This document shows, piece by piece, positions 1-48,580 of a stretch of 48,580 nucleotides of DNA. A model generated the notes under the pieces. The model made no database searches and had not been told where the DNA came from. It saw nothing but the letters and a program-made list of their open reading frames with translations. This stretch comes from a virus. Lineage: Duplodnaviria; Caudoviricetes. Location: positions 1-48,580 of the IMG/VR virus record IMGVR_UViG_3300046383_000033. One strand, given 5' to 3'. The first letter of the stretch is position 1. The number at the start of each line of letters is the position of its first letter. A program made the translations under genes and the position numbers.

Positions 1-41
1 ATGTGCGGTGACTGAAAATACAGGTTCGGAATTGTTGCCAT
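1..41 (-). CDS. 5' end of a gene running off the left edge (MATIPNLYFQSPH...), probably an internal virion protein
   Basis: ATG at 41-39 with GGAG 6 nt upstream, just after the stop of 53..841; frame open to the window edge. Confidence 0.6.
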   Translation of the reverse strand, partial: MATIPNLYFQSPH

Positions 42-52
42 GTCGCGCTCCG

Positions 53-841
53 CTAATACATCGGAATGAAGCGAGCCGCCGCCTGCTGGTTCGGCGTCAT
101 GAACCAGTAAGGGTTGAATGCCGAGCCGAACTGCGACGCCGCCGCACCCACGCCCGGCTGCACGAGTCCAGCGGCGGCGGCTTCTGCGTTGGCGGAGGCA
201 GCGGCGGTGCTACCCGGCGACACGCCGGCCGCGCCACCACCGCCGAGCGCATACGGAGCCATGACCATCGCGGCGAGCTTCATCACATCGCCGGCCGTGC
301 TCCACTCGCGGCCTGTCTGGCCGGCGTACCGCATGCGAGCTGGTAGTACGTATTCCTGAAATCGCTGGATGGACTGATTGCGCGCATCGATGTCCTGGCC
401 GAATCGCGTCGCGGCAGTGCCGGTCTGCTGCATCACGTCGCCGTAGCTGTTCAACGCGGCGCGCAACTTCGCCCGCGTGGCAAGGTAGTCGTTCTCCCGG
501 TTCAACGTGTCAGTGGCGAACTTGACGTTCGTGGCGCTTGGCGGAGCGCTCGGGTCGAGGAATCGTGTCTCGCCGGCCGCGTCCGTCGTTGGAGCGGGGA
601 GCTGCGTGCGGGTTGCCTGTTCACGCGCGGCGGCGGCGGCGGCTTCCTTCTCCTTCTGTCCTGAGAAGAGCTGCATTGACTGCTGCGCGCTCGTCTCATT
701 CTCGCGCTGGCGCTTCTCGCGTCGTTCGCGTTCCTCGGCGAGTGCCTTATTTTGTTCCTTGCCGACCTTGTGCGTCGCCTGCGCCTGAGCGCCAGTGCCG
801 GCGAGCATGAGGGCGAGCATCACCCATGTCATCGGGTCCAT
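53..841 (-). CDS. putative internal virion/ejection protein
   Basis: MDPMT start with Ala/Gly-rich hydrophobic N-terminus and a coiled coil; position after the tail genes is typical of podovirus ejection proteins. Confidence 0.6.
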   Translation of the reverse strand: MDPMTWVMLALMLAGTGAQAQATHKVGKEQNKALAEERERREKRQRENETSAQQSMQLFSGQKEKEAAAAAAREQATRTQLPAPTTDAAGETRFLDPSAPPSATNVKFATDTLNRENDYLATRAKLRAALNSYGDVMQQTGTAATRFGQDIDARNQSIQRFQEYVLPARMRYAGQTGREWSTAGDVMKLAAMVMAPYALGGGGAAGVSPGSTAAASANAEAAAAGLVQPGVGAAASQFGSAFNPYWFMTPNQQAAARFIPMY

Positions 842-843
842 GG

Positions 844-1458
844 CTATCTACCTCCGACGTTGCGCATGTAGCGCGTCAGGTTGTTGCCCCAGTTCGACAC
901 GCCGAGGTTGTAACGGTTGGTGCCCTGTCGTTCGAGGTCGGCCTGAGTCGCAAGTCCCGCCGTGAAGTCCTGAAACACGGAGCCCAATGGCGAGAAAGAC
1001 GGGCGCTGGTTCAGGTTCGCGATTCGCTGTGATGCTTGCGCGTTGGCTTGGCCCAGGTTGGCCGTGCTCGCGAGCTGGCCGAGAACGGCGGACTCTGAGT
1101 CCAGCACTTCATTTCGACGCTGCTGCTCGATCCCCATCGCCGTCTCGGTGATGTCGGCCTTGCGCTTTTCCAGTTCCGCGTCCGCCTTGGCGAGCTTGTT
1201 GAAACCGAAAGATGAGTCATACATGCCGGAACGCCGCAGCGCGTACTCCAGTTGCTTGCGTGCCTCATCGAATTGCGTCTGTACCTCTTTGCGCCCGTAG
1301 TCCTCGTATGCCTTCCGAATGCCACCGTAGTAATCGCCGTTGAAGTTCTCCGCGAAGAGCTGGCGCACCTGCTGTGTGCCTTCTTGTACTCTCCGTTCAC
1401 GTGCCTCTTCTTCCTCGCGAGCGCGCCGCGCTTCGCGTCCAGCACTACCGCCGCCCAT
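844..1458 (-). CDS. putative internal virion/ejection protein
   Basis: MGGGS start with AAGGAG RBS; helical, Q/A-rich; synteny. Confidence 0.6.
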   Translation of the reverse strand: MGGGSAGREARRAREEEEARERRVQEGTQQVRQLFAENFNGDYYGGIRKAYEDYGRKEVQTQFDEARKQLEYALRRSGMYDSSFGFNKLAKADAELEKRKADITETAMGIEQQRRNEVLDSESAVLGQLASTANLGQANAQASQRIANLNQRPSFSPLGSVFQDFTAGLATQADLERQGTNRYNLGVSNWGNNLTRYMRNVGGR

Positions 1459-1918
1459 GATGCAACTCCTTCGCGTATTCGATTCCGCGCATCTTGTAGC
1501 CGACGCGGGACGCAACGCGCAGGAATGCAGCGCGCCGCGAGTAAAAACGGATGTACTTCGCGCCGATCTTGGCCGCGAAGGCTTCGAGGTGCGGCTGATA
1601 CCGCATGATTACGTCGCCGCCTTGATGCCACAGAAGATAGACAAACAACTCGCTTGCCTTCTCCGCATACGGATACGGCTGAAGAATCACCACGGCGAAC
1701 GCCGCCGGGTCATCGTCGTCCGTAAGCAGCATGGCAAGGTCGTTGTCGAGCATCTTGCGCACGCTCGCAACGGTCCATTCCTGTTCATCGTGCATGGCGT
1801 GCAATGTTTCTAGCCCCGGCAGCACGCGCGGCCACACCACGCGATGATCCGCGAGGCGGAAACGGCAGTCGGCGAGCCGATCAGTCTGCCGTGGATTCAG
1901 TGTAGTGGACTGTTGCAT
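1445..1918 (-). CDS. GNAT-fold-like virion-module protein (start uncertain)
   Basis: 'LEAFAAKIGAKYIRFYSRRAAFLRV...GY' resembles the acetyltransferase-like gene found between tail and ejection genes in podoviruses. Confidence 0.55.
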   Translation of the reverse strand: MQQSTTLNPRQTDRLADCRFRLADHRVVWPRVLPGLETLHAMHDEQEWTVASVRKMLDNDLAMLLTDDDDPAAFAVVILQPYPYAEKASELFVYLLWHQGGDVIMRYQPHLEAFAAKIGAKYIRFYSRRAAFLRVASRVGYKMRGIEYAKELHHGRR

Positions 1919-3818
1919 TGCCTAACTTCGCTGGGCCAACAAACGTTGATGTGAACTGAAGAGAGACGCCCGGCGATTCACCGTTCATCGCGATCTTCTG
2001 CTGTGCGTAGGTGCTCTTTGTGAGGTTCGCGATCAGATCGAGCGCCGCAGGTACTGTCGGATCGAACGACGCGCGCACGGTCCATGCGCCGTACATTGCC
2101 ACGTCGAGCCCGGACCAATTTTTGTGCGTGGCAGGCTTGCCGCCATCGATGTATGGCACTCGGCTCAGAGCTTCGGTGGCGTCGTATACCGTGCCGGCCT
2201 CGCCGCCGTAACAAATTACGTTATCGCCGCTACGCCAGTACACGCTGTCGTCGGAAGTGTTCGCCATGTACACGGGCGCGGTAGTGGCGTCGTACCACGT
2301 CCACGCCGCGATGCGACTCGATGGGTAGTAAGACAGTACATAGATGCGGTCGAAGAGCGCCATCCACAGCCGACCGGAACGCGGCTCCACAAGCCCCCAT
2401 ACGCGGTGATACTTCTGTTCGTCAGTCATGATCGCGATCTTCGCTTTCACGAGTTCATCGATCATGTTGCCGATGTCGGCGGCAAACGCGGCATCGGATG
2501 AGTCGCGCGCCCGCAGCGAGCGAATGCCGCTGATGTCGAGATACATCACCTCACCCTCGCCGAATGAGGTGACGCTGTGCGGAGCGAACGTGCCGGTGTT
2601 GTGCAGGACTTGGCGCTTGAAGCTCTTCAGCGCGTCCTCGTCCATGTGATAGATGATTACGTGGCGCGTGCCGAAGATCGCGAGGTCAGTGCGATACTCG
2701 GAGAGTGAAATGAGCTTCGGCCTTCGCGGCGTTATCATGGTCATGTTGATCTGACCCGCGCCTTGCAACTGGTCTTCCCACTCATCCGGCTTACGGGCGG
2801 CGCTGCGATTCAGATACGCGTTCGGATACGCGTCCTGCACGGCCCACATGTGCTCGTTGTGCGCGATTGCAAACGTTCCCTTGTTGATCGGCGGGAGAGG
2901 GCCACTCGGAGCAGGCGATGGCGGCGGTGGTCCAGGTGGCGGCGCGACGCCACCGGACAGCGACTCACTACCCGATGGCCACACGCGGCAATTGCTCAGG
3001 GAAATTTCGATCTTCCAGCCGTTGTATGTCGTGTTGGCGTCGTCCACGAACACAGGTGATAAGTTGATGCCGGAGTTCGACGCGTACACCTTCGGGACTG
3101 TGACGGTGGTATTGATGAGGCCAGCGATAAGCGAGGTGACTTGCGCCTCGTTGGTTGCGGCCGCAACGAACTGGGTGTTGCAGAACGGGAAGCCGCTGGA
3201 GACGCCGTCCTGCGGGATCAACATGAAGGCATCGACGCCGAAGTTGTACGTGCTCGCGGGCGCGACTAGATAGACCCATTGCACATACACATCGGGCGGC
3301 GGGGTTGTTCCGGTGCCGGTCAACTGCAAGTAGAAGTTTGTCTGCGGTTTGTTGGCCGGCCCTGTCGGCGGTGGCGTCGTCGAGCCGCCGCTGCCGTCAT
3401 CGCCGGGCGGGATCGGCTTCTCGCGGATGAGCGCGTCGTTCCACCAGTGCAGCGGGCTGCCGCCAGCGTACTGGGCGATCACGTACATGCCGCCGTTGAA
3501 TTCCTCCACCGACATGATGTGTGTGAGGGCGAAGCCGTCAGGATGCGGGATCGAGTGATACACGCTGTTGGGAGGCATGCCGGCGGGAGCCGTGGCCGCA
3601 TCGCCCCACGTGTTGAGAACGCGGCCTTCCGTGACGTAGAGGCCAATCGTGCCGGCCGGCAACGTCGCAACAATGCTGAACGCTGCGCGCTTCTCGATTT
3701 CGCCGCCCAAGGTCACATGACAGTCGCGCGCATCGAGCAACGCGCCTGGCTCGATGGTGTCCAAGAGCTTGCGGGTGTCGATGCCGCGCTCAAATGCCTT
3801 GATGAGCGTGTAGCCCAT
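1881..3818 (-). CDS. tail tubular protein B / packaged-DNA stabilisation (nozzle) protein
   Basis: 645 aa, beta-rich; 'F.RGIDTR...LLDARDC...GEIEKR' N-terminus; lies downstream of the adaptor gene. Confidence 0.75.
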   Translation of the reverse strand: MGYTLIKAFERGIDTRKLLDTIEPGALLDARDCHVTLGGEIEKRAAFSIVATLPAGTIGLYVTEGRVLNTWGDAATAPAGMPPNSVYHSIPHPDGFALTHIMSVEEFNGGMYVIAQYAGGSPLHWWNDALIREKPIPPGDDGSGGSTTPPPTGPANKPQTNFYLQLTGTGTTPPPDVYVQWVYLVAPASTYNFGVDAFMLIPQDGVSSGFPFCNTQFVAAATNEAQVTSLIAGLINTTVTVPKVYASNSGINLSPVFVDDANTTYNGWKIEISLSNCRVWPSGSESLSGGVAPPPGPPPPSPAPSGPLPPINKGTFAIAHNEHMWAVQDAYPNAYLNRSAARKPDEWEDQLQGAGQINMTMITPRRPKLISLSEYRTDLAIFGTRHVIIYHMDEDALKSFKRQVLHNTGTFAPHSVTSFGEGEVMYLDISGIRSLRARDSSDAAFAADIGNMIDELVKAKIAIMTDEQKYHRVWGLVEPRSGRLWMALFDRIYVLSYYPSSRIAAWTWYDATTAPVYMANTSDDSVYWRSGDNVICYGGEAGTVYDATEALSRVPYIDGGKPATHKNWSGLDVAMYGAWTVRASFDPTVPAALDLIANLTKSTYAQQKIAMNGESPGVSLQFTSTFVGPAKLGNATVHYTESTAD

Positions 3819-4586
3819 TCAGCGCCCCGCGATAGACCAAGGCACCGGATGCGCAAACACTTCGGGCTGCTTCTTCTCCTCGTCGCTGCCGTCGCCATTC
3901 AAGTTGAAGGTTCGATTCTTTTCCTGATTGCCGCGCAGCATCGCGTATAGCTTCTGTGCGGCCTGCGCCTTGGCCTGCGCGTCGTCCTTGCGGTCGCGCA
4001 GGAGCACTTCCGCCGCTGCAAAGAGAACGATCAGATCGCCATCGAGGTCGCAGCGGTCGCTGTCGCTGTTGAACGGACGCAAGAAGCGGATACCGGTCAG
4101 GCGAATCCAGCCCTCTTCGTCGCTGCCCGGCGCATCTGGCGTGCCGCTGTCAGACGGCATCGGCCAAACTTCGATCATGCCGCGATTGTCAGGCGTACCA
4201 GTCGTGTCGGCCGGGTCCTCCGCAACGTCCCAATTCCTGATGGGCCATGATCGTTCATCGATACGCGGATCGTAGATGCTGTACTGCCGCTCGTTGATGC
4301 CGAACACGAGCGGCAACCACTGCCCGCCGAACTTCACCTCCGCAGCGTCGATGCGCTCGTAGGGCAAATCAGTCGGGCAGTTGTAGTAACGCTGTCCCGA
4401 GTTCAACTGCATGTCGCGCGACACGCGCATGTGCATCCAGTCCCAATCGCTCCACAGCCGGCGCTGCGTGCGCTTGAGGACTTGCACGAGAGAATCGCGA
4501 TTGTTGATGCCGTGGGCGGCGTTGCTGCTGTAACCGCACTCCGCTTTCAGGTCACTCAACAACTCGTTGAGTGTTTGGCCGCGCAT
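3819..4586 (-). CDS. tail tubular protein A / head-tail adaptor
   Basis: 'TLNELLSDLKAE...WDW...IEVWPMP...LIVLFAAAE' adaptor-like pattern; synteny. Confidence 0.7.
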   Translation of the reverse strand: MRGQTLNELLSDLKAECGYSSNAAHGINNRDSLVQVLKRTQRRLWSDWDWMHMRVSRDMQLNSGQRYYNCPTDLPYERIDAAEVKFGGQWLPLVFGINERQYSIYDPRIDERSWPIRNWDVAEDPADTTGTPDNRGMIEVWPMPSDSGTPDAPGSDEEGWIRLTGIRFLRPFNSDSDRCDLDGDLIVLFAAAEVLLRDRKDDAQAKAQAAQKLYAMLRGNQEKNRTFNLNGDGSDEEKKQPEVFAHPVPWSIAGR

Positions 4587-4590
4587 CGCG

Positions 4591-4929
4591 TCACGCTTTG
4601 GCGCTGACCGCGTAGGGCGCTGCCGCCTCCGCTGGTCTCAGCAACGAGGGGTTGATGCCGAGCACATCGATACGCATGGGGAACGCTGGGCCGGGGAAGT
4701 CGCGCCAAATGTTCTGCACGCGTGCGTGATGCAGCGGATACAGCTCCTTGAGTCTCGCAATTTCCTCCGATGGTTCGCGCTTTACGTCGCCGGATGGCTC
4801 GATCTGGAGGACGGAGTCCGCGCCATGCAAGCCCTGCAAGAGCAGGATTTCCGCAGGCGTCAGCCCGATCTTCCAAACCATGTTGTTGCGGTCGCCGGTG
4901 AGAGCTACCAGTGCGTTCAATGTCTGCAT
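4591..4929 (-). CDS. conserved hypothetical protein downstream of capsid
   Basis: ATG at 4929 with GAGG RBS; fills the capsid-adaptor gap. Confidence 0.65.
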   Translation of the reverse strand: MQTLNALVALTGDRNNMVWKIGLTPAEILLLQGLHGADSVLQIEPSGDVKREPSEEIARLKELYPLHHARVQNIWRDFPGPAFPMRIDVLGINPSLLRPAEAAAPYAVSAKA

Positions 4930-4950
4930 GTTCGACCCTCGCGTGATGAA

Positions 4951-4976
4951 GCGGGGCGGCACGACACCGCCCCGCG
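4951..4976 (-). terminator. GC-rich hairpin after major capsid gene (weak terminator or stabiliser)
   Basis: GCGGGGCGG/CCGCCCCGC inverted repeat; poor U-tract. Confidence 0.4.
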
Positions 4977-4984
4977 AGACTGCA

Positions 4985-6043
4985 TCAAGTAACTTGATAC
5001 AGGCCGTGACAGTTGAGCTGATCGGCGCAGAGCTGCCCGGTGTACGTGCGCGCCTTGAAGAGCGCATACACGTCGTGCGGTCGGGCAGGGGCGTGATCCT
5101 TGCCCCACTCCTGTTCCATCGCATACGGATACAGGTGCTTCGTATCGACTACGTAGCAGGCGTTCGTGAAGCCCGCGCCCAGATCATCGAGCGTCGGGTC
5201 GTACATGAACTTCAGGTTGTTGTAGCTGATGTCCGCGATGGCGATGTCGGTGGACTGCGGGCGAGTCCAGCCGGCATCGGTGTAGTAGCCCTTGTCGCGG
5301 AGCTGCTTCACCAACACATCGAGGAACGCCGAGCCCGCGAGAGCCAGGTTCGGATTGCCGCCGTACCGGCGGAGCTGACGCATCTCAGCGTGGAACGCGT
5401 TTGGAATTTCGATGGTCGCGCCGGCCCAGGTCGCGAAACGATTTCTCCACCACGTATTCGTCGCGCGGTCGAGGCCACCCGTCACGCCGACCGCAGGCGT
5501 CGCCGTGATGAAGTAGCGCAGGCCGAGGAAGCCGAGCGGATCGGCCGTGCCATCACCCCAGAACATCGTGTTGAGAGACTTGGCGGTGATTTCGCCGAAG
5601 GTCTCAACCTTGTCCTGCATGATGTTCGTGATCGCCGTGACTTCGCGGCGGCTGTGCTTGCTGGTGTTCTCGCCGAACGCGGAATCCGTGACGGTGATGC
5701 CGTCGATCTTCAGTTCCGTGAAAGTGCAGTTCCAGCCGGTATGCACTTCGCGCCACGGATACTTGACGCGCTCGATGCCGGCGATGTTGCCGTAGGCAAC
5801 CGCGTCGTCATGCGTGAAGCCGCGCAGTGAGCCAGTCGGGGGAACGGCCGCGCCTTCAAACGCGTACTTGCCCTTGACCGGGATGGTGATGTCGCCCTTG
5901 CCGCCGGGGAATGTTTTCCGCGAACTTTCGAGCTTGGTCAGGAGCGGTTTGTCCTGAATGCTCTGAGGAAGCGGCTGCCCCTTGAAATGAAAGTCGAGAG
6001 CGGCATTGGCAATGGATGCCAGCTCCGACGCAGTGAATGCCAT
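4985..6043 (-). CDS. major capsid protein
   Basis: 352 aa after the scaffold; strong RBS GGAGG; HK97-type features ('GDGT', 'GGLDRATNTWWRN', 'YDPTLD'). Confidence 0.85.
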   Translation of the reverse strand: MAFTASELASIANAALDFHFKGQPLPQSIQDKPLLTKLESSRKTFPGGKGDITIPVKGKYAFEGAAVPPTGSLRGFTHDDAVAYGNIAGIERVKYPWREVHTGWNCTFTELKIDGITVTDSAFGENTSKHSRREVTAITNIMQDKVETFGEITAKSLNTMFWGDGTADPLGFLGLRYFITATPAVGVTGGLDRATNTWWRNRFATWAGATIEIPNAFHAEMRQLRRYGGNPNLALAGSAFLDVLVKQLRDKGYYTDAGWTRPQSTDIAIADISYNNLKFMYDPTLDDLGAGFTNACYVVDTKHLYPYAMEQEWGKDHAPARPHDVYALFKARTYTGQLCADQLNCHGLYQVT

Positions 6044-6072
6044 GTTTCAGCCTCCGAACGAGGCCGACCGAA

Positions 6073-7173
6073 CTACCCGCCCAGCGCGTTCTCGATTGCT
6101 TCGCGCATTGTTTTGGGCTGTGCCTCGGCCGGCTTGGTGAGTCGTCGGCCGACCGTTGGACTAGCTACAGCACGAGGTTGCGGCTTGAAGGCTGACAGTC
6201 GCTTGGTCACGGTGTCGTAGGCTGTTTTGGCCATCGCCCGCGCATCTGCAACTGTTCCCGGCACGCCGTTCTTCGTGACCAATGCTGTCAACGCATCGAC
6301 CACCATTTCATGCTTTTCCGGCGTGTAGTCGGGGTCGGAGGCTTTCAGTTCTGCCTGATACGCGTTGACCGAATCGTGAATTTCGCGCGTTTTCTGCGTG
6401 GCGCTGATGCGATTGCTTTCCGCTGCTTCCGCCTCGTGGCGGGTTCTGTCGAGGACGCTGCCAGCTCGAAGCTGCGCAACCTCCTTCGCCGTGGCCTCAT
6501 CCAGAACGCCGTCATCGACCTTCTGTTTCAAGTCGGCCGGCAGTGAGTGCCCGACCTTCTCTTGCCACGTCGCGGTGAACTCCTGCAATTGTTCGACCGC
6601 TGCCTTCGGATCGCTCGCAAGGAGTCTGGGCCATGCGAATAGTTTGGCCATGTCCTCTTGCGACATGCCCATCTTCATCGCGTCGCGGCCGATGTCGGCC
6701 AGCGTGGCGTCCATCGAGCGGTATCGCTCGTTGACTCCCTTCAGGGCTTTGTTCTCGTTCAAGACCTCGCGAAAGCGCTCGATCTTGTTGAGTGGAACTT
6801 CACCCTTGAATTTTTCCAGCGCCGCGAGCAACGCGTCGTCGCTCACGTCGTCTTTCGTATCTGGCTTCTTTCCGCCTTCGGTTTCCGGCTCGTCGCCTTC
6901 GGCGGTGGACGGGTCCGCTTTGGACTTGATTACTACCGGAGCCTCGTCGTCCTCCAAGTCAGTGACTTCGAGTGCGCCTTTGACGGCATCCAGCAGGGTC
7001 TTCTTGTCCTCGTCCTTCGCAGTTGACGACTCTGCGGGCGCGTTTTTCGCGCTTGCGTCGGGGGCTGGTTCGCTTCCGGGTGACGATTCCGGTTCCGGGG
7101 TGTCCTTCGATTCGTCTTCGTTCGGGGCCACGGGCGTCTCTGTTGAGCGAACGCGCGGAATATACGCCGACAA
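6073..7173 (-). CDS. capsid scaffolding protein
   Basis: Acidic disordered N-terminus, coiled coil, C-terminal 'PKTMREAIENALG'; lies between portal and capsid. Confidence 0.7.
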   Translation of the reverse strand: MSAYIPRVRSTETPVAPNEDESKDTPEPESSPGSEPAPDASAKNAPAESSTAKDEDKKTLLDAVKGALEVTDLEDDEAPVVIKSKADPSTAEGDEPETEGGKKPDTKDDVSDDALLAALEKFKGEVPLNKIERFREVLNENKALKGVNERYRSMDATLADIGRDAMKMGMSQEDMAKLFAWPRLLASDPKAAVEQLQEFTATWQEKVGHSLPADLKQKVDDGVLDEATAKEVAQLRAGSVLDRTRHEAEAAESNRISATQKTREIHDSVNAYQAELKASDPDYTPEKHEMVVDALTALVTKNGVPGTVADARAMAKTAYDTVTKRLSAFKPQPRAVASPTVGRRLTKPAEAQPKTMREAIENALGG

Positions 7174-7209
7174 ACCGATAGCGGTCTATAGACAACGGTC
7201 GGCGAACCC

Positions 7210-9279
7210 TCAGTTGTAGTTCGGAAGCGCCACGAGTGGCGGGCGTCCTGGTCCGCCTTGGCCGGGAAGCGCGGGGCTCGCACCTTGCGGTTGAGTCGGC
7301 GGGGCCTCGGCGTTGTTGGCACCCGCAGGTCCTTGAGCCGCCGGGTCTTCTGCCCCCGGCGCGGCCGGCTGCGGAGGGGGTGCATTGTTGAGCATCTGGA
7401 TAGATGGGAGGTTGGAGGTGAACGCTTCTGTGAGGTCAAGCGAGTCGTCGATGGCCTCGATCAGCTTCTCGCCCAACCACTGCGGATTGACGCCGGGAAT
7501 CTGGATGAGGAACGGCACGAGCTGCTGTAATGCCTGCTGGCGCTGCATCTTGTTCGGCCGGCCGTTCGAGCCGGCGACGATCTCCAGATGCATCTCGGCG
7601 GCGATCTGCTCGCGGTTCATCTGCGGCCAGATGGCACCGGGGCCGGCGATCTCCTGCACGGTCGCGGGGTCCAAATTCGCCAGCATGATCTGCGATGCGT
7701 CGCGCGCGAGAATCGAGAGGAAGTCGTTCAACTGGTCGGCCTCAGCTTCAAGCGCCGCCGTGCGCGCCTGCTCGGCGGTGGCCACGGCCGTCGCCGTGTC
7801 GCCGGAGCTGCCGCCGAAAGCGGGCTCAGCCATACCCACCGTCTTGTAAACGTCATCCATGATGCCAACCGATTCGTACAGGTTCGGATCGACGCCGACC
7901 TTGGGCAATGGCTGAAGCAAATCCGTGACCTTGTTGCCCGGCATCATGCCGTCGAGTTCGACCACGGCGTTGGCCTCCGCGCCTTGCAGCGCCGCCTTGT
8001 CACCCTCCGACAGCGCGCCCTTCGGCGTCACGTAGCCAGGACGGTTCGCCTTGCGGTGCTCGCGCAGCGCTTCCTTCTGCCGGTTCAGCTCCATCTGTTG
8101 CGGCGTCATGTTGCATACGTCGCTCGGCGGGAATAACTTCGTTGGATGTTCGAGTTCATTGAAGCACAGCGCATAAATCGGGAAGTAACGCTCGACCTGA
8201 ACCTCGGGGCCTTCGGGTTCTTTCAAGAAGTCCTTGTACCCGTCCGCCAGTTCAAACTTCAGCCCGGTCGGCTTGTGGTACATCATCCACACGCAAACAA
8301 GGTCATCATGCTTTCCGGTCAAGTCCGTGCGCGGATTCTGGCGGTACTCGATCCCCTGAGTGGAGTAAGCCGAATAGGACGGTCCGCCCGCAGGGGTAGC
8401 CGTTCCCGCTAGGTCGAGCTGATAAAATTCCTTCACCTCGTCGGGCGTCATAAACAGCTCTTCGGTCAGCCAGTCAGCGCCTATCCACCCGTCGAGCGCG
8501 ATGCACTTGCGATCAGGAATGACGGACGTTGCGCGCGGGAAGTCGAAGACCAAGCCCTCGCGGATAATCACCATGGCCTCCTTGCGCAACTGATCGACGG
8601 CCAGCCTCAGCTCTTCGGCCTCGGCGTCAAACATCGTTTTGTCACCCTCGGGACCGAGTTCATCGATAAGTCGCTGGATGTGGGCAAGGCGCTGCTGGCT
8701 GTCGGCGATCTTCGCCTTGTTGTCAGGCGACAGGTCCGTTTCGCGCTGAAAGCCGAGCTTCACGTAACCGACAGAGGCCTGAACTGCTGAGCGCACGCAG
8801 CGCTTCATCTGGCTCTTGAACGTCGGAATCTGCTCGTTGATGTAGTAGTGGAAGCAGCACTCCAGCGTCTTGCCGAGCTTCTTGTACATTTCCTCTTCGG
8901 CCTTGCCGGCCTGGATGTCCTGCAAGATCATCATCGCGGTCATCGGGTCTGGAAGTCCCTGCATCGCCATCTGCAACTGCTGCATGGTGCCATCCCAGAA
9001 CTTGAACTTCAGGCGCGGGCGGCACTTGGCCACGGCTCGAGGATTTTTGGCGTATAGGCTCGCAACCTTCTGGCGCACAAACCGCTGCGTGATGTTCACG
9101 CGGTAGTTTGTCTTCGGCCAACTCTTCGAGGCACCAGTCCACGCCACTTCCATGTCATCGAGCATCTGTTTGAACGCGTCGCGGAAGTGCTTCTTGTCCG
9201 CGCGCACGTCTTCTTGCAGTTCGAGCACCAGCGCACTGCGCGCCTCTGGGACTTCGATGTCATAGCCCTTGATAATCAT
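7210..9279 (-). CDS. portal protein
   Basis: About 690 aa directly after TerL; P22-like portal motifs ('TATAVATAEQ'); Pro/Gln-rich tail. Confidence 0.85.
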   Translation of the reverse strand: MIIKGYDIEVPEARSALVLELQEDVRADKKHFRDAFKQMLDDMEVAWTGASKSWPKTNYRVNITQRFVRQKVASLYAKNPRAVAKCRPRLKFKFWDGTMQQLQMAMQGLPDPMTAMMILQDIQAGKAEEEMYKKLGKTLECCFHYYINEQIPTFKSQMKRCVRSAVQASVGYVKLGFQRETDLSPDNKAKIADSQQRLAHIQRLIDELGPEGDKTMFDAEAEELRLAVDQLRKEAMVIIREGLVFDFPRATSVIPDRKCIALDGWIGADWLTEELFMTPDEVKEFYQLDLAGTATPAGGPSYSAYSTQGIEYRQNPRTDLTGKHDDLVCVWMMYHKPTGLKFELADGYKDFLKEPEGPEVQVERYFPIYALCFNELEHPTKLFPPSDVCNMTPQQMELNRQKEALREHRKANRPGYVTPKGALSEGDKAALQGAEANAVVELDGMMPGNKVTDLLQPLPKVGVDPNLYESVGIMDDVYKTVGMAEPAFGGSSGDTATAVATAEQARTAALEAEADQLNDFLSILARDASQIMLANLDPATVQEIAGPGAIWPQMNREQIAAEMHLEIVAGSNGRPNKMQRQQALQQLVPFLIQIPGVNPQWLGEKLIEAIDDSLDLTEAFTSNLPSIQMLNNAPPPQPAAPGAEDPAAQGPAGANNAEAPPTQPQGASPALPGQGGPGRPPLVALPNYN

Positions 9280-11015
9280 CACCACACCTCTGCGAGCGCA
9301 GGGGCCTCGCGCAACTTCTGCTGATACTCCATTTCCTTTTTCCACCAGCCGAACGTATTCGCGGCGGGGGAGGGTGTGTCTCGTTGCGGCGTGCCCGCGA
9401 TGAGCTGCAACACCTTCAAGCCCATGAGTGAAATCGCGCTCACAAAGTCGTCATTCGTGCCGTGTGGGAAGTGCATGAGTTCATGCTTGGCTTCCGGGAA
9501 CCACGGCGCGGCGCGCGGAAACACGACGCGTCCGGCCTGCATCAAGCCGGCGATTGACTGCGCGATGGCCTCTTTGTTTTTGTGGACGTTGATCGAATCG
9601 ATCACGACAGGGATGCCGCGCTCGATCTTTCGCTTGTGAATCCACGGGCCAATTGACTTCAGGATCGCTTCGTTTTCGGCGAACCAGAACGAGGGTTTCC
9701 AGAGCGCCACCATGTCAAGCATGGCTTCGACCGTTTGGTCAGGCGGCCGGCGATCCCAGTAGCAGTCGAGCAGCCAAAGGTACTTGTTAGGGCACACTCC
9801 GGCGATGAGCATTACGGACGCGTCGTGCTTTTTCTTGTCGGTGCCGATGGCGTGGTCGCTTGCGGCGTAGATCCGCATTTCTTCGGCCTTCGGGCGATTC
9901 GCGGCCATGTAGGTCTTGAGCCACGCGGCGCGAAAAAATGAGCCTTCTTCGGGGGAGGGCCGCTGCTGGTAAAGCGCCATGAATCCTGAGGGGTCCAATC
10001 GCTTTTGCGCTTCCAGCATGGGAAGCGGAAAGCGCTCAGGCCACAGAGCTTCACCGGGGCGGCGGCCCATCGGATCGTTGAGTTCCGCAATTGCGGGAAG
10101 GTTCAGCACCTTCCACTTCGCGGCCTCGTCGCGGTTGTATGCGGGGTTGTGCGGGTCGGTGAGCCGACCGACAATGTCGTCCTCGTTCCAGCGGGTCATC
10201 ACGAGCACGACGCACGAGCCCGCGCGCATCTGGCGGGTGAGGAAGACCTTCACAAACCACTGCCAAATTTTCTCGCGGATGGTCGGGGAGTCGGCTTCCT
10301 CCGCATCCTTTATCAAGTCGTCGGCGATGAGTAGATGGCCGCCGCGTCCGGTCGAACTACTGCCGCGTCCGACGAATGAGAGTTGTCCGTTCTGCGCGGT
10401 CTTGATGCGGTCGGAGCCCTGCGCGCCTGTCTTGAGCTTACAGTTCGGAAACACATCGAGATGGCGCGGATGGCGCAGCACGTCGCGCACGTCGCGGCCG
10501 ATGTCGCCCGCGTAATCGTCGTTGTATGTCGCGATGATGGTAGAGCGATACGGATCGCGGCCCGTGAACCACGAGGGGAAGAACTTGCTGATTTGCTGCG
10601 TCTTGCCGTGACGCGGTGGCATGGTCACGATCAACCTGGGCCACAGGCCTTTCTCCACCTGTTCGAGAGCTGCGGCTAGGATCTTGTGATGCTTCGCCAC
10701 TTCGTACAGCGACTCGGACAGATCGTCCGGGTCGTCGGGTGATGGCATCAGCAGCCGGCAGTACAGGAGAAAGTCGTCGCGTGCTTCCTTGAATACCTTC
10801 AGGCGTTGCAAGGCCTCAAGGCGCGTTCGCAGCGCCTCGATACCCTTGGCCTCGGCCTCGCCCTCAATATCGTCGGCGGGTGGCGGCTTCGCCCAAGCTG
10901 CGCTCGTAGGCTCCGGGCTGGACTGGGGCAGCTCCGGGCTTCCGTTGAGCGTTGTAAATTTTGGCAGCGCTGGCTTTCGCTTTCGCGGCAGGCTTGCCTT
11001 GTCGGATGAATTCAT
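9279..11015 (-). CDS. terL: terminase large subunit
   Basis: Walker A 'MPPRHGKT', Walker B 'LLIADD', 'VMTRW', 'ALYQQRP', nuclease 'FPHGTNDDFV'. Confidence 0.95.
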   Translation of the reverse strand: MNSSDKASLPRKRKPALPKFTTLNGSPELPQSSPEPTSAAWAKPPPADDIEGEAEAKGIEALRTRLEALQRLKVFKEARDDFLLYCRLLMPSPDDPDDLSESLYEVAKHHKILAAALEQVEKGLWPRLIVTMPPRHGKTQQISKFFPSWFTGRDPYRSTIIATYNDDYAGDIGRDVRDVLRHPRHLDVFPNCKLKTGAQGSDRIKTAQNGQLSFVGRGSSSTGRGGHLLIADDLIKDAEEADSPTIREKIWQWFVKVFLTRQMRAGSCVVLVMTRWNEDDIVGRLTDPHNPAYNRDEAAKWKVLNLPAIAELNDPMGRRPGEALWPERFPLPMLEAQKRLDPSGFMALYQQRPSPEEGSFFRAAWLKTYMAANRPKAEEMRIYAASDHAIGTDKKKHDASVMLIAGVCPNKYLWLLDCYWDRRPPDQTVEAMLDMVALWKPSFWFAENEAILKSIGPWIHKRKIERGIPVVIDSINVHKNKEAIAQSIAGLMQAGRVVFPRAAPWFPEAKHELMHFPHGTNDDFVSAISLMGLKVLQLIAGTPQRDTPSPAANTFGWWKKEMEYQQKLREAPALAEVW

Positions 11016-11055
11016 CTCGTAGTCTCAGGTACTTCTCAGGCATCTCTCATCGCTC

Positions 11056-11328
11056 CTATTTCGAGGGGCCGATCCCCTTCCTCCGCGTGCCGGGGTCGAG
11101 CCGCGAGGCTTGCAGGTCCGTCACGCTTCCGTTCTTGCGAACGCTGGAGGAAGGGGTCGGCGTTTCTTGCTTTTCTCGGGGAGTAAAAATGTCGCGACAG
11201 CTCGCGAAGATGCAGACAACGACGGTGAAGCTGCCGCGCTTCGGCTCATCCTCGTCGGCGCGTGGGAGGTGGTGAATCGCACACCCGCACATCGCGACCA
11301 TGGCGAGCAGCGCGGCGAGCGTCTTCAT
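11056..11328 (-). CDS. small lipoprotein (spanin-like or exclusion lipoprotein)
   Basis: Signal peptide with lipobox-like 'MKTLAALLAMVAMCGC'. Confidence 0.55.
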   Translation of the reverse strand: MKTLAALLAMVAMCGCAIHHLPRADEDEPKRGSFTVVVCIFASCRDIFTPREKQETPTPSSSVRKNGSVTDLQASRLDPGTRRKGIGPSK

Positions 11329-11549
11329 CGTTCGTCCACCTTCGGCTGCGGCGGCGACTCCAAGGTCACGGGCGGCGCGAGGATCACCTGTCCGCTGGCA
11401 ATCGCCTGCAACATGCCGACCGCCATGTCATACGCCTCACGCTGCGCGCGGGTATGCGCTACCGCTTCGAGGAATTGCATGGCGAACGCAGCCGCTTGCT
11501 GCGGGTTCACGCTGATCGTCTGCGGTTGCTTGTCGTGTCCGTTTTGCAT
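11325..11549 (-). CDS. hypothetical protein
   Basis: Coupled to neighbours (ATGA overlap at 11325-11328). Confidence 0.6.
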   Translation of the reverse strand: MQNGHDKQPQTISVNPQQAAAFAMQFLEAVAHTRAQREAYDMAVGMLQAIASGQVILAPPVTLESPPQPKVDER

Positions 11550-11555
11550 ATCGAA

Positions 11556-12185
11556 CTACCCCACGTGGAATAAAAGCCGGTAACTTTCGCCGTTCAGAAA
11601 ATTCGCGGACGCAATTGGGAATATCCAAAAGCGCTCAAACAAACTTCCGCCCACATTGCCCGTGCCAGTCGTGCCGGCTGAGGTGCGATTGAGCGAGCGA
11701 ATGACAGTCGCGCCGGCCGAGTCGGTGAACACGCCGCGTATCTGGACGCTTATCCAGACGGTGTCATCGTTGGCCGGAGCCGCGCCGTCCGCCAACAGGC
11801 TCATACGAACTTCCGTTCCGTTGAGCGTTGTCAGCCGTCCGACGCGTGAAGTGGGAAGGTTGCGATCCGACAGACTGCCGTAGAAAGTAGCGGTGTATTC
11901 CGAAGCGGCGTAACCGACCGATGTGCCTGACTGCACAGCGCCGAGCGTGCGATCACCGAACAGCGCGTTGATGTCCATGAAAAGTTGCGCGAGGTCGGCG
12001 GAGTGCGTGCCGGAGACAAAACCGGTGTTCGCAACCTGGGGGGTGCCGGCGCGCGGCTCGAAGAGCTGCGACAAGTCGGTTGATGCGCCCCGGCGAAAGC
12101 CCGTGTCTGTAATTGCCGCGCTCGTGCGAGCCTTGAAAATCGTGTCAAGGTCGCCGCGCCCGGTGACGATGTAACCGGTTGTCAT
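11556..12185 (-). CDS. putative tail-fibre tip/adhesin protein
   Basis: Start overlaps the fibre stop (TAATG); repeated N-terminal 'TG...DL..xF' units and a beta-rich C-terminus. Confidence 0.55.
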   Translation of the reverse strand: MTTGYIVTGRGDLDTIFKARTSAAITDTGFRRGASTDLSQLFEPRAGTPQVANTGFVSGTHSADLAQLFMDINALFGDRTLGAVQSGTSVGYAASEYTATFYGSLSDRNLPTSRVGRLTTLNGTEVRMSLLADGAAPANDDTVWISVQIRGVFTDSAGATVIRSLNRTSAGTTGTGNVGGSLFERFWIFPIASANFLNGESYRLLFHVG

Positions 12186-14698
12186 TACGCGGCCTGCCTT
12201 TCGTCCTGCCATGCGGCGAGTAGCAGGAGCGCAAGCCGGTCATAGGCGACGGCCTTACCGTCCGAGAGCTGCGGACATACCTCGTGAACTTCTTCGGCGA
12301 TGAGGCCTAACTGTTCGCGGTCGTCGCCGGCCAGCAGCCGATACAAAATCGGCCGCAGCCGCGCGAGGATCGAGGCCGCATACTTCGGTGCGCCAGTCTC
12401 GCGCTTGATGGCGCGCGAGGACCCTGTAGTGAACCCCACGGAGAAGACGCCCGCCGATGTCATGCGGGTTGCCGCAAAGCCCCCGGTTGAAAAATCGATG
12501 GTGCTCGCGAGCGGACGCGAGATGCCAGTAGTTTGATCGTTGAGGAAGCGAATGCTGGGGGCACCTGCCACGCCGTCATCGGCGAAAATGCTTTTGCCGC
12601 TGGGCATGAGAATCCCGGCTCCGCGTATCAGCGCTGCTGTGACCCCAACCGCTGCAAACGCAATGCTGCCGGCCGAGTCGCGGAACATGCCGGTGCTGCC
12701 GTCGCCGTAGAAGGAATAATCTGGCTGTGAAGCGCCAGCGCCTAATCCCCCGAGAACCTGAACCGTTGGGACAACTCCACCAGGGAGCATCAACATTACT
12801 TGTGTACTGCCGCACGAAAAATTTAGCTGGTTCTCCCCGCCACGGAACATTCCGGTGTCGGTGTCATTTTCAAATGAGTACGACGGGCTTGCGGCTCCAA
12901 GGTCTGGGGCCCATATGCGAGTACGGACGTACAGCGAGCCGGTACTCATGACGACTCGATCTACCCCGCCCACCGAAAAATTCATGAACCCGGCTCCACC
13001 CCTGTAGATGCCGGTGTTGGCCTCGGCACTGAACGAGTAGGCGGGCGCGGCGGCAGTGCCATTCGATGCGCGAAACACGCCACCCGCCGTCACCGTGCCA
13101 GTGCCGAGGAAGTTGTACGCCGGGTTGTCTGTTGCGTTACCAAATGCGACGACAGAGATGGCCGTTGCATTGCGGTCTACGTCGAGGATGTTTGACGCGG
13201 CCGAGTACGCATCATTGACGGCCCGCAGGGCGAGGTGGCCGGTCGTGCCCGCCTGTAAATCCCAGCGGCGTTCATTCACCGGAGCGGCAGCGGAGTAAGC
13301 CGAGACATAGGCGTCACCGGCCGCCTGACCGAGTTGAACACCGGGCGCGGCAAACGCGATGCTTATTGGCCCGACAAAAAAATGTGTGCCGGTCCACGTC
13401 GGCGAGATGGACTGATCGAGTGCATGTCGCGCATCGGAACGCGCGGCGGTTGTACTCACGCCGTTGACAGCCGCAAGACCGATGAGCCCGGTCGGGTCCG
13501 CGAGTGGCGGCTGCGGGCCGGGCGGGCCTACCGCGCCATCAGCGCCGTTCGCGCCGGCCGGGATTGTTAGGCTGAGCGTCTGGTTAGGCGCGGCTCCCGT
13601 GATCGATGCGCTTGCCGCAGAACCCGGCGCGCCCGTGGTGACGGTGCCAATGTTCAACGTGTTGGCGGGACCTGGGGCACCCGTCGCGCCAGTCGCACCC
13701 GTCGCGCCAGTCGCACCCGTCGCGCCCGGTTCAATGACAAGGTTGAGCACCTGATTCGGCGCGGTGCCGGTGATGGTGGCGCTCGATGGCGTGCCAGTCG
13801 TAACCGTGCCGATTGTGAGCGTGTTCGCCGGCCCCGGAGGTCCGGGCCCGCCGGAGATGAGCGTCCAGCTTGCGGGGTCAGAAGGGTCTGACGGATCAGT
13901 CAGCGCGTATTCGAGTGGCGGCGCTCCCCACGTCGCGAACACTTGGCCAAGCGGCAGCTCGTTGCCGGGTATCGCGTCCCACTCATCGAACGCCGCGCCG
14001 ATGTCGGCCTGTCCGCTGCCGAGGTCGATGTGACTGACGCTGTTGTACTCGCGTGCGCGGATCGCCCACCACTTCGAGGAGAACATTCCGTCATCGACCG
14101 CTTCGGGCCAGCCGGGAGGCGCTGGCATCACCGGCCCTTCGAGCTTCTCCGCCCAATCGAATGCGAGCGCTTCATGCAATCCGGCTTCGTTGCGAAAGCC
14201 CTGCGCCTCGTTCGCCGCGTTGGTCGCGGCCACGGCCGCATCGTCGGCGTCGTCGCGGAACCCTTCCGCCTGCGTGGCCGCGCCCTGCGCAATGCCTTGA
14301 GACACGCCAGCCTGGGCGGCGGCTCCCGCCGCGTTGTTCTCGCTCGTCAGCGCAGCGGAAGCGGACGCGGAGGCGGAGGTGGCAGAACCCGCCGCAGCAC
14401 TTGCACTTGCCGCAGCCGCATCAGCGGCGGCTTCCGCGTCCGCAGTGATCCCATCGGCGATGCCATCGAAAATGCCGTCTTGGAGCTGGTCTTCGCCAAC
14501 ACAATCGTTGGCGAGCTGGCCGTCCGCGCGCTGGATGAGGGCAAGGTTCGCCTGCGTCGCGGTGAGCGCGTTCGAGACGTTGTCGTATTCGGTGTCGAGT
14601 TCATCGCCCGGCTTCGGTTCGCCGGGGAAGTTAGTCTCGAAATCCGTGAACGAAAACGTCCGCGTATAGGCCGGAGGATACGCCATGAATCGCTCCAC
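12185..14698 (-). CDS. tail fibre with collagen-like repeats and C-terminal intramolecular chaperone (peptidase S74-like)
   Basis: Ala/Ser stalk, (GAT)n Gly-X-Y repeats, repeated 'P.YSF..d.dTG.F' units, C-terminal 'SSRAIKRE...LRPILYR...LGLIAEEV'. Confidence 0.85.
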   Translation of the reverse strand: MERFMAYPPAYTRTFSFTDFETNFPGEPKPGDELDTEYDNVSNALTATQANLALIQRADGQLANDCVGEDQLQDGIFDGIADGITADAEAAADAAAASASAAAGSATSASASASAALTSENNAAGAAAQAGVSQGIAQGAATQAEGFRDDADDAAVAATNAANEAQGFRNEAGLHEALAFDWAEKLEGPVMPAPPGWPEAVDDGMFSSKWWAIRAREYNSVSHIDLGSGQADIGAAFDEWDAIPGNELPLGQVFATWGAPPLEYALTDPSDPSDPASWTLISGGPGPPGPANTLTIGTVTTGTPSSATITGTAPNQVLNLVIEPGATGATGATGATGATGAPGPANTLNIGTVTTGAPGSAASASITGAAPNQTLSLTIPAGANGADGAVGPPGPQPPLADPTGLIGLAAVNGVSTTAARSDARHALDQSISPTWTGTHFFVGPISIAFAAPGVQLGQAAGDAYVSAYSAAAPVNERRWDLQAGTTGHLALRAVNDAYSAASNILDVDRNATAISVVAFGNATDNPAYNFLGTGTVTAGGVFRASNGTAAAPAYSFSAEANTGIYRGGAGFMNFSVGGVDRVVMSTGSLYVRTRIWAPDLGAASPSYSFENDTDTGMFRGGENQLNFSCGSTQVMLMLPGGVVPTVQVLGGLGAGASQPDYSFYGDGSTGMFRDSAGSIAFAAVGVTAALIRGAGILMPSGKSIFADDGVAGAPSIRFLNDQTTGISRPLASTIDFSTGGFAATRMTSAGVFSVGFTTGSSRAIKRETGAPKYAASILARLRPILYRLLAGDDREQLGLIAEEVHEVCPQLSDGKAVAYDRLALLLLAAWQDERQAA
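13677..13726 (-). repeat. 18-bp tandem repeat encoding the collagen-like (GAT)n segment
   Basis: GCACCCGTCGCGCCAGTC repeated about 2.8 times. Confidence 0.8.
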
Positions 14699-14771
14699 CC
14701 CACACCAGACACCTGAGCCCCGGCGCGGAAGGTACTCCGAGCGGGGGACAGGTGTCTACAGCGCGCTGTCG

Positions 14772-15044
14772 TCACCAGTAGTACAGGTGCGGCTTCTTGC
14801 CATCCGGCCAGCGCCACTCGTCGGCGTCGCGGCCGAGGGTAACGAGGCGGCAGAGCTGGTTCGCGCGACCGCGCGCCGGGCGCGTCATCATTTCGCGAAT
14901 CCAACGGCCGGGCTCGTTCATCAGGAGTTTGGAAAAGTCGCGCCATGGGCGCTCGCAGTGCCAGCCGAAGTAGTTCGCCGCGAGAATGCGGGTACGGCGG
15001 GCCTTCGCCACTGCGTCATAGTGGCGGTTCAATGCACGGGACAT
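14772..15044 (-). CDS. hypothetical basic Trp-rich protein
   Basis: ATG with GAGGTG RBS. Confidence 0.6.
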   Translation of the reverse strand: MSRALNRHYDAVAKARRTRILAANYFGWHCERPWRDFSKLLMNEPGRWIREMMTRPARGRANQLCRLVTLGRDADEWRWPDGKKPHLYYW

Positions 15045-15065
15045 AGATCACCTCGTTTGAAGTAC

Positions 15066-15437
15066 CTATGTCACGGGCGCGGTCTCCCCGCTGGCCGCCA
15101 CGGCCGGCGTTTCTGCGGGCGGCGCAGTCGGCGCGCCGAAAATGTCGCGGGCGTTGTCGGGGTCGTTCGCTTCCATCACTTGCTGGCAGCGGCACAGCTT
15201 CGCTTCCAGCTCCATGACGGTCGCAACAGCGTCCCTGAGCGCGGCGTCTTTGGCATTGCCACCCATACGCATCCCTGTCGCCAGCAACACCTGGGCGACG
15301 ATTTGGACGCTGGTGTACGCGTCGCTTGCAATCTGCTCAAGGCGTTCCTTCAGGTCTAGATCCATCGTCAGCGTCACGACCTGGCTGGACTTAGAAGTGC
15401 TTGTTTTCCTGCTCGCCTTCTTCTTCGTCTTTTTCAT
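15066..15437 (-). CDS. hypothetical protein, possible ribbon-helix-helix N-terminus
   Basis: 'VVTLTMDLDLKERLEQIA' RHH-like; C-terminal motif shared with 18682..19098. Confidence 0.5.
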   Translation of the reverse strand: MKKTKKKASRKTSTSKSSQVVTLTMDLDLKERLEQIASDAYTSVQIVAQVLLATGMRMGGNAKDAALRDAVATVMELEAKLCRCQQVMEANDPDNARDIFGAPTAPPAETPAVAASGETAPVT

Positions 15438-15744
15438 CTGGTGTTGCCTCGCGTAAATCGTCAGACCGCTGGCCGCCATCGGAGGGGCCCTCGGCCATTG
15501 CTTTCTCCATCTCCTCATCGATTTCCCTCTTGTCGTCGTCCGACAACCACAGGTCGATGCTCGAATCCAAGTGACTCGCCACAGCGTCGCACCACTCGGC
15601 ATAGGGTCCGGTGTGGTCGGCAACGTCACTAATCAGCCAGTACGCGTCATAGTGGCTTTCCATGTGGCTCGCCACTTCGCCGATGGTAGATAGTCCCATC
15701 ACATAGCCGGCTTCGGCCATCCATTTCAGGGAATACGGCGGCAT
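15391..15744 (-). CDS. hypothetical acidic protein
   Basis: ORF in tightly packed operon. Confidence 0.5.
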   Translation of the reverse strand: MPPYSLKWMAEAGYVMGLSTIGEVASHMESHYDAYWLISDVADHTGPYAEWCDAVASHLDSSIDLWLSDDDKREIDEEMEKAMAEGPSDGGQRSDDLREATPDEKDEEEGEQENKHF

Positions 15745-16094
15745 TTTCTCTCTTTGATGATTCGTTCCCAGAACAATGCCTCACGAGTGTTGCCGTCTTC
15801 CTGCGCCCATCGCAGGAGGCAGTAGTGGCATGCCCATTCGCCGGCTTCCTCGGGCTCCAGCTCCTCGACCGACAGGTCCCGGCCGCAGAAATTACACTTA
15901 CTCGGCACGTAACCGCGAATCATCGCGATGTCGGCCTTGCTGATCTCGAAAGGAAAATTGGCGCGCTCGTACTCCTGCAACTCATCCACGAGGGAAAGGA
16001 GCAACAAACCCTCGGGACTATTCGCGTCAGGATCGAGCGCGCACAGTTCTTCCGCGCGCGCGAGCTTCGATTTGTACTCTGATTCCGTGAGCAT
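15726..16094 (-). CDS. HigA-antitoxin-like N-terminal domain fused to a Zn ribbon
   Basis: 'ESEYKSKLARAEEL...SPEG..L..LVDELQEYERANFP' followed by CxxC...CxxC. Confidence 0.55.
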   Translation of the reverse strand: MLTESEYKSKLARAEELCALDPDANSPEGLLLLSLVDELQEYERANFPFEISKADIAMIRGYVPSKCNFCGRDLSVEELEPEEAGEWACHYCLLRWAQEDGNTREALFWERIIKERKCRRIP

Positions 16095-16124
16095 GGACCC
16101 GCTTACGCCCCTGGTGTGCGGAAA

Positions 16125-16316
16125 CTATCTAGTGAGCCCGGCCGCGTCGTACTTCTTCGAGCCGGGCAGGGCCGACGCGTAGTTGACGAGGGAGGCCGTG
16201 GAGGAGCCCATGGCCTGCGTATCACTGCGCATCCGCATACGTTCCTGCAACGCCTTCAAGTCCTCCGGCCCGCCAGTTTGTTGCCGCAACGCCTGAACAT
16301 TGGCGCGCGGCTTCAT
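16125..16316 (-). CDS. hypothetical protein
   Basis: ATGA overlap with upstream gene. Confidence 0.4.
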   Translation of the reverse strand: MKPRANVQALRQQTGGPEDLKALQERMRMRSDTQAMGSSTASLVNYASALPGSKKYDAAGLTR

Positions 16317-16516
16317 GCAAAAGGGCGAACCAGTACCTCCATGCGTGAGCGGTCAAGGTCGCGTGGTGCCTCGCCATCCATGACGGCGGCAATCGCCGCT
16401 GACTGATCGTCGTTGGCGACGACGGGTTTTGGGCCAAAGACAAGCCTCTCGGATTCGCCATCCTCGGCGGCCTTCTTCGTGGGTTTCTGCAAGATTGCAA
16501 CTTCAAATAACGGCAT
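16313..16516 (-). CDS. small conserved-type phage protein
   Basis: GAGG RBS; compact alpha/beta pattern 'LFEVAIL...EVLVRPF'. Confidence 0.7.
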   Translation of the reverse strand: MPLFEVAILQKPTKKAAEDGESERLVFGPKPVVANDDQSAAIAAVMDGEAPRDLDRSRMEVLVRPFA

Positions 16517-16531
16517 ACATGCCTCGCTTTG

Positions 16532-17077
16532 TTAGGACGTTCCTTCGCTCTGTCGATTTTTGCGCTTACCTCGCAGCGCTTGCAAAATTCCTTGTTCGTG
16601 CTCGACCTTTTTGCGCTGGTATCCGGGTATCTCAACCGACTGGAACGTGAGCCGCTTGGGGTCTTCGGGGTCTGGCAACAGCGTCGATCCTGACGCGCAG
16701 TCGTGGAGGAAATGCCCGAGGCGCTGGATGTAGTCGATATACCATGAGTGTTCTGGCTCGTTCGTGCCCTCATCCTCTTGTGAGGAAGCGAAGTAGCCCA
16801 CGATCTTGTAGTCGCAGCCGTCCGGCGTGAACTGCCACACGCAGACCGCGTACTTGCCGCCACGGTGGTTGCTTTCATTTTCGGCGAGCGCCAACGCCTT
16901 GGTCATATCGAGCCCGGCGTAGACGTAGTACCAGTGATTATTGGTCTCGCCCCAGCGGTATGCCACCGCGAGGTAGATAGGAACCGGCGAGCCGACTACC
17001 ACTCGGCCGTGCGCCGCATCTTCAGGTACTTGAGCGTCTGGGAGCTCGGAAGAGCTGGGGTCGAAGTTAGGTGCCAT
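16532..17077 (-). CDS. hypothetical protein
   Basis: Aromatic-rich globular sequence; start uncertain. Confidence 0.6.
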   Translation of the reverse strand: MAPNFDPSSSELPDAQVPEDAAHGRVVVGSPVPIYLAVAYRWGETNNHWYYVYAGLDMTKALALAENESNHRGGKYAVCVWQFTPDGCDYKIVGYFASSQEDEGTNEPEHSWYIDYIQRLGHFLHDCASGSTLLPDPEDPKRLTFQSVEIPGYQRKKVEHEQGILQALRGKRKNRQSEGTS

Positions 17078-17220
17078 TGGTGACATTCCTCGCATCGGTA
17101 CACACGCAAAATCACGTCTCGCTGCCGGCCCATCTGGTTGCGCGCGGCGCGGTAGGCCGCCGCATGACTGTAGTAGCCGCGCTTGGCGGAGCTGCACTTG
17201 GTCAGGATCGTTTCGTCCAC
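16996..17220 (-). CDS. small Zn-binding phage protein
   Basis: 'C..KRGY...A...RVYRCEECHQWHLTS' motif common in phage proteins. Confidence 0.65.
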   Translation of the reverse strand: MDETILTKCSSAKRGYYSHAAAYRAARNQMGRQRDVILRVYRCEECHQWHLTSTPALPSSQTLKYLKMRRTAEW

Positions 17221-17348
17221 AAGTAGGTCTCAACAATGGCGCGGTAATGAATGAGCCCGCGCGCCGTCCCCCATTTCCTTTTTGAGCCGATGAGGTGCGC
17301 GCGATAACAGCGCCGCACGTGTAGTTTGTCCGGGTGAGGGTGCATGGT

Positions 17349-17732
17349 TCACACCGGCTCACTCAATCGCGGCGCGGTCGCGAACCGATAACAGGTATCG
17401 CACACGATGATGTTCGGCAGGTCGTCGTGCTGCTTGGCCGGCGGCCATTTGATCGAATGCTTCTCGCAGACGAAACAGGCCGGCTGGCTCTTCGCGATGA
17501 TCCCGTGCCGGCGAAAAAATGCAGACAAGCGCAGGTAGCTCCAGAGCGGATTGCCGACCGCCGCGAGCTGCTGGGCGTACTCATCGAGTGCCTGGGCGAT
17601 GGTGATCGCCTCCTCGTTGTTCAGCTTCACGCTGCCCGGCCCTTGGGTGTATGGCGGTTCGTCGGTCAAGGTGGCCTGCGAGCGAATGAAGCGGGCGAGG
17701 CCGGTCAGTCGTTGCGGGTCAAGGCTGCTCAT
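17349..17732 (-). CDS. hypothetical Zn-finger protein
   Basis: CxxC...CxxC; ATGA coupling. Confidence 0.55.
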   Translation of the reverse strand: MSSLDPQRLTGLARFIRSQATLTDEPPYTQGPGSVKLNNEEAITIAQALDEYAQQLAAVGNPLWSYLRLSAFFRRHGIIAKSQPACFVCEKHSIKWPPAKQHDDLPNIIVCDTCYRFATAPRLSEPV

Positions 17733-18040
17733 TGTTTCCAGCTCCGGGGTACGTGTGGTTCCCATTCCAGTTGCATCGCGTGCTTTTCCATCCAGTCATT
17801 GATTTCCTGCGCGATGAGGCCGTTCAGAAACGCGACGCACTGCGGGCCGTAAGTTTCAGCGGCGCGCTCGAAGTGTTCACGCGCTTTCAGGGCGAGCGCC
17901 GCTCCGGCATAGAACGCGGCTTCCGTGAGCAGCGCATTCGGCAGTCTCGCCTGTTCCTTGAATGACTGGAATCCCGAGTCAATGAAGTCGGCGGTTTCTG
18001 TGAGTGCTCGGACGTTTTTCTGGTCTTCGTGGATCAACAT
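17729..18040 (-). CDS. hypothetical protein
   Basis: GGAG RBS; 'AAFYAGA' motif typical of small phage proteins. Confidence 0.6.
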   Translation of the reverse strand: MLIHEDQKNVRALTETADFIDSGFQSFKEQARLPNALLTEAAFYAGAALALKAREHFERAAETYGPQCVAFLNGLIAQEINDWMEKHAMQLEWEPHVPRSWKQ

Positions 18041-18042
18041 GG

Positions 18043-18264
18043 CTACTCCCGTGGGACGTACCCCTTGCCGTTCATGCGACGCTCGAAGATCGCACGCGCG
18101 CGTGCGACGGCCGAGGGCTTGAAGAGCCGCCGGCCGTCCTCGGTGCGCGAACAATCGAGCAAGCCGTTCTTCACATACAGGCGCACGGTGGCCGGGCTGA
18201 TACCGGCTTTGCGGGCGAGGCTGCCCGTCGTCTCCACCGCGATTTCTTTGTTGTCGTCGGTCAT
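18043..18264 (-). CDS. MerR-family HTH DNA-binding protein
   Basis: 'TTGSLARKAGISPATVRLYVKNGLL...RTEDGRRLF'. Confidence 0.85.
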   Translation of the reverse strand: MTDDNKEIAVETTGSLARKAGISPATVRLYVKNGLLDCSRTEDGRRLFKPSAVARARAIFERRMNGKGYVPRE

Positions 18265-18728
18265 GCGCGCACACCCTCAGAGCGCTCAGGCGCTTCGCCC
18301 GCCGCTTGAAACTCGGTCTCCGCCGCCTCCTCCTCCTCGTCGGCCGACTCGGCTTGTGCGGGAAGGGCAGGGGCGGGCACGGGCGGGATGATTTCCATCC
18401 AGTGTGTGATCCACTCGGCGTGCGCGAAGGAAACGAACTCATCGGTGTGATAGTCGTGCGCGGCGAAGCGGCCCGCGAGCACCATGCCGTAGCGATACAC
18501 GCCGTTCTTCAAGCGCACCAGGACGAGCTTGCCTTCGGCGGGCGTGCCCTCATCGACGCTGTAGAAACACATCACGGGGCGCGCGACGTACTCGTTGATC
18601 CCTTGGAGCGTGTCCTTCATGCTTTCACGCAATCGCTTTGGCAGCTTGTAGACCTTCTCCTTTTTCGCCGTCCGTGCGTTTTTAGACCGTGCCCGAAGGC
18701 CCGGACGTTTGCCTCGCTTGCTCGCCAT
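18261..18728 (-). CDS. DUF551-like protein
   Basis: 'SVDEGTP...VLV...ITHWMEI.PP'; GGAG RBS. Confidence 0.65.
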   Translation of the reverse strand: MASKRGKRPGLRARSKNARTAKKEKVYKLPKRLRESMKDTLQGINEYVARPVMCFYSVDEGTPAEGKLVLVRLKNGVYRYGMVLAGRFAAHDYHTDEFVSFAHAEWITHWMEIIPPVPAPALPAQAESADEEEEAAETEFQAAGEAPERSEGVRA

Positions 18729-19098
18729 GTCCGTCTCCTTGTTCGCGCCCGAAGATGGCTCGGGCATTCAATGGATCGTTCGCTTCCATCACCTTGCGGC
18801 AGCGCTCCAGCATGTTCTGCACTTCGAGCAGGGCGCTTCTAAGGCCTTCGGCCTGCGCGCGCAGCACCGTCACGTGGTCAATGGCCTCCTGCGCCTTCTC
18901 CCATGCAGACTCGCCCTCGTATTCGCGCAACACTTCCTCAACCGTCTGAAGGTCGCCGCGCAGCTCATCCCAGCGGTTGAACTCCTTCATCGTCGCCTCG
19001 CCGTGGACGTGCGCGCACTGGCGCATGCTGATCGTGGCAATCGCCCCGCGCAGCATGGCAGCGTGAACCTTCTCGGCGGTGTCGAGTTCGGCGATCAC
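18682..19098 (-). CDS. hypothetical coiled-coil protein
   Basis: GTGA coupling; C-terminal motif shared with 15066..15437. Confidence 0.6.
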   Translation of the reverse strand: MIAELDTAEKVHAAMLRGAIATISMRQCAHVHGEATMKEFNRWDELRGDLQTVEEVLREYEGESAWEKAQEAIDHVTVLRAQAEGLRSALLEVQNMLERCRKVMEANDPLNARAIFGREQGDGHGEQARQTSGPSGTV

Positions 19099-19376
19099 GA
19101 GGGCTTGCCCTCGGGTTTACTGCGGTCATCGATGAAGCGGCCCGTCTTGATGCTTTTGGTGAGCACCACATCGAGGAACTTGACGAAGTAGGGCAACTCC
19201 TCGGGAGCTACGCTTGAGAGCATCGCGATGGTCGTCGTCTTTTCGCCCGATTGCGTCTCCGGCACGGCGACGATGAAGTAGTCCCACTGCCGCGTGTCAT
19301 CCTTCTCGACCGCAGCGCGCATGATGTCGGCGGCCTGCTCAATGGAGTGCTTGATACGCTCGAAATCGTTGCTCAT
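19095..19376 (-). CDS. hypothetical protein
   Basis: ATGA coupling. Confidence 0.6.
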   Translation of the reverse strand: MSNDFERIKHSIEQAADIMRAAVEKDDTRQWDYFIVAVPETQSGEKTTTIAMLSSVAPEELPYFVKFLDVVLTKSIKTGRFIDDRSKPEGKPS

Positions 19377-19678
19377 TTCAGCCACTCCGGGCCCGCGCCG
19401 CAGCGCAGGCATTTGTGGCCGGCGTGCGTGCTTTCAGCGGCCGGCTTGCGAAGTCCAACGACGCGCGTGGGGGGTACGTGAATGTGGCGCATGTATGTCA
19501 CCGGGTCAGTCATGAAAACCAACAGCTCCTCGGGGTAGAGCCACACTTCGCACGCCTTGCGCTTCGCGTCCAACATGTAGACGGAAATCGCCATGCCCAT
19601 TTCGGCCATTCGGTCGATCATCTGCTCGACCGTTCTCGGCGCGAGCGCAAGTAGTTGCTCGGCGGTCAGCCGCTTCAC
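19373..19678 (-). CDS. hypothetical protein
   Basis: GTGA coupling; C-terminal CxxC. Confidence 0.5.
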   Translation of the reverse strand: MKRLTAEQLLALAPRTVEQMIDRMAEMGMAISVYMLDAKRKACEVWLYPEELLVFMTDPVTYMRHIHVPPTRVVGLRKPAAESTHAGHKCLRCGAGPEWLK

Positions 19679-19884
19679 GACGGCTGCTCCGGCAACTCCA
19701 CCCCCGCATCCTCGAGCGCCGCCTTCATGTCCCCTTCGGTCTTGCCGTAGAAGATCAACACGTGCCCGCTCGTGCATCCGAGTTCCCTCAGATCGATGTC
19801 GATGGGGTGGCCGTTCATCAGTAGTTCGATGTTCTTGGCCGATAGGCCAAAGACGAACCTGTCACCAGCGCGGGCTTTCAACAT
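19675..19884 (-). CDS. hypothetical phage protein
   Basis: GGAGG RBS; 'GLS..NI..L..G.PI...L' pattern. Confidence 0.65.
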   Translation of the reverse strand: MLKARAGDRFVFGLSAKNIELLMNGHPIDIDLRELGCTSGHVLIFYGKTEGDMKAALEDAGVELPEQPS

Positions 19885-20075
19885 CAGCGACCCTCCTGCT
19901 CGTACTTGCGCATGCGCTCACGCAACGCATACATCGCGTCATGCTCCAGCGTCACAAGGATGTTCACGAGCCAGTTGTAATCCGTCCCCGTGAATGGCTG
20001 GACGGCACGACACTTGCGAATCAGTTCCTGCAAGGTCGCCCGGTCGGGCAGCGGCAGACTGTCGTCTTCAAACAT
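19884..20075 (-). CDS. hypothetical protein, first gene of the leftward accessory operon
   Basis: GGAGCTG leader directly before ATG. Confidence 0.6.
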   Translation of the reverse strand: MFEDDSLPLPDRATLQELIRKCRAVQPFTGTDYNWLVNILVTLEHDAMYALRERMRKYEQEGR

Positions 20076-20416
20076 GGCAGCTCCATTTGCACACGACGAA
20101 TTGCGGCGAGGGTGTAACCTAAACGTTGCCACCTCTGTAAGAAAGTACGACGTTATACCGATATCAGTAGGTATCGACTGCCACCAGTACGGATCGTGAT
20201 GGCCCTAGAGGGAACCCCCGGAGCTTCTGGCTGCGCCAGACTCGCCTTCTGCTTCGCAGTTTGGGAATCCGGGAAGAAGGGAAATTTTGAAGGGGGGTCG
20301 AGAATCAAAAAATAGCAGTGGTCGCGGCGGGCGGCCGGGGGTCGCGGGCGCATAGAAGATCGCGCGGTTCTTTCATGCAAACGTCCATCTCCCTAGTAGG
20401 GATGTGGCCAGCCATC

Positions 20417-20917
20417 TTAACTCGTTGTCTCCGCTGGCTTTGTTGGGCCTTTTAGTCTGCCGTCTGCCCGATACCTGCCAACTCTGCTTTCCAGCTCGTT
20501 CTGCGTAGCCTCGATGAGCTGATTCAGCTCGCCCACCGACAGCTCACGCACTGACTTGACCGGCGCGGAGTGATCCCGTTTCAGATCGCCGGACACCTCC
20601 AAGGCCGTGCGGATGGCCAGAACATGCGCCCTCAGATCCGTCTGCGGAGTGCTTAGGATTTCTTCCAGGCACACAGACGCCCTCCTGCCAAGCCTTCTAG
20701 CTCTCTCGTTCGCCAGCTCAGCCGCCGCCAGCCTCACATCCTCATCGCGGCAGAACGCTTGCACGGCTCGCTGGCTGTCGAAGCCGCACCGAGTCCTGAT
20801 GAAGCTCTGAGGCATGCCGGCAGCGAGGAGAACGATTGCAAGCTCGGCGTCCGGTCCGTCGTTGCCGGGAGCATTGCCGGCAAGGTCTTCCGGCCACATT
20901 GCTGTCTGCTCTTCCAT
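20417..20917 (-). CDS. putative terminase small subunit
   Basis: N-terminal HTH-like segment, central helices 'ASVCLEEIL...RAHVLAIRTAL', C-terminal 'ELSVGELNQLI'. Confidence 0.5.
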   Translation of the reverse strand: MEEQTAMWPEDLAGNAPGNDGPDAELAIVLLAAGMPQSFIRTRCGFDSQRAVQAFCRDEDVRLAAAELANERARRLGRRASVCLEEILSTPQTDLRAHVLAIRTALEVSGDLKRDHSAPVKSVRELSVGELNQLIEATQNELESRVGRYRADGRLKGPTKPAETTS

Positions 20918-21005
20918 AGACGTCTAAGTAGATAGTTCTTCCTTGTAGACCATAGACGTCTGAGGACGTCCTTTGCCAATCTCAGGACGTCCTTAGACAG
21001 ACGTA
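20916..21005. repeat. cluster of GACGTC-centred palindromes (operator, iteron or packaging site candidate)
   Basis: TAGACGTCTA 20917, AGACGTCT 20954, AGGACGTCCT 20963 and 20984, AGACGTA 20999. Confidence 0.65.
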
Positions 21006-21090
21006 TCAGGATGGGATCTCCTCCCAGCCCCGCCGCCCGCCAGCCTGCGCCTTGATGCGCCGCACGCGCAACGACACGTAACGACAGTGG

Positions 21091-21120
21091 TTGATCGATA
21101 CGGGTGTACCGTGATACAAC
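21091..21120 (+). promoter_or_regulatory. candidate sigma70 promoter for the early array
   Basis: TTGATC-N18-TACAAC with extended -10 TG. Confidence 0.45.
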
Positions 21121-21174
21121 GGTGTCGGGTCGCGTCTTGTCTGTGTGAGAGCAGGCACCGACGAGGCCCACCGT
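21119..21174 (+). other. long irregular RNA hairpin (candidate processing site)
   Basis: ACGGT/ACCGT, GGGTC/GGCCC, G-A mismatch, CGTC/GACG, TGTCTGT/GCAGGCA, loop GTGAGA. Confidence 0.55.
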
Positions 21175-21196
21175 AACAACCTGATCGGAGCTGAAC

Positions 21197-21532
21197 ATGA
21201 ACGAGAACGAGAAGCGCCAGAAGCGCGAACGCGAATTAGTGCGCGGAGTCATTCGCGCCCTCAAGGCTGCCGGCTGGGAGCCGCACTCAGTTGACGACGG
21301 CGGCGACGAGCCAGAAGCCGCCACGACCGAGGGCGCAGTGCTCGAAGCCGTGTTTGCCGTCGATCTAGCTACCGCGTGGTTTCGCCACGCCGGCCACCCG
21401 CGCAAGTGCTGCGTCTTTTTTGTGTGCGGTGAGGGCGATGACATCATTGCGGATCACTCCGCGCCCGAGCCCGATCCGGCGAACTTCGCCGCCACGATTG
21501 ACGCGTTCATGCGCGCCAAGGGCCTCTACTGA
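21197..21532 (+). CDS. early hypothetical protein
   Basis: GGAGCTG leader; 'VDDGGDE...G.G.DIIADHS' pattern. Confidence 0.75.
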   Translation: MNENEKRQKRERELVRGVIRALKAAGWEPHSVDDGGDEPEAATTEGAVLEAVFAVDLATAWFRHAGHPRKCCVFFVCGEGDDIIADHSAPEPDPANFAATIDAFMRAKGLY

Positions 21533-21590
21533 GTCGGTGGCCGCGTTGTGCGTCTTCTCACGAGGGCGCACAGCGAGGCATCCCGCCTCA
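21530..21590 (+). other. long RNA hairpin (candidate processing site)
   Basis: 14-bp upper stem CGTTGTGCGTCTTC/GAGGGCGCACAGCG above a G-A mismatch; loop TCAC. Confidence 0.6.
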
Positions 21591-21606
21591 TTCGGAGCTG
21601 TTACAC

Positions 21607-21816
21607 ATGAACCCTTACGCTTTGCCGCGCGCCTCCTCTGGCCGCTTCACTCGTCGCCGCGCTCTTGCCGTCCGCGCCCACTTCCATCAGCCGTGCGCCC
21701 GGACCCGTTTCGGCTGGGAGCCGACACCCGTCCGCGCTGGCTTCGGCCTGTGCGCCCTGGCCGTCATGGTCGGCTTCTTGTCGGTGATGCTCCTCGCCTG
21801 CGCGGTGATCCAGTGA
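21607..21816 (+). CDS. small membrane protein
   Basis: GGAGCTG leader; C-terminal hydrophobic helix. Confidence 0.6.
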   Translation: MNPYALPRASSGRFTRRRALAVRAHFHQPCARTRFGWEPTPVRAGFGLCALAVMVGFLSVMLLACAVIQ

Positions 21817-22163
21817 GCGCCGTTGAGATGGCGCGCCGCGATGATGCGCTCGCGTTGATTGTTGCCGAGCTGGACAGCCAGCGCCTTGACCCTCGCGCGT
21901 TTCTGCGAGTCCCCGGCAAGTGGCTTGCGGCTTGCGGTTACGGTGACGCCGACCGCGTGCTTCCCGTGCTGAAAGTCGATGTGCGGTCTGACTGGTGGAC
22001 GTTCGCCACCGTTGACGCTTCGAGCATCGGCGGCCTGTCGCGTTGGGTGGTCCACGTGCCGTGCAGGGGCGCGACGTTCCAGAGCGCGCCGGAGTCCATC
22101 GAGGCCGACGCCACGCGTTGCCCTCACGCGGACTGGTACGACACGAGTGCCGAGCTGCGCTGA
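21813..22163 (+). CDS. hypothetical protein
   Basis: GTGA coupling. Confidence 0.55.
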   Translation: MSAVEMARRDDALALIVAELDSQRLDPRAFLRVPGKWLAACGYGDADRVLPVLKVDVRSDWWTFATVDASSIGGLSRWVVHVPCRGATFQSAPESIEADATRCPHADWYDTSAELR

Positions 22164-22212
22164 TTGCGCCGCCTCATGGGCCCGGTGTCGCCGGGTTCAT
22201 GGGGAGACGCAA
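22163..22212 (+). other. long RNA hairpin (candidate processing site)
   Basis: 14-bp upper stem CCTCATGGGCCCGG/CCGGGTTCATGGGG above a G-A mismatch; lower stem ATTGCG/CGCAAT. Confidence 0.6.
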
Positions 22213-22246
22213 TTCCGCGCCTCACTACTGATCGGAGCTGTATCAC

Positions 22247-22432
22247 ATGCAAAACGTCAAGACCGAAGTTAAAGGCAACATCCTGACAATTACCGTGGAC
22301 CTGTCGAAGCGCCTCGGCCCGTCGAGCACGGGAAAGACCATGCTCGTAGCCAGCAGCGAGGGCAGCAGCAAGGTCCCCGGCCACGAGGGCGTGAAGTTCA
22401 CGCTGTCGGCCTTCACGGGTCTGAATCAGTGA
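22247..22432 (+). CDS. small conserved beta-rich protein
   Basis: GGAGCTG leader; 'L.I.VDLSK..G.S.TGKT..VAS..G' pattern. Confidence 0.75.
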   Translation: MQNVKTEVKGNILTITVDLSKRLGPSSTGKTMLVASSEGSSKVPGHEGVKFTLSAFTGLNQ

Positions 22433-22686
22433 GGGCGCGCTGGGATCTGTCGGGCATCCGCCAGACACGGGACGCGCACATGCGCCGCGCTCGCTTCGCT
22501 TTCAAGATGGCCGTTGAGACCACTGGCGAGACTGCGCGCGTCTGGCGCGCCCACGCGCGCCAGCACGTGAAGGCCGCGCGTCGCGAACACTGGATGGTTG
22601 TAGCGCGTGAGCGCTCGCTGTCCGCTGGCCAGTTCACGCGCCGCACCCACGGCGCGCGCAGCGGGCTGGAGGTGCGCGCTCACTAG
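22429..22686 (+). CDS. Arg-rich hypothetical protein
   Basis: GTGA coupling; stop overlaps hammerhead 1. Confidence 0.5.
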   Translation: MRARWDLSGIRQTRDAHMRRARFAFKMAVETTGETARVWRAHARQHVKAARREHWMVVARERSLSAGQFTRRTHGARSGLEVRAH

Positions 22687-22753
22687 GTCGAAACATGGGC
22701 GCGCGTGAGAGTGCGCGCCCATGTCTGCCCGTCACGCGGGCACTGATGAGACC
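22686..22753 (+). ncRNA. hammerhead ribozyme, type II (HH1); predicted cut after C22725
   Basis: GGTC-GAAA-CATGGGCGCGC/GCGCGCCCATG-TC-TGCCCG/CGGGCA-CTGATGA-GACC; full core and three stems; GUC triplet. Confidence 0.9.
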
Positions 22754-22775
22754 AACTAACTAGGAGCTGTAACCG

Positions 22776-23369
22776 ATGAACGAAGAAACCAAGAAACTCG
22801 CGGGCCTCGTCGCCGCCATTGCCAAGGCAATGGGCGCGACTGTCACGCGCGCGCCAGACGCTGAACTCTATTGGAGCGCCAAGGTCCGCACCGCTGACGG
22901 GGTGGACCTTTGGCTATCCAAGAACATGGAGAACCGCCTACGCGCCGCCGTGGACCTTCCGGCGATCAAAGACCGCGATGGCAACGACCGCCAGCAAACC
23001 GTGCGCGATGTGTTGCCATACGGCGAGACCGCGCCAGTGACCGACATCACCGTGAGCATGGACCGCGAGCCCGAAGCCATCGCGCGCGACATCATGCGCC
23101 GCCTCGTACCTGGGGCGAGCGTGGTCTATGCGAAGGCGCTGGAGCGCAAGCGAACGGCCGAGGAGTACGCGCGCGGCACTAACGAGACGCTGGCGAGACT
23201 CGCGAAGGCGTGGAAGTGCAACCCGCGACACGGCACCAACCTTTACCCCGGCAGCGTCACGGTCAACGTGAGCGGCCCCAACTCTGTGAGCTTCGACCGC
23301 ATCTACTGCAACCCTGAGACCGCCATCGCGATTGTGAAACTGCTACAGGCAGACAAGGGGGGCGAATGA
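22776..23369 (+). CDS. early hypothetical protein
   Basis: AACTAACTAGGAGCTG leader. Confidence 0.75.
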   Translation: MNEETKKLAGLVAAIAKAMGATVTRAPDAELYWSAKVRTADGVDLWLSKNMENRLRAAVDLPAIKDRDGNDRQQTVRDVLPYGETAPVTDITVSMDREPEAIARDIMRRLVPGASVVYAKALERKRTAEEYARGTNETLARLAKAWKCNPRHGTNLYPGSVTVNVSGPNSVSFDRIYCNPETAIAIVKLLQADKGGE

Positions 23370-23671
23370 GCGCGCCCGAGCTGGACAAGTGGGGACCGAA
23401 GCCGCCGCGCGAAATCACGGCGGAACGCTTTCACGACATGTTGAACGTGTTGCCACCGTGCAAGTGGCGCGGCATCGGCGCAGCGTTCGAGTCGTTCCAC
23501 GTGTCCGAGCGCCTGAGCGGCAATGTGGTCTCTTGGTTCTGCCGCCTGAGTGACCGGTACTTTCAGGTTGACCAGTTGTCCACGATCCCACGCGCGGAGC
23601 TGGAGCGCATGGTGCGCGAGGAGCTGGGGCGCGTCGTTGTCATGGAGCTATCCGGCACCCGCCACCGCTGA
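23366..23671 (+). CDS. DUF1419-like protein
   Basis: 'EITAERFHDMLNVLPP..W...F.VSE..SG....F....RYF'. Confidence 0.6.
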   Translation: MSAPELDKWGPKPPREITAERFHDMLNVLPPCKWRGIGAAFESFHVSERLSGNVVSWFCRLSDRYFQVDQLSTIPRAELERMVREELGRVVVMELSGTRHR

Positions 23672-23718
23672 CACTCTGATGAGCCCGGAAGGGCGAAACG
23701 CCGTGAGGCGTCAGTGTC
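23670..23718 (+). ncRNA. hammerhead ribozyme, type I (HH2); predicted cut after C23712
   Basis: GACACT-CTGATGA-GCCC(GGAA)GGGC-GAAA-CGCC(GTGA)GGCG-TC-AGTGTC. Confidence 0.93.
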
Positions 23719-23739
23719 TAACTAACTTCGGAGCTGTCA

Positions 23740-24099
23740 ATGGGAACGTATTTTACTCAAGGGGCCGATAAGGCCGCCATCATCGCGGAGTGCCTTCAGA
23801 GCTGCCGCGCGACGAAACACACCGTCAACGGAAATCGCCTGTGGGCCGTTGGCCAATCGCGTGACGGGACTCGCTACGTCATCCTGTTCAAGCTGGAGAA
23901 CGGCGGGCGCATCGGTTGGGGATACAAGCCCCTCGATGAAACCGTGGGCCCCTGCTACTACGATTGCCCGCTCGAATACGTGCAAGAGGTCGAGGCCTTC
24001 CCGCCCATCGCATACGCGGAGGAGTGGCGCGCCAAGGTGTACGCGCACCATGGCGCAAACCGCGCTGGCTATCTGGCGCAACAGGCACTCCCGCTGTAA
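23740..24099 (+). CDS. DUF6927-like protein
   Basis: 'LWAV...WGYKPLDETVGPCYYDCP...WR'; AACTAACTTCGGAGCTG leader. Confidence 0.65.
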   Translation: MGTYFTQGADKAAIIAECLQSCRATKHTVNGNRLWAVGQSRDGTRYVILFKLENGGRIGWGYKPLDETVGPCYYDCPLEYVQEVEAFPPIAYAEEWRAKVYAHHGANRAGYLAQQALPL

Positions 24100-24149
24100 C
24101 CCGCTGATGAGGCCCGCGAGGGGCCGAAACGCCGCGAGGCGTCCGGGTT
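24098..24149 (+). ncRNA. hammerhead ribozyme, type I (HH3); predicted cut after C24143
   Basis: AACCCG-CTGATGA-GGCCC(GCGAG)GGGCC-GAAA-CGCC(GCGA)GGCG-TC-CGGGTT. Confidence 0.93.
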
Positions 24150-24226
24150 GAGAAAACGTGTCAAGCGATTTTTGTTTGCGACAACCGGCCCGCCGGTTTC
24201 CGCGAATCGACACGAGCCGAGCAGGG

Positions 24227-24261
24227 TAGATAGGAGCCCTATCTAGTCGCTTTGGTAAAAT
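24227..24261 (+). promoter_or_regulatory. candidate extended -10 promoter preceded by an inverted repeat
   Basis: TAGATAGG-agc-CCTATCTA, then TGgTAAAAT. Confidence 0.4.
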
Positions 24262-24317
24262 ACCCTTACGCGCGTCACATTCGGCGCGCGAGCTGTTTAA
24301 CAACCGGAGCTGTAAAC

Positions 24318-24623
24318 ATGACTGAACAAGTGTCAGGCGAAACCGTGGCCGACGATCAGGATTTAAACGCCAAATATCGCGTGATGGAATTCAAGGTGGC
24401 CGGTAGTCGAAAGGCCGTGTACCTGTTGAACCCCGGCGATCACTTCCAAAGGTTCGGGGGATCATCTTGCGGGCTTGTCGTCCGCAAAACCGCCAGCCTC
24501 ATCGTTAGCGAGTGGCAAGGAGGCTGTCGGCATGACACGGAATACGACATCAACAAGCCGGACGTGTGGGCGCGGATACTCAATGCGTACCGTGGTTCAC
24601 TCGGCTTGCCGGTGACGGTATGA
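24318..24623 (+). CDS. hypothetical protein
   Basis: AACAACCGGAGCTG leader. Confidence 0.7.
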   Translation: MTEQVSGETVADDQDLNAKYRVMEFKVAGSRKAVYLLNPGDHFQRFGGSSCGLVVRKTASLIVSEWQGGCRHDTEYDINKPDVWARILNAYRGSLGLPVTV

Positions 24624-24847
24624 ACGACCAAGCCATCGGGAAAATGTTCACCGATCTGGAGAACGCTGAGGCCAAGCTGATGCGCGCGTTCAATCGGTGG
24701 GCGAAACTGAAAGCCAAGGTGCGGCGATTCGACAAGCGGTATGCCAAGGAGCTGGCGGCGGCGATGCCCGTTCACGATCTACCTAGGGGCGCGAAACCGT
24801 GGCCGCAGGACATGGAGCATAAAGGAGGCAACAAGAGAAAACGCTGA
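24620..24847 (+). CDS. hypothetical basic helical protein
   Basis: ATGA coupling. Confidence 0.65.
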   Translation: MNDQAIGKMFTDLENAEAKLMRAFNRWAKLKAKVRRFDKRYAKELAAAMPVHDLPRGAKPWPQDMEHKGGNKRKR

Positions 24848-24854
24848 TGATTCA

Positions 24855-24888
24855 CCAACGCCGGGGGCGGTATGCTCCCGGCCGTTGG
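24855..24888 (+). other. intergenic RNA hairpin
   Basis: CCAACG/CGTTGG plus CCGGGGGC/GCTCCCGG. Confidence 0.5.
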
Positions 24889-24914
24889 CCAACTACCCAA
24901 CTGGAGCTGAAACC

Positions 24915-25601
24915 ATGCAGAAGAAAAAACCCGCGCCAACGTGGCGCGCGGATCGAGTGCGCCGGGCCGATGCCGGCGGCACATTGTGGAACGCTGTCCA
25001 CGTCTCAAGCGGGCACGAATACTGGGGCGTCCCGAGTTACGACGCTGAGGCCATCGGCCGGCGAGTCCAGGCGCTCAACGAGGCGCGCGCGCCACTCGGC
25101 CGCGCGAAACCCGTCAACCTCGTCCGCACCATCGAAGACATTTTCAACTTGTACGACGGACAGGAAGTGAACGGCGAGACTCACGCGCGCATCGTGGAAA
25201 TCCTGACCAATGCTGGCTACGTGGTCCGCGAACCGCTGGATGAGTTGGAACCAATGGGATGCAATACCCGCGAGGAAAACGTCGCCGAAATGATGGCCGA
25301 CGAAGAGCGGGCGAAAGCCAAGGCCGATTGTGAATATGACTATGAGCACCTTGAGGCCGCTGCCTGCATGTGGGAGCACGTGTTACATCGCCTGAGGCGC
25401 GTCAAGCCCGGCGACAAGAACCCGTGGGACGAATACCGCAACGCCTACGGAATGGCGGCGCTGCGCGAGGCCGTGATCCGCCACGCACCGACGCTGGAGA
25501 CGGAGTATCAGGCAGCCGTCGCCAATGGGTTCAATGAGCCCTTTGATTGGGAGTACGTGCCGAAGTACATGGAGCAGTACGTGACGAGGATACTCACGTG
25601 A
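24915..25601 (+). CDS. hypothetical protein
   Basis: CAACTGGAGCTG leader. Confidence 0.7.
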   Translation: MQKKKPAPTWRADRVRRADAGGTLWNAVHVSSGHEYWGVPSYDAEAIGRRVQALNEARAPLGRAKPVNLVRTIEDIFNLYDGQEVNGETHARIVEILTNAGYVVREPLDELEPMGCNTREENVAEMMADEERAKAKADCEYDYEHLEAAACMWEHVLHRLRRVKPGDKNPWDEYRNAYGMAALREAVIRHAPTLETEYQAAVANGFNEPFDWEYVPKYMEQYVTRILT

Positions 25602-25726
25602 CCGAAGCGCTTGTGATTTTGGCCGTGTATGCGTTGCTCGCATACTTGGCTTACATGGCCGGCGGCGTCTGGCTACTGACCATCACCGTGATGGCAATAG
25701 CCGCGCTCACGTGGGCGGCGAAGTGA
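25598..25726 (+). CDS. 42-aa hydrophobic membrane peptide (not in ORF track)
   Basis: GTGA coupling; MTEALVILAVYALLAYLAYMAGGVWLLTITVMAIAALTWAAK. Confidence 0.55.
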   Translation: MTEALVILAVYALLAYLAYMAGGVWLLTITVMAIAALTWAAK

Positions 25727-25768
25727 TCGCGAGGCCGGAGCCGTAACCGACGACAACAACGGCGAGTT

Positions 25769-25810
25769 AAACCCCGGACGGGCTTCCCACCCTCCGGGGT
25801 TTACTTTTTT
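25769..25810 (+). terminator. intrinsic terminator between convergent units
   Basis: AAACCCCGGA...TCCGGGGTTT followed by ACTTTTTT. Confidence 0.7.
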
Positions 25811-26043
25811 GGGTCTGGGCTTTTCAGGACTTCCATCGAACCGAACTTCACGAAGAACGCGGGCTGCCCAATTTGTTTGGCGACCTTCACGACGCTGGCC
25901 TCATACTTTTGAAGATCTTCCGCGCCGAAGCCTACCAGCGGCATTGGAATGTCCGCGCCTTGGTAGGTAGCTGGCAGACAGACAATTGACGGCCCGCCGT
26001 CCTCCATCAACGTGACCCAAGCATAAAGCGGTGCGTAATTCAT
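25801..26043 (-). CDS. hypothetical protein
   Basis: ATGA coupling with 26040..26282. Confidence 0.6.
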   Translation of the reverse strand: MNYAPLYAWVTLMEDGGPSIVCLPATYQGADIPMPLVGFGAEDLQKYEASVVKVAKQIGQPAFFVKFGSMEVLKSPDPKK

Positions 26044-26282
26044 ACCTTCAGCCTCCAATGCAACCACGCGGCCAGCTCGGCCTTCGCCCTGGTCTCGTCC
26101 ATGTAGTAACGCGGGAAACCGTCTTGCCAGTCGAGGTCGGGGATACCGAACGCCTTGCCGTCCCAGTGTCCACGGTCGCAGTAGCGCTGGCGCTTCTGAA
26201 GCGTGACGGATGCGTGGCCGATGCGAAACGTCCAGTAACCGCCGTCCTCGGCTGTGAAGTACCACTCGTGTTCTTGCGTCAT
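26040..26282 (-). CDS. hypothetical protein downstream of tRNA
   Basis: 'RQRYCDRGHW...D..DGFPRYYMD...AK.E..AW' pattern. Confidence 0.65.
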   Translation of the reverse strand: MTQEHEWYFTAEDGGYWTFRIGHASVTLQKRQRYCDRGHWDGKAFGIPDLDWQDGFPRYYMDETRAKAELAAWLHWRLKV

Positions 26283-26296
26283 AATCAGTCGGATGG

Positions 26297-26371
26297 TGGT
26301 GCAGCCAGCAGGGATCGAACCTGCGACCTTTCCCATGTCAAGGGAACGCTCTACCGCTGAGCTATGGCTGC
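26297..26371 (-). tRNA. tRNA-Val(GAC)
   Basis: GCAGCCA/TGGCTGC-ACCA acceptor, GCTC/GAGC D arm, TTCCC-TTGACAT-GGGAA anticodon arm, GCAGG-TTCGATC-CCTGC T arm. Confidence 0.95.
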
Positions 26372-26386
26372 GATGGGCGGATTCTA
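26372..26386 (-). promoter_or_regulatory. candidate -10 and GC-rich discriminator of the tRNA promoter
   Basis: TAGAAT-CCGCCC just upstream of the tRNA. Confidence 0.45.
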
Positions 26387-26517
26387 CAATCCGTCAACGC
26401 CGAATTACGAGGGCGGCCAGCCGGCTGGCCCATAAGGCTGGGGGCCGACGGAAGTCGTATGGCTTTTCTACAAGTCACGAAACACCGAGAAAAGTAGGCT
26501 TCCACGTACTTTTACCA

Positions 26518-26550
26518 ATCCTTGACATGGATGTTTCCGACCTGTAGAAC
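26518..26550 (+). promoter_or_regulatory. candidate attP core and/or sigma70 promoter
   Basis: ATCC-TTGACAT-GGAT copies the tRNA-Val anticodon loop; also reads TTGACA-N17-TAGAAC. Confidence 0.4.
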
Positions 26551-26764
26551 ACCGGTCGGTCGCCGTCGCCTTTCCGTAACTCGCTGGAAACAAGGGAAAA
26601 TGTAGATGCTTCACGTTGCCATGGGTTGCTATGGCAGGCGTCGTGATCGCGGGCAAAGTCAGACGGTGGTAGGATGGGTTTACCAGAAGTAACAAGTGCA
26701 AACGATAGTCGCGTGAGAGCGCGCAAAGCCTACAAAACAAGCCATTTTTGAAACAGGAGCCAAT

Positions 26765-28270
26765 ATGAGAACTGCAACCATCGTCTTCACAGAAACACTG
26801 CTCAGGAAAATGAGCGCGGACCCGGCGCACCGTGGCAACGACTTCACGGATGCCGGGTGCCGGAATCTTGTGATCTACATCGCCAAGGATGGCGTCGTGA
26901 CCTTCACGTTTCGCAAGCGCGTGAAGGAGGCCCCGACCGGGCGAGTCTTCGAGGGCCTGGGAACATGGTCGAGCGCTTTCACGCTGACGCAAGCACGCGA
27001 TGCCTGCGCGGTCTGGCGGACGAAACTTTCGCAGGACGGCTTCAAGCCGAAGATCGAAAAGAAATCCGTTCTGGCGTCGATCCAGATCTACGAGGCAGCG
27101 CGCAAGCAAGGCGACAAGCAGACGAGCCGCAAGGGCACGCCGCTGCCGGGCAAGTGGGAGGAGTATCTGGAGCGCTTCAAGAAAGTGTTCCCGGATCTTC
27201 TGAGGCGCGACGTGAACGAGCTGCAACGCCCAGACTTCATGGGCGCGATGGCCGAGTACGGCCGCAAGGAGTACACGGCGAAGGGCAAGGAATGGGACTG
27301 GCGCGTGCTGCGGCCGATGATGGTTCACATGATGCCGATGCTTCGCTGGTACACGAAGCGCTACAACATGAACCCGAAGGCAATCGAGGACATCGTTCCG
27401 CCGGACTACGATGAGGACACCCGCTATCTACTGCCGGGCGAGTGGCAGGCGTGCGCGCCGCACGTCGATGGACTCACCGGGCTAGATGAGCACTGCGGAC
27501 TCTTCGAGCGATTCGTGTTGTACACCTGTGCGCGCTCGAAGCAGGTCTTAAAAATGCAGTGGGATGAAGTGCGCTGGGGCCAGTGGAAGACATGGAAGGA
27601 CGACGCCGGCCGCGAGCACCGCGCGCTGATCTGGATTCCGCCGCGCGAGAACGCCAAGGCGCGCAACCAGAAGGGCGGCGAGAAGTTGCCGCGCCGCGTA
27701 CTCATCACCGGCGAGGCGCTGACCGTACTGGAGAAGTTGCGCGCGATCTGGGAGGAGAACGTGAAGCTGCCCGAGCACGCGGACTGGAACGGCGTGTTCC
27801 CCGAGCGCGTGGTGCATCGCTGGTACACGGCACGCACGGAAATCCAGCGTGGCATCGAGGAGAAGGGCGGCACGAAACCGTGGGACCGTATGACGCTGCG
27901 GCACACGCACGCGACATACCTGGGCTATCTCGGCTGCCCGCCGCGCCTCATTTCGATGAGCATGAACCACACGCCGCGCGAGAAGGGGCAGGGTGCTGCG
28001 ACAGTGACGGATCGGTACAACAAGGCCGACGCGAGCGCGCGATTCATGACCGCCGACCCGCTGGCCGAGCTGGCGCCGTGGCACTTGCGGCTGCACAAGC
28101 TGATTCGCGACATCGAGCGCGGCAACATGCACTCGGCTGATCTGGCCGCGATGCAGGAGGACATGCGTGACAGCCAGCAGGTCCGCGACATGTGCGACCC
28201 GAAGCGGGGTTACAACATCAACCGCCGGTTTATCGAGGTCGAGGAGTCGAAGCTGCGCGCCGTCAAGTAA
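26765..28270 (+). CDS. int: tyrosine integrase with N-terminal arm-binding domain
   Basis: 'D....NL.I.....TFTFR...LGTW...TL.QAR' arm domain; catalytic R (YTCAR), 'TLRHT', 'MNH', Y (DRYN). Confidence 0.88.
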   Translation: MRTATIVFTETLLRKMSADPAHRGNDFTDAGCRNLVIYIAKDGVVTFTFRKRVKEAPTGRVFEGLGTWSSAFTLTQARDACAVWRTKLSQDGFKPKIEKKSVLASIQIYEAARKQGDKQTSRKGTPLPGKWEEYLERFKKVFPDLLRRDVNELQRPDFMGAMAEYGRKEYTAKGKEWDWRVLRPMMVHMMPMLRWYTKRYNMNPKAIEDIVPPDYDEDTRYLLPGEWQACAPHVDGLTGLDEHCGLFERFVLYTCARSKQVLKMQWDEVRWGQWKTWKDDAGREHRALIWIPPRENAKARNQKGGEKLPRRVLITGEALTVLEKLRAIWEENVKLPEHADWNGVFPERVVHRWYTARTEIQRGIEEKGGTKPWDRMTLRHTHATYLGYLGCPPRLISMSMNHTPREKGQGAATVTDRYNKADASARFMTADPLAELAPWHLRLHKLIRDIERGNMHSADLAAMQEDMRDSQQVRDMCDPKRGYNINRRFIEVEESKLRAVK

Positions 28271-28296
28271 CCTCAAACGTCCCACCAGACCGAACG

Positions 28297-28320
28297 AGGC
28301 CGCCGCAGGGCGGCCTTTTT
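28297..28320 (+). terminator. intrinsic terminator after integrase
   Basis: AGGCCGCC-GCAG-GGCGGCCT-TTTT. Confidence 0.8.
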
Positions 28321-28459
28321 CGTTTGGGGGTAGGGAAAGACCCCGGCTACCCGTATAGACGTCTGTAGTGACGTATACGGATCGTTGACGGGCATCGTCG
28401 TCGGTGGTTGACTTCTCGCGCGCCATCCATTGCCAACGCCTACCGCGAGGGGTTCTTCG

Positions 28460-28819
28460 ATGTCCAGAAAACCAAAACCACCCGCACGACGTGGAAAGGT
28501 CGTGTTCGATACACCCGTCTACACCACCGCAGAACTGTGCGCCCGTCACCGCATATCGCGCCGCACGTTGCGACGTTGGACCAATGAGCGCGCCTTCCCC
28601 GCCGGCTGGCAGAGCGGCAAGAACGTGGTCTACGCAAAACAGCAATGCCACGACTGGGAGAAGATCCACACGCCGGCATTGCACACCGAGCCGGATCTGA
28701 CCGAGGAAGACAAGCACTGGGAACGGCTCAGGCGTCGATACCTGTTGGAGAAGGAGGAGCGCGAGGCGGCACCTCCTCCTCCACCCAGGCGCGGGCCACC
28801 GCCGCGCGCCAGAGCATGA
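28460..28819 (+). CDS. AlpA-like excisionase / HTH protein
   Basis: 'YTTAELCARHRISRRTLRRW....FP.......Y....DW'. Confidence 0.75.
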   Translation: MSRKPKPPARRGKVVFDTPVYTTAELCARHRISRRTLRRWTNERAFPAGWQSGKNVVYAKQQCHDWEKIHTPALHTEPDLTEEDKHWERLRRRYLLEKEEREAAPPPPPRRGPPPRARA

Positions 28820-28825
28820 AAAGAA

Positions 28826-28850
28826 AACGGGCACCTTCATGGTGCCCGTT
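28826..28850. terminator. bidirectional terminator between xis and repressor
   Basis: AACGGGCACC-TTCAT-GGTGCCCGTT with an A-tract on the left. Confidence 0.7.
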
Positions 28851-28877
28851 CTCGTTCAAACTACTTGAAGCTCCGTG

Positions 28878-29282
28878 CTACTCCGTTTGCGGCTTCCCGT
28901 TCTTGGCCATTTCCTCCTCCAGTTTGGCAAGCAGCGCGTAGTGCTTCATCGCGTCGAGAACGGGCAGGGGCATCTTCACCACCAGCACCTTGTAACCGGG
29001 CTTGTGATGCTCGCGCATCTCCAGCAGCGTTTCCGTCACTGGCTTTGCGGGCATCAGATCAGTCGGTTTGCATTCGAGGACTGCCGCGAGCCGCGCAAGG
29101 GTCTTCGGCGTCGGCAGGCTCCTCATCGTGGTGTACGTGCTCACAGCGTCGTTCGACAGCTTCGCTCTCCTTGCCAGCTCCGCGCCCGTCATCTTTTGCT
29201 CCTTCATGCGGGCCACCAGCCGATCCCGGAATATTCTCCGGTCAGTCGGCACGTTCATCAGATCATCACTTCTCTTGTTCAA
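28878..29282 (-). CDS. XRE/CI-type repressor
   Basis: 'MTGAELARRAKLSNDAVSTY....SLP...TLARLAAVLEC'; GGAGCTG leader; divergent from Cro-like gene. Confidence 0.85.
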   Translation of the reverse strand: MNKRSDDLMNVPTDRRIFRDRLVARMKEQKMTGAELARRAKLSNDAVSTYTTMRSLPTPKTLARLAAVLECKPTDLMPAKPVTETLLEMREHHKPGYKVLVVKMPLPVLDAMKHYALLAKLEEEMAKNGKPQTE

Positions 29283-29299
29283 ATCACAGCTCCTTTCTT

Positions 29300-29600
29300 C
29301 ACCCTAATAAACACCCGCTGTCACGAGTGCCTTTCTTTTTTTCGACCAAGCTACAAAACCAGTCAACTTGCAGTTAGTCAATCGAGTGCGCCCGTATCGG
29401 CAACCCATGACCACTGTAGACACCGATGATAGAACATTTGTAGGACGAATCTTGTCAACTCATGGCAACCATGCATTACAAATTTGACCGTCGCATGTTG
29501 CCAACGACGGCGTGTAACTGAATTAACCGAATTTTCAGCAATCTACACGGTCATTTTTTTACAAGTGGCTGCTTTGGTAGGAGCGTGCCCCCGCAGGAAT
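29300..29600. promoter_or_regulatory. immunity/switch region (AT-richer, repeated GGCAAC and GTCAA motifs)
   Basis: Intergenic region between divergent HTH genes. Confidence 0.6.
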
Positions 29601-29622
29601 GGACACCTGCTGGGAGTCGGAC

Positions 29623-29883
29623 ATGCCCTACGGCACGCATTTCAACTACGAAAGACTACAACGCGATCTAGGCTTTTTACCTACTGATCTGCCGCGTCTT
29701 TTCAAGGGCCTCTACGGCGAGGACATCAGTAAGGCGGCGGTCTACGCGTGGTTTGCGCGCGAGAGCATGAGCGTCGAGCGGCTGATCCAGCTCCTCGCCA
29801 TCGTTCGCATCGAGACCGGCAAGAAGCTCGATGTGTGGAAATACATTGATGTCACGCGGCCAGCCAACTCCAAGGTGGCCTAA
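29623..29883 (+). CDS. Cro-like DNA-binding protein
   Basis: 'ISKAAVYAWF.R.S'; GGAG RBS; divergent from repressor. Confidence 0.6.
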   Translation: MPYGTHFNYERLQRDLGFLPTDLPRLFKGLYGEDISKAAVYAWFARESMSVERLIQLLAIVRIETGKKLDVWKYIDVTRPANSKVA

Positions 29884-30804
29884 ATGCGAATCGACATTCA
29901 CAACGATTCGCATTGGCAAGAGCTACGCGCCGGCTGCATCGGTGCCAGCGAGGTCGCGGCCCTGTTTGGCTGCGGCTATCAAACTCACTTCCAGCTCTGG
30001 CACGAAAAGAGGGGCGACCTAGCGCACGCCGACTACACCGACAACGAACGTGTGGTGCTGGGCAAGTGTCTTGAGGATGGCATCGCGCGAGCGGCCGGCG
30101 AGTTATACGACTACAAGCTGGTGCGGGCGAACGCCTACTTCACGGACGACGACTGTCTTGGCCTCGGCGCGACGCCCGACTTTTTCCTTGTGAGGGATGG
30201 CGGCGAATTTCCGGCCGAGGTCAAGAACGCTTCGTGGGGATCGTTCAAAGATAATTGGATCATCCACGAGGACGGCTTTGTCGAGCCGCCGCTTCGCTTC
30301 TCTCTGCAAGTGCAATCCCAACTCGCTTGCACCAAGGCGGCGGCCGGCCTTCTGATCGCGCTCATCAGCGGCGACCGCATCGTCCGATGCGAGTTACCGC
30401 GCCACGATCAGGCCATCGCGGAGATACGCCGCCGAGTTCGCGCCTTCTGGGATTCCATTGAGCTGAACGTAGAGCCGCCCGCCGAAATGCCGGCCGACAT
30501 GGACGCCGCAAAACGGGTCTGGCACGCGGGCGACGGACAGGTTGATCTGCGCGGCGACCCGGACGTAGAGGGCTGGCTGTCACAACTCGCAGAGCTGCGC
30601 GACGTGCGCAAGCGCATCGAGGCCGACAGTGACGTGATCGAGGCGAAGGTCATGGCCTATTGCGTGTCTAACCAGTTCGCCGCCATCACCGCCAACGCCG
30701 GCCGCGTCTCCTGCAAGACCTTGCCGGCCGCGCCCGCGCATACCAGAAACTTCAAGGCGCAGCCTGAGCGCATCCAGCTTCGCATCACGACGAGTCGCCT
30801 ATGA
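29884..30804 (+). CDS. YqaJ/lambda-exonuclease-family recombination nuclease
   Basis: 'W...R...IGASEVAA', 'G..LE', 'ATPD', 'EVKN', 'QVQSQL'. Confidence 0.9.
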   Translation: MRIDIHNDSHWQELRAGCIGASEVAALFGCGYQTHFQLWHEKRGDLAHADYTDNERVVLGKCLEDGIARAAGELYDYKLVRANAYFTDDDCLGLGATPDFFLVRDGGEFPAEVKNASWGSFKDNWIIHEDGFVEPPLRFSLQVQSQLACTKAAAGLLIALISGDRIVRCELPRHDQAIAEIRRRVRAFWDSIELNVEPPAEMPADMDAAKRVWHAGDGQVDLRGDPDVEGWLSQLAELRDVRKRIEADSDVIEAKVMAYCVSNQFAAITANAGRVSCKTLPAAPAHTRNFKAQPERIQLRITTSRL

Positions 30805-31025
30805 GCAAGCGTCCGATCAGCGAGGCGACGCTGCGCTATCAGGCTATGCGCTGCGAAACCGCAAAGTGCAAGCGCTGCAAGTGTCGCTGTGGCGGACTGC
30901 TGCATGGCGCATCCCATACCCCCGAGTGGATCGCCGACGAGGTAATGCGAGACCGAATCGCATTCCAGCGTCCGCCGCAGCAAGTTGATTGGGTTGGGTA
31001 CGCCGGCTTCGAGCGCTACCTGTGA
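30801..31025 (+). CDS. Cys-rich small protein
   Basis: 'CETAKCKRCKCRCGG..HG'. Confidence 0.65.
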   Translation: MSKRPISEATLRYQAMRCETAKCKRCKCRCGGLLHGASHTPEWIADEVMRDRIAFQRPPQQVDWVGYAGFERYL

Positions 31026-31537
31026 AGTTCGAGGTGCCGGAGCTGGCGATTGCCGTCGCCAAAGAACGCGTTCGCTGTCAGTACAACAGCACGACGTTCT
31101 ACGGCGACAAGTGGGAAAAGTCCCTGCAAGGTGTCATTGGCGAACTGCACTTCGCTCGCTGCTTCGGCTTGGCATACACCTGGGCGCGGGCCGCGCAGCA
31201 ATACAGGGGTGACGGCGGCATCGACTTCACCGTCCCGCTTCTCACTCGCGCGAAGCCATTGACCATCGATGTGAAGATCGCGCGCAAGCCTGACTATCTA
31301 TTCATCAAGAAGCAGGACATAGGACGCGGCGCGGAAGTCCTCGTACTCCTCAAGTACGACGACGAGAAAGGCCCGTCGTTCATCGGCTGGGATTGGCGCA
31401 GCGTTATGAAACGGATGCCCATCTACCACGTCAAAAAGTTCAACACATACAACTACGCGCGCCGCGCCATTGACCTTCTCTACATGGACGAGCTGTGCGA
31501 GCTGCTGGCGTACCGTCAGATACGGGTGGTCGAATGA
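31022..31537 (+). CDS. PD-(D/E)xK-type nuclease-like protein
   Basis: 'G..GE..F...DGG.D...IDVK'. Confidence 0.6.
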   Translation: MKFEVPELAIAVAKERVRCQYNSTTFYGDKWEKSLQGVIGELHFARCFGLAYTWARAAQQYRGDGGIDFTVPLLTRAKPLTIDVKIARKPDYLFIKKQDIGRGAEVLVLLKYDDEKGPSFIGWDWRSVMKRMPIYHVKKFNTYNYARRAIDLLYMDELCELLAYRQIRVVE

Positions 31538-32121
31538 GGCGCCAGCGTCCGAAGCCCGGCCTGCGCTGGCTCCCGAAAGCCGCGCTCAAATGGGTGGACG
31601 GCAGCGGCGCGCGTGAGCTGGTTCCACGTCAGCACGCGCTGTACCTGAACCTGGGCCTTGGTCCTGAGCCCGGTCTGATCTACCGCGAGCGCCAGATGCA
31701 AACGGCGGTAGTGCAGTACATCGACAAGTGTCACCCGCAAGTCGGCTCGCTGTGCTTCCACGTGCCGCTCGAACTGCTGCGCCGCGAGGAACACACGGCC
31801 GGCATGTTCCACGCCCTTGGCGCGCGAGCTGGCGTCGCAGACATCGTGATGCTGGTGCCACGCGGCGCGTATCACGGGCTGCTCATCGAGCTGAAAGTGC
31901 CACCGCGCCGGCCGACCGACAGCCAAGTCACCTTTCTCGAGTCGGCGCGCGCTCAAGGGTACGCGGCGTGCTGGTCCGACTCGATCAACACCGTACTCAA
32001 GCTCATCGATGTGTACCTGAAACTACCGCCGCGCGCGACGTTGGCGGAACTCACCCCGCAGCCATTGGAGGCCGACCATGAACTCCGTCGTAGCACAAAA
32101 GCCCGCCGAAAAGCCGATTGA
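31534..32121 (+). CDS. VRR-NUC domain nuclease (resolvase-like)
   Basis: 'E..MQ...FHVP...G.RAGVADI...GLLIELK...Q..F.....GY'. Confidence 0.85.
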   Translation: MRRQRPKPGLRWLPKAALKWVDGSGARELVPRQHALYLNLGLGPEPGLIYRERQMQTAVVQYIDKCHPQVGSLCFHVPLELLRREEHTAGMFHALGARAGVADIVMLVPRGAYHGLLIELKVPPRRPTDSQVTFLESARAQGYAACWSDSINTVLKLIDVYLKLPPRATLAELTPQPLEADHELRRSTKARRKAD

Positions 32122-33001
32122 GCTGATCCGCTCGCAACTCTATCTACCGTCGATGCAGGCGCAGTTAAAGACCGCGCTACCGCCGCATGTGACGGTGGAG
32201 AAGTTCCTGCGCGTCGCCATGACGGCGCTGCAACAGAATCCGGCCCTCCTGAACCTAGACCGCAGTTCGCTCTTCGCGGCCGTCGTGACGGCGGCGCAGT
32301 TGGGCCTCCTGCCCGACGCCCAGCTCGGCGAGGCGTACTTCGTGCCGCGCAAGGGAAAGGTCTGTCTCGATCCCGGCTATCGCGGTCTCATCAAGCTCGC
32401 ACGTCAGGGTGACATCGGCTTTGTCGAGGCGGAAATCATCTGCCACAACGACAAGACGCTGTATGTACTCGGCGATAACTCGCACTTCGAGTCGATGGTG
32501 AACTGGCAGGACCGTGGCCCGATGGTTGGCGTGTACGCGCTCGCCAAGTACCGCGACGGCGGGATCGCGGCCCGCGCCGTCATGACCAAGGCCCAGGTCG
32601 ATGCGATCCGCGCCGGCTCGCAAAACGCCAACGGCCCGGCGTGGTCGAACCATTACGAAGAGATGGCGAAGAAGACGGCCCTGCGACGCCTTGCCAAGCT
32701 GCTGCCCCTGTCCACGACCGCGAACAACGCTTTCCGCCTGTCGGAGCTGCACGAGGAGCTGGCGAAGGGCGGCCGGGTAATCGACGGGGAGGTGGTCGAG
32801 GACGAGCCGGAGGAGGCTCCGGAAGCCCCTGAGGCGAAGCCACGCCGCCGCAGGACGGCGCTCGACGGCATCCCCTCCACGGCCCAGCCCCAGCCGACCG
32901 CACCCGTACAGCCCTCAGGAGGGGCCGACAGCGTGTTTTCGGTGGACCCGGAGACCGGGGAAGTCGTGAACGGGGATCTGTTCGATGGGCCGCAGGCGTA
33001 A
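32078..33001 (+). CDS. recT: RecT single-strand annealing protein
   Basis: 'AAQLGL.P...GEAY.VP', 'GYRGLI.LA', 'W..HYEEMAKKT.LRRL.K.LP.S'. Confidence 0.93.
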   Translation: MNSVVAQKPAEKPIELIRSQLYLPSMQAQLKTALPPHVTVEKFLRVAMTALQQNPALLNLDRSSLFAAVVTAAQLGLLPDAQLGEAYFVPRKGKVCLDPGYRGLIKLARQGDIGFVEAEIICHNDKTLYVLGDNSHFESMVNWQDRGPMVGVYALAKYRDGGIAARAVMTKAQVDAIRAGSQNANGPAWSNHYEEMAKKTALRRLAKLLPLSTTANNAFRLSELHEELAKGGRVIDGEVVEDEPEEAPEAPEAKPRRRRTALDGIPSTAQPQPTAPVQPSGGADSVFSVDPETGEVVNGDLFDGPQA

Positions 33002-33404
33002 CCCGCTGCCGGAGGCCGCACCTCTCATGTTCGAGACGTGCGTGGCTTGCCGCCGGCAGGGAATCGTGGCGGCCGAGGTATTCCCGTTCTGGTGGGGTCT
33101 GCCCATAGGGCACAGGTGGTGTCACCGATCCTGTGCAGAGCGATACCGCGCCGCGCTAGTAGCCGCTCAACGTGCGCGAGCAGTTGAGGGGAGCAGACCA
33201 AGGGCCCAGGTAGGGCATGTACGTGAACGCGAGTCATTGGGCGCGGCGCATGGCGACATGGCGCGCACCGTAAACCAGTCCGAGCAAAAAGCAAGGGGAG
33301 CTGTCAGTGAGCAACATCATTCAGTTAAAGCACGCCGCGAAGATCCACGGCTGCGACGGGATCGTGGCGGAAGTCGTGACGATTACGCCGGCCGAGGCAA
33401 CTAA
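32985..33404 (+). CDS. hypothetical protein (uncertain)
   Basis: CxxC and CHxxC motifs, but overlaps the next gene by about 100 nt. Confidence 0.3.
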   Translation: MGRRRNPLPEAAPLMFETCVACRRQGIVAAEVFPFWWGLPIGHRWCHRSCAERYRAALVAAQRARAVEGSRPRAQVGHVRERESLGAAHGDMARTVNQSEQKARGAVSEQHHSVKARREDPRLRRDRGGSRDDYAGRGN

Positions 33405-34176
33405 CTGGTTACGGTGCAACATCCACAACCGGCCGGTGCGCAAGCGCCACATCGAGTTCCTGGCCAACGAAATCAAGAACGGCAATTGGCAGGTCAACGG
33501 TCAGGCCATCGTGATCGCCGAGGATGAACAGGTGCTCGACGGCCAGCATCGATTGCTCGCCATCATCGAGGCCGGGATCTCCATCAAGACGATGGTCGTC
33601 TACGGGATCAGCGCGGCGGCGTTCTCCACCATCGACACGGGCGCGGTACGCACCTCGGCTGATGCCTTGTGCCTGCACTTCACTGACTACCCTCAAAACG
33701 TCGTCAAGGCCGTGGCGTCCGCCGTGCCGTGGGTGAAGCAGTTGGAGAAGGGCTCGATGCACAAGAACCCTAGGAAGCTCTCGAACACCGAAATCATTGC
33801 CTACGCGAAAGATCACCTCTCACTCTTCGAGCGCGCGGCGACGTTGCTGCACTATCCGAAGGACAACCGGCCGCTGTCGGCCGGCGTCGGCACTGCGCTC
33901 TATGAATACTTCTCGCGCAAGAGCGAGGAGACGGCCGACGATTTTTTCCGCGATCTATTTACGGGCGAGAACCTGTCGCGCACCAACGTCGAATACATTT
34001 TGCGGCAGGCGTTCACGAAAGACGCGCAGCGCATCACGAGCAAGCTACCGACCTACATCAAGGTCCGCATGACGGTGAAGGCGTGGAATTGGCGACGGCG
34101 CGGCCGTGGCGACGAGGCGAGCTACCAGACCATCACGGTCTCGGCCAACGAAGATCAGAAGCTCACCATTTTTTGA
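33307..34176 (+). CDS. ParB/Srx N-terminal-domain-like protein
   Basis: 'ITP.EA...L..N..NR...G.W...G..I......LDGQHRL.A'; GGAGCTG leader. Confidence 0.75.
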   Translation: MSNIIQLKHAAKIHGCDGIVAEVVTITPAEATNWLRCNIHNRPVRKRHIEFLANEIKNGNWQVNGQAIVIAEDEQVLDGQHRLLAIIEAGISIKTMVVYGISAAAFSTIDTGAVRTSADALCLHFTDYPQNVVKAVASAVPWVKQLEKGSMHKNPRKLSNTEIIAYAKDHLSLFERAATLLHYPKDNRPLSAGVGTALYEYFSRKSEETADDFFRDLFTGENLSRTNVEYILRQAFTKDAQRITSKLPTYIKVRMTVKAWNWRRRGRGDEASYQTITVSANEDQKLTIF

Positions 34177-34183
34177 GGGCACG

Positions 34184-34393
34184 ATGAAAACCGAATACTC
34201 AGAGTTCGCGCTGCACTACGTCGCGCACGCTCGCCGGGACGGCGGCAGGGTCACGTGGTTTGACGTTGCAGCGGCATACGACGCTGGGCTTACACACGCG
34301 GTCGCCATAACGCCGGCCAAGCGCCAGTCACTCATCCGCTATCTGCGCGCCCTTAGGGTCATCAATGCGGCGCGCGCGGAGCGGCAGAAATGA
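34184..34393 (+). CDS. hypothetical protein
   Basis: GAGG RBS; coupled to next gene. Confidence 0.55.
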   Translation: MKTEYSEFALHYVAHARRDGGRVTWFDVAAAYDAGLTHAVAITPAKRQSLIRYLRALRVINAARAERQK

Positions 34394-34731
34394 GAGCATC
34401 GAGAATCAATCCAAATGTGTGGAACGGCGAGGAGCGCAGCGGCGGCTATCTCGCGAAGAACAACAGGCCGACATCGGCCAACTCGCCAGAGTTCAAGGGA
34501 CGTATCTATCTAATCGGCGTCGGCTGGTATTGGCTTTCAGCCTGGACGAAGCACACTGGGACCGGGGAATTGCTGGCTGTTCGCGCGCAGGAAATGACCG
34601 ACGAACAAGCCACAAAGTTCTGTCAGCCGAAGGCGCGCCGGGGGAAACCACACCTAAACGACTCACATATAGAATCCCCGGATCGAGCAACAATCGGCGC
34701 GGAATCAGGGCAGGACGACATTCAATTTTGA
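34390..34731 (+). CDS. putative single-stranded DNA-binding protein (DUF736-like)
   Basis: 'G.L.KN......P.F.G.I....Y.LSAW' and SSB-like acidic tail 'DDIQF'. Confidence 0.65.
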   Translation: MRASRINPNVWNGEERSGGYLAKNNRPTSANSPEFKGRIYLIGVGWYWLSAWTKHTGTGELLAVRAQEMTDEQATKFCQPKARRGKPHLNDSHIESPDRATIGAESGQDDIQF

Positions 34732-34852
34732 TTGTCGGTGTGAAGTCCTATTGACAATCTATTGACTGAATAGGGGGCATCGGTTGCGGTGGCGGGCCGA
34801 AACGGCTATTTTCCCGTTAGGGGTCGATCATCACATGTACAGGAGTTGACTG

Positions 34853-35146
34853 ATGAAAATGATCTGTGAGGTTGAAGGTTGCGGGGCGGAGCTATCCGAG
34901 TTAACAGGATCAAAGGGTGGCCCCATGTTATGCGCAGGCTGCCGCACCGGCTCTTACTACTGGAAAGGTCAATCGCTGGCGCACATGCGCCACCGCCGCG
35001 AACGACTCACATTGTTTTCCCACCGGCTTGAATACTACGATAAGCGCGTTGCACAAATCGTCAATGACGCAGCCAAGGCAATCGTAGCCACAAGACGGCG
35101 CGCGCGCGCCGCGCAAGCCTCCTCGCTACCCAGTACGAGGCATTAA
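34853..35146 (+). CDS. Zn-binding hypothetical protein
   Basis: 'CEVEGC...LCAGC'; AGGAG RBS. Confidence 0.65.
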   Translation: MKMICEVEGCGAELSELTGSKGGPMLCAGCRTGSYYWKGQSLAHMRHRRERLTLFSHRLEYYDKRVAQIVNDAAKAIVATRRRARAAQASSLPSTRH

Positions 35147-35172
35147 TCACAAGCAGATAAAAGGAGCTGAAA

Positions 35173-35907
35173 ATGAAAGTCGTCGAAGGCCTCTTGAACG
35201 CAAAGAGGCCAAAGCCTCCCGCGCCCAAAGCCTCGCCAGATGGATTCAAGTGGCCCGATCAACGCGAAGCGGGAGAGGATGTAGCTAAGAAGGTCGCGGC
35301 CTCCCTGCAAGAACTACTCCCGGCGAGAGGCTGGAAACACACGGACCTCGCGGGCGAATTGTGGGGGACACAAGGCCCGAACGATTCTCCCCGTAACGTC
35401 GGAACAGCCCGGCGCTTCGTGATGGGCGAACTGCCGATTCCGAACGAGCAAACGGCCGGGTACATCGCCCAGGTGCTCGATGTGCCGATGGCCAGACTCC
35501 TGATTCCAGCCGGCCGCTTCAATCCGAAGCCAGACATGATTCGCGAGCGCTCGCCGAATGGCGTGAACAAGGCGAAGATGAAGGGCAAGACAAAGGCCAA
35601 GAAGGGGGCGAAGACAGCCAGCGGGAGGGACCGAGAAAAGCAGCGGAAGTACAACGCCGCCTACCGGGCCAGAAAGGCGGCGGCGAAGACGAAACGCAAG
35701 TACGCCAGACGCGCAAAGCCGACCGCGCCACCCAAGGAAAGCAACGGCAGATGGATACTCGCCGATGGCGTTGAGCCGCCAACCTATACGATCAAGTCGG
35801 CCGTCGATGCCCCGCCAGGACATGTGTCCTTCACGCTGGAGGCGGTGATACCGCACGAGCGAGCGATGGCCATCCTGCACGTGGTCCAGACCGGAGAAGA
35901 GCCCTAG
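35173..35907 (+). CDS. XRE-like HTH protein with Lys/Ala-rich basic linker
   Basis: 'GWKHTDLAGEL...G..IP......IAQVL.V'; GGAGCTG leader. Confidence 0.65.
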   Translation: MKVVEGLLNAKRPKPPAPKASPDGFKWPDQREAGEDVAKKVAASLQELLPARGWKHTDLAGELWGTQGPNDSPRNVGTARRFVMGELPIPNEQTAGYIAQVLDVPMARLLIPAGRFNPKPDMIRERSPNGVNKAKMKGKTKAKKGAKTASGRDREKQRKYNAAYRARKAAAKTKRKYARRAKPTAPPKESNGRWILADGVEPPTYTIKSAVDAPPGHVSFTLEAVIPHERAMAILHVVQTGEEP

Positions 35908-35918
35908 TAGGGGAGTCC

Positions 35919-36182
35919 ATGCGCGGCGTCCGAGCTGACCTGCAAGGCCAACGATTCGGCCATCTGGTTGTCTTGGGCGCCGCGCCATCCGACAGCGGCG
36001 CGCGCTGGCAATGTCGCTGCGATTGCGGCAAGCGCGTAACCAGATTCGGCCGCGATCTAGTTAGACCAAATTGGACCCATTCCTGCGGATGCAGGCCAGC
36101 CGTCACCAAATCGGTCTACAAGCGTCTCAAGGCGCAAGGCTATCCGCGCCTTCAAGCGCTCCACGTGGAACAAAAGAAATGA
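35919..36182 (+). CDS. Zn-binding domain of the type found on HNH/AP2 phage proteins
   Basis: 'DLQGQRFGHLVV...W.CRCDCG......L.....SCGC'. Confidence 0.75.
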   Translation: MRGVRADLQGQRFGHLVVLGAAPSDSGARWQCRCDCGKRVTRFGRDLVRPNWTHSCGCRPAVTKSVYKRLKAQGYPRLQALHVEQKK

Positions 36183-36367
36183 ACATTATCGAAGCCCGCC
36201 AGCTCCGCGAAAAAGCCGAGCACGCGATAAACGGAATCCTCAACCGTTTGCAGTTTGAAACCGGGTTGGACATCGCCAAGGTCGAGGTGATTCTGATCGT
36301 AGACGCCACTGGCGACGGCGACCCGAAGCGGCGGGCGCACGCGGTTCGCATAGACCTGGCTGTATGA
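36179..36367 (+). CDS. hypothetical protein
   Basis: ATGA coupling. Confidence 0.6.
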   Translation: MNIIEARQLREKAEHAINGILNRLQFETGLDIAKVEVILIVDATGDGDPKRRAHAVRIDLAV

Positions 36368-36762
36368 GCATCAACATCGACAACAACACGCTGGCAATCT
36401 GGTACGTCGAGCTTCAGCCCGGCGTGATCGATTACATGGGCGCTCTCACCCGGCGGGACTACGGTTACAGCTACACATGGCGGATGCGTTACTACAACTC
36501 GTCTGACCAGTGGGACACGAATGACGTAAAGAGGTGGTTCAACATGGAAGTCCCGAGCGCCCACGGCGACGAGGAGGACGAGGGCGCTATAAGCATCATT
36601 CGCGAAACAGTGCTGGCAACGGTGGCCCTTAGTCGCGTGATGGGCAAGCCAGAGCCGGGAGCCATTCATGAACTTCTGCGCGACAAGAAGACACTCGATG
36701 AGTTCGTGAAGGAAATCACTGAATCGCCCTTCGTTCACAAGCGAAAGGTCACACGGCAATGA
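36364..36762 (+). CDS. hypothetical protein
   Basis: ATGA coupling. Confidence 0.65.
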   Translation: MSINIDNNTLAIWYVELQPGVIDYMGALTRRDYGYSYTWRMRYYNSSDQWDTNDVKRWFNMEVPSAHGDEEDEGAISIIRETVLATVALSRVMGKPEPGAIHELLRDKKTLDEFVKEITESPFVHKRKVTRQ

Positions 36763-36965
36763 AGCTACATGCCAGATTCCCGACGCGGCTTCGCGGGCAT
36801 GAGCTGGAGGCGGAAATTGCCGGCGAGTTCGATCCGCCGCTGGTGAGCTTGAAAATTTCGTTCTTCAAGAACGGGGTTCACTTCCCTGTGTTTAATCTGT
36901 CGCGAGAAGAGCTGACGAAGTTGATGCGGCAAGCGGCCGACAGCAAAAAGCGGGCGAAGCACTGA
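36759..36965 (+). CDS. hypothetical protein
   Basis: ATGA coupling. Confidence 0.55.
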   Translation: MKLHARFPTRLRGHELEAEIAGEFDPPLVSLKISFFKNGVHFPVFNLSREELTKLMRQAADSKKRAKH

Positions 36966-37258
36966 TGCTCAATCCCGAACGCGTTCAATTGTGCGACTGG
37001 TGCGAGGAGCCGATCCAGCGCGACGAGCTGTGTCACCAAATTCCGTATATCGGCGATCCCGAGAAACCGTTTCTGTACTTCCATCGCGAGTGTGCGATGC
37101 GTCAGATTACGGGCTCACTCGCGCATGTCATGGAAAGGTGCGGCTGCTACGTGCCGGGCGCGACCGACTCTGATCCACTGGATATGTCTCGGCGTGACGC
37201 GGCACGAGCAGCCGTTAAAGCGTTCGAGTTGAAAATGCGGCTACGGAATAGTCAGTGA
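36965..37258 (+). CDS. Zn-binding hypothetical protein
   Basis: 'CDWCEEPI...FHREC...GSLAH...C.C'. Confidence 0.65.
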   Translation: MLNPERVQLCDWCEEPIQRDELCHQIPYIGDPEKPFLYFHRECAMRQITGSLAHVMERCGCYVPGATDSDPLDMSRRDAARAAVKAFELKMRLRNSQ

Positions 37259-37425
37259 CCCGGAGCCCCCAGCAAGCCCAAAATGTGCTGAAAGCACGGA
37301 ATGAGCAGGATGATGATGACGACCACGACGGCGAAGTACAGCCGTGGTTTTTCCTTGTGGTCACGCCACGCCAGCACGACGAGCACGATGGCGATGATGA
37401 CCAGTAGACAGATGAACCAGTGCAT
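37252..37425 (-). CDS. 57-aa two-TM membrane protein (holin candidate; not in ORF track)
   Basis: AGGAG RBS; MHWFICLLVIIAIVLVVLAW-RDHKEKPR-LYFAVVVVIIILLIPCF... Confidence 0.6.
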   Translation of the reverse strand: MHWFICLLVIIAIVLVVLAWRDHKEKPRLYFAVVVVIIILLIPCFQHILGLLGAPGH

Positions 37426-37433
37426 GTGTTCTC

Positions 37434-37487
37434 CTAGTAGCCGGGTCTAGTCGGCTTTGGCTTTGGCTTCTTGGGCTTGGCTTTCAT
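37434..37487 (-). CDS. 17-aa Lys/Pro micropeptide (not in ORF track)
   Basis: AGGAGGT RBS; MKAKPKKPKPKPTRPGY; exactly fills the intergenic gap. Confidence 0.55.
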   Translation of the reverse strand: MKAKPKKPKPKPTRPGY

Positions 37488-37495
37488 GAGACCTC

Positions 37496-38068
37496 CTACG
37501 TGATGGTGCAGGCGAGGGCGGTCAGCGTGTTCGGCGTCTTGCCTCCCACGCGTACCTCGTTGCTCGTCTGAGCGGCAGTGAGCTGAATCGATCCGTTGAT
37601 GCGGCCCGCGACGATGGCGGCAGTAGCGCCCGCACTCGTGCCGATGGGGATCGCGATGCCGGTGACGTGCCGAACCACGGCGTCGCCGTTAACCTCAAAT
37701 TGGACATCGATGGATTTCGCAGCGTCGGCCTTGCCCGCAAAAATCAGGTTGGGGAGAGACACCGTGACAGATAGCGCCGGGATCGTTGGCGGCGTCGGAG
37801 CTGGCGGCACATCGATGCGCGGCGCGGCGGCAATATCCGCAGCTCCGCCATCGGCGTCCGCGCCCTTGCTCACGGGCGACCCCGTGGGCGCGGCCATGCC
37901 TGATCCTGGCTGAAACTCGCCGCCGAGACTCGGGACCGCGTAGGCGGCATCCGTGCCGGCAAACGCCGGATCGGTCGGGACGAGCGCGGCCGAGGCGTAG
38001 CCGCCGGGCGCGGGCCGCGTGTATGCCATATCGCCAGTGCGAAACGGTGGGTTAGTTTGATCGAGCAT
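37496..38068 (-). CDS. putative virion structural/decoration protein (paralog of 38078..38773)
   Basis: Shared 'TDPAF...Y..PSLGGEF.PG' N-terminus; beta-rich C-terminus. Confidence 0.6.
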   Translation of the reverse strand: MLDQTNPPFRTGDMAYTRPAPGGYASAALVPTDPAFAGTDAAYAVPSLGGEFQPGSGMAAPTGSPVSKGADADGGAADIAAAPRIDVPPAPTPPTIPALSVTVSLPNLIFAGKADAAKSIDVQFEVNGDAVVRHVTGIAIPIGTSAGATAAIVAGRINGSIQLTAAQTSNEVRVGGKTPNTLTALACTIT

Positions 38069-38077
38069 GTGTTGTCC

Positions 38078-38773
38078 TCAGGAAATGGTTACGTTGAAGG
38101 CGGTCAGAACCCCGCCGATACCGATGACGTTGACGGTGCCGCCTGTGCCGGATGCATCGAGGCCAACGAAAGAATCGACTTCGTTGCGCACCTTGGCCGC
38201 GATCTGTGAGGCGGTGTCTCCGCTGACGATTGGAACGGTGAACGTCCCTGACACGCCGCCTGTCGTGTAAGCGATGGTAATCGTGGCGTCGGTCTGTGCT
38301 GGGCCGCTGAACTGCACCGTGCCCTGATTGCTGACGAGCTGGAGCACCGGCATGGAAATGCCGTGCGCCGTCGCCGGGGGCGGCGGTGGTGAGGGCGCTG
38401 GCGACGGTGCCGGCGGCGGATTCGGGTTGTTCATGTCGAGCCCTTCCTTCGGTGTCTTGAACCAAGGGAAGAGGTTGAGGAATGAGCTGTTGTTTGCCGA
38501 GCGGCCGGCGAGCGCATACGCCGGGGTTGCGACCGGTGCCGGCGGCGCAACATAGACGATGTCTTCGCCGAGCGCGGCTTCGCCGCCATCGACGTAGGTG
38601 CTCGATAACAGCGCCGCGTGACCTGGGCCAAACTCGCCGCCCAGCGACGGCTTGCCGTAAGCCTTCGCGTCCGTGAACGCCGGATCGGTGAGCGTGGTGG
38701 ACGCCGGCAGGCCGCCGGGCTGCGGAAGCGCATATGCGGCATCCCCTGCGGGGAGTAGTTCGATGTCTCTCAT
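38078..38773 (-). CDS. putative virion structural/decoration protein (paralog of 37496..38068)
   Basis: Same N-terminal motif, Pro linker, 'GDTASQIAAKV' domain. Confidence 0.6.
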   Translation of the reverse strand: MRDIELLPAGDAAYALPQPGGLPASTTLTDPAFTDAKAYGKPSLGGEFGPGHAALLSSTYVDGGEAALGEDIVYVAPPAPVATPAYALAGRSANNSSFLNLFPWFKTPKEGLDMNNPNPPPAPSPAPSPPPPPATAHGISMPVLQLVSNQGTVQFSGPAQTDATITIAYTTGGVSGTFTVPIVSGDTASQIAAKVRNEVDSFVGLDASGTGGTVNVIGIGGVLTAFNVTIS

Positions 38774-38789
38774 GATGGTTCTCCGTTAT

Positions 38790-41700
38790 TCATTTCGTTT
38801 CGCCAAGGTCGTCGTCCGTGCCGCTCGTGTCGTTCTCCGTGCCGCGCCGCTGAAGCTCGCCTTCTGCTCCGACATCGCCGGCCGCAGCGGCTTTCGTCAG
38901 TTCCTTGTTCGTGTCGCCAACAACGAAGTCTGCTACCGAGTCAGTGACACGCGGCGAGGACAACATCATGAGCCCGATGCCGAGCGCGGCATCGACGCCT
39001 GGGAAGCGGCTCACAATTGAAAGCACGAATGAGCTGGTAAGCGCCGAGGCAGCCTGCCACGTGCCCTCAATGGCCTTGTGGGAATAGGTGTTTGTTTCGC
39101 TGTCGCTGATGACGGCGCGCCCTACGTCTTGCAGGATCTTGAGCCCCGTCGCCGGGACCGGACCGGCCATGAGCTGCGTCAGATCGCGCTCGTATCGCAA
39201 GCCAAGGAACGCGTTCACCAGCGGATCAGCGGCCCCGAACATGCCGGAGCGTGAAATCGACTGCCACGCCCACGCTGGCGCGCCGAACTGCTTCTGACCT
39301 AACTTCTCCTCGATCTCGTCCCAATCGTCGCCGCTGAAAAGGGCCTGACCCGCGACATATGCGGCGAGCTGTCCTGCCGCAATCAGCGAGAGCGAAAGCA
39401 TGGCGGAACCGGCGGCCATTACGCCGAGTGTCCCGTCCGTGTTCCATGTCCGCCGGATTTCCTTCGCGGTCGCAATAAGGATGTTGCGCTGGTACGCGAA
39501 CTGAAACGAGAGGATGCCGTACATGAAGGAATATTCCGGCATCGAGGCCAAGCGCGGTTTGTCGATGGCCGAGGGGTTCTGCACGCCGCCATCCACGAAG
39601 CGGTTGATCGCGGTGCGGATCGCATCGATATGGCGCAACTGGTCGAGCTGCGTTACGTCCTGGATGTTGCCGAGCTGCGCCAGCTCCGCTATGAGGCCTT
39701 CACTGCGCACGTCGAGGCCGAGTTCGGCGAGCGCCTGACGTGCGAGCTGGCCCTTCTTGCCGCCCTTCAGTGCGCGCTTCGCCATGTTCGGCGCGTACCG
39801 CGTCATGAAAATATCGGCGACTGCGCGACGCATACTCATCGCATGCGGATGCACGCCGATGACTTGAAAGAAGCGGGCCATCTTCACGCGGTCGGAGGAG
39901 TTCAGGTCCATCAAGTTGTAGCGCTGGAGCATGATCTGGTCGGCCATATGGTCAGCGACGATGCCGAAGTATTCGGCCATCTCACGACGCCATGCGGCTT
40001 TTTGCTTCGCGGTCTTGATGCCCACTTTCGCGGCCACGTCCTGCATCTGTTTGTAATAGACGCGAAAGCCATCGGTGAGGTTGCCGGTCTTCTTGGCCGT
40101 GACGAACGGCTCGGCGAGCTGCGAGCGCAGGGAGCGAGTGAGTATCACAGGCGTTATGAGTGCTGTGAGTCTCATGCGCCAGCGCATCGCCTTCTTCGTC
40201 ATGTTGGTGTTGTAGCGTCCGACGAGTAGATCGATCGACTTCTGCAACTCCTCGATTTCATCCTGATTGACTCTGTGCATCGAGCCATCTGCGCGACGAT
40301 ACGGCAGGCGCGCCGAATGGAGAGCTGCGTCGAGCTTCCAGCCGAGTTTCTTGTCCTTCGTCTCATTGCCGAAGAACTTGCCGAATTCCACTCGCCGCAC
40401 ACTCTGGCTGATGTACGTGGTAATGAGTTCGAGCGGATCGGTCTTCATGTAGTCAGCCATGATCGCGTCCGTCTCTGCCGGCAATCGCCGTGACTTCGTG
40501 TACTTGCCATCAGGCCCGCGCTTCTCGAAAGAAAATTCCGGCTCCGCGCCGATCCCACGGATTCTCATTTCCCAGTCGTTCGCGGCTTCCATCGCCCATG
40601 GGTTGCGCAGTCCGTCGTACAGCGCTTCGCCGAGTTCCGCGATGCGCTCCTCCAGTTCCGCGGTATCCGTACCGGCCTCAGCCGCCTCCTGTAGTTCCTG
40701 CAACGCGTTCTCGAGATCCTTGGCGTCCTCGAGCATTTGGCGTGCGAGGTCTCGCGCATCCACGATGTTGCCATTGCGCTCAATTTCCCTCACATACTGG
40801 ATGATGTTCTGAAGCCCTTCTGGGTGTTCGAGTGGATCGCGGAGCACGGAGTCGAGCGTGCCGATTTCATCACCGTACACGCGTGCGTATAGGATGCGCG
40901 CCTGCGTGCGGAAGCCATCGATATTGTTTTCCACCAGCATCGAATCGATGACGCGCGGTAGATAGCCGTTCTTCGCGTAGCCGATGTTGACGCCGTTGCT
41001 CGCGTTGTAGGCGTACATGTCATTCAGGAACTTCCGCATGTCGATGGCGGCGTTCCTGATCTTCTCTGACACGGAGTCATGTGGGATCGCGTTCACCAAC
41101 ACATCGCGCAATTGGCGCAGCTCGGCGTCGTTGAAGCCTCTGACATCGTGCTTCTTTACGATTTCGGCGAAACGGTTCTGGTAGGTCTTGTCCCAGTGCC
41201 GTATCTCCTCGCTCCACACAGCGCCCGTGTACCGGCCGGAGCCCGGATCGGTCGCAAACTTCGCGCGCAACCATTCGATGCCCTGATTACCTCTATGGTC
41301 CTCTTCGAGTACGAGGATGTTTCCGCGAATCGTGTACGCCAACATGCGCGGGACGTCGGTGGCGATATCGATAATTTTCAAGCCCTGATTCGCAAGCCAG
41401 CGGCGGCGGCCGGACCAGTTCCGTTCGTTGAGCTTCGAGTCGCGAAGGCGCTGGTCCTGCTTGTCGCGTTCACGCGCCTCGCGGTCGGCGCGATACGCTT
41501 CGGCGCGCGCTTCCTTGAACGGGCGCAGGAGTCGGGCGACTACGCTCTGCGCCTGCTGGATGGTCCTTGCCGGCAGCAAAGGTGCCAACGTTTTCCAGTA
41601 ACGCTGGACAGTGGGATCGATCCTTGCCGGCGCATTACCGCTGTCCACCATCGAGCTGTCGCGCAAGGCGCGCATCAACGTGTCGAGGTTCGCGAAAATA

Positions 41701-44700
41701 TTGGTGCGGTCTGACTGCTGCGGATACGGAACCGTCATTTCGCCGATGCGGTTCTCGTTGTACATGCGCCGGGACTGCGTGACGAATGGGTGATCCGAGG
41801 GGAGTCCGGCGATCTTCTGCGCAGTGAAGGCCTCGAAAGATCGCGCGAACATTTCCGTTGGGCGCTGCCAATAGCCTTTGTCGCTGCCCTCCGGCGTGGG
41901 GCCGTCCATTGCCTTCGCGGCTTCGTAATACTCCGACTCAATGCCTTTCTTCTTCGAGTGGCCCAACTTGAAGTTGTCGAGCTGCGTCTGGAATTTCCGC
42001 CGCTGCTTGTCCGACCTGGCTGTGGCAATTTTCTTCTCAAGGTCCGCGATGTAGAGAGCGGCCTTCGCGCCATCGAAGTACATCGCGTTCAAGACCCCGA
42101 TGTACGCATCGCGCGCCTGTTCGTTCATCGTCTCGGCGACGCCGCCCGCGCGCGTCTTGCCGGTCAGGTGACGGCCCTTGATCGCAAGCATTTCCGGCGC
42201 GAAGGTCTCAACAAGGTAGTGATCGAGCGCATGCGCCCATTCGTGGGCGAACGCATCGTTGCGCCGGGTCATGCCAATCGTGCGCGTGCCTGGATGGTAG
42301 TAGGCGAGTGCGCCGCCTTGGGCCTCACGTTCGAGCGACAGCGCCAGCCGGCCGTTGAGGCTCATCATGCCGGGGTTCATGTTATGCGTTGCGGCAAGGT
42401 TGTTGAGGCCGACGTATGCGTCCTTCAACGCATCGATGGCCTCGCCCCAGTTGAGGTTGTTGGCTTTTGTGATGTCGCGAAAGCCGTATCGCTTCTTCAC
42501 GAGTTCGGCGGCCTTCGCAAACTGCTCGGCCGGCAGAGCCAGAGTCATGAGGCCGGGGTCGATCCCGGCATCCGTCCAAATTTGTTCGTTCTCGGAGGCG
42601 CGCTTCTCGCCCTCACGCGTGATGCTGTACGGGGTGCGCGCCTGCCGATACTTACGCGGCTCCTTGCGGCGCAGTTCGTCGGTCAGGAAGTCTGCTTGAT
42701 CGCTTTCTTCTGATGCTTGATAACGGCTTGCGTCCCGGCCCTCACGAGATCCTGATGGCCGTGCTTTTTCCCCGCCGCCCTCATCGCCTGTCCGAGCAGA
42801 TACGGCCGCAGATGGTTTTCCTCCTGCGGTGAAGAGTCCGCCTTGGGCGGTTGCTTTTCCGGCTTCTTCTCGTTCACGTGCCTGTTCCTTCGTTCTTCGA
42901 GCCTCGTTGATTCTACCGAGTTCGGCGGCCGGCTTCAGGGTAGGCGCTTCACCTTCATCGCCGAAGAGCCCGCCGCCGGCCTGCCTCGGCGGGTACTGGC
43001 GGGCCTGTTTCACGTACTCGGACAGGATGTCACCGATGGCAACGCCGGAGCGCAATCGCTTGGCGTTACCGCGCCCGTCGAAGCTGTAGAAGCTCTGGAT
43101 GAGCTGCTTAACCGTGTCGTCCTTCGGGTCGAGCATGTCTTCCGTGTTGAGCCATTCGGTCACGGCGGCGGCAGAACCGGCGTTACGTACCACCTCGATG
43201 GCCTCGGCGATCTGCGAGCCGATATCGGCCTCGTCCTGAACGCGGCCGGCGGCAATGTCGTCTTTCAGTTTGGCAAACACTGGCGCGTAGCGAACGAGCG
43301 TATTCACCAAGGTCTGCGCGTCGGTGCCAACGGTGCCCACGGCACGACGGATCGCCGCTTCGCCGGCCGGCGTTCCGCCAAATGCCCGCTGTAACAGAGC
43401 CGCCTTCGCACGCGTGACCGCCGCCGGGCTCGGCCGGCCATCCGCGTCCACCAGTTCGCCGCGCTCGGCTGGCGTGAACTTGCTCACGAACGCGGCGACG
43501 AACTTCGCGCCTTCGCTCTTCGCCAGATCGAAGCCCTCAGGCATTTCTTCTGGGAGCTTCGCCATCACTTCTGGCGTCAGCATGTCTTGATCGACGCGCG
43601 CCTGCTCCTCGGCAGACATACGCATAACAGCGGTCTTGTTTGCCTCCTTCGTCCATTTCACCCGCTGCTCGTCCGTCATTTCCGTCATGCGGCGACGGAC
43701 CAGCACGGGGTTCTTCATCTTCGAGACATCGACGCCAGAAGTCTCCGCGACAAACGCGCGGTATCTCTGCGCGGCCTCGGGATTGCGCGAGTACATTTGG
43801 CGGATCGCCCTCACGCGACCGTTGCCGGACTCCACGTAGTTATCGTCTCTGCCGATGATCGGCGCGCCATGTTCGGCGTGGCGACTCAGGCCGAGTTGTT
43901 TGGGGTCCAGGTTGCTGGCCATCTTGCCGACCTGTTCCTCGCGTTTCGCGGTGCGCGGCTGGAGCTTCTGAGGGAACTTCGGGTTGTCCGAGGTGATGAG
44001 GTCGTCGGCTTCGACCACTTCGATGGCGGTATCTACTTCCATGCCGCCGGCAGTAATCACCGTCTCGCGTTTGTCCGTGAGGGCAGGGCGCGTGCCGGTG
44101 TAGATAGGCTCGTCGAATTCAGGTGCCTCTCTTTCGGCGGTCATCCCCGGCTCGTCTTCCGGCGGCTCCTCCTCCGGCATCGTCTCTTCGGCGGCCTGCG
44201 TGCCGATGTCCTCGGCCTGTTCGACCATCTCCTCCTCGGGCTCGCTCGTCGTCTCCTCTGCGTTCGTTTGATGCTGGACAATTTTCATCAACCACTCGGC
44301 AACGTCGAACGAGCGCAGGTCGTGCGGCTTGAGGCCGAGTCCGGCCGCGTAGCCGGTGAGATAGTGTTGAACGGGATTGAAGCCATCCGGCCGCATGTCC
44401 TTCGACGGGAACATTGCCTTCGCGCGCTCAGGATCAATCGGCGTCCCGGCCTTCGCGTCTTTCCAGCCCTGCAACATACCCAGGTCGGCATACACCGGCT
44501 CGTCGCCGACAAACTTCGCGATGCGATCAAACTCGGGGTCGCTCTTGCGAAGAGCCTTGTATTCCTTTCGGATCGCCTTGTGCTTCGCCTTCTCCGCCTT
44601 GATGGATTCTTCACGCTCGCGATCCGATGCTGCCGCCTCTTCGGGAGTCAACGGGGGTTCTTCTGGCGTCACCTCGGCCGGCGGCGCTTCGGGCGCTACC

Positions 44701-47483
44701 TTCTTTCCCTTGGAGACCTTCTTCGGTTTCGCCGCCACGGGCGCAGGCGGCTGAGTCGCCAGACCTGGCTGCGCGGCCGGCGCTGTAGTCGCCTTCGCCG
44801 CGCGCCCCTCGCGGAATAACTGTCCTTCGTGTGACCGCGATTGGCCTTCTTGTGAGAGCGGCGGAATCTTCGCTCCAGACTCTTCCGCAAAATCATACAT
44901 CGCGCTCGCGATGCCTTTGCGACGCCATCCCGGATTTACTTCTACACTGGGGTTGTAGCGCGTGCCGTCATCATCTTCGAGGAGTTCATAGTCGAGGCTG
45001 CCGATGTCGTTTCCATCTGCGTCCGTGGCGATGATCCTCTCTGATTCACCCGGTCTATACTCAACTCTGGTGAGCGTGACAGGCCCCTTGTCAGTGTTGA
45101 TTGTTCGAGTACCGAGAACAGCACCCCTCGGCTTTGTGGCCGGCTGAGGGGCCGCCCCGCCCGCTGGTTTCTTCTGCGTCTTGGAAACCGCTGGTGCTGT
45201 TGGGGCAGGTGCCGGTGCGGGTTCAGTTGGCGCAGGAGTAGCGGGCGGGGCGGCGTTGAGCATCCGCGCGAGTGGCGAGTCGTTGAAAGACGCGGGACCA
45301 AACTCGCCGGGCGAAACGCTCTGCTGCGGCGACTGGAACGCGGTAGATAGGGAGCGCTCGCCTTGCGGCGCGGCGGCCGGCGGCTGCGGCGCTGGCGTTG
45401 GCTGTCGCAGCGCGCTGGACATTTGCGCGAGCTGCTGGACGTTCCTGGCCTGAACGGCGGCCGGGCTTTCCTGCGCGATTTGCTGCGCGAACTCAAGCGC
45501 GGTCCACGGTCGAATCTCGCCGGATGGGTCCTTCAGGCCAAGGAAATGCTGGGCCGGGTCCGGGTGAGGGCTGACGGCCATTACTTCGTAGACTCCATCT
45601 GGAGCCTCGAAAGTCATGCCTTTCTTGAGGAGTTTCTGGAGGACCGCCGCGCGCCGTTCGGGCGTGACTGGCTCTGACGCGGCCCCCTGCGCAGCCGGCG
45701 GTATCGGAGCTGTACCTGTCCCGCCAGCCGCGTCAGAGGTCCGACTACCCGTGAGAGCGGGCGCGCCCATTGTATCAGCGGGCCGCGAGGGCGGGTTGCG
45801 GATCATGTCGAGCAGCCCTTGCGCTGAGGCAAGGGCACTCTCGCGGGTGTCCTCGGCCGCGCGAGTGGCGCGGTCTTGCTCAACGCGGCGCTTCGCGTTG
45901 ACCGCAGCGTCAAAGCCCTTTGCGGCACCGGCCTGCGCGCCAGCTTGCGCCAACACCGTGCCGTATGTGACGGGCAACTCGGCGAGCCCTTCACGCAATC
46001 CTTCTGCCACCGGATCGAGCAAAGACGCATCAGGATCGGCTTCCGCGATGGCGCGGTTCACTGACTGGCCGAGACTGGCGATTGTTTCGCCTGGAACGTC
46101 GGCCGTGAGCGTTTCGCCGAAGCGGCGCATGAATGGGGATGCTTCTTTCGCGAACGGAGACAACGCCGGCAGCTCTGTCGCCACTTCAATCAGGCCCTCA
46201 ACGGTCGAGGCCTTGTCGGCGGTTCCACGCGGTATTCCTTGGCCCGGCATGATTATCCGGTCAGCTCCGAGGACATCGCTAACGCTTCCGCCGGGCGGCT
46301 CGTACCCGTGCTCACGCATCTCGCCGTATGCGCTGAGTTTCGTTGTGGGGTACATGGTTGAAACGCCGAGTAGCGGGTTGCGCGTGGCCAGCGTCATCGC
46401 GAGCGAGGGCGCGGAGAGCGCGATGGAGTTTGTCGCGCCCGTGACTACCTGCGGCCAGTAGCCCGTGTTGCGCGCGGCGATGTCCTGCGCTTCGGCGGTC
46501 ATCTCAAGCCCGGCAGCTCTGGCTTTCTGGATCTTGTCGCGTAGAGCCAGCAACAAAGGATCGTCCTGCAAGCGGCGCAGCTCTTCCGGCGTGCGCGAAT
46601 ACTTCGGCGTCCCGCCACGGCCGACAGGCCACGAGCGGCCAAGCAGCTCGTCTTCGAGCGTTTCGAGCTGATCCAGTTCGTAACCCTGCACCGTGCGCGC
46701 CAGCGCGCCGCGCAGCGAGTTCCACCAATCAGCGCCAGACGGAAGCTCGAAGCTCTCACCGAGTGATTCGCCAAGTGATTCGCCAACGGTAACGCCAAAG
46801 TCGTCCGGCGCTCTTTCCGACGTGCCGCGATCCTGCGAGTAGTAGCCGCCATACGGATCGAATGGTTTGTTCTCCGGCCGAGACGCAGAGACGCGGCGTT
46901 GTCCAGGCACCATCGAGAAGGTGTCTGCGAGGTTGAGCGGGCGCAGGAAGTCCGGCCCGCCGTACTGGCGCTCCTGATCTTCGTGCAAGCGCTGAGCGTA
47001 GGCGTCGGCGGCGTGCTGGTCCGTGAAGATCCCGAGGTGCCGGCCCTTGCGCCGATACTCTTCGATGGCGTCAGCCTCATTCATCATCTTGCCGGTGTCG
47101 CTGACAGTCGGGATCAGCACTTCTCCTTCGTCCGTGCCGATGGACATTGAGCGCACGGTGCTGATCGAGCCGTCAGGGTTGTGAACCACTGGCCGTGTGT
47201 TCAGGTCTATGTTGCCGCCCTTGAGCGGTAGCATCAGCCCGGACGGGCGCATCTCATCTCTCGGCAGCTCGTGACGGCCGCCGCGCTGGCCGGGATCGCT
47301 GTGCGACGGGCCGAGTGACTGGCGGCTCATTAGATAGTCAACGATGTCCGTATCAGCGAGACCGGCTTCACGCGCGGCGATAACTCCCGGCTCCTGCTTC
47401 TCCGCAAGATAGTCGGCAATCTCCTCATCGGAGAGCCCCGCAGCGCGGGCCTGCTCGATGGCGCGATTGGTTGCTGTTGCCAT
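38790..47483 (-). CDS. giant polyvalent internal virion protein (GNAT, ddrB-like ParB, zincin/LPD1-like domains)
   Basis: 2897 aa; '[15 protein letters not shown]', 'LQPR...GAP.I...VESGNGR', 'AHEWAHALD', '[14 protein letters not shown]'. Confidence 0.8.
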
Positions 47484-47485
47484 TG

Positions 47486-48580
47486 CTACTTACCGAAAAT
47501 TGCTTCCAGCATCTTGCGCTTTTCTGCATCCGTCCGTGGGCCCGTGCCTCTCGGAATCCTCGGTGGCCGGCGCGTCGGCTTGACATCCGCTTTCTGCTTC
47601 GCCTGCTCAGCCTGAACCGGGAGGCGGTTCGTTTCCGCGCGCGACGCATCACGCGACATGCCTTGCAGCGCGGCTTCATCATCCTCCGTCACGAAGGGGT
47701 TCTTCGTCGTCGCTTCTCCCAAACTACCCGGCACCACTTCGGCCGGCGCGCCTGCTGGCGCTGGTGTGCCCTGTGGCTTGAGAAACGTGTCGGTCGGTGT
47801 CATGCCAAAGGCGCGCATGATCGCGTTGATGCCGAAGTCCAGGTCTGTCTCAGGCACCGGCTGCGTTGGCGCATCCGTGTAACGCGCTTGTGGAAACTTC
47901 GCATTCCATCTTTGCTGGGCGGCCGCATACGGATCGCGCGTCTGCTGTGTGAGTTCAGTGATTTCGCTCATCAACGCGAAGCGGGCTTCGTCAGTCAACT
48001 TGTTGCCAGTGGCTCGCTCGCGCCTCAGGATTTCACCGAGGATCGCCCTACCGAGCTGCGGCGAAATAGTGAGTGGCGGTTGTCCCAGCCTCTTCGCTGT
48101 GTTGGCGGCCTTGGCGTTCAGCTCGTTCATCCGCAAGCCATACAGCTTATCCAGCCGTTGCAACTCGAATTCCTGCGCGTCGTCCTGCAAGCCCTGTCTG
48201 CCAGTGATGCCGAGCTGTATGCCTTGCAGCGCGTTGGAAAGTTTCCGGTCGAGCTGGCTGGACGCGAAGTCCTGCGTGTACTTCTGAAGGAGTCGCTTCT
48301 TCATGAAGTCTGGGCTCAGGAAGAAAAGCGCGTCATCGACTTCGGCGCGCACGTCCTTGGGACCGTGGCGCATCGCGATGTCTGCCCACTCGTATGCCTT
48401 GCGCTCTGTCGCAGCCTGATCTGGTTTGCCGTCCGGGCCGAGGATCGGCTTTTCTCGCAACTTGTACATTTCGCCAATCGCGCCGCGAGAAATTTCTGCG
48501 TTCTGGCGGTCGGTCGCTTCGTAGCCGGCCTTCGTCTTGGCCTGCTCGAACTCGAAGCGCCTCGCCTCCCTTTCGAGCAA
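47486..48580 (-). CDS. 3' part of a putative internal virion/ejection protein (start outside window)
   Basis: Open to the right edge; helical; stop 2 nt before the start of the giant gene. Confidence 0.6.

Follow-up and report, generated by a model that had tools for sequence, protein, structure and literature searches.

The window analysed here is the whole 48,580-nucleotide stretch of a Caudoviricetes virus (IMG/VR record IMGVR_UViG_3300046383_000033), in which profile libraries return matches to capsid, terminase and integrase proteins and in which no exact terminal repeat was found. An array of small genes on the plus strand lies 2.6 kb upstream of the integrase gene. It opens with P1, a predicted sigma70-type promoter (21091–21120; −35 TTGATC, extended −10 TGnTACAAC) that is absent from the list of a consensus promoter scanner and recurs with the same pattern and place in 11 of 12 loci of the clade. 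The P1 transcript would begin with a weak leader hairpin (21127–21169), which by RNAfold is no better than shuffles (z −0.5) and whose apex has counterparts in L001, L137 and L145. The genes follow as an ORF of 111 aa (21197–21532, leader at 21187; phrog_4158, E 4e-13; homologues in L001 and L004), two coupled ORFs with no library match (21607–21816 and 21813–22163, leader at 21594), two more that are both kept in the clade (22247–22432 and 22429–22686, leader at 22234), and a third pair (22776–23369 and 23366–23671, leader at 22763) whose second member matches DUF1419 weakly and under the cut-off (E 0.036). Beyond these lie an ORF of 119 aa (23740–24099, leader at 23730; phrog_21047, E 6e-9), whose nearest Atlas model, in a DUF6927 cluster (TM 0.63), is a lead only, and two final pairs (24318–24623 coupled with 24620–24847, leader at 24306; 24915–25601 with 25598–25726, leader at 24903). 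A predicted intrinsic terminator (25764–25810) ends the array; it is absent from the list of a terminator scanner, and its stem and U tract, with a conserved motif just before them, are present in six clade loci. For the array proteins of the window, no function was found above the cut-off in Pfam, PHROG or PADLOC, and the array is probably early, judging from its gene content and host-type promoter. A sequence-only reading of this DNA had assigned each unit a GGAGCTG leader; the seven leaders are present, but genes elsewhere in the window are preceded by the motif as well, and it is probably a variant of the Shine–Dalgarno sequence.

Three gaps of the array hold hammerhead ribozyme motifs. 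When the whole window was searched on both strands with a descriptor, exactly three turned up, all on the plus strand, compared with a chance expectation of 0.01 sites per genome for stems of at least 3 bp and 0 for stems of at least 4 bp (100 dinucleotide shuffles). Hammerhead 1 (22686–22753) is type II, has stems I/II/III of 7/4/13 bp and is predicted to be cut after C22725, which leaves 37 nt to the leader that follows. Hammerheads 2 and 3 are type I: the former (23670–23718; 6/4/4 bp) would be cut after C23712, 17 nt before its leader, and the latter (24097–24150; 7/5/4 bp), which closes the P1 block, after C24143, 162 nt before its leader. The core (C3 U4 G5 A6 N7 G8 A9, G12 A13 A14 A15, U16 H17, as listed in the methods of PMC3088659) is complete in all three, the cleavage triplet is GUC in each, and no mispair adjoins the core in any stem. 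Every one of them overlaps the upstream stop codon. The scan thus agrees with the sequence-only reading on the types and positions of three complete, fully paired hammerheads (its 24098–24149 is the same element as 24097–24150, minus the outer U–G pair) and on their sense orientation in three consecutive intergenic gaps, apart from a gapless ATGA overlap (23366/23369) that is the sole junction between the first two.

Between hammerhead 3 and the next leader lies a probable second promoter, P2 (24253–24290), with an extended −10-like element, TGGTAAAAT, at 24253–24261; a hairpin at 24269–24290 would start its transcript. The sequence-only reading had overlooked this candidate. The motif occurs in five of the 12 clade loci, always with 154–162 nt from the predicted cut to the leader, and the hammerhead-plus-promoter module is also found in L001, L004, L145 and L210.

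Rfam models score these motifs low. Tested against RF00163, RF02276, RF02275 and RF00008, hammerhead 1 matches RF02276 (Hammerhead_II) at 26.3 of 37 bits, a second copy matches HH9 at 15.8 of 52, and the third gives no match at E ≤ 10; none reaches the gathering score, which is a database cut-off and not a mechanistic requirement. At gathering level the window yields a tRNA only, and relaxed E-values reveal no twister, pistol or hatchet ribozyme in the window stretch or in nine relative loci. With respect to the tertiary contacts by which stems I and II make cleavage fast at low Mg2+, hammerhead 2 has loop II GGAA and an unpaired U1.7, and the combination of loop A(L4) with unpaired U1.7 is found in all ten copies that have a 6-bp stem I and a 4-nt loop II. 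This contact is reported to speed minimal hammerheads, and a section heading of the same source terms it not essential (PMC11875169). The loop I/3′-tail pseudoknot common in type II is absent from the sequence of hammerhead 1, and no contact that joins stem I to stem II was identified in hammerhead 3.

The survey of related phages that the sequence-only reading had called for finds 22 further hammerheads in eight related arrays, giving 25 intact copies in nine arrays with no one-mismatch core among them, and non-conservation of the core therefore no longer stands against the reading. All 25 are on the array strand, and the other strand of those loci has none. Ten type I copies have both partners changed at eight of 15 pairs (21 cells of this kind; 0 of 500 shuffles). 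Hammerhead 1 has an orthologue with compensatory changes in L145, and a sister copy in L145 exceeds the RF00163 gathering score (34.6 against 34). The nine-array counts are confined to loci in which more than the start of the array is present (left out were L003, L144, the short loci L146–L151, L154, L157–L159 and L161–L163), with same-contig duplicates counted once (L005, L136, L139–L143, L149, L153, L155, L156 and L160) and with the distant homologues of the 61-aa gene (L164–L209) outside the analysis. Gene sets vary among the nine arrays, gene order differs between relatives, and the junction elements tend to move together with the gene upstream of them. Because Mae-Yong1326-1 and RHph_N65, which have a related capsid protein (43% and 38%), show no hammerhead by the descriptor, there is no cultured close relative to use. 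An integrase-based search of genome contigs gave no match. A TerS-like query matched one Bryobacteraceae MAG contig, but the sole tRNA match was on that same contig, and Bryobacteraceae would be no more than a candidate host.

Other junctions hold hairpins. Across the nine arrays, 57 junctions were listed by hand, each before a leader-bearing gene, and 25 have a hammerhead. Of the 32 without one, 28 fold into a stem of at least 14 bp, and 25 reach at least 17 bp, a length attained among coding controls by 26 of 182 and by 21 of 200. The long hairpins that had been claimed for the remaining gaps of the window are borne out for junction hairpins a (21530–21590, z −4.3) and b (22162–22214, z −2.7) and for the region 24855–24888 (z −2.4), but not for the P1 leader hairpin. 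Hairpins a and b belong to family A10, in which 17 of 18 pairs covary; a second family covaries at 13 of 19 pairs, and in two families G–U is favoured over A–C on the sense strand (55:8 and 14:4). Hairpins a and b are candidate RNase III sites under the E. coli proximal-box rule (at least 11 bp from site to loop, A–U or U–A at pb2, no G–C or C–G at pb4; PMC1540722): hairpin b fits at the register shared by the family, and hairpin a, which has G–C at the shared pb2, fits only one register off. In a test that excluded eight of the 32 hairpin junctions and was designed after the alignment had been seen, with related sequences, 15 of 18 A10 members fit the rule (5.8 expected), and the fit of family A9 is not significant (six of nine vs 4.4 expected, P 0.21). 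Natural RNase III sites are described as matching the consensus poorly (PMC5371410), and the distal box UA/UG as not conserved across substrates (PMC3867540).

Hammerheads and hairpins exchange at homologous junctions. In four gene families the element downstream of the gene may be of either kind, with hammerhead versus hairpin counts after the same upstream gene of 2 vs 5, 2 vs 2 plus a remnant, 4 vs 1, and 1 vs 1. Relatives have a hairpin that shares its apex with stem III of hammerhead 1. A fourth hammerhead of the window (24844–24888), which the sequence-only reading had overlooked, has decayed. It was recognised when aligned with L145 and L002, which have intact hammerheads, the one in L145 after the same upstream gene: it retains CTGATGA and stem III, has lost stem II and G12–A13, and is now a plain hairpin. 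In 37 kb of arrays no other orphan CTGAYGA is intergenic. With this copy decayed, either a cut would not be needed there or the hairpin that is left would suffice.

The reading that we favour, and hold to be probable, is that the hammerheads cut a long P1 message into one- and two-gene mRNAs and that the long hairpins, probably sites for host RNase III, do the same job elsewhere. One long transcript would start at P1; hammerheads would self-cleave at the stop codons between small genes, and host RNase III would cut the long hairpins at the remaining gaps. Cut by the hammerheads alone, the message would fall into segments of about 1,600, 987 and 431 nt and a 3′ segment that reaches to the terminator. 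Upstream pieces would end in one or two GC-rich hairpins, formed by stems II and III or, in type II, by stem III, which would block 3′ exonucleases, and downstream pieces would begin 12–37 nt before their own Shine–Dalgarno. Neighbouring cargo genes would in this way become independent of each other in translation and decay, so that genes could be gained, lost and reordered. Segmentation, proposed earlier as a protein-independent process, thus remains the best reading of the array, but its independence from protein does not extend to the 32 of 57 junctions without a hammerhead, most of which have long hairpins, one family of them fitting the RNase III rule.

Hammerhead self-cleavage leaves a 2′,3′-cyclic phosphate and a 5′-OH, RNase III leaves 5′-phosphates, and RNase E is stimulated by a 5′-monophosphate. 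The sequence-only reading had suggested natural ribozyme insulators; in that version the selected product would be the 5′-OH end, which would shield the downstream mRNA from 5′-monophosphate-dependent decay in a RiboJ-like way. Most cuts do fall close to the Shine–Dalgarno (12–21 nt before it in type I, 37 nt in type II, where a 5′ hairpin would be left). The idea is weakened, and we think it unlikely, because the same junctions accept hairpins that, if cut by RNase III, would bear 5′-phosphates, and because hammerhead 3, like the hammerheads of four other arrays set 154–162 nt before the leader, precedes a promoter-like motif. Self-cleavage of glmS leads moreover to degradation and not to protection (PMC6765202). 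Protection by the 5′-OH may be a side benefit in a host with RNase E. It is about as improbable that only the hammerheads cut, with the hairpins, like the hammerhead stems, serving mainly as 3′ stabilisers or as pause or partial-termination signals. Members of family A9 fit the RNase III rule no more often than expected by chance, type I cleavage would leave hairpins on the upstream piece, and the decayed copy retains only its hairpin; yet pure stability has no need of the A10 pattern, in which A–U or U–A occupies one position in 14 of 18 members and U–G the position two pairs away in 16 of 18, within a GC-rich helix, nor do the conserved internal loops of A9 and the absence of U tracts after the junction hairpins suit such a role.

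A regulated or destabilising switch, in which cleavage sets off decay or modulates the downstream gene and is coupled to ribosomes stopping on the 5′ end of the hammerhead, seems quite improbable. The stop-codon overlap that suggests it in the window is a general trait, present in 91 of 118 distant copies, and compact genomes would also explain it. With the downstream leader included, equilibrium folding makes the hammerhead fold dominant in only 13 of 25 copies, a result that counts against the favoured reading, and in hammerhead 2 a rival fold wins, its 5′ strand pairing with the next Shine–Dalgarno (predicted pairing 1.0 uncut, 0.34 after the cut). A general anti-Shine–Dalgarno switch was nevertheless rejected: the fold is not consistently common to the other copies, and the short stems would form before the leader is transcribed. 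Least probable are DNA-level recombination sites like integron attC cassettes, with ribozyme activity incidental. Integron attC cassettes have core and inverse-core ends common to every junction element. Here the variable gene content and order, the elements that follow the upstream gene and the nearby integrase recall such cassettes, but hammerheads have other ends than the hairpin families, with no terminal core sequence in common, and the intact RNA catalytic cores of 25 copies and the G–U bias on the sense strand tell against this reading.

The hammerhead layout and the idea of single-gene mRNAs have been published since 2011. Perreault 2011 describes clustered hammerheads that flank single genes or short blocks in prophages and proposes operon- or single-gene mRNA processing; in its tests the Agrobacterium triple hammerhead is active both in vitro and in E. 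coli, and four of 18 consensus hammerheads were inactive (PMC3088659). The segmentation idea is repeated in a 2019 review, which reports gene neighbourhoods with hammerhead, twister, pistol and hatchet ribozymes in bacteria and phages and suggests polycistron processing (PMC6765202). Like the 2011 clusters, the present array has tandem, same-strand hammerheads of mixed type in the sense direction that flank single genes or short blocks of variable, hypothetical genes near an integrase. It differs in belonging to a new uncultured podophage-like clade, in a type II copy without the common pseudoknot, and in the hairpin exchange and decayed copy, features not in the descriptions of PMC3088659 that were compared. 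As in the reviewed neighbourhoods, the ribozymes lie close together and near phage-type genes, but only hammerheads are present here. Phage T7 early mRNA carries five RNase III processing signals (PMC3867540), and the array resembles it in having long, imperfect hairpins that separate the small genes of a single polycistronic transcript (PMC3867540; PMC1540722); family A10 has A–U/U–A at pb2, a non-GC pair at pb4 and 11–13 pairs above the site. Unlike the T7 signals, the hairpins of the array are candidate sites, are mixed with ribozymes and fall into at least three families, of which A9 does not fit. In synthetic RiboJ-type insulators a hammerhead cuts just upstream of the ribosome-binding site, as predicted here, where the type II copy would likewise leave a 5′ hairpin; the array copies are natural, mostly type I with a short unstructured 5′ tail, and interchangeable with non-ribozyme hairpins.

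What is added here is the 57-junction tally, the swaps in four gene families and the fit of one hairpin family to the RNase III rule; searches of open-licence PMC and bioRxiv literature found no paper in which hammerheads and RNase III hairpins replace each other. The junction flips, the shared apex and the decaying fourth copy raise the possibility, which we put at slightly under even, that the hammerheads and RNase III hairpins of phages solve one and the same task, can replace each other and can turn into each other. Ready candidates for insulator parts are the type II copy and the compact type I copies (49 nt). What ribozymes do in the intergenic DNA of bacteria and phages is still termed unresolved (PMC6765202). 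Three more hammerheads leave that question unchanged, and the natural junction swaps are the useful part: the swap pairs could show what self-cleaving ribozymes of bacteria and phages are for. If a hammerhead and an RNase III hairpin can serve in place of one another, the selected function would be the cut together with a hairpin-capped 3′ end, not the chemistry of the ribozyme ends, and the ribozyme would simply free the phage from the host nuclease.

The phage sequence, one entire virus record of 48,580 bases (GC 62%), carries gene matches to a major capsid protein, large terminase, SU10-type adaptor, tyrosine integrase, RecE/RecT and a large polyvalent protein. The phage is podophage-like and probably temperate. 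The large polyvalent protein has 2,897 aa with ddrB-ParB and LPD1 domains (38790–47483, −). The array consists of twelve small ORFs on the + strand, bounded by a divergent 166-aa gene and by a tRNA plus the integrase gene. The 166-aa gene (20417–20917) is named TerS-like by position only, and a library search returned no match for it. Between this gene and P1, the predicted promoter upstream of the array (21091–21120), short GACGTC-type repeats run over 20918–21010, a possible packaging or origin site; the relatives' repeats there differ. A motif at 25737–25765, immediately 5' of the predicted terminator, is kept in six clade loci and gives a weak Rfam match to rnk-leader (E 1). The tRNA (anticodon GAC, Val; 26300–26371, −) separates the array terminator from the integrase and possibly belongs to attP; L001, L004, L137, L138 and L210 show an equivalent placement. 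The Shine-Dalgarno-like leader GGAGCTG also stands ahead of genes outside the array (33297 and 35163, +; 20084 and 17745, −) and ahead of the integrase gene of L001, L004, L137 and L138.

The sequence-only reading had described three hammerheads in one orientation, and an independent descriptor (consensus core plus three stems in each of the three permutations, run on both strands of the whole window) matched exactly these: hammerhead 1 (type II, 22686–22753, +, predicted cut after C22725), hammerhead 2 (type I, 23670–23718, +, after C23712) and hammerhead 3 (type I, 24097–24150, +, after C24143). In 100 dinucleotide-shuffled genomes, the descriptor found one match at 3-bp stems and none at 4 bp. 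Rfam at its cut-offs called none of the three (26.3/37 bits, 15.8/52 bits and no match for the third); a sister hammerhead in L145 clears RF00163. All three overlap the upstream stop codon. Conservation of the cores in relatives, proposed by the same reading as a check, is borne out. Protein-anchored scans yielded, once duplicates and fragments were removed, eight further arrays (L001, L002, L004, L137, L138, L145, L152 and L210; contig ends truncate L002, L145 and L152). Across the nine arrays there are 25 hammerheads (23 of type I, 2 of type II); each lies on the array strand, with none on the opposite strand. A relaxed type I search that tolerated a single core substitution revealed no damaged copies.

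Across ten aligned type I copies, both sides have changed in 8 of 15 pairs (21 cells vs 0/500 shuffles), with one row misaligned by MAFFT retained and with related sequences able to beat the shuffle control. Every copy with a 6-bp stem I and a 4-nt loop II (10/10) has a loop ending in A and an unpaired U seven bases past the cut. A contact between this loop A and unpaired U is reported second-hand for fast minimal hammerheads in PMC11875169, which itself calls the U not essential. One extra U stands between A9 and stem II in the hammerheads at L002 6469–6535, L145 1591–1539, L152 74–25 and L210 2767–2715. The window hammerheads are real and conserved, and very probably active. Predicted signals recur as well: of 12 loci, 11 carry a promoter pattern ahead of the array and five a second promoter-like motif past a hammerhead, and six loci have a predicted terminator. 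A conserved stretch past hammerhead 3 (24152–24180), shared with L001, L145 and L210, carries a minus-strand TTGACA with no matching −10 and is possibly an operator.

A single exact hammerhead pattern matched at least 128 stretches of viral contigs. Among the matches listed, 39 of 80 flanked loci have two or more hammerheads, on one strand in 39/39 (some loci overlap one contig), and 91 of 118 distinct copies start no more than 15 nt from a stop codon, compared with 57 of 590 random positions. Also among the matches listed, the unrelated viral contigs L014, L045 and L063 carry 9, 8 (every one of type II) and 7 hammerheads, on a single strand in each, within 6–12 kb. Arrays of seven to nine hammerheads exist; a count of three is unremarkable. 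Multiple hammerheads on either side of single genes or short gene blocks were described in prophages, close to integrases, and processing into single-gene mRNAs was proposed (Perreault et al., 2011, PMC3088659). In that study tandem arrays cleaved in vitro, one triple array also in E. coli. The window array is an arrangement of this known kind. The gene-neighbourhood link is confirmed in PMC5737381, and a 2019 review restates the mRNA-processing proposal and terms the purpose open (PMC6765202).

In the nine arrays, 57 junctions preceding leader-bearing genes were listed by hand, the first gene after P1 left out; 25 have a hammerhead. Of the other 32, 28 fold into a stem of 14 bp or more and 25 into one of 17 bp or more (median 22); among coding-window controls, 26/182 and 21/200 reach 17 bp (median 10). 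The leaders and hairpins of the sequence-only reading stand as described, except the first hairpin (5' leader), which is no better than shuffles. Two hairpin families, A10 and A9, covary strongly (17/18 and 13/19 pairs), and the excess of sense-strand G-U over A-C in the two (55:8 and 14:4) points to folding on the transcript strand. Four upstream gene families are followed by a hammerhead in one set of phages and by a hairpin in another (2 vs 5; 2 vs 2 plus a window remnant; 4 vs 1; 1 vs 1). The 2 vs 5 case involves the gene preceding hammerhead 1; among the phages that share both flanking genes there, the window and L145 have the ribozyme and L001 the hairpin. The apex of hammerhead 1 stem III resembles the hairpin apex of L001 and L137 at this junction, a likeness that is suggestive only. 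The remnant (24844–24888) retains CTGATGA and stem III and has lost stem II and G12-A13 relative to an intact L145 hammerhead after the same gene; no other orphan core lies between genes in the 37 kb that the arrays cover. Array anatomy, conservation and element exchange can be read directly from these loci. Among open-licence papers, no published account of exchange between hammerheads and RNase III hairpins was found. Exchangeable cargo in the relatives' arrays includes a RadC JAB protein, beta-clamp-like proteins and DUF7007 (L002 4454–4930; L138 6549–5935; L210 3408–2767; L145 2577–2176).

The E. coli RNase III rule asks for 11 bp or more above the site and A-U or U-A at proximal-box position pb2, and bars G-C/C-G at pb4 (PMC1540722; PMC3867540); natural sites are reported to match the consensus poorly (PMC5371410). 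In family A10 (15 hairpins of the nine arrays and a further 3 on fragments), 15 of 18 fit the rule vs 5.8 expected from permuted stems, mainly in one homologous register, in a test designed post hoc on a seen alignment with related rows and with eight junction hairpins outside the sample. Two of the misses are too short as cut, and window hairpin a (21530–21590) conforms only when shifted by one register. For family A9, the rule holds in 6 of 9 hairpins vs 4.4 expected (P 0.21). These counts are suggestive of family A10 hairpins as RNase III sites.

We infer transcription, cleavage, the enzyme and the benefit of the array. Most likely, P1 would drive one long message, cut at most gaps by ribozyme or host RNase III. 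Upstream pieces would retain GC-rich hairpins at their 3' ends, and downstream pieces would begin 12–37 nt upstream of their own Shine-Dalgarno. Hammerhead 3, 162 nt ahead of the next leader, would close the P1 block, with P2, a probable second promoter (24253–24261), in between. Against cutting, equilibrium folding in context prefers the hammerhead in just 13 of 25 copies, and the pseudoknot of type II is missing from hammerhead 1. The 5' strand and core of hammerhead 2 can also pair with the next gene's Shine-Dalgarno (23665–23745, −33.0 kcal/mol), a rival fold that would conceal it and that is not common to other copies. Segmentation into separate mRNAs, as first proposed, remains the most likely reading, with the ribozyme probably not the sole cutter and host RNase III proposed at other gaps. 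The suggested 5'-OH insulator is the weakest step, because predicted partners that would leave 5'-phosphates serve the same junctions and 5'-OH products can be degraded, as for glmS (PMC6765202). The swapped junctions and the decayed hammerhead make the function testable.
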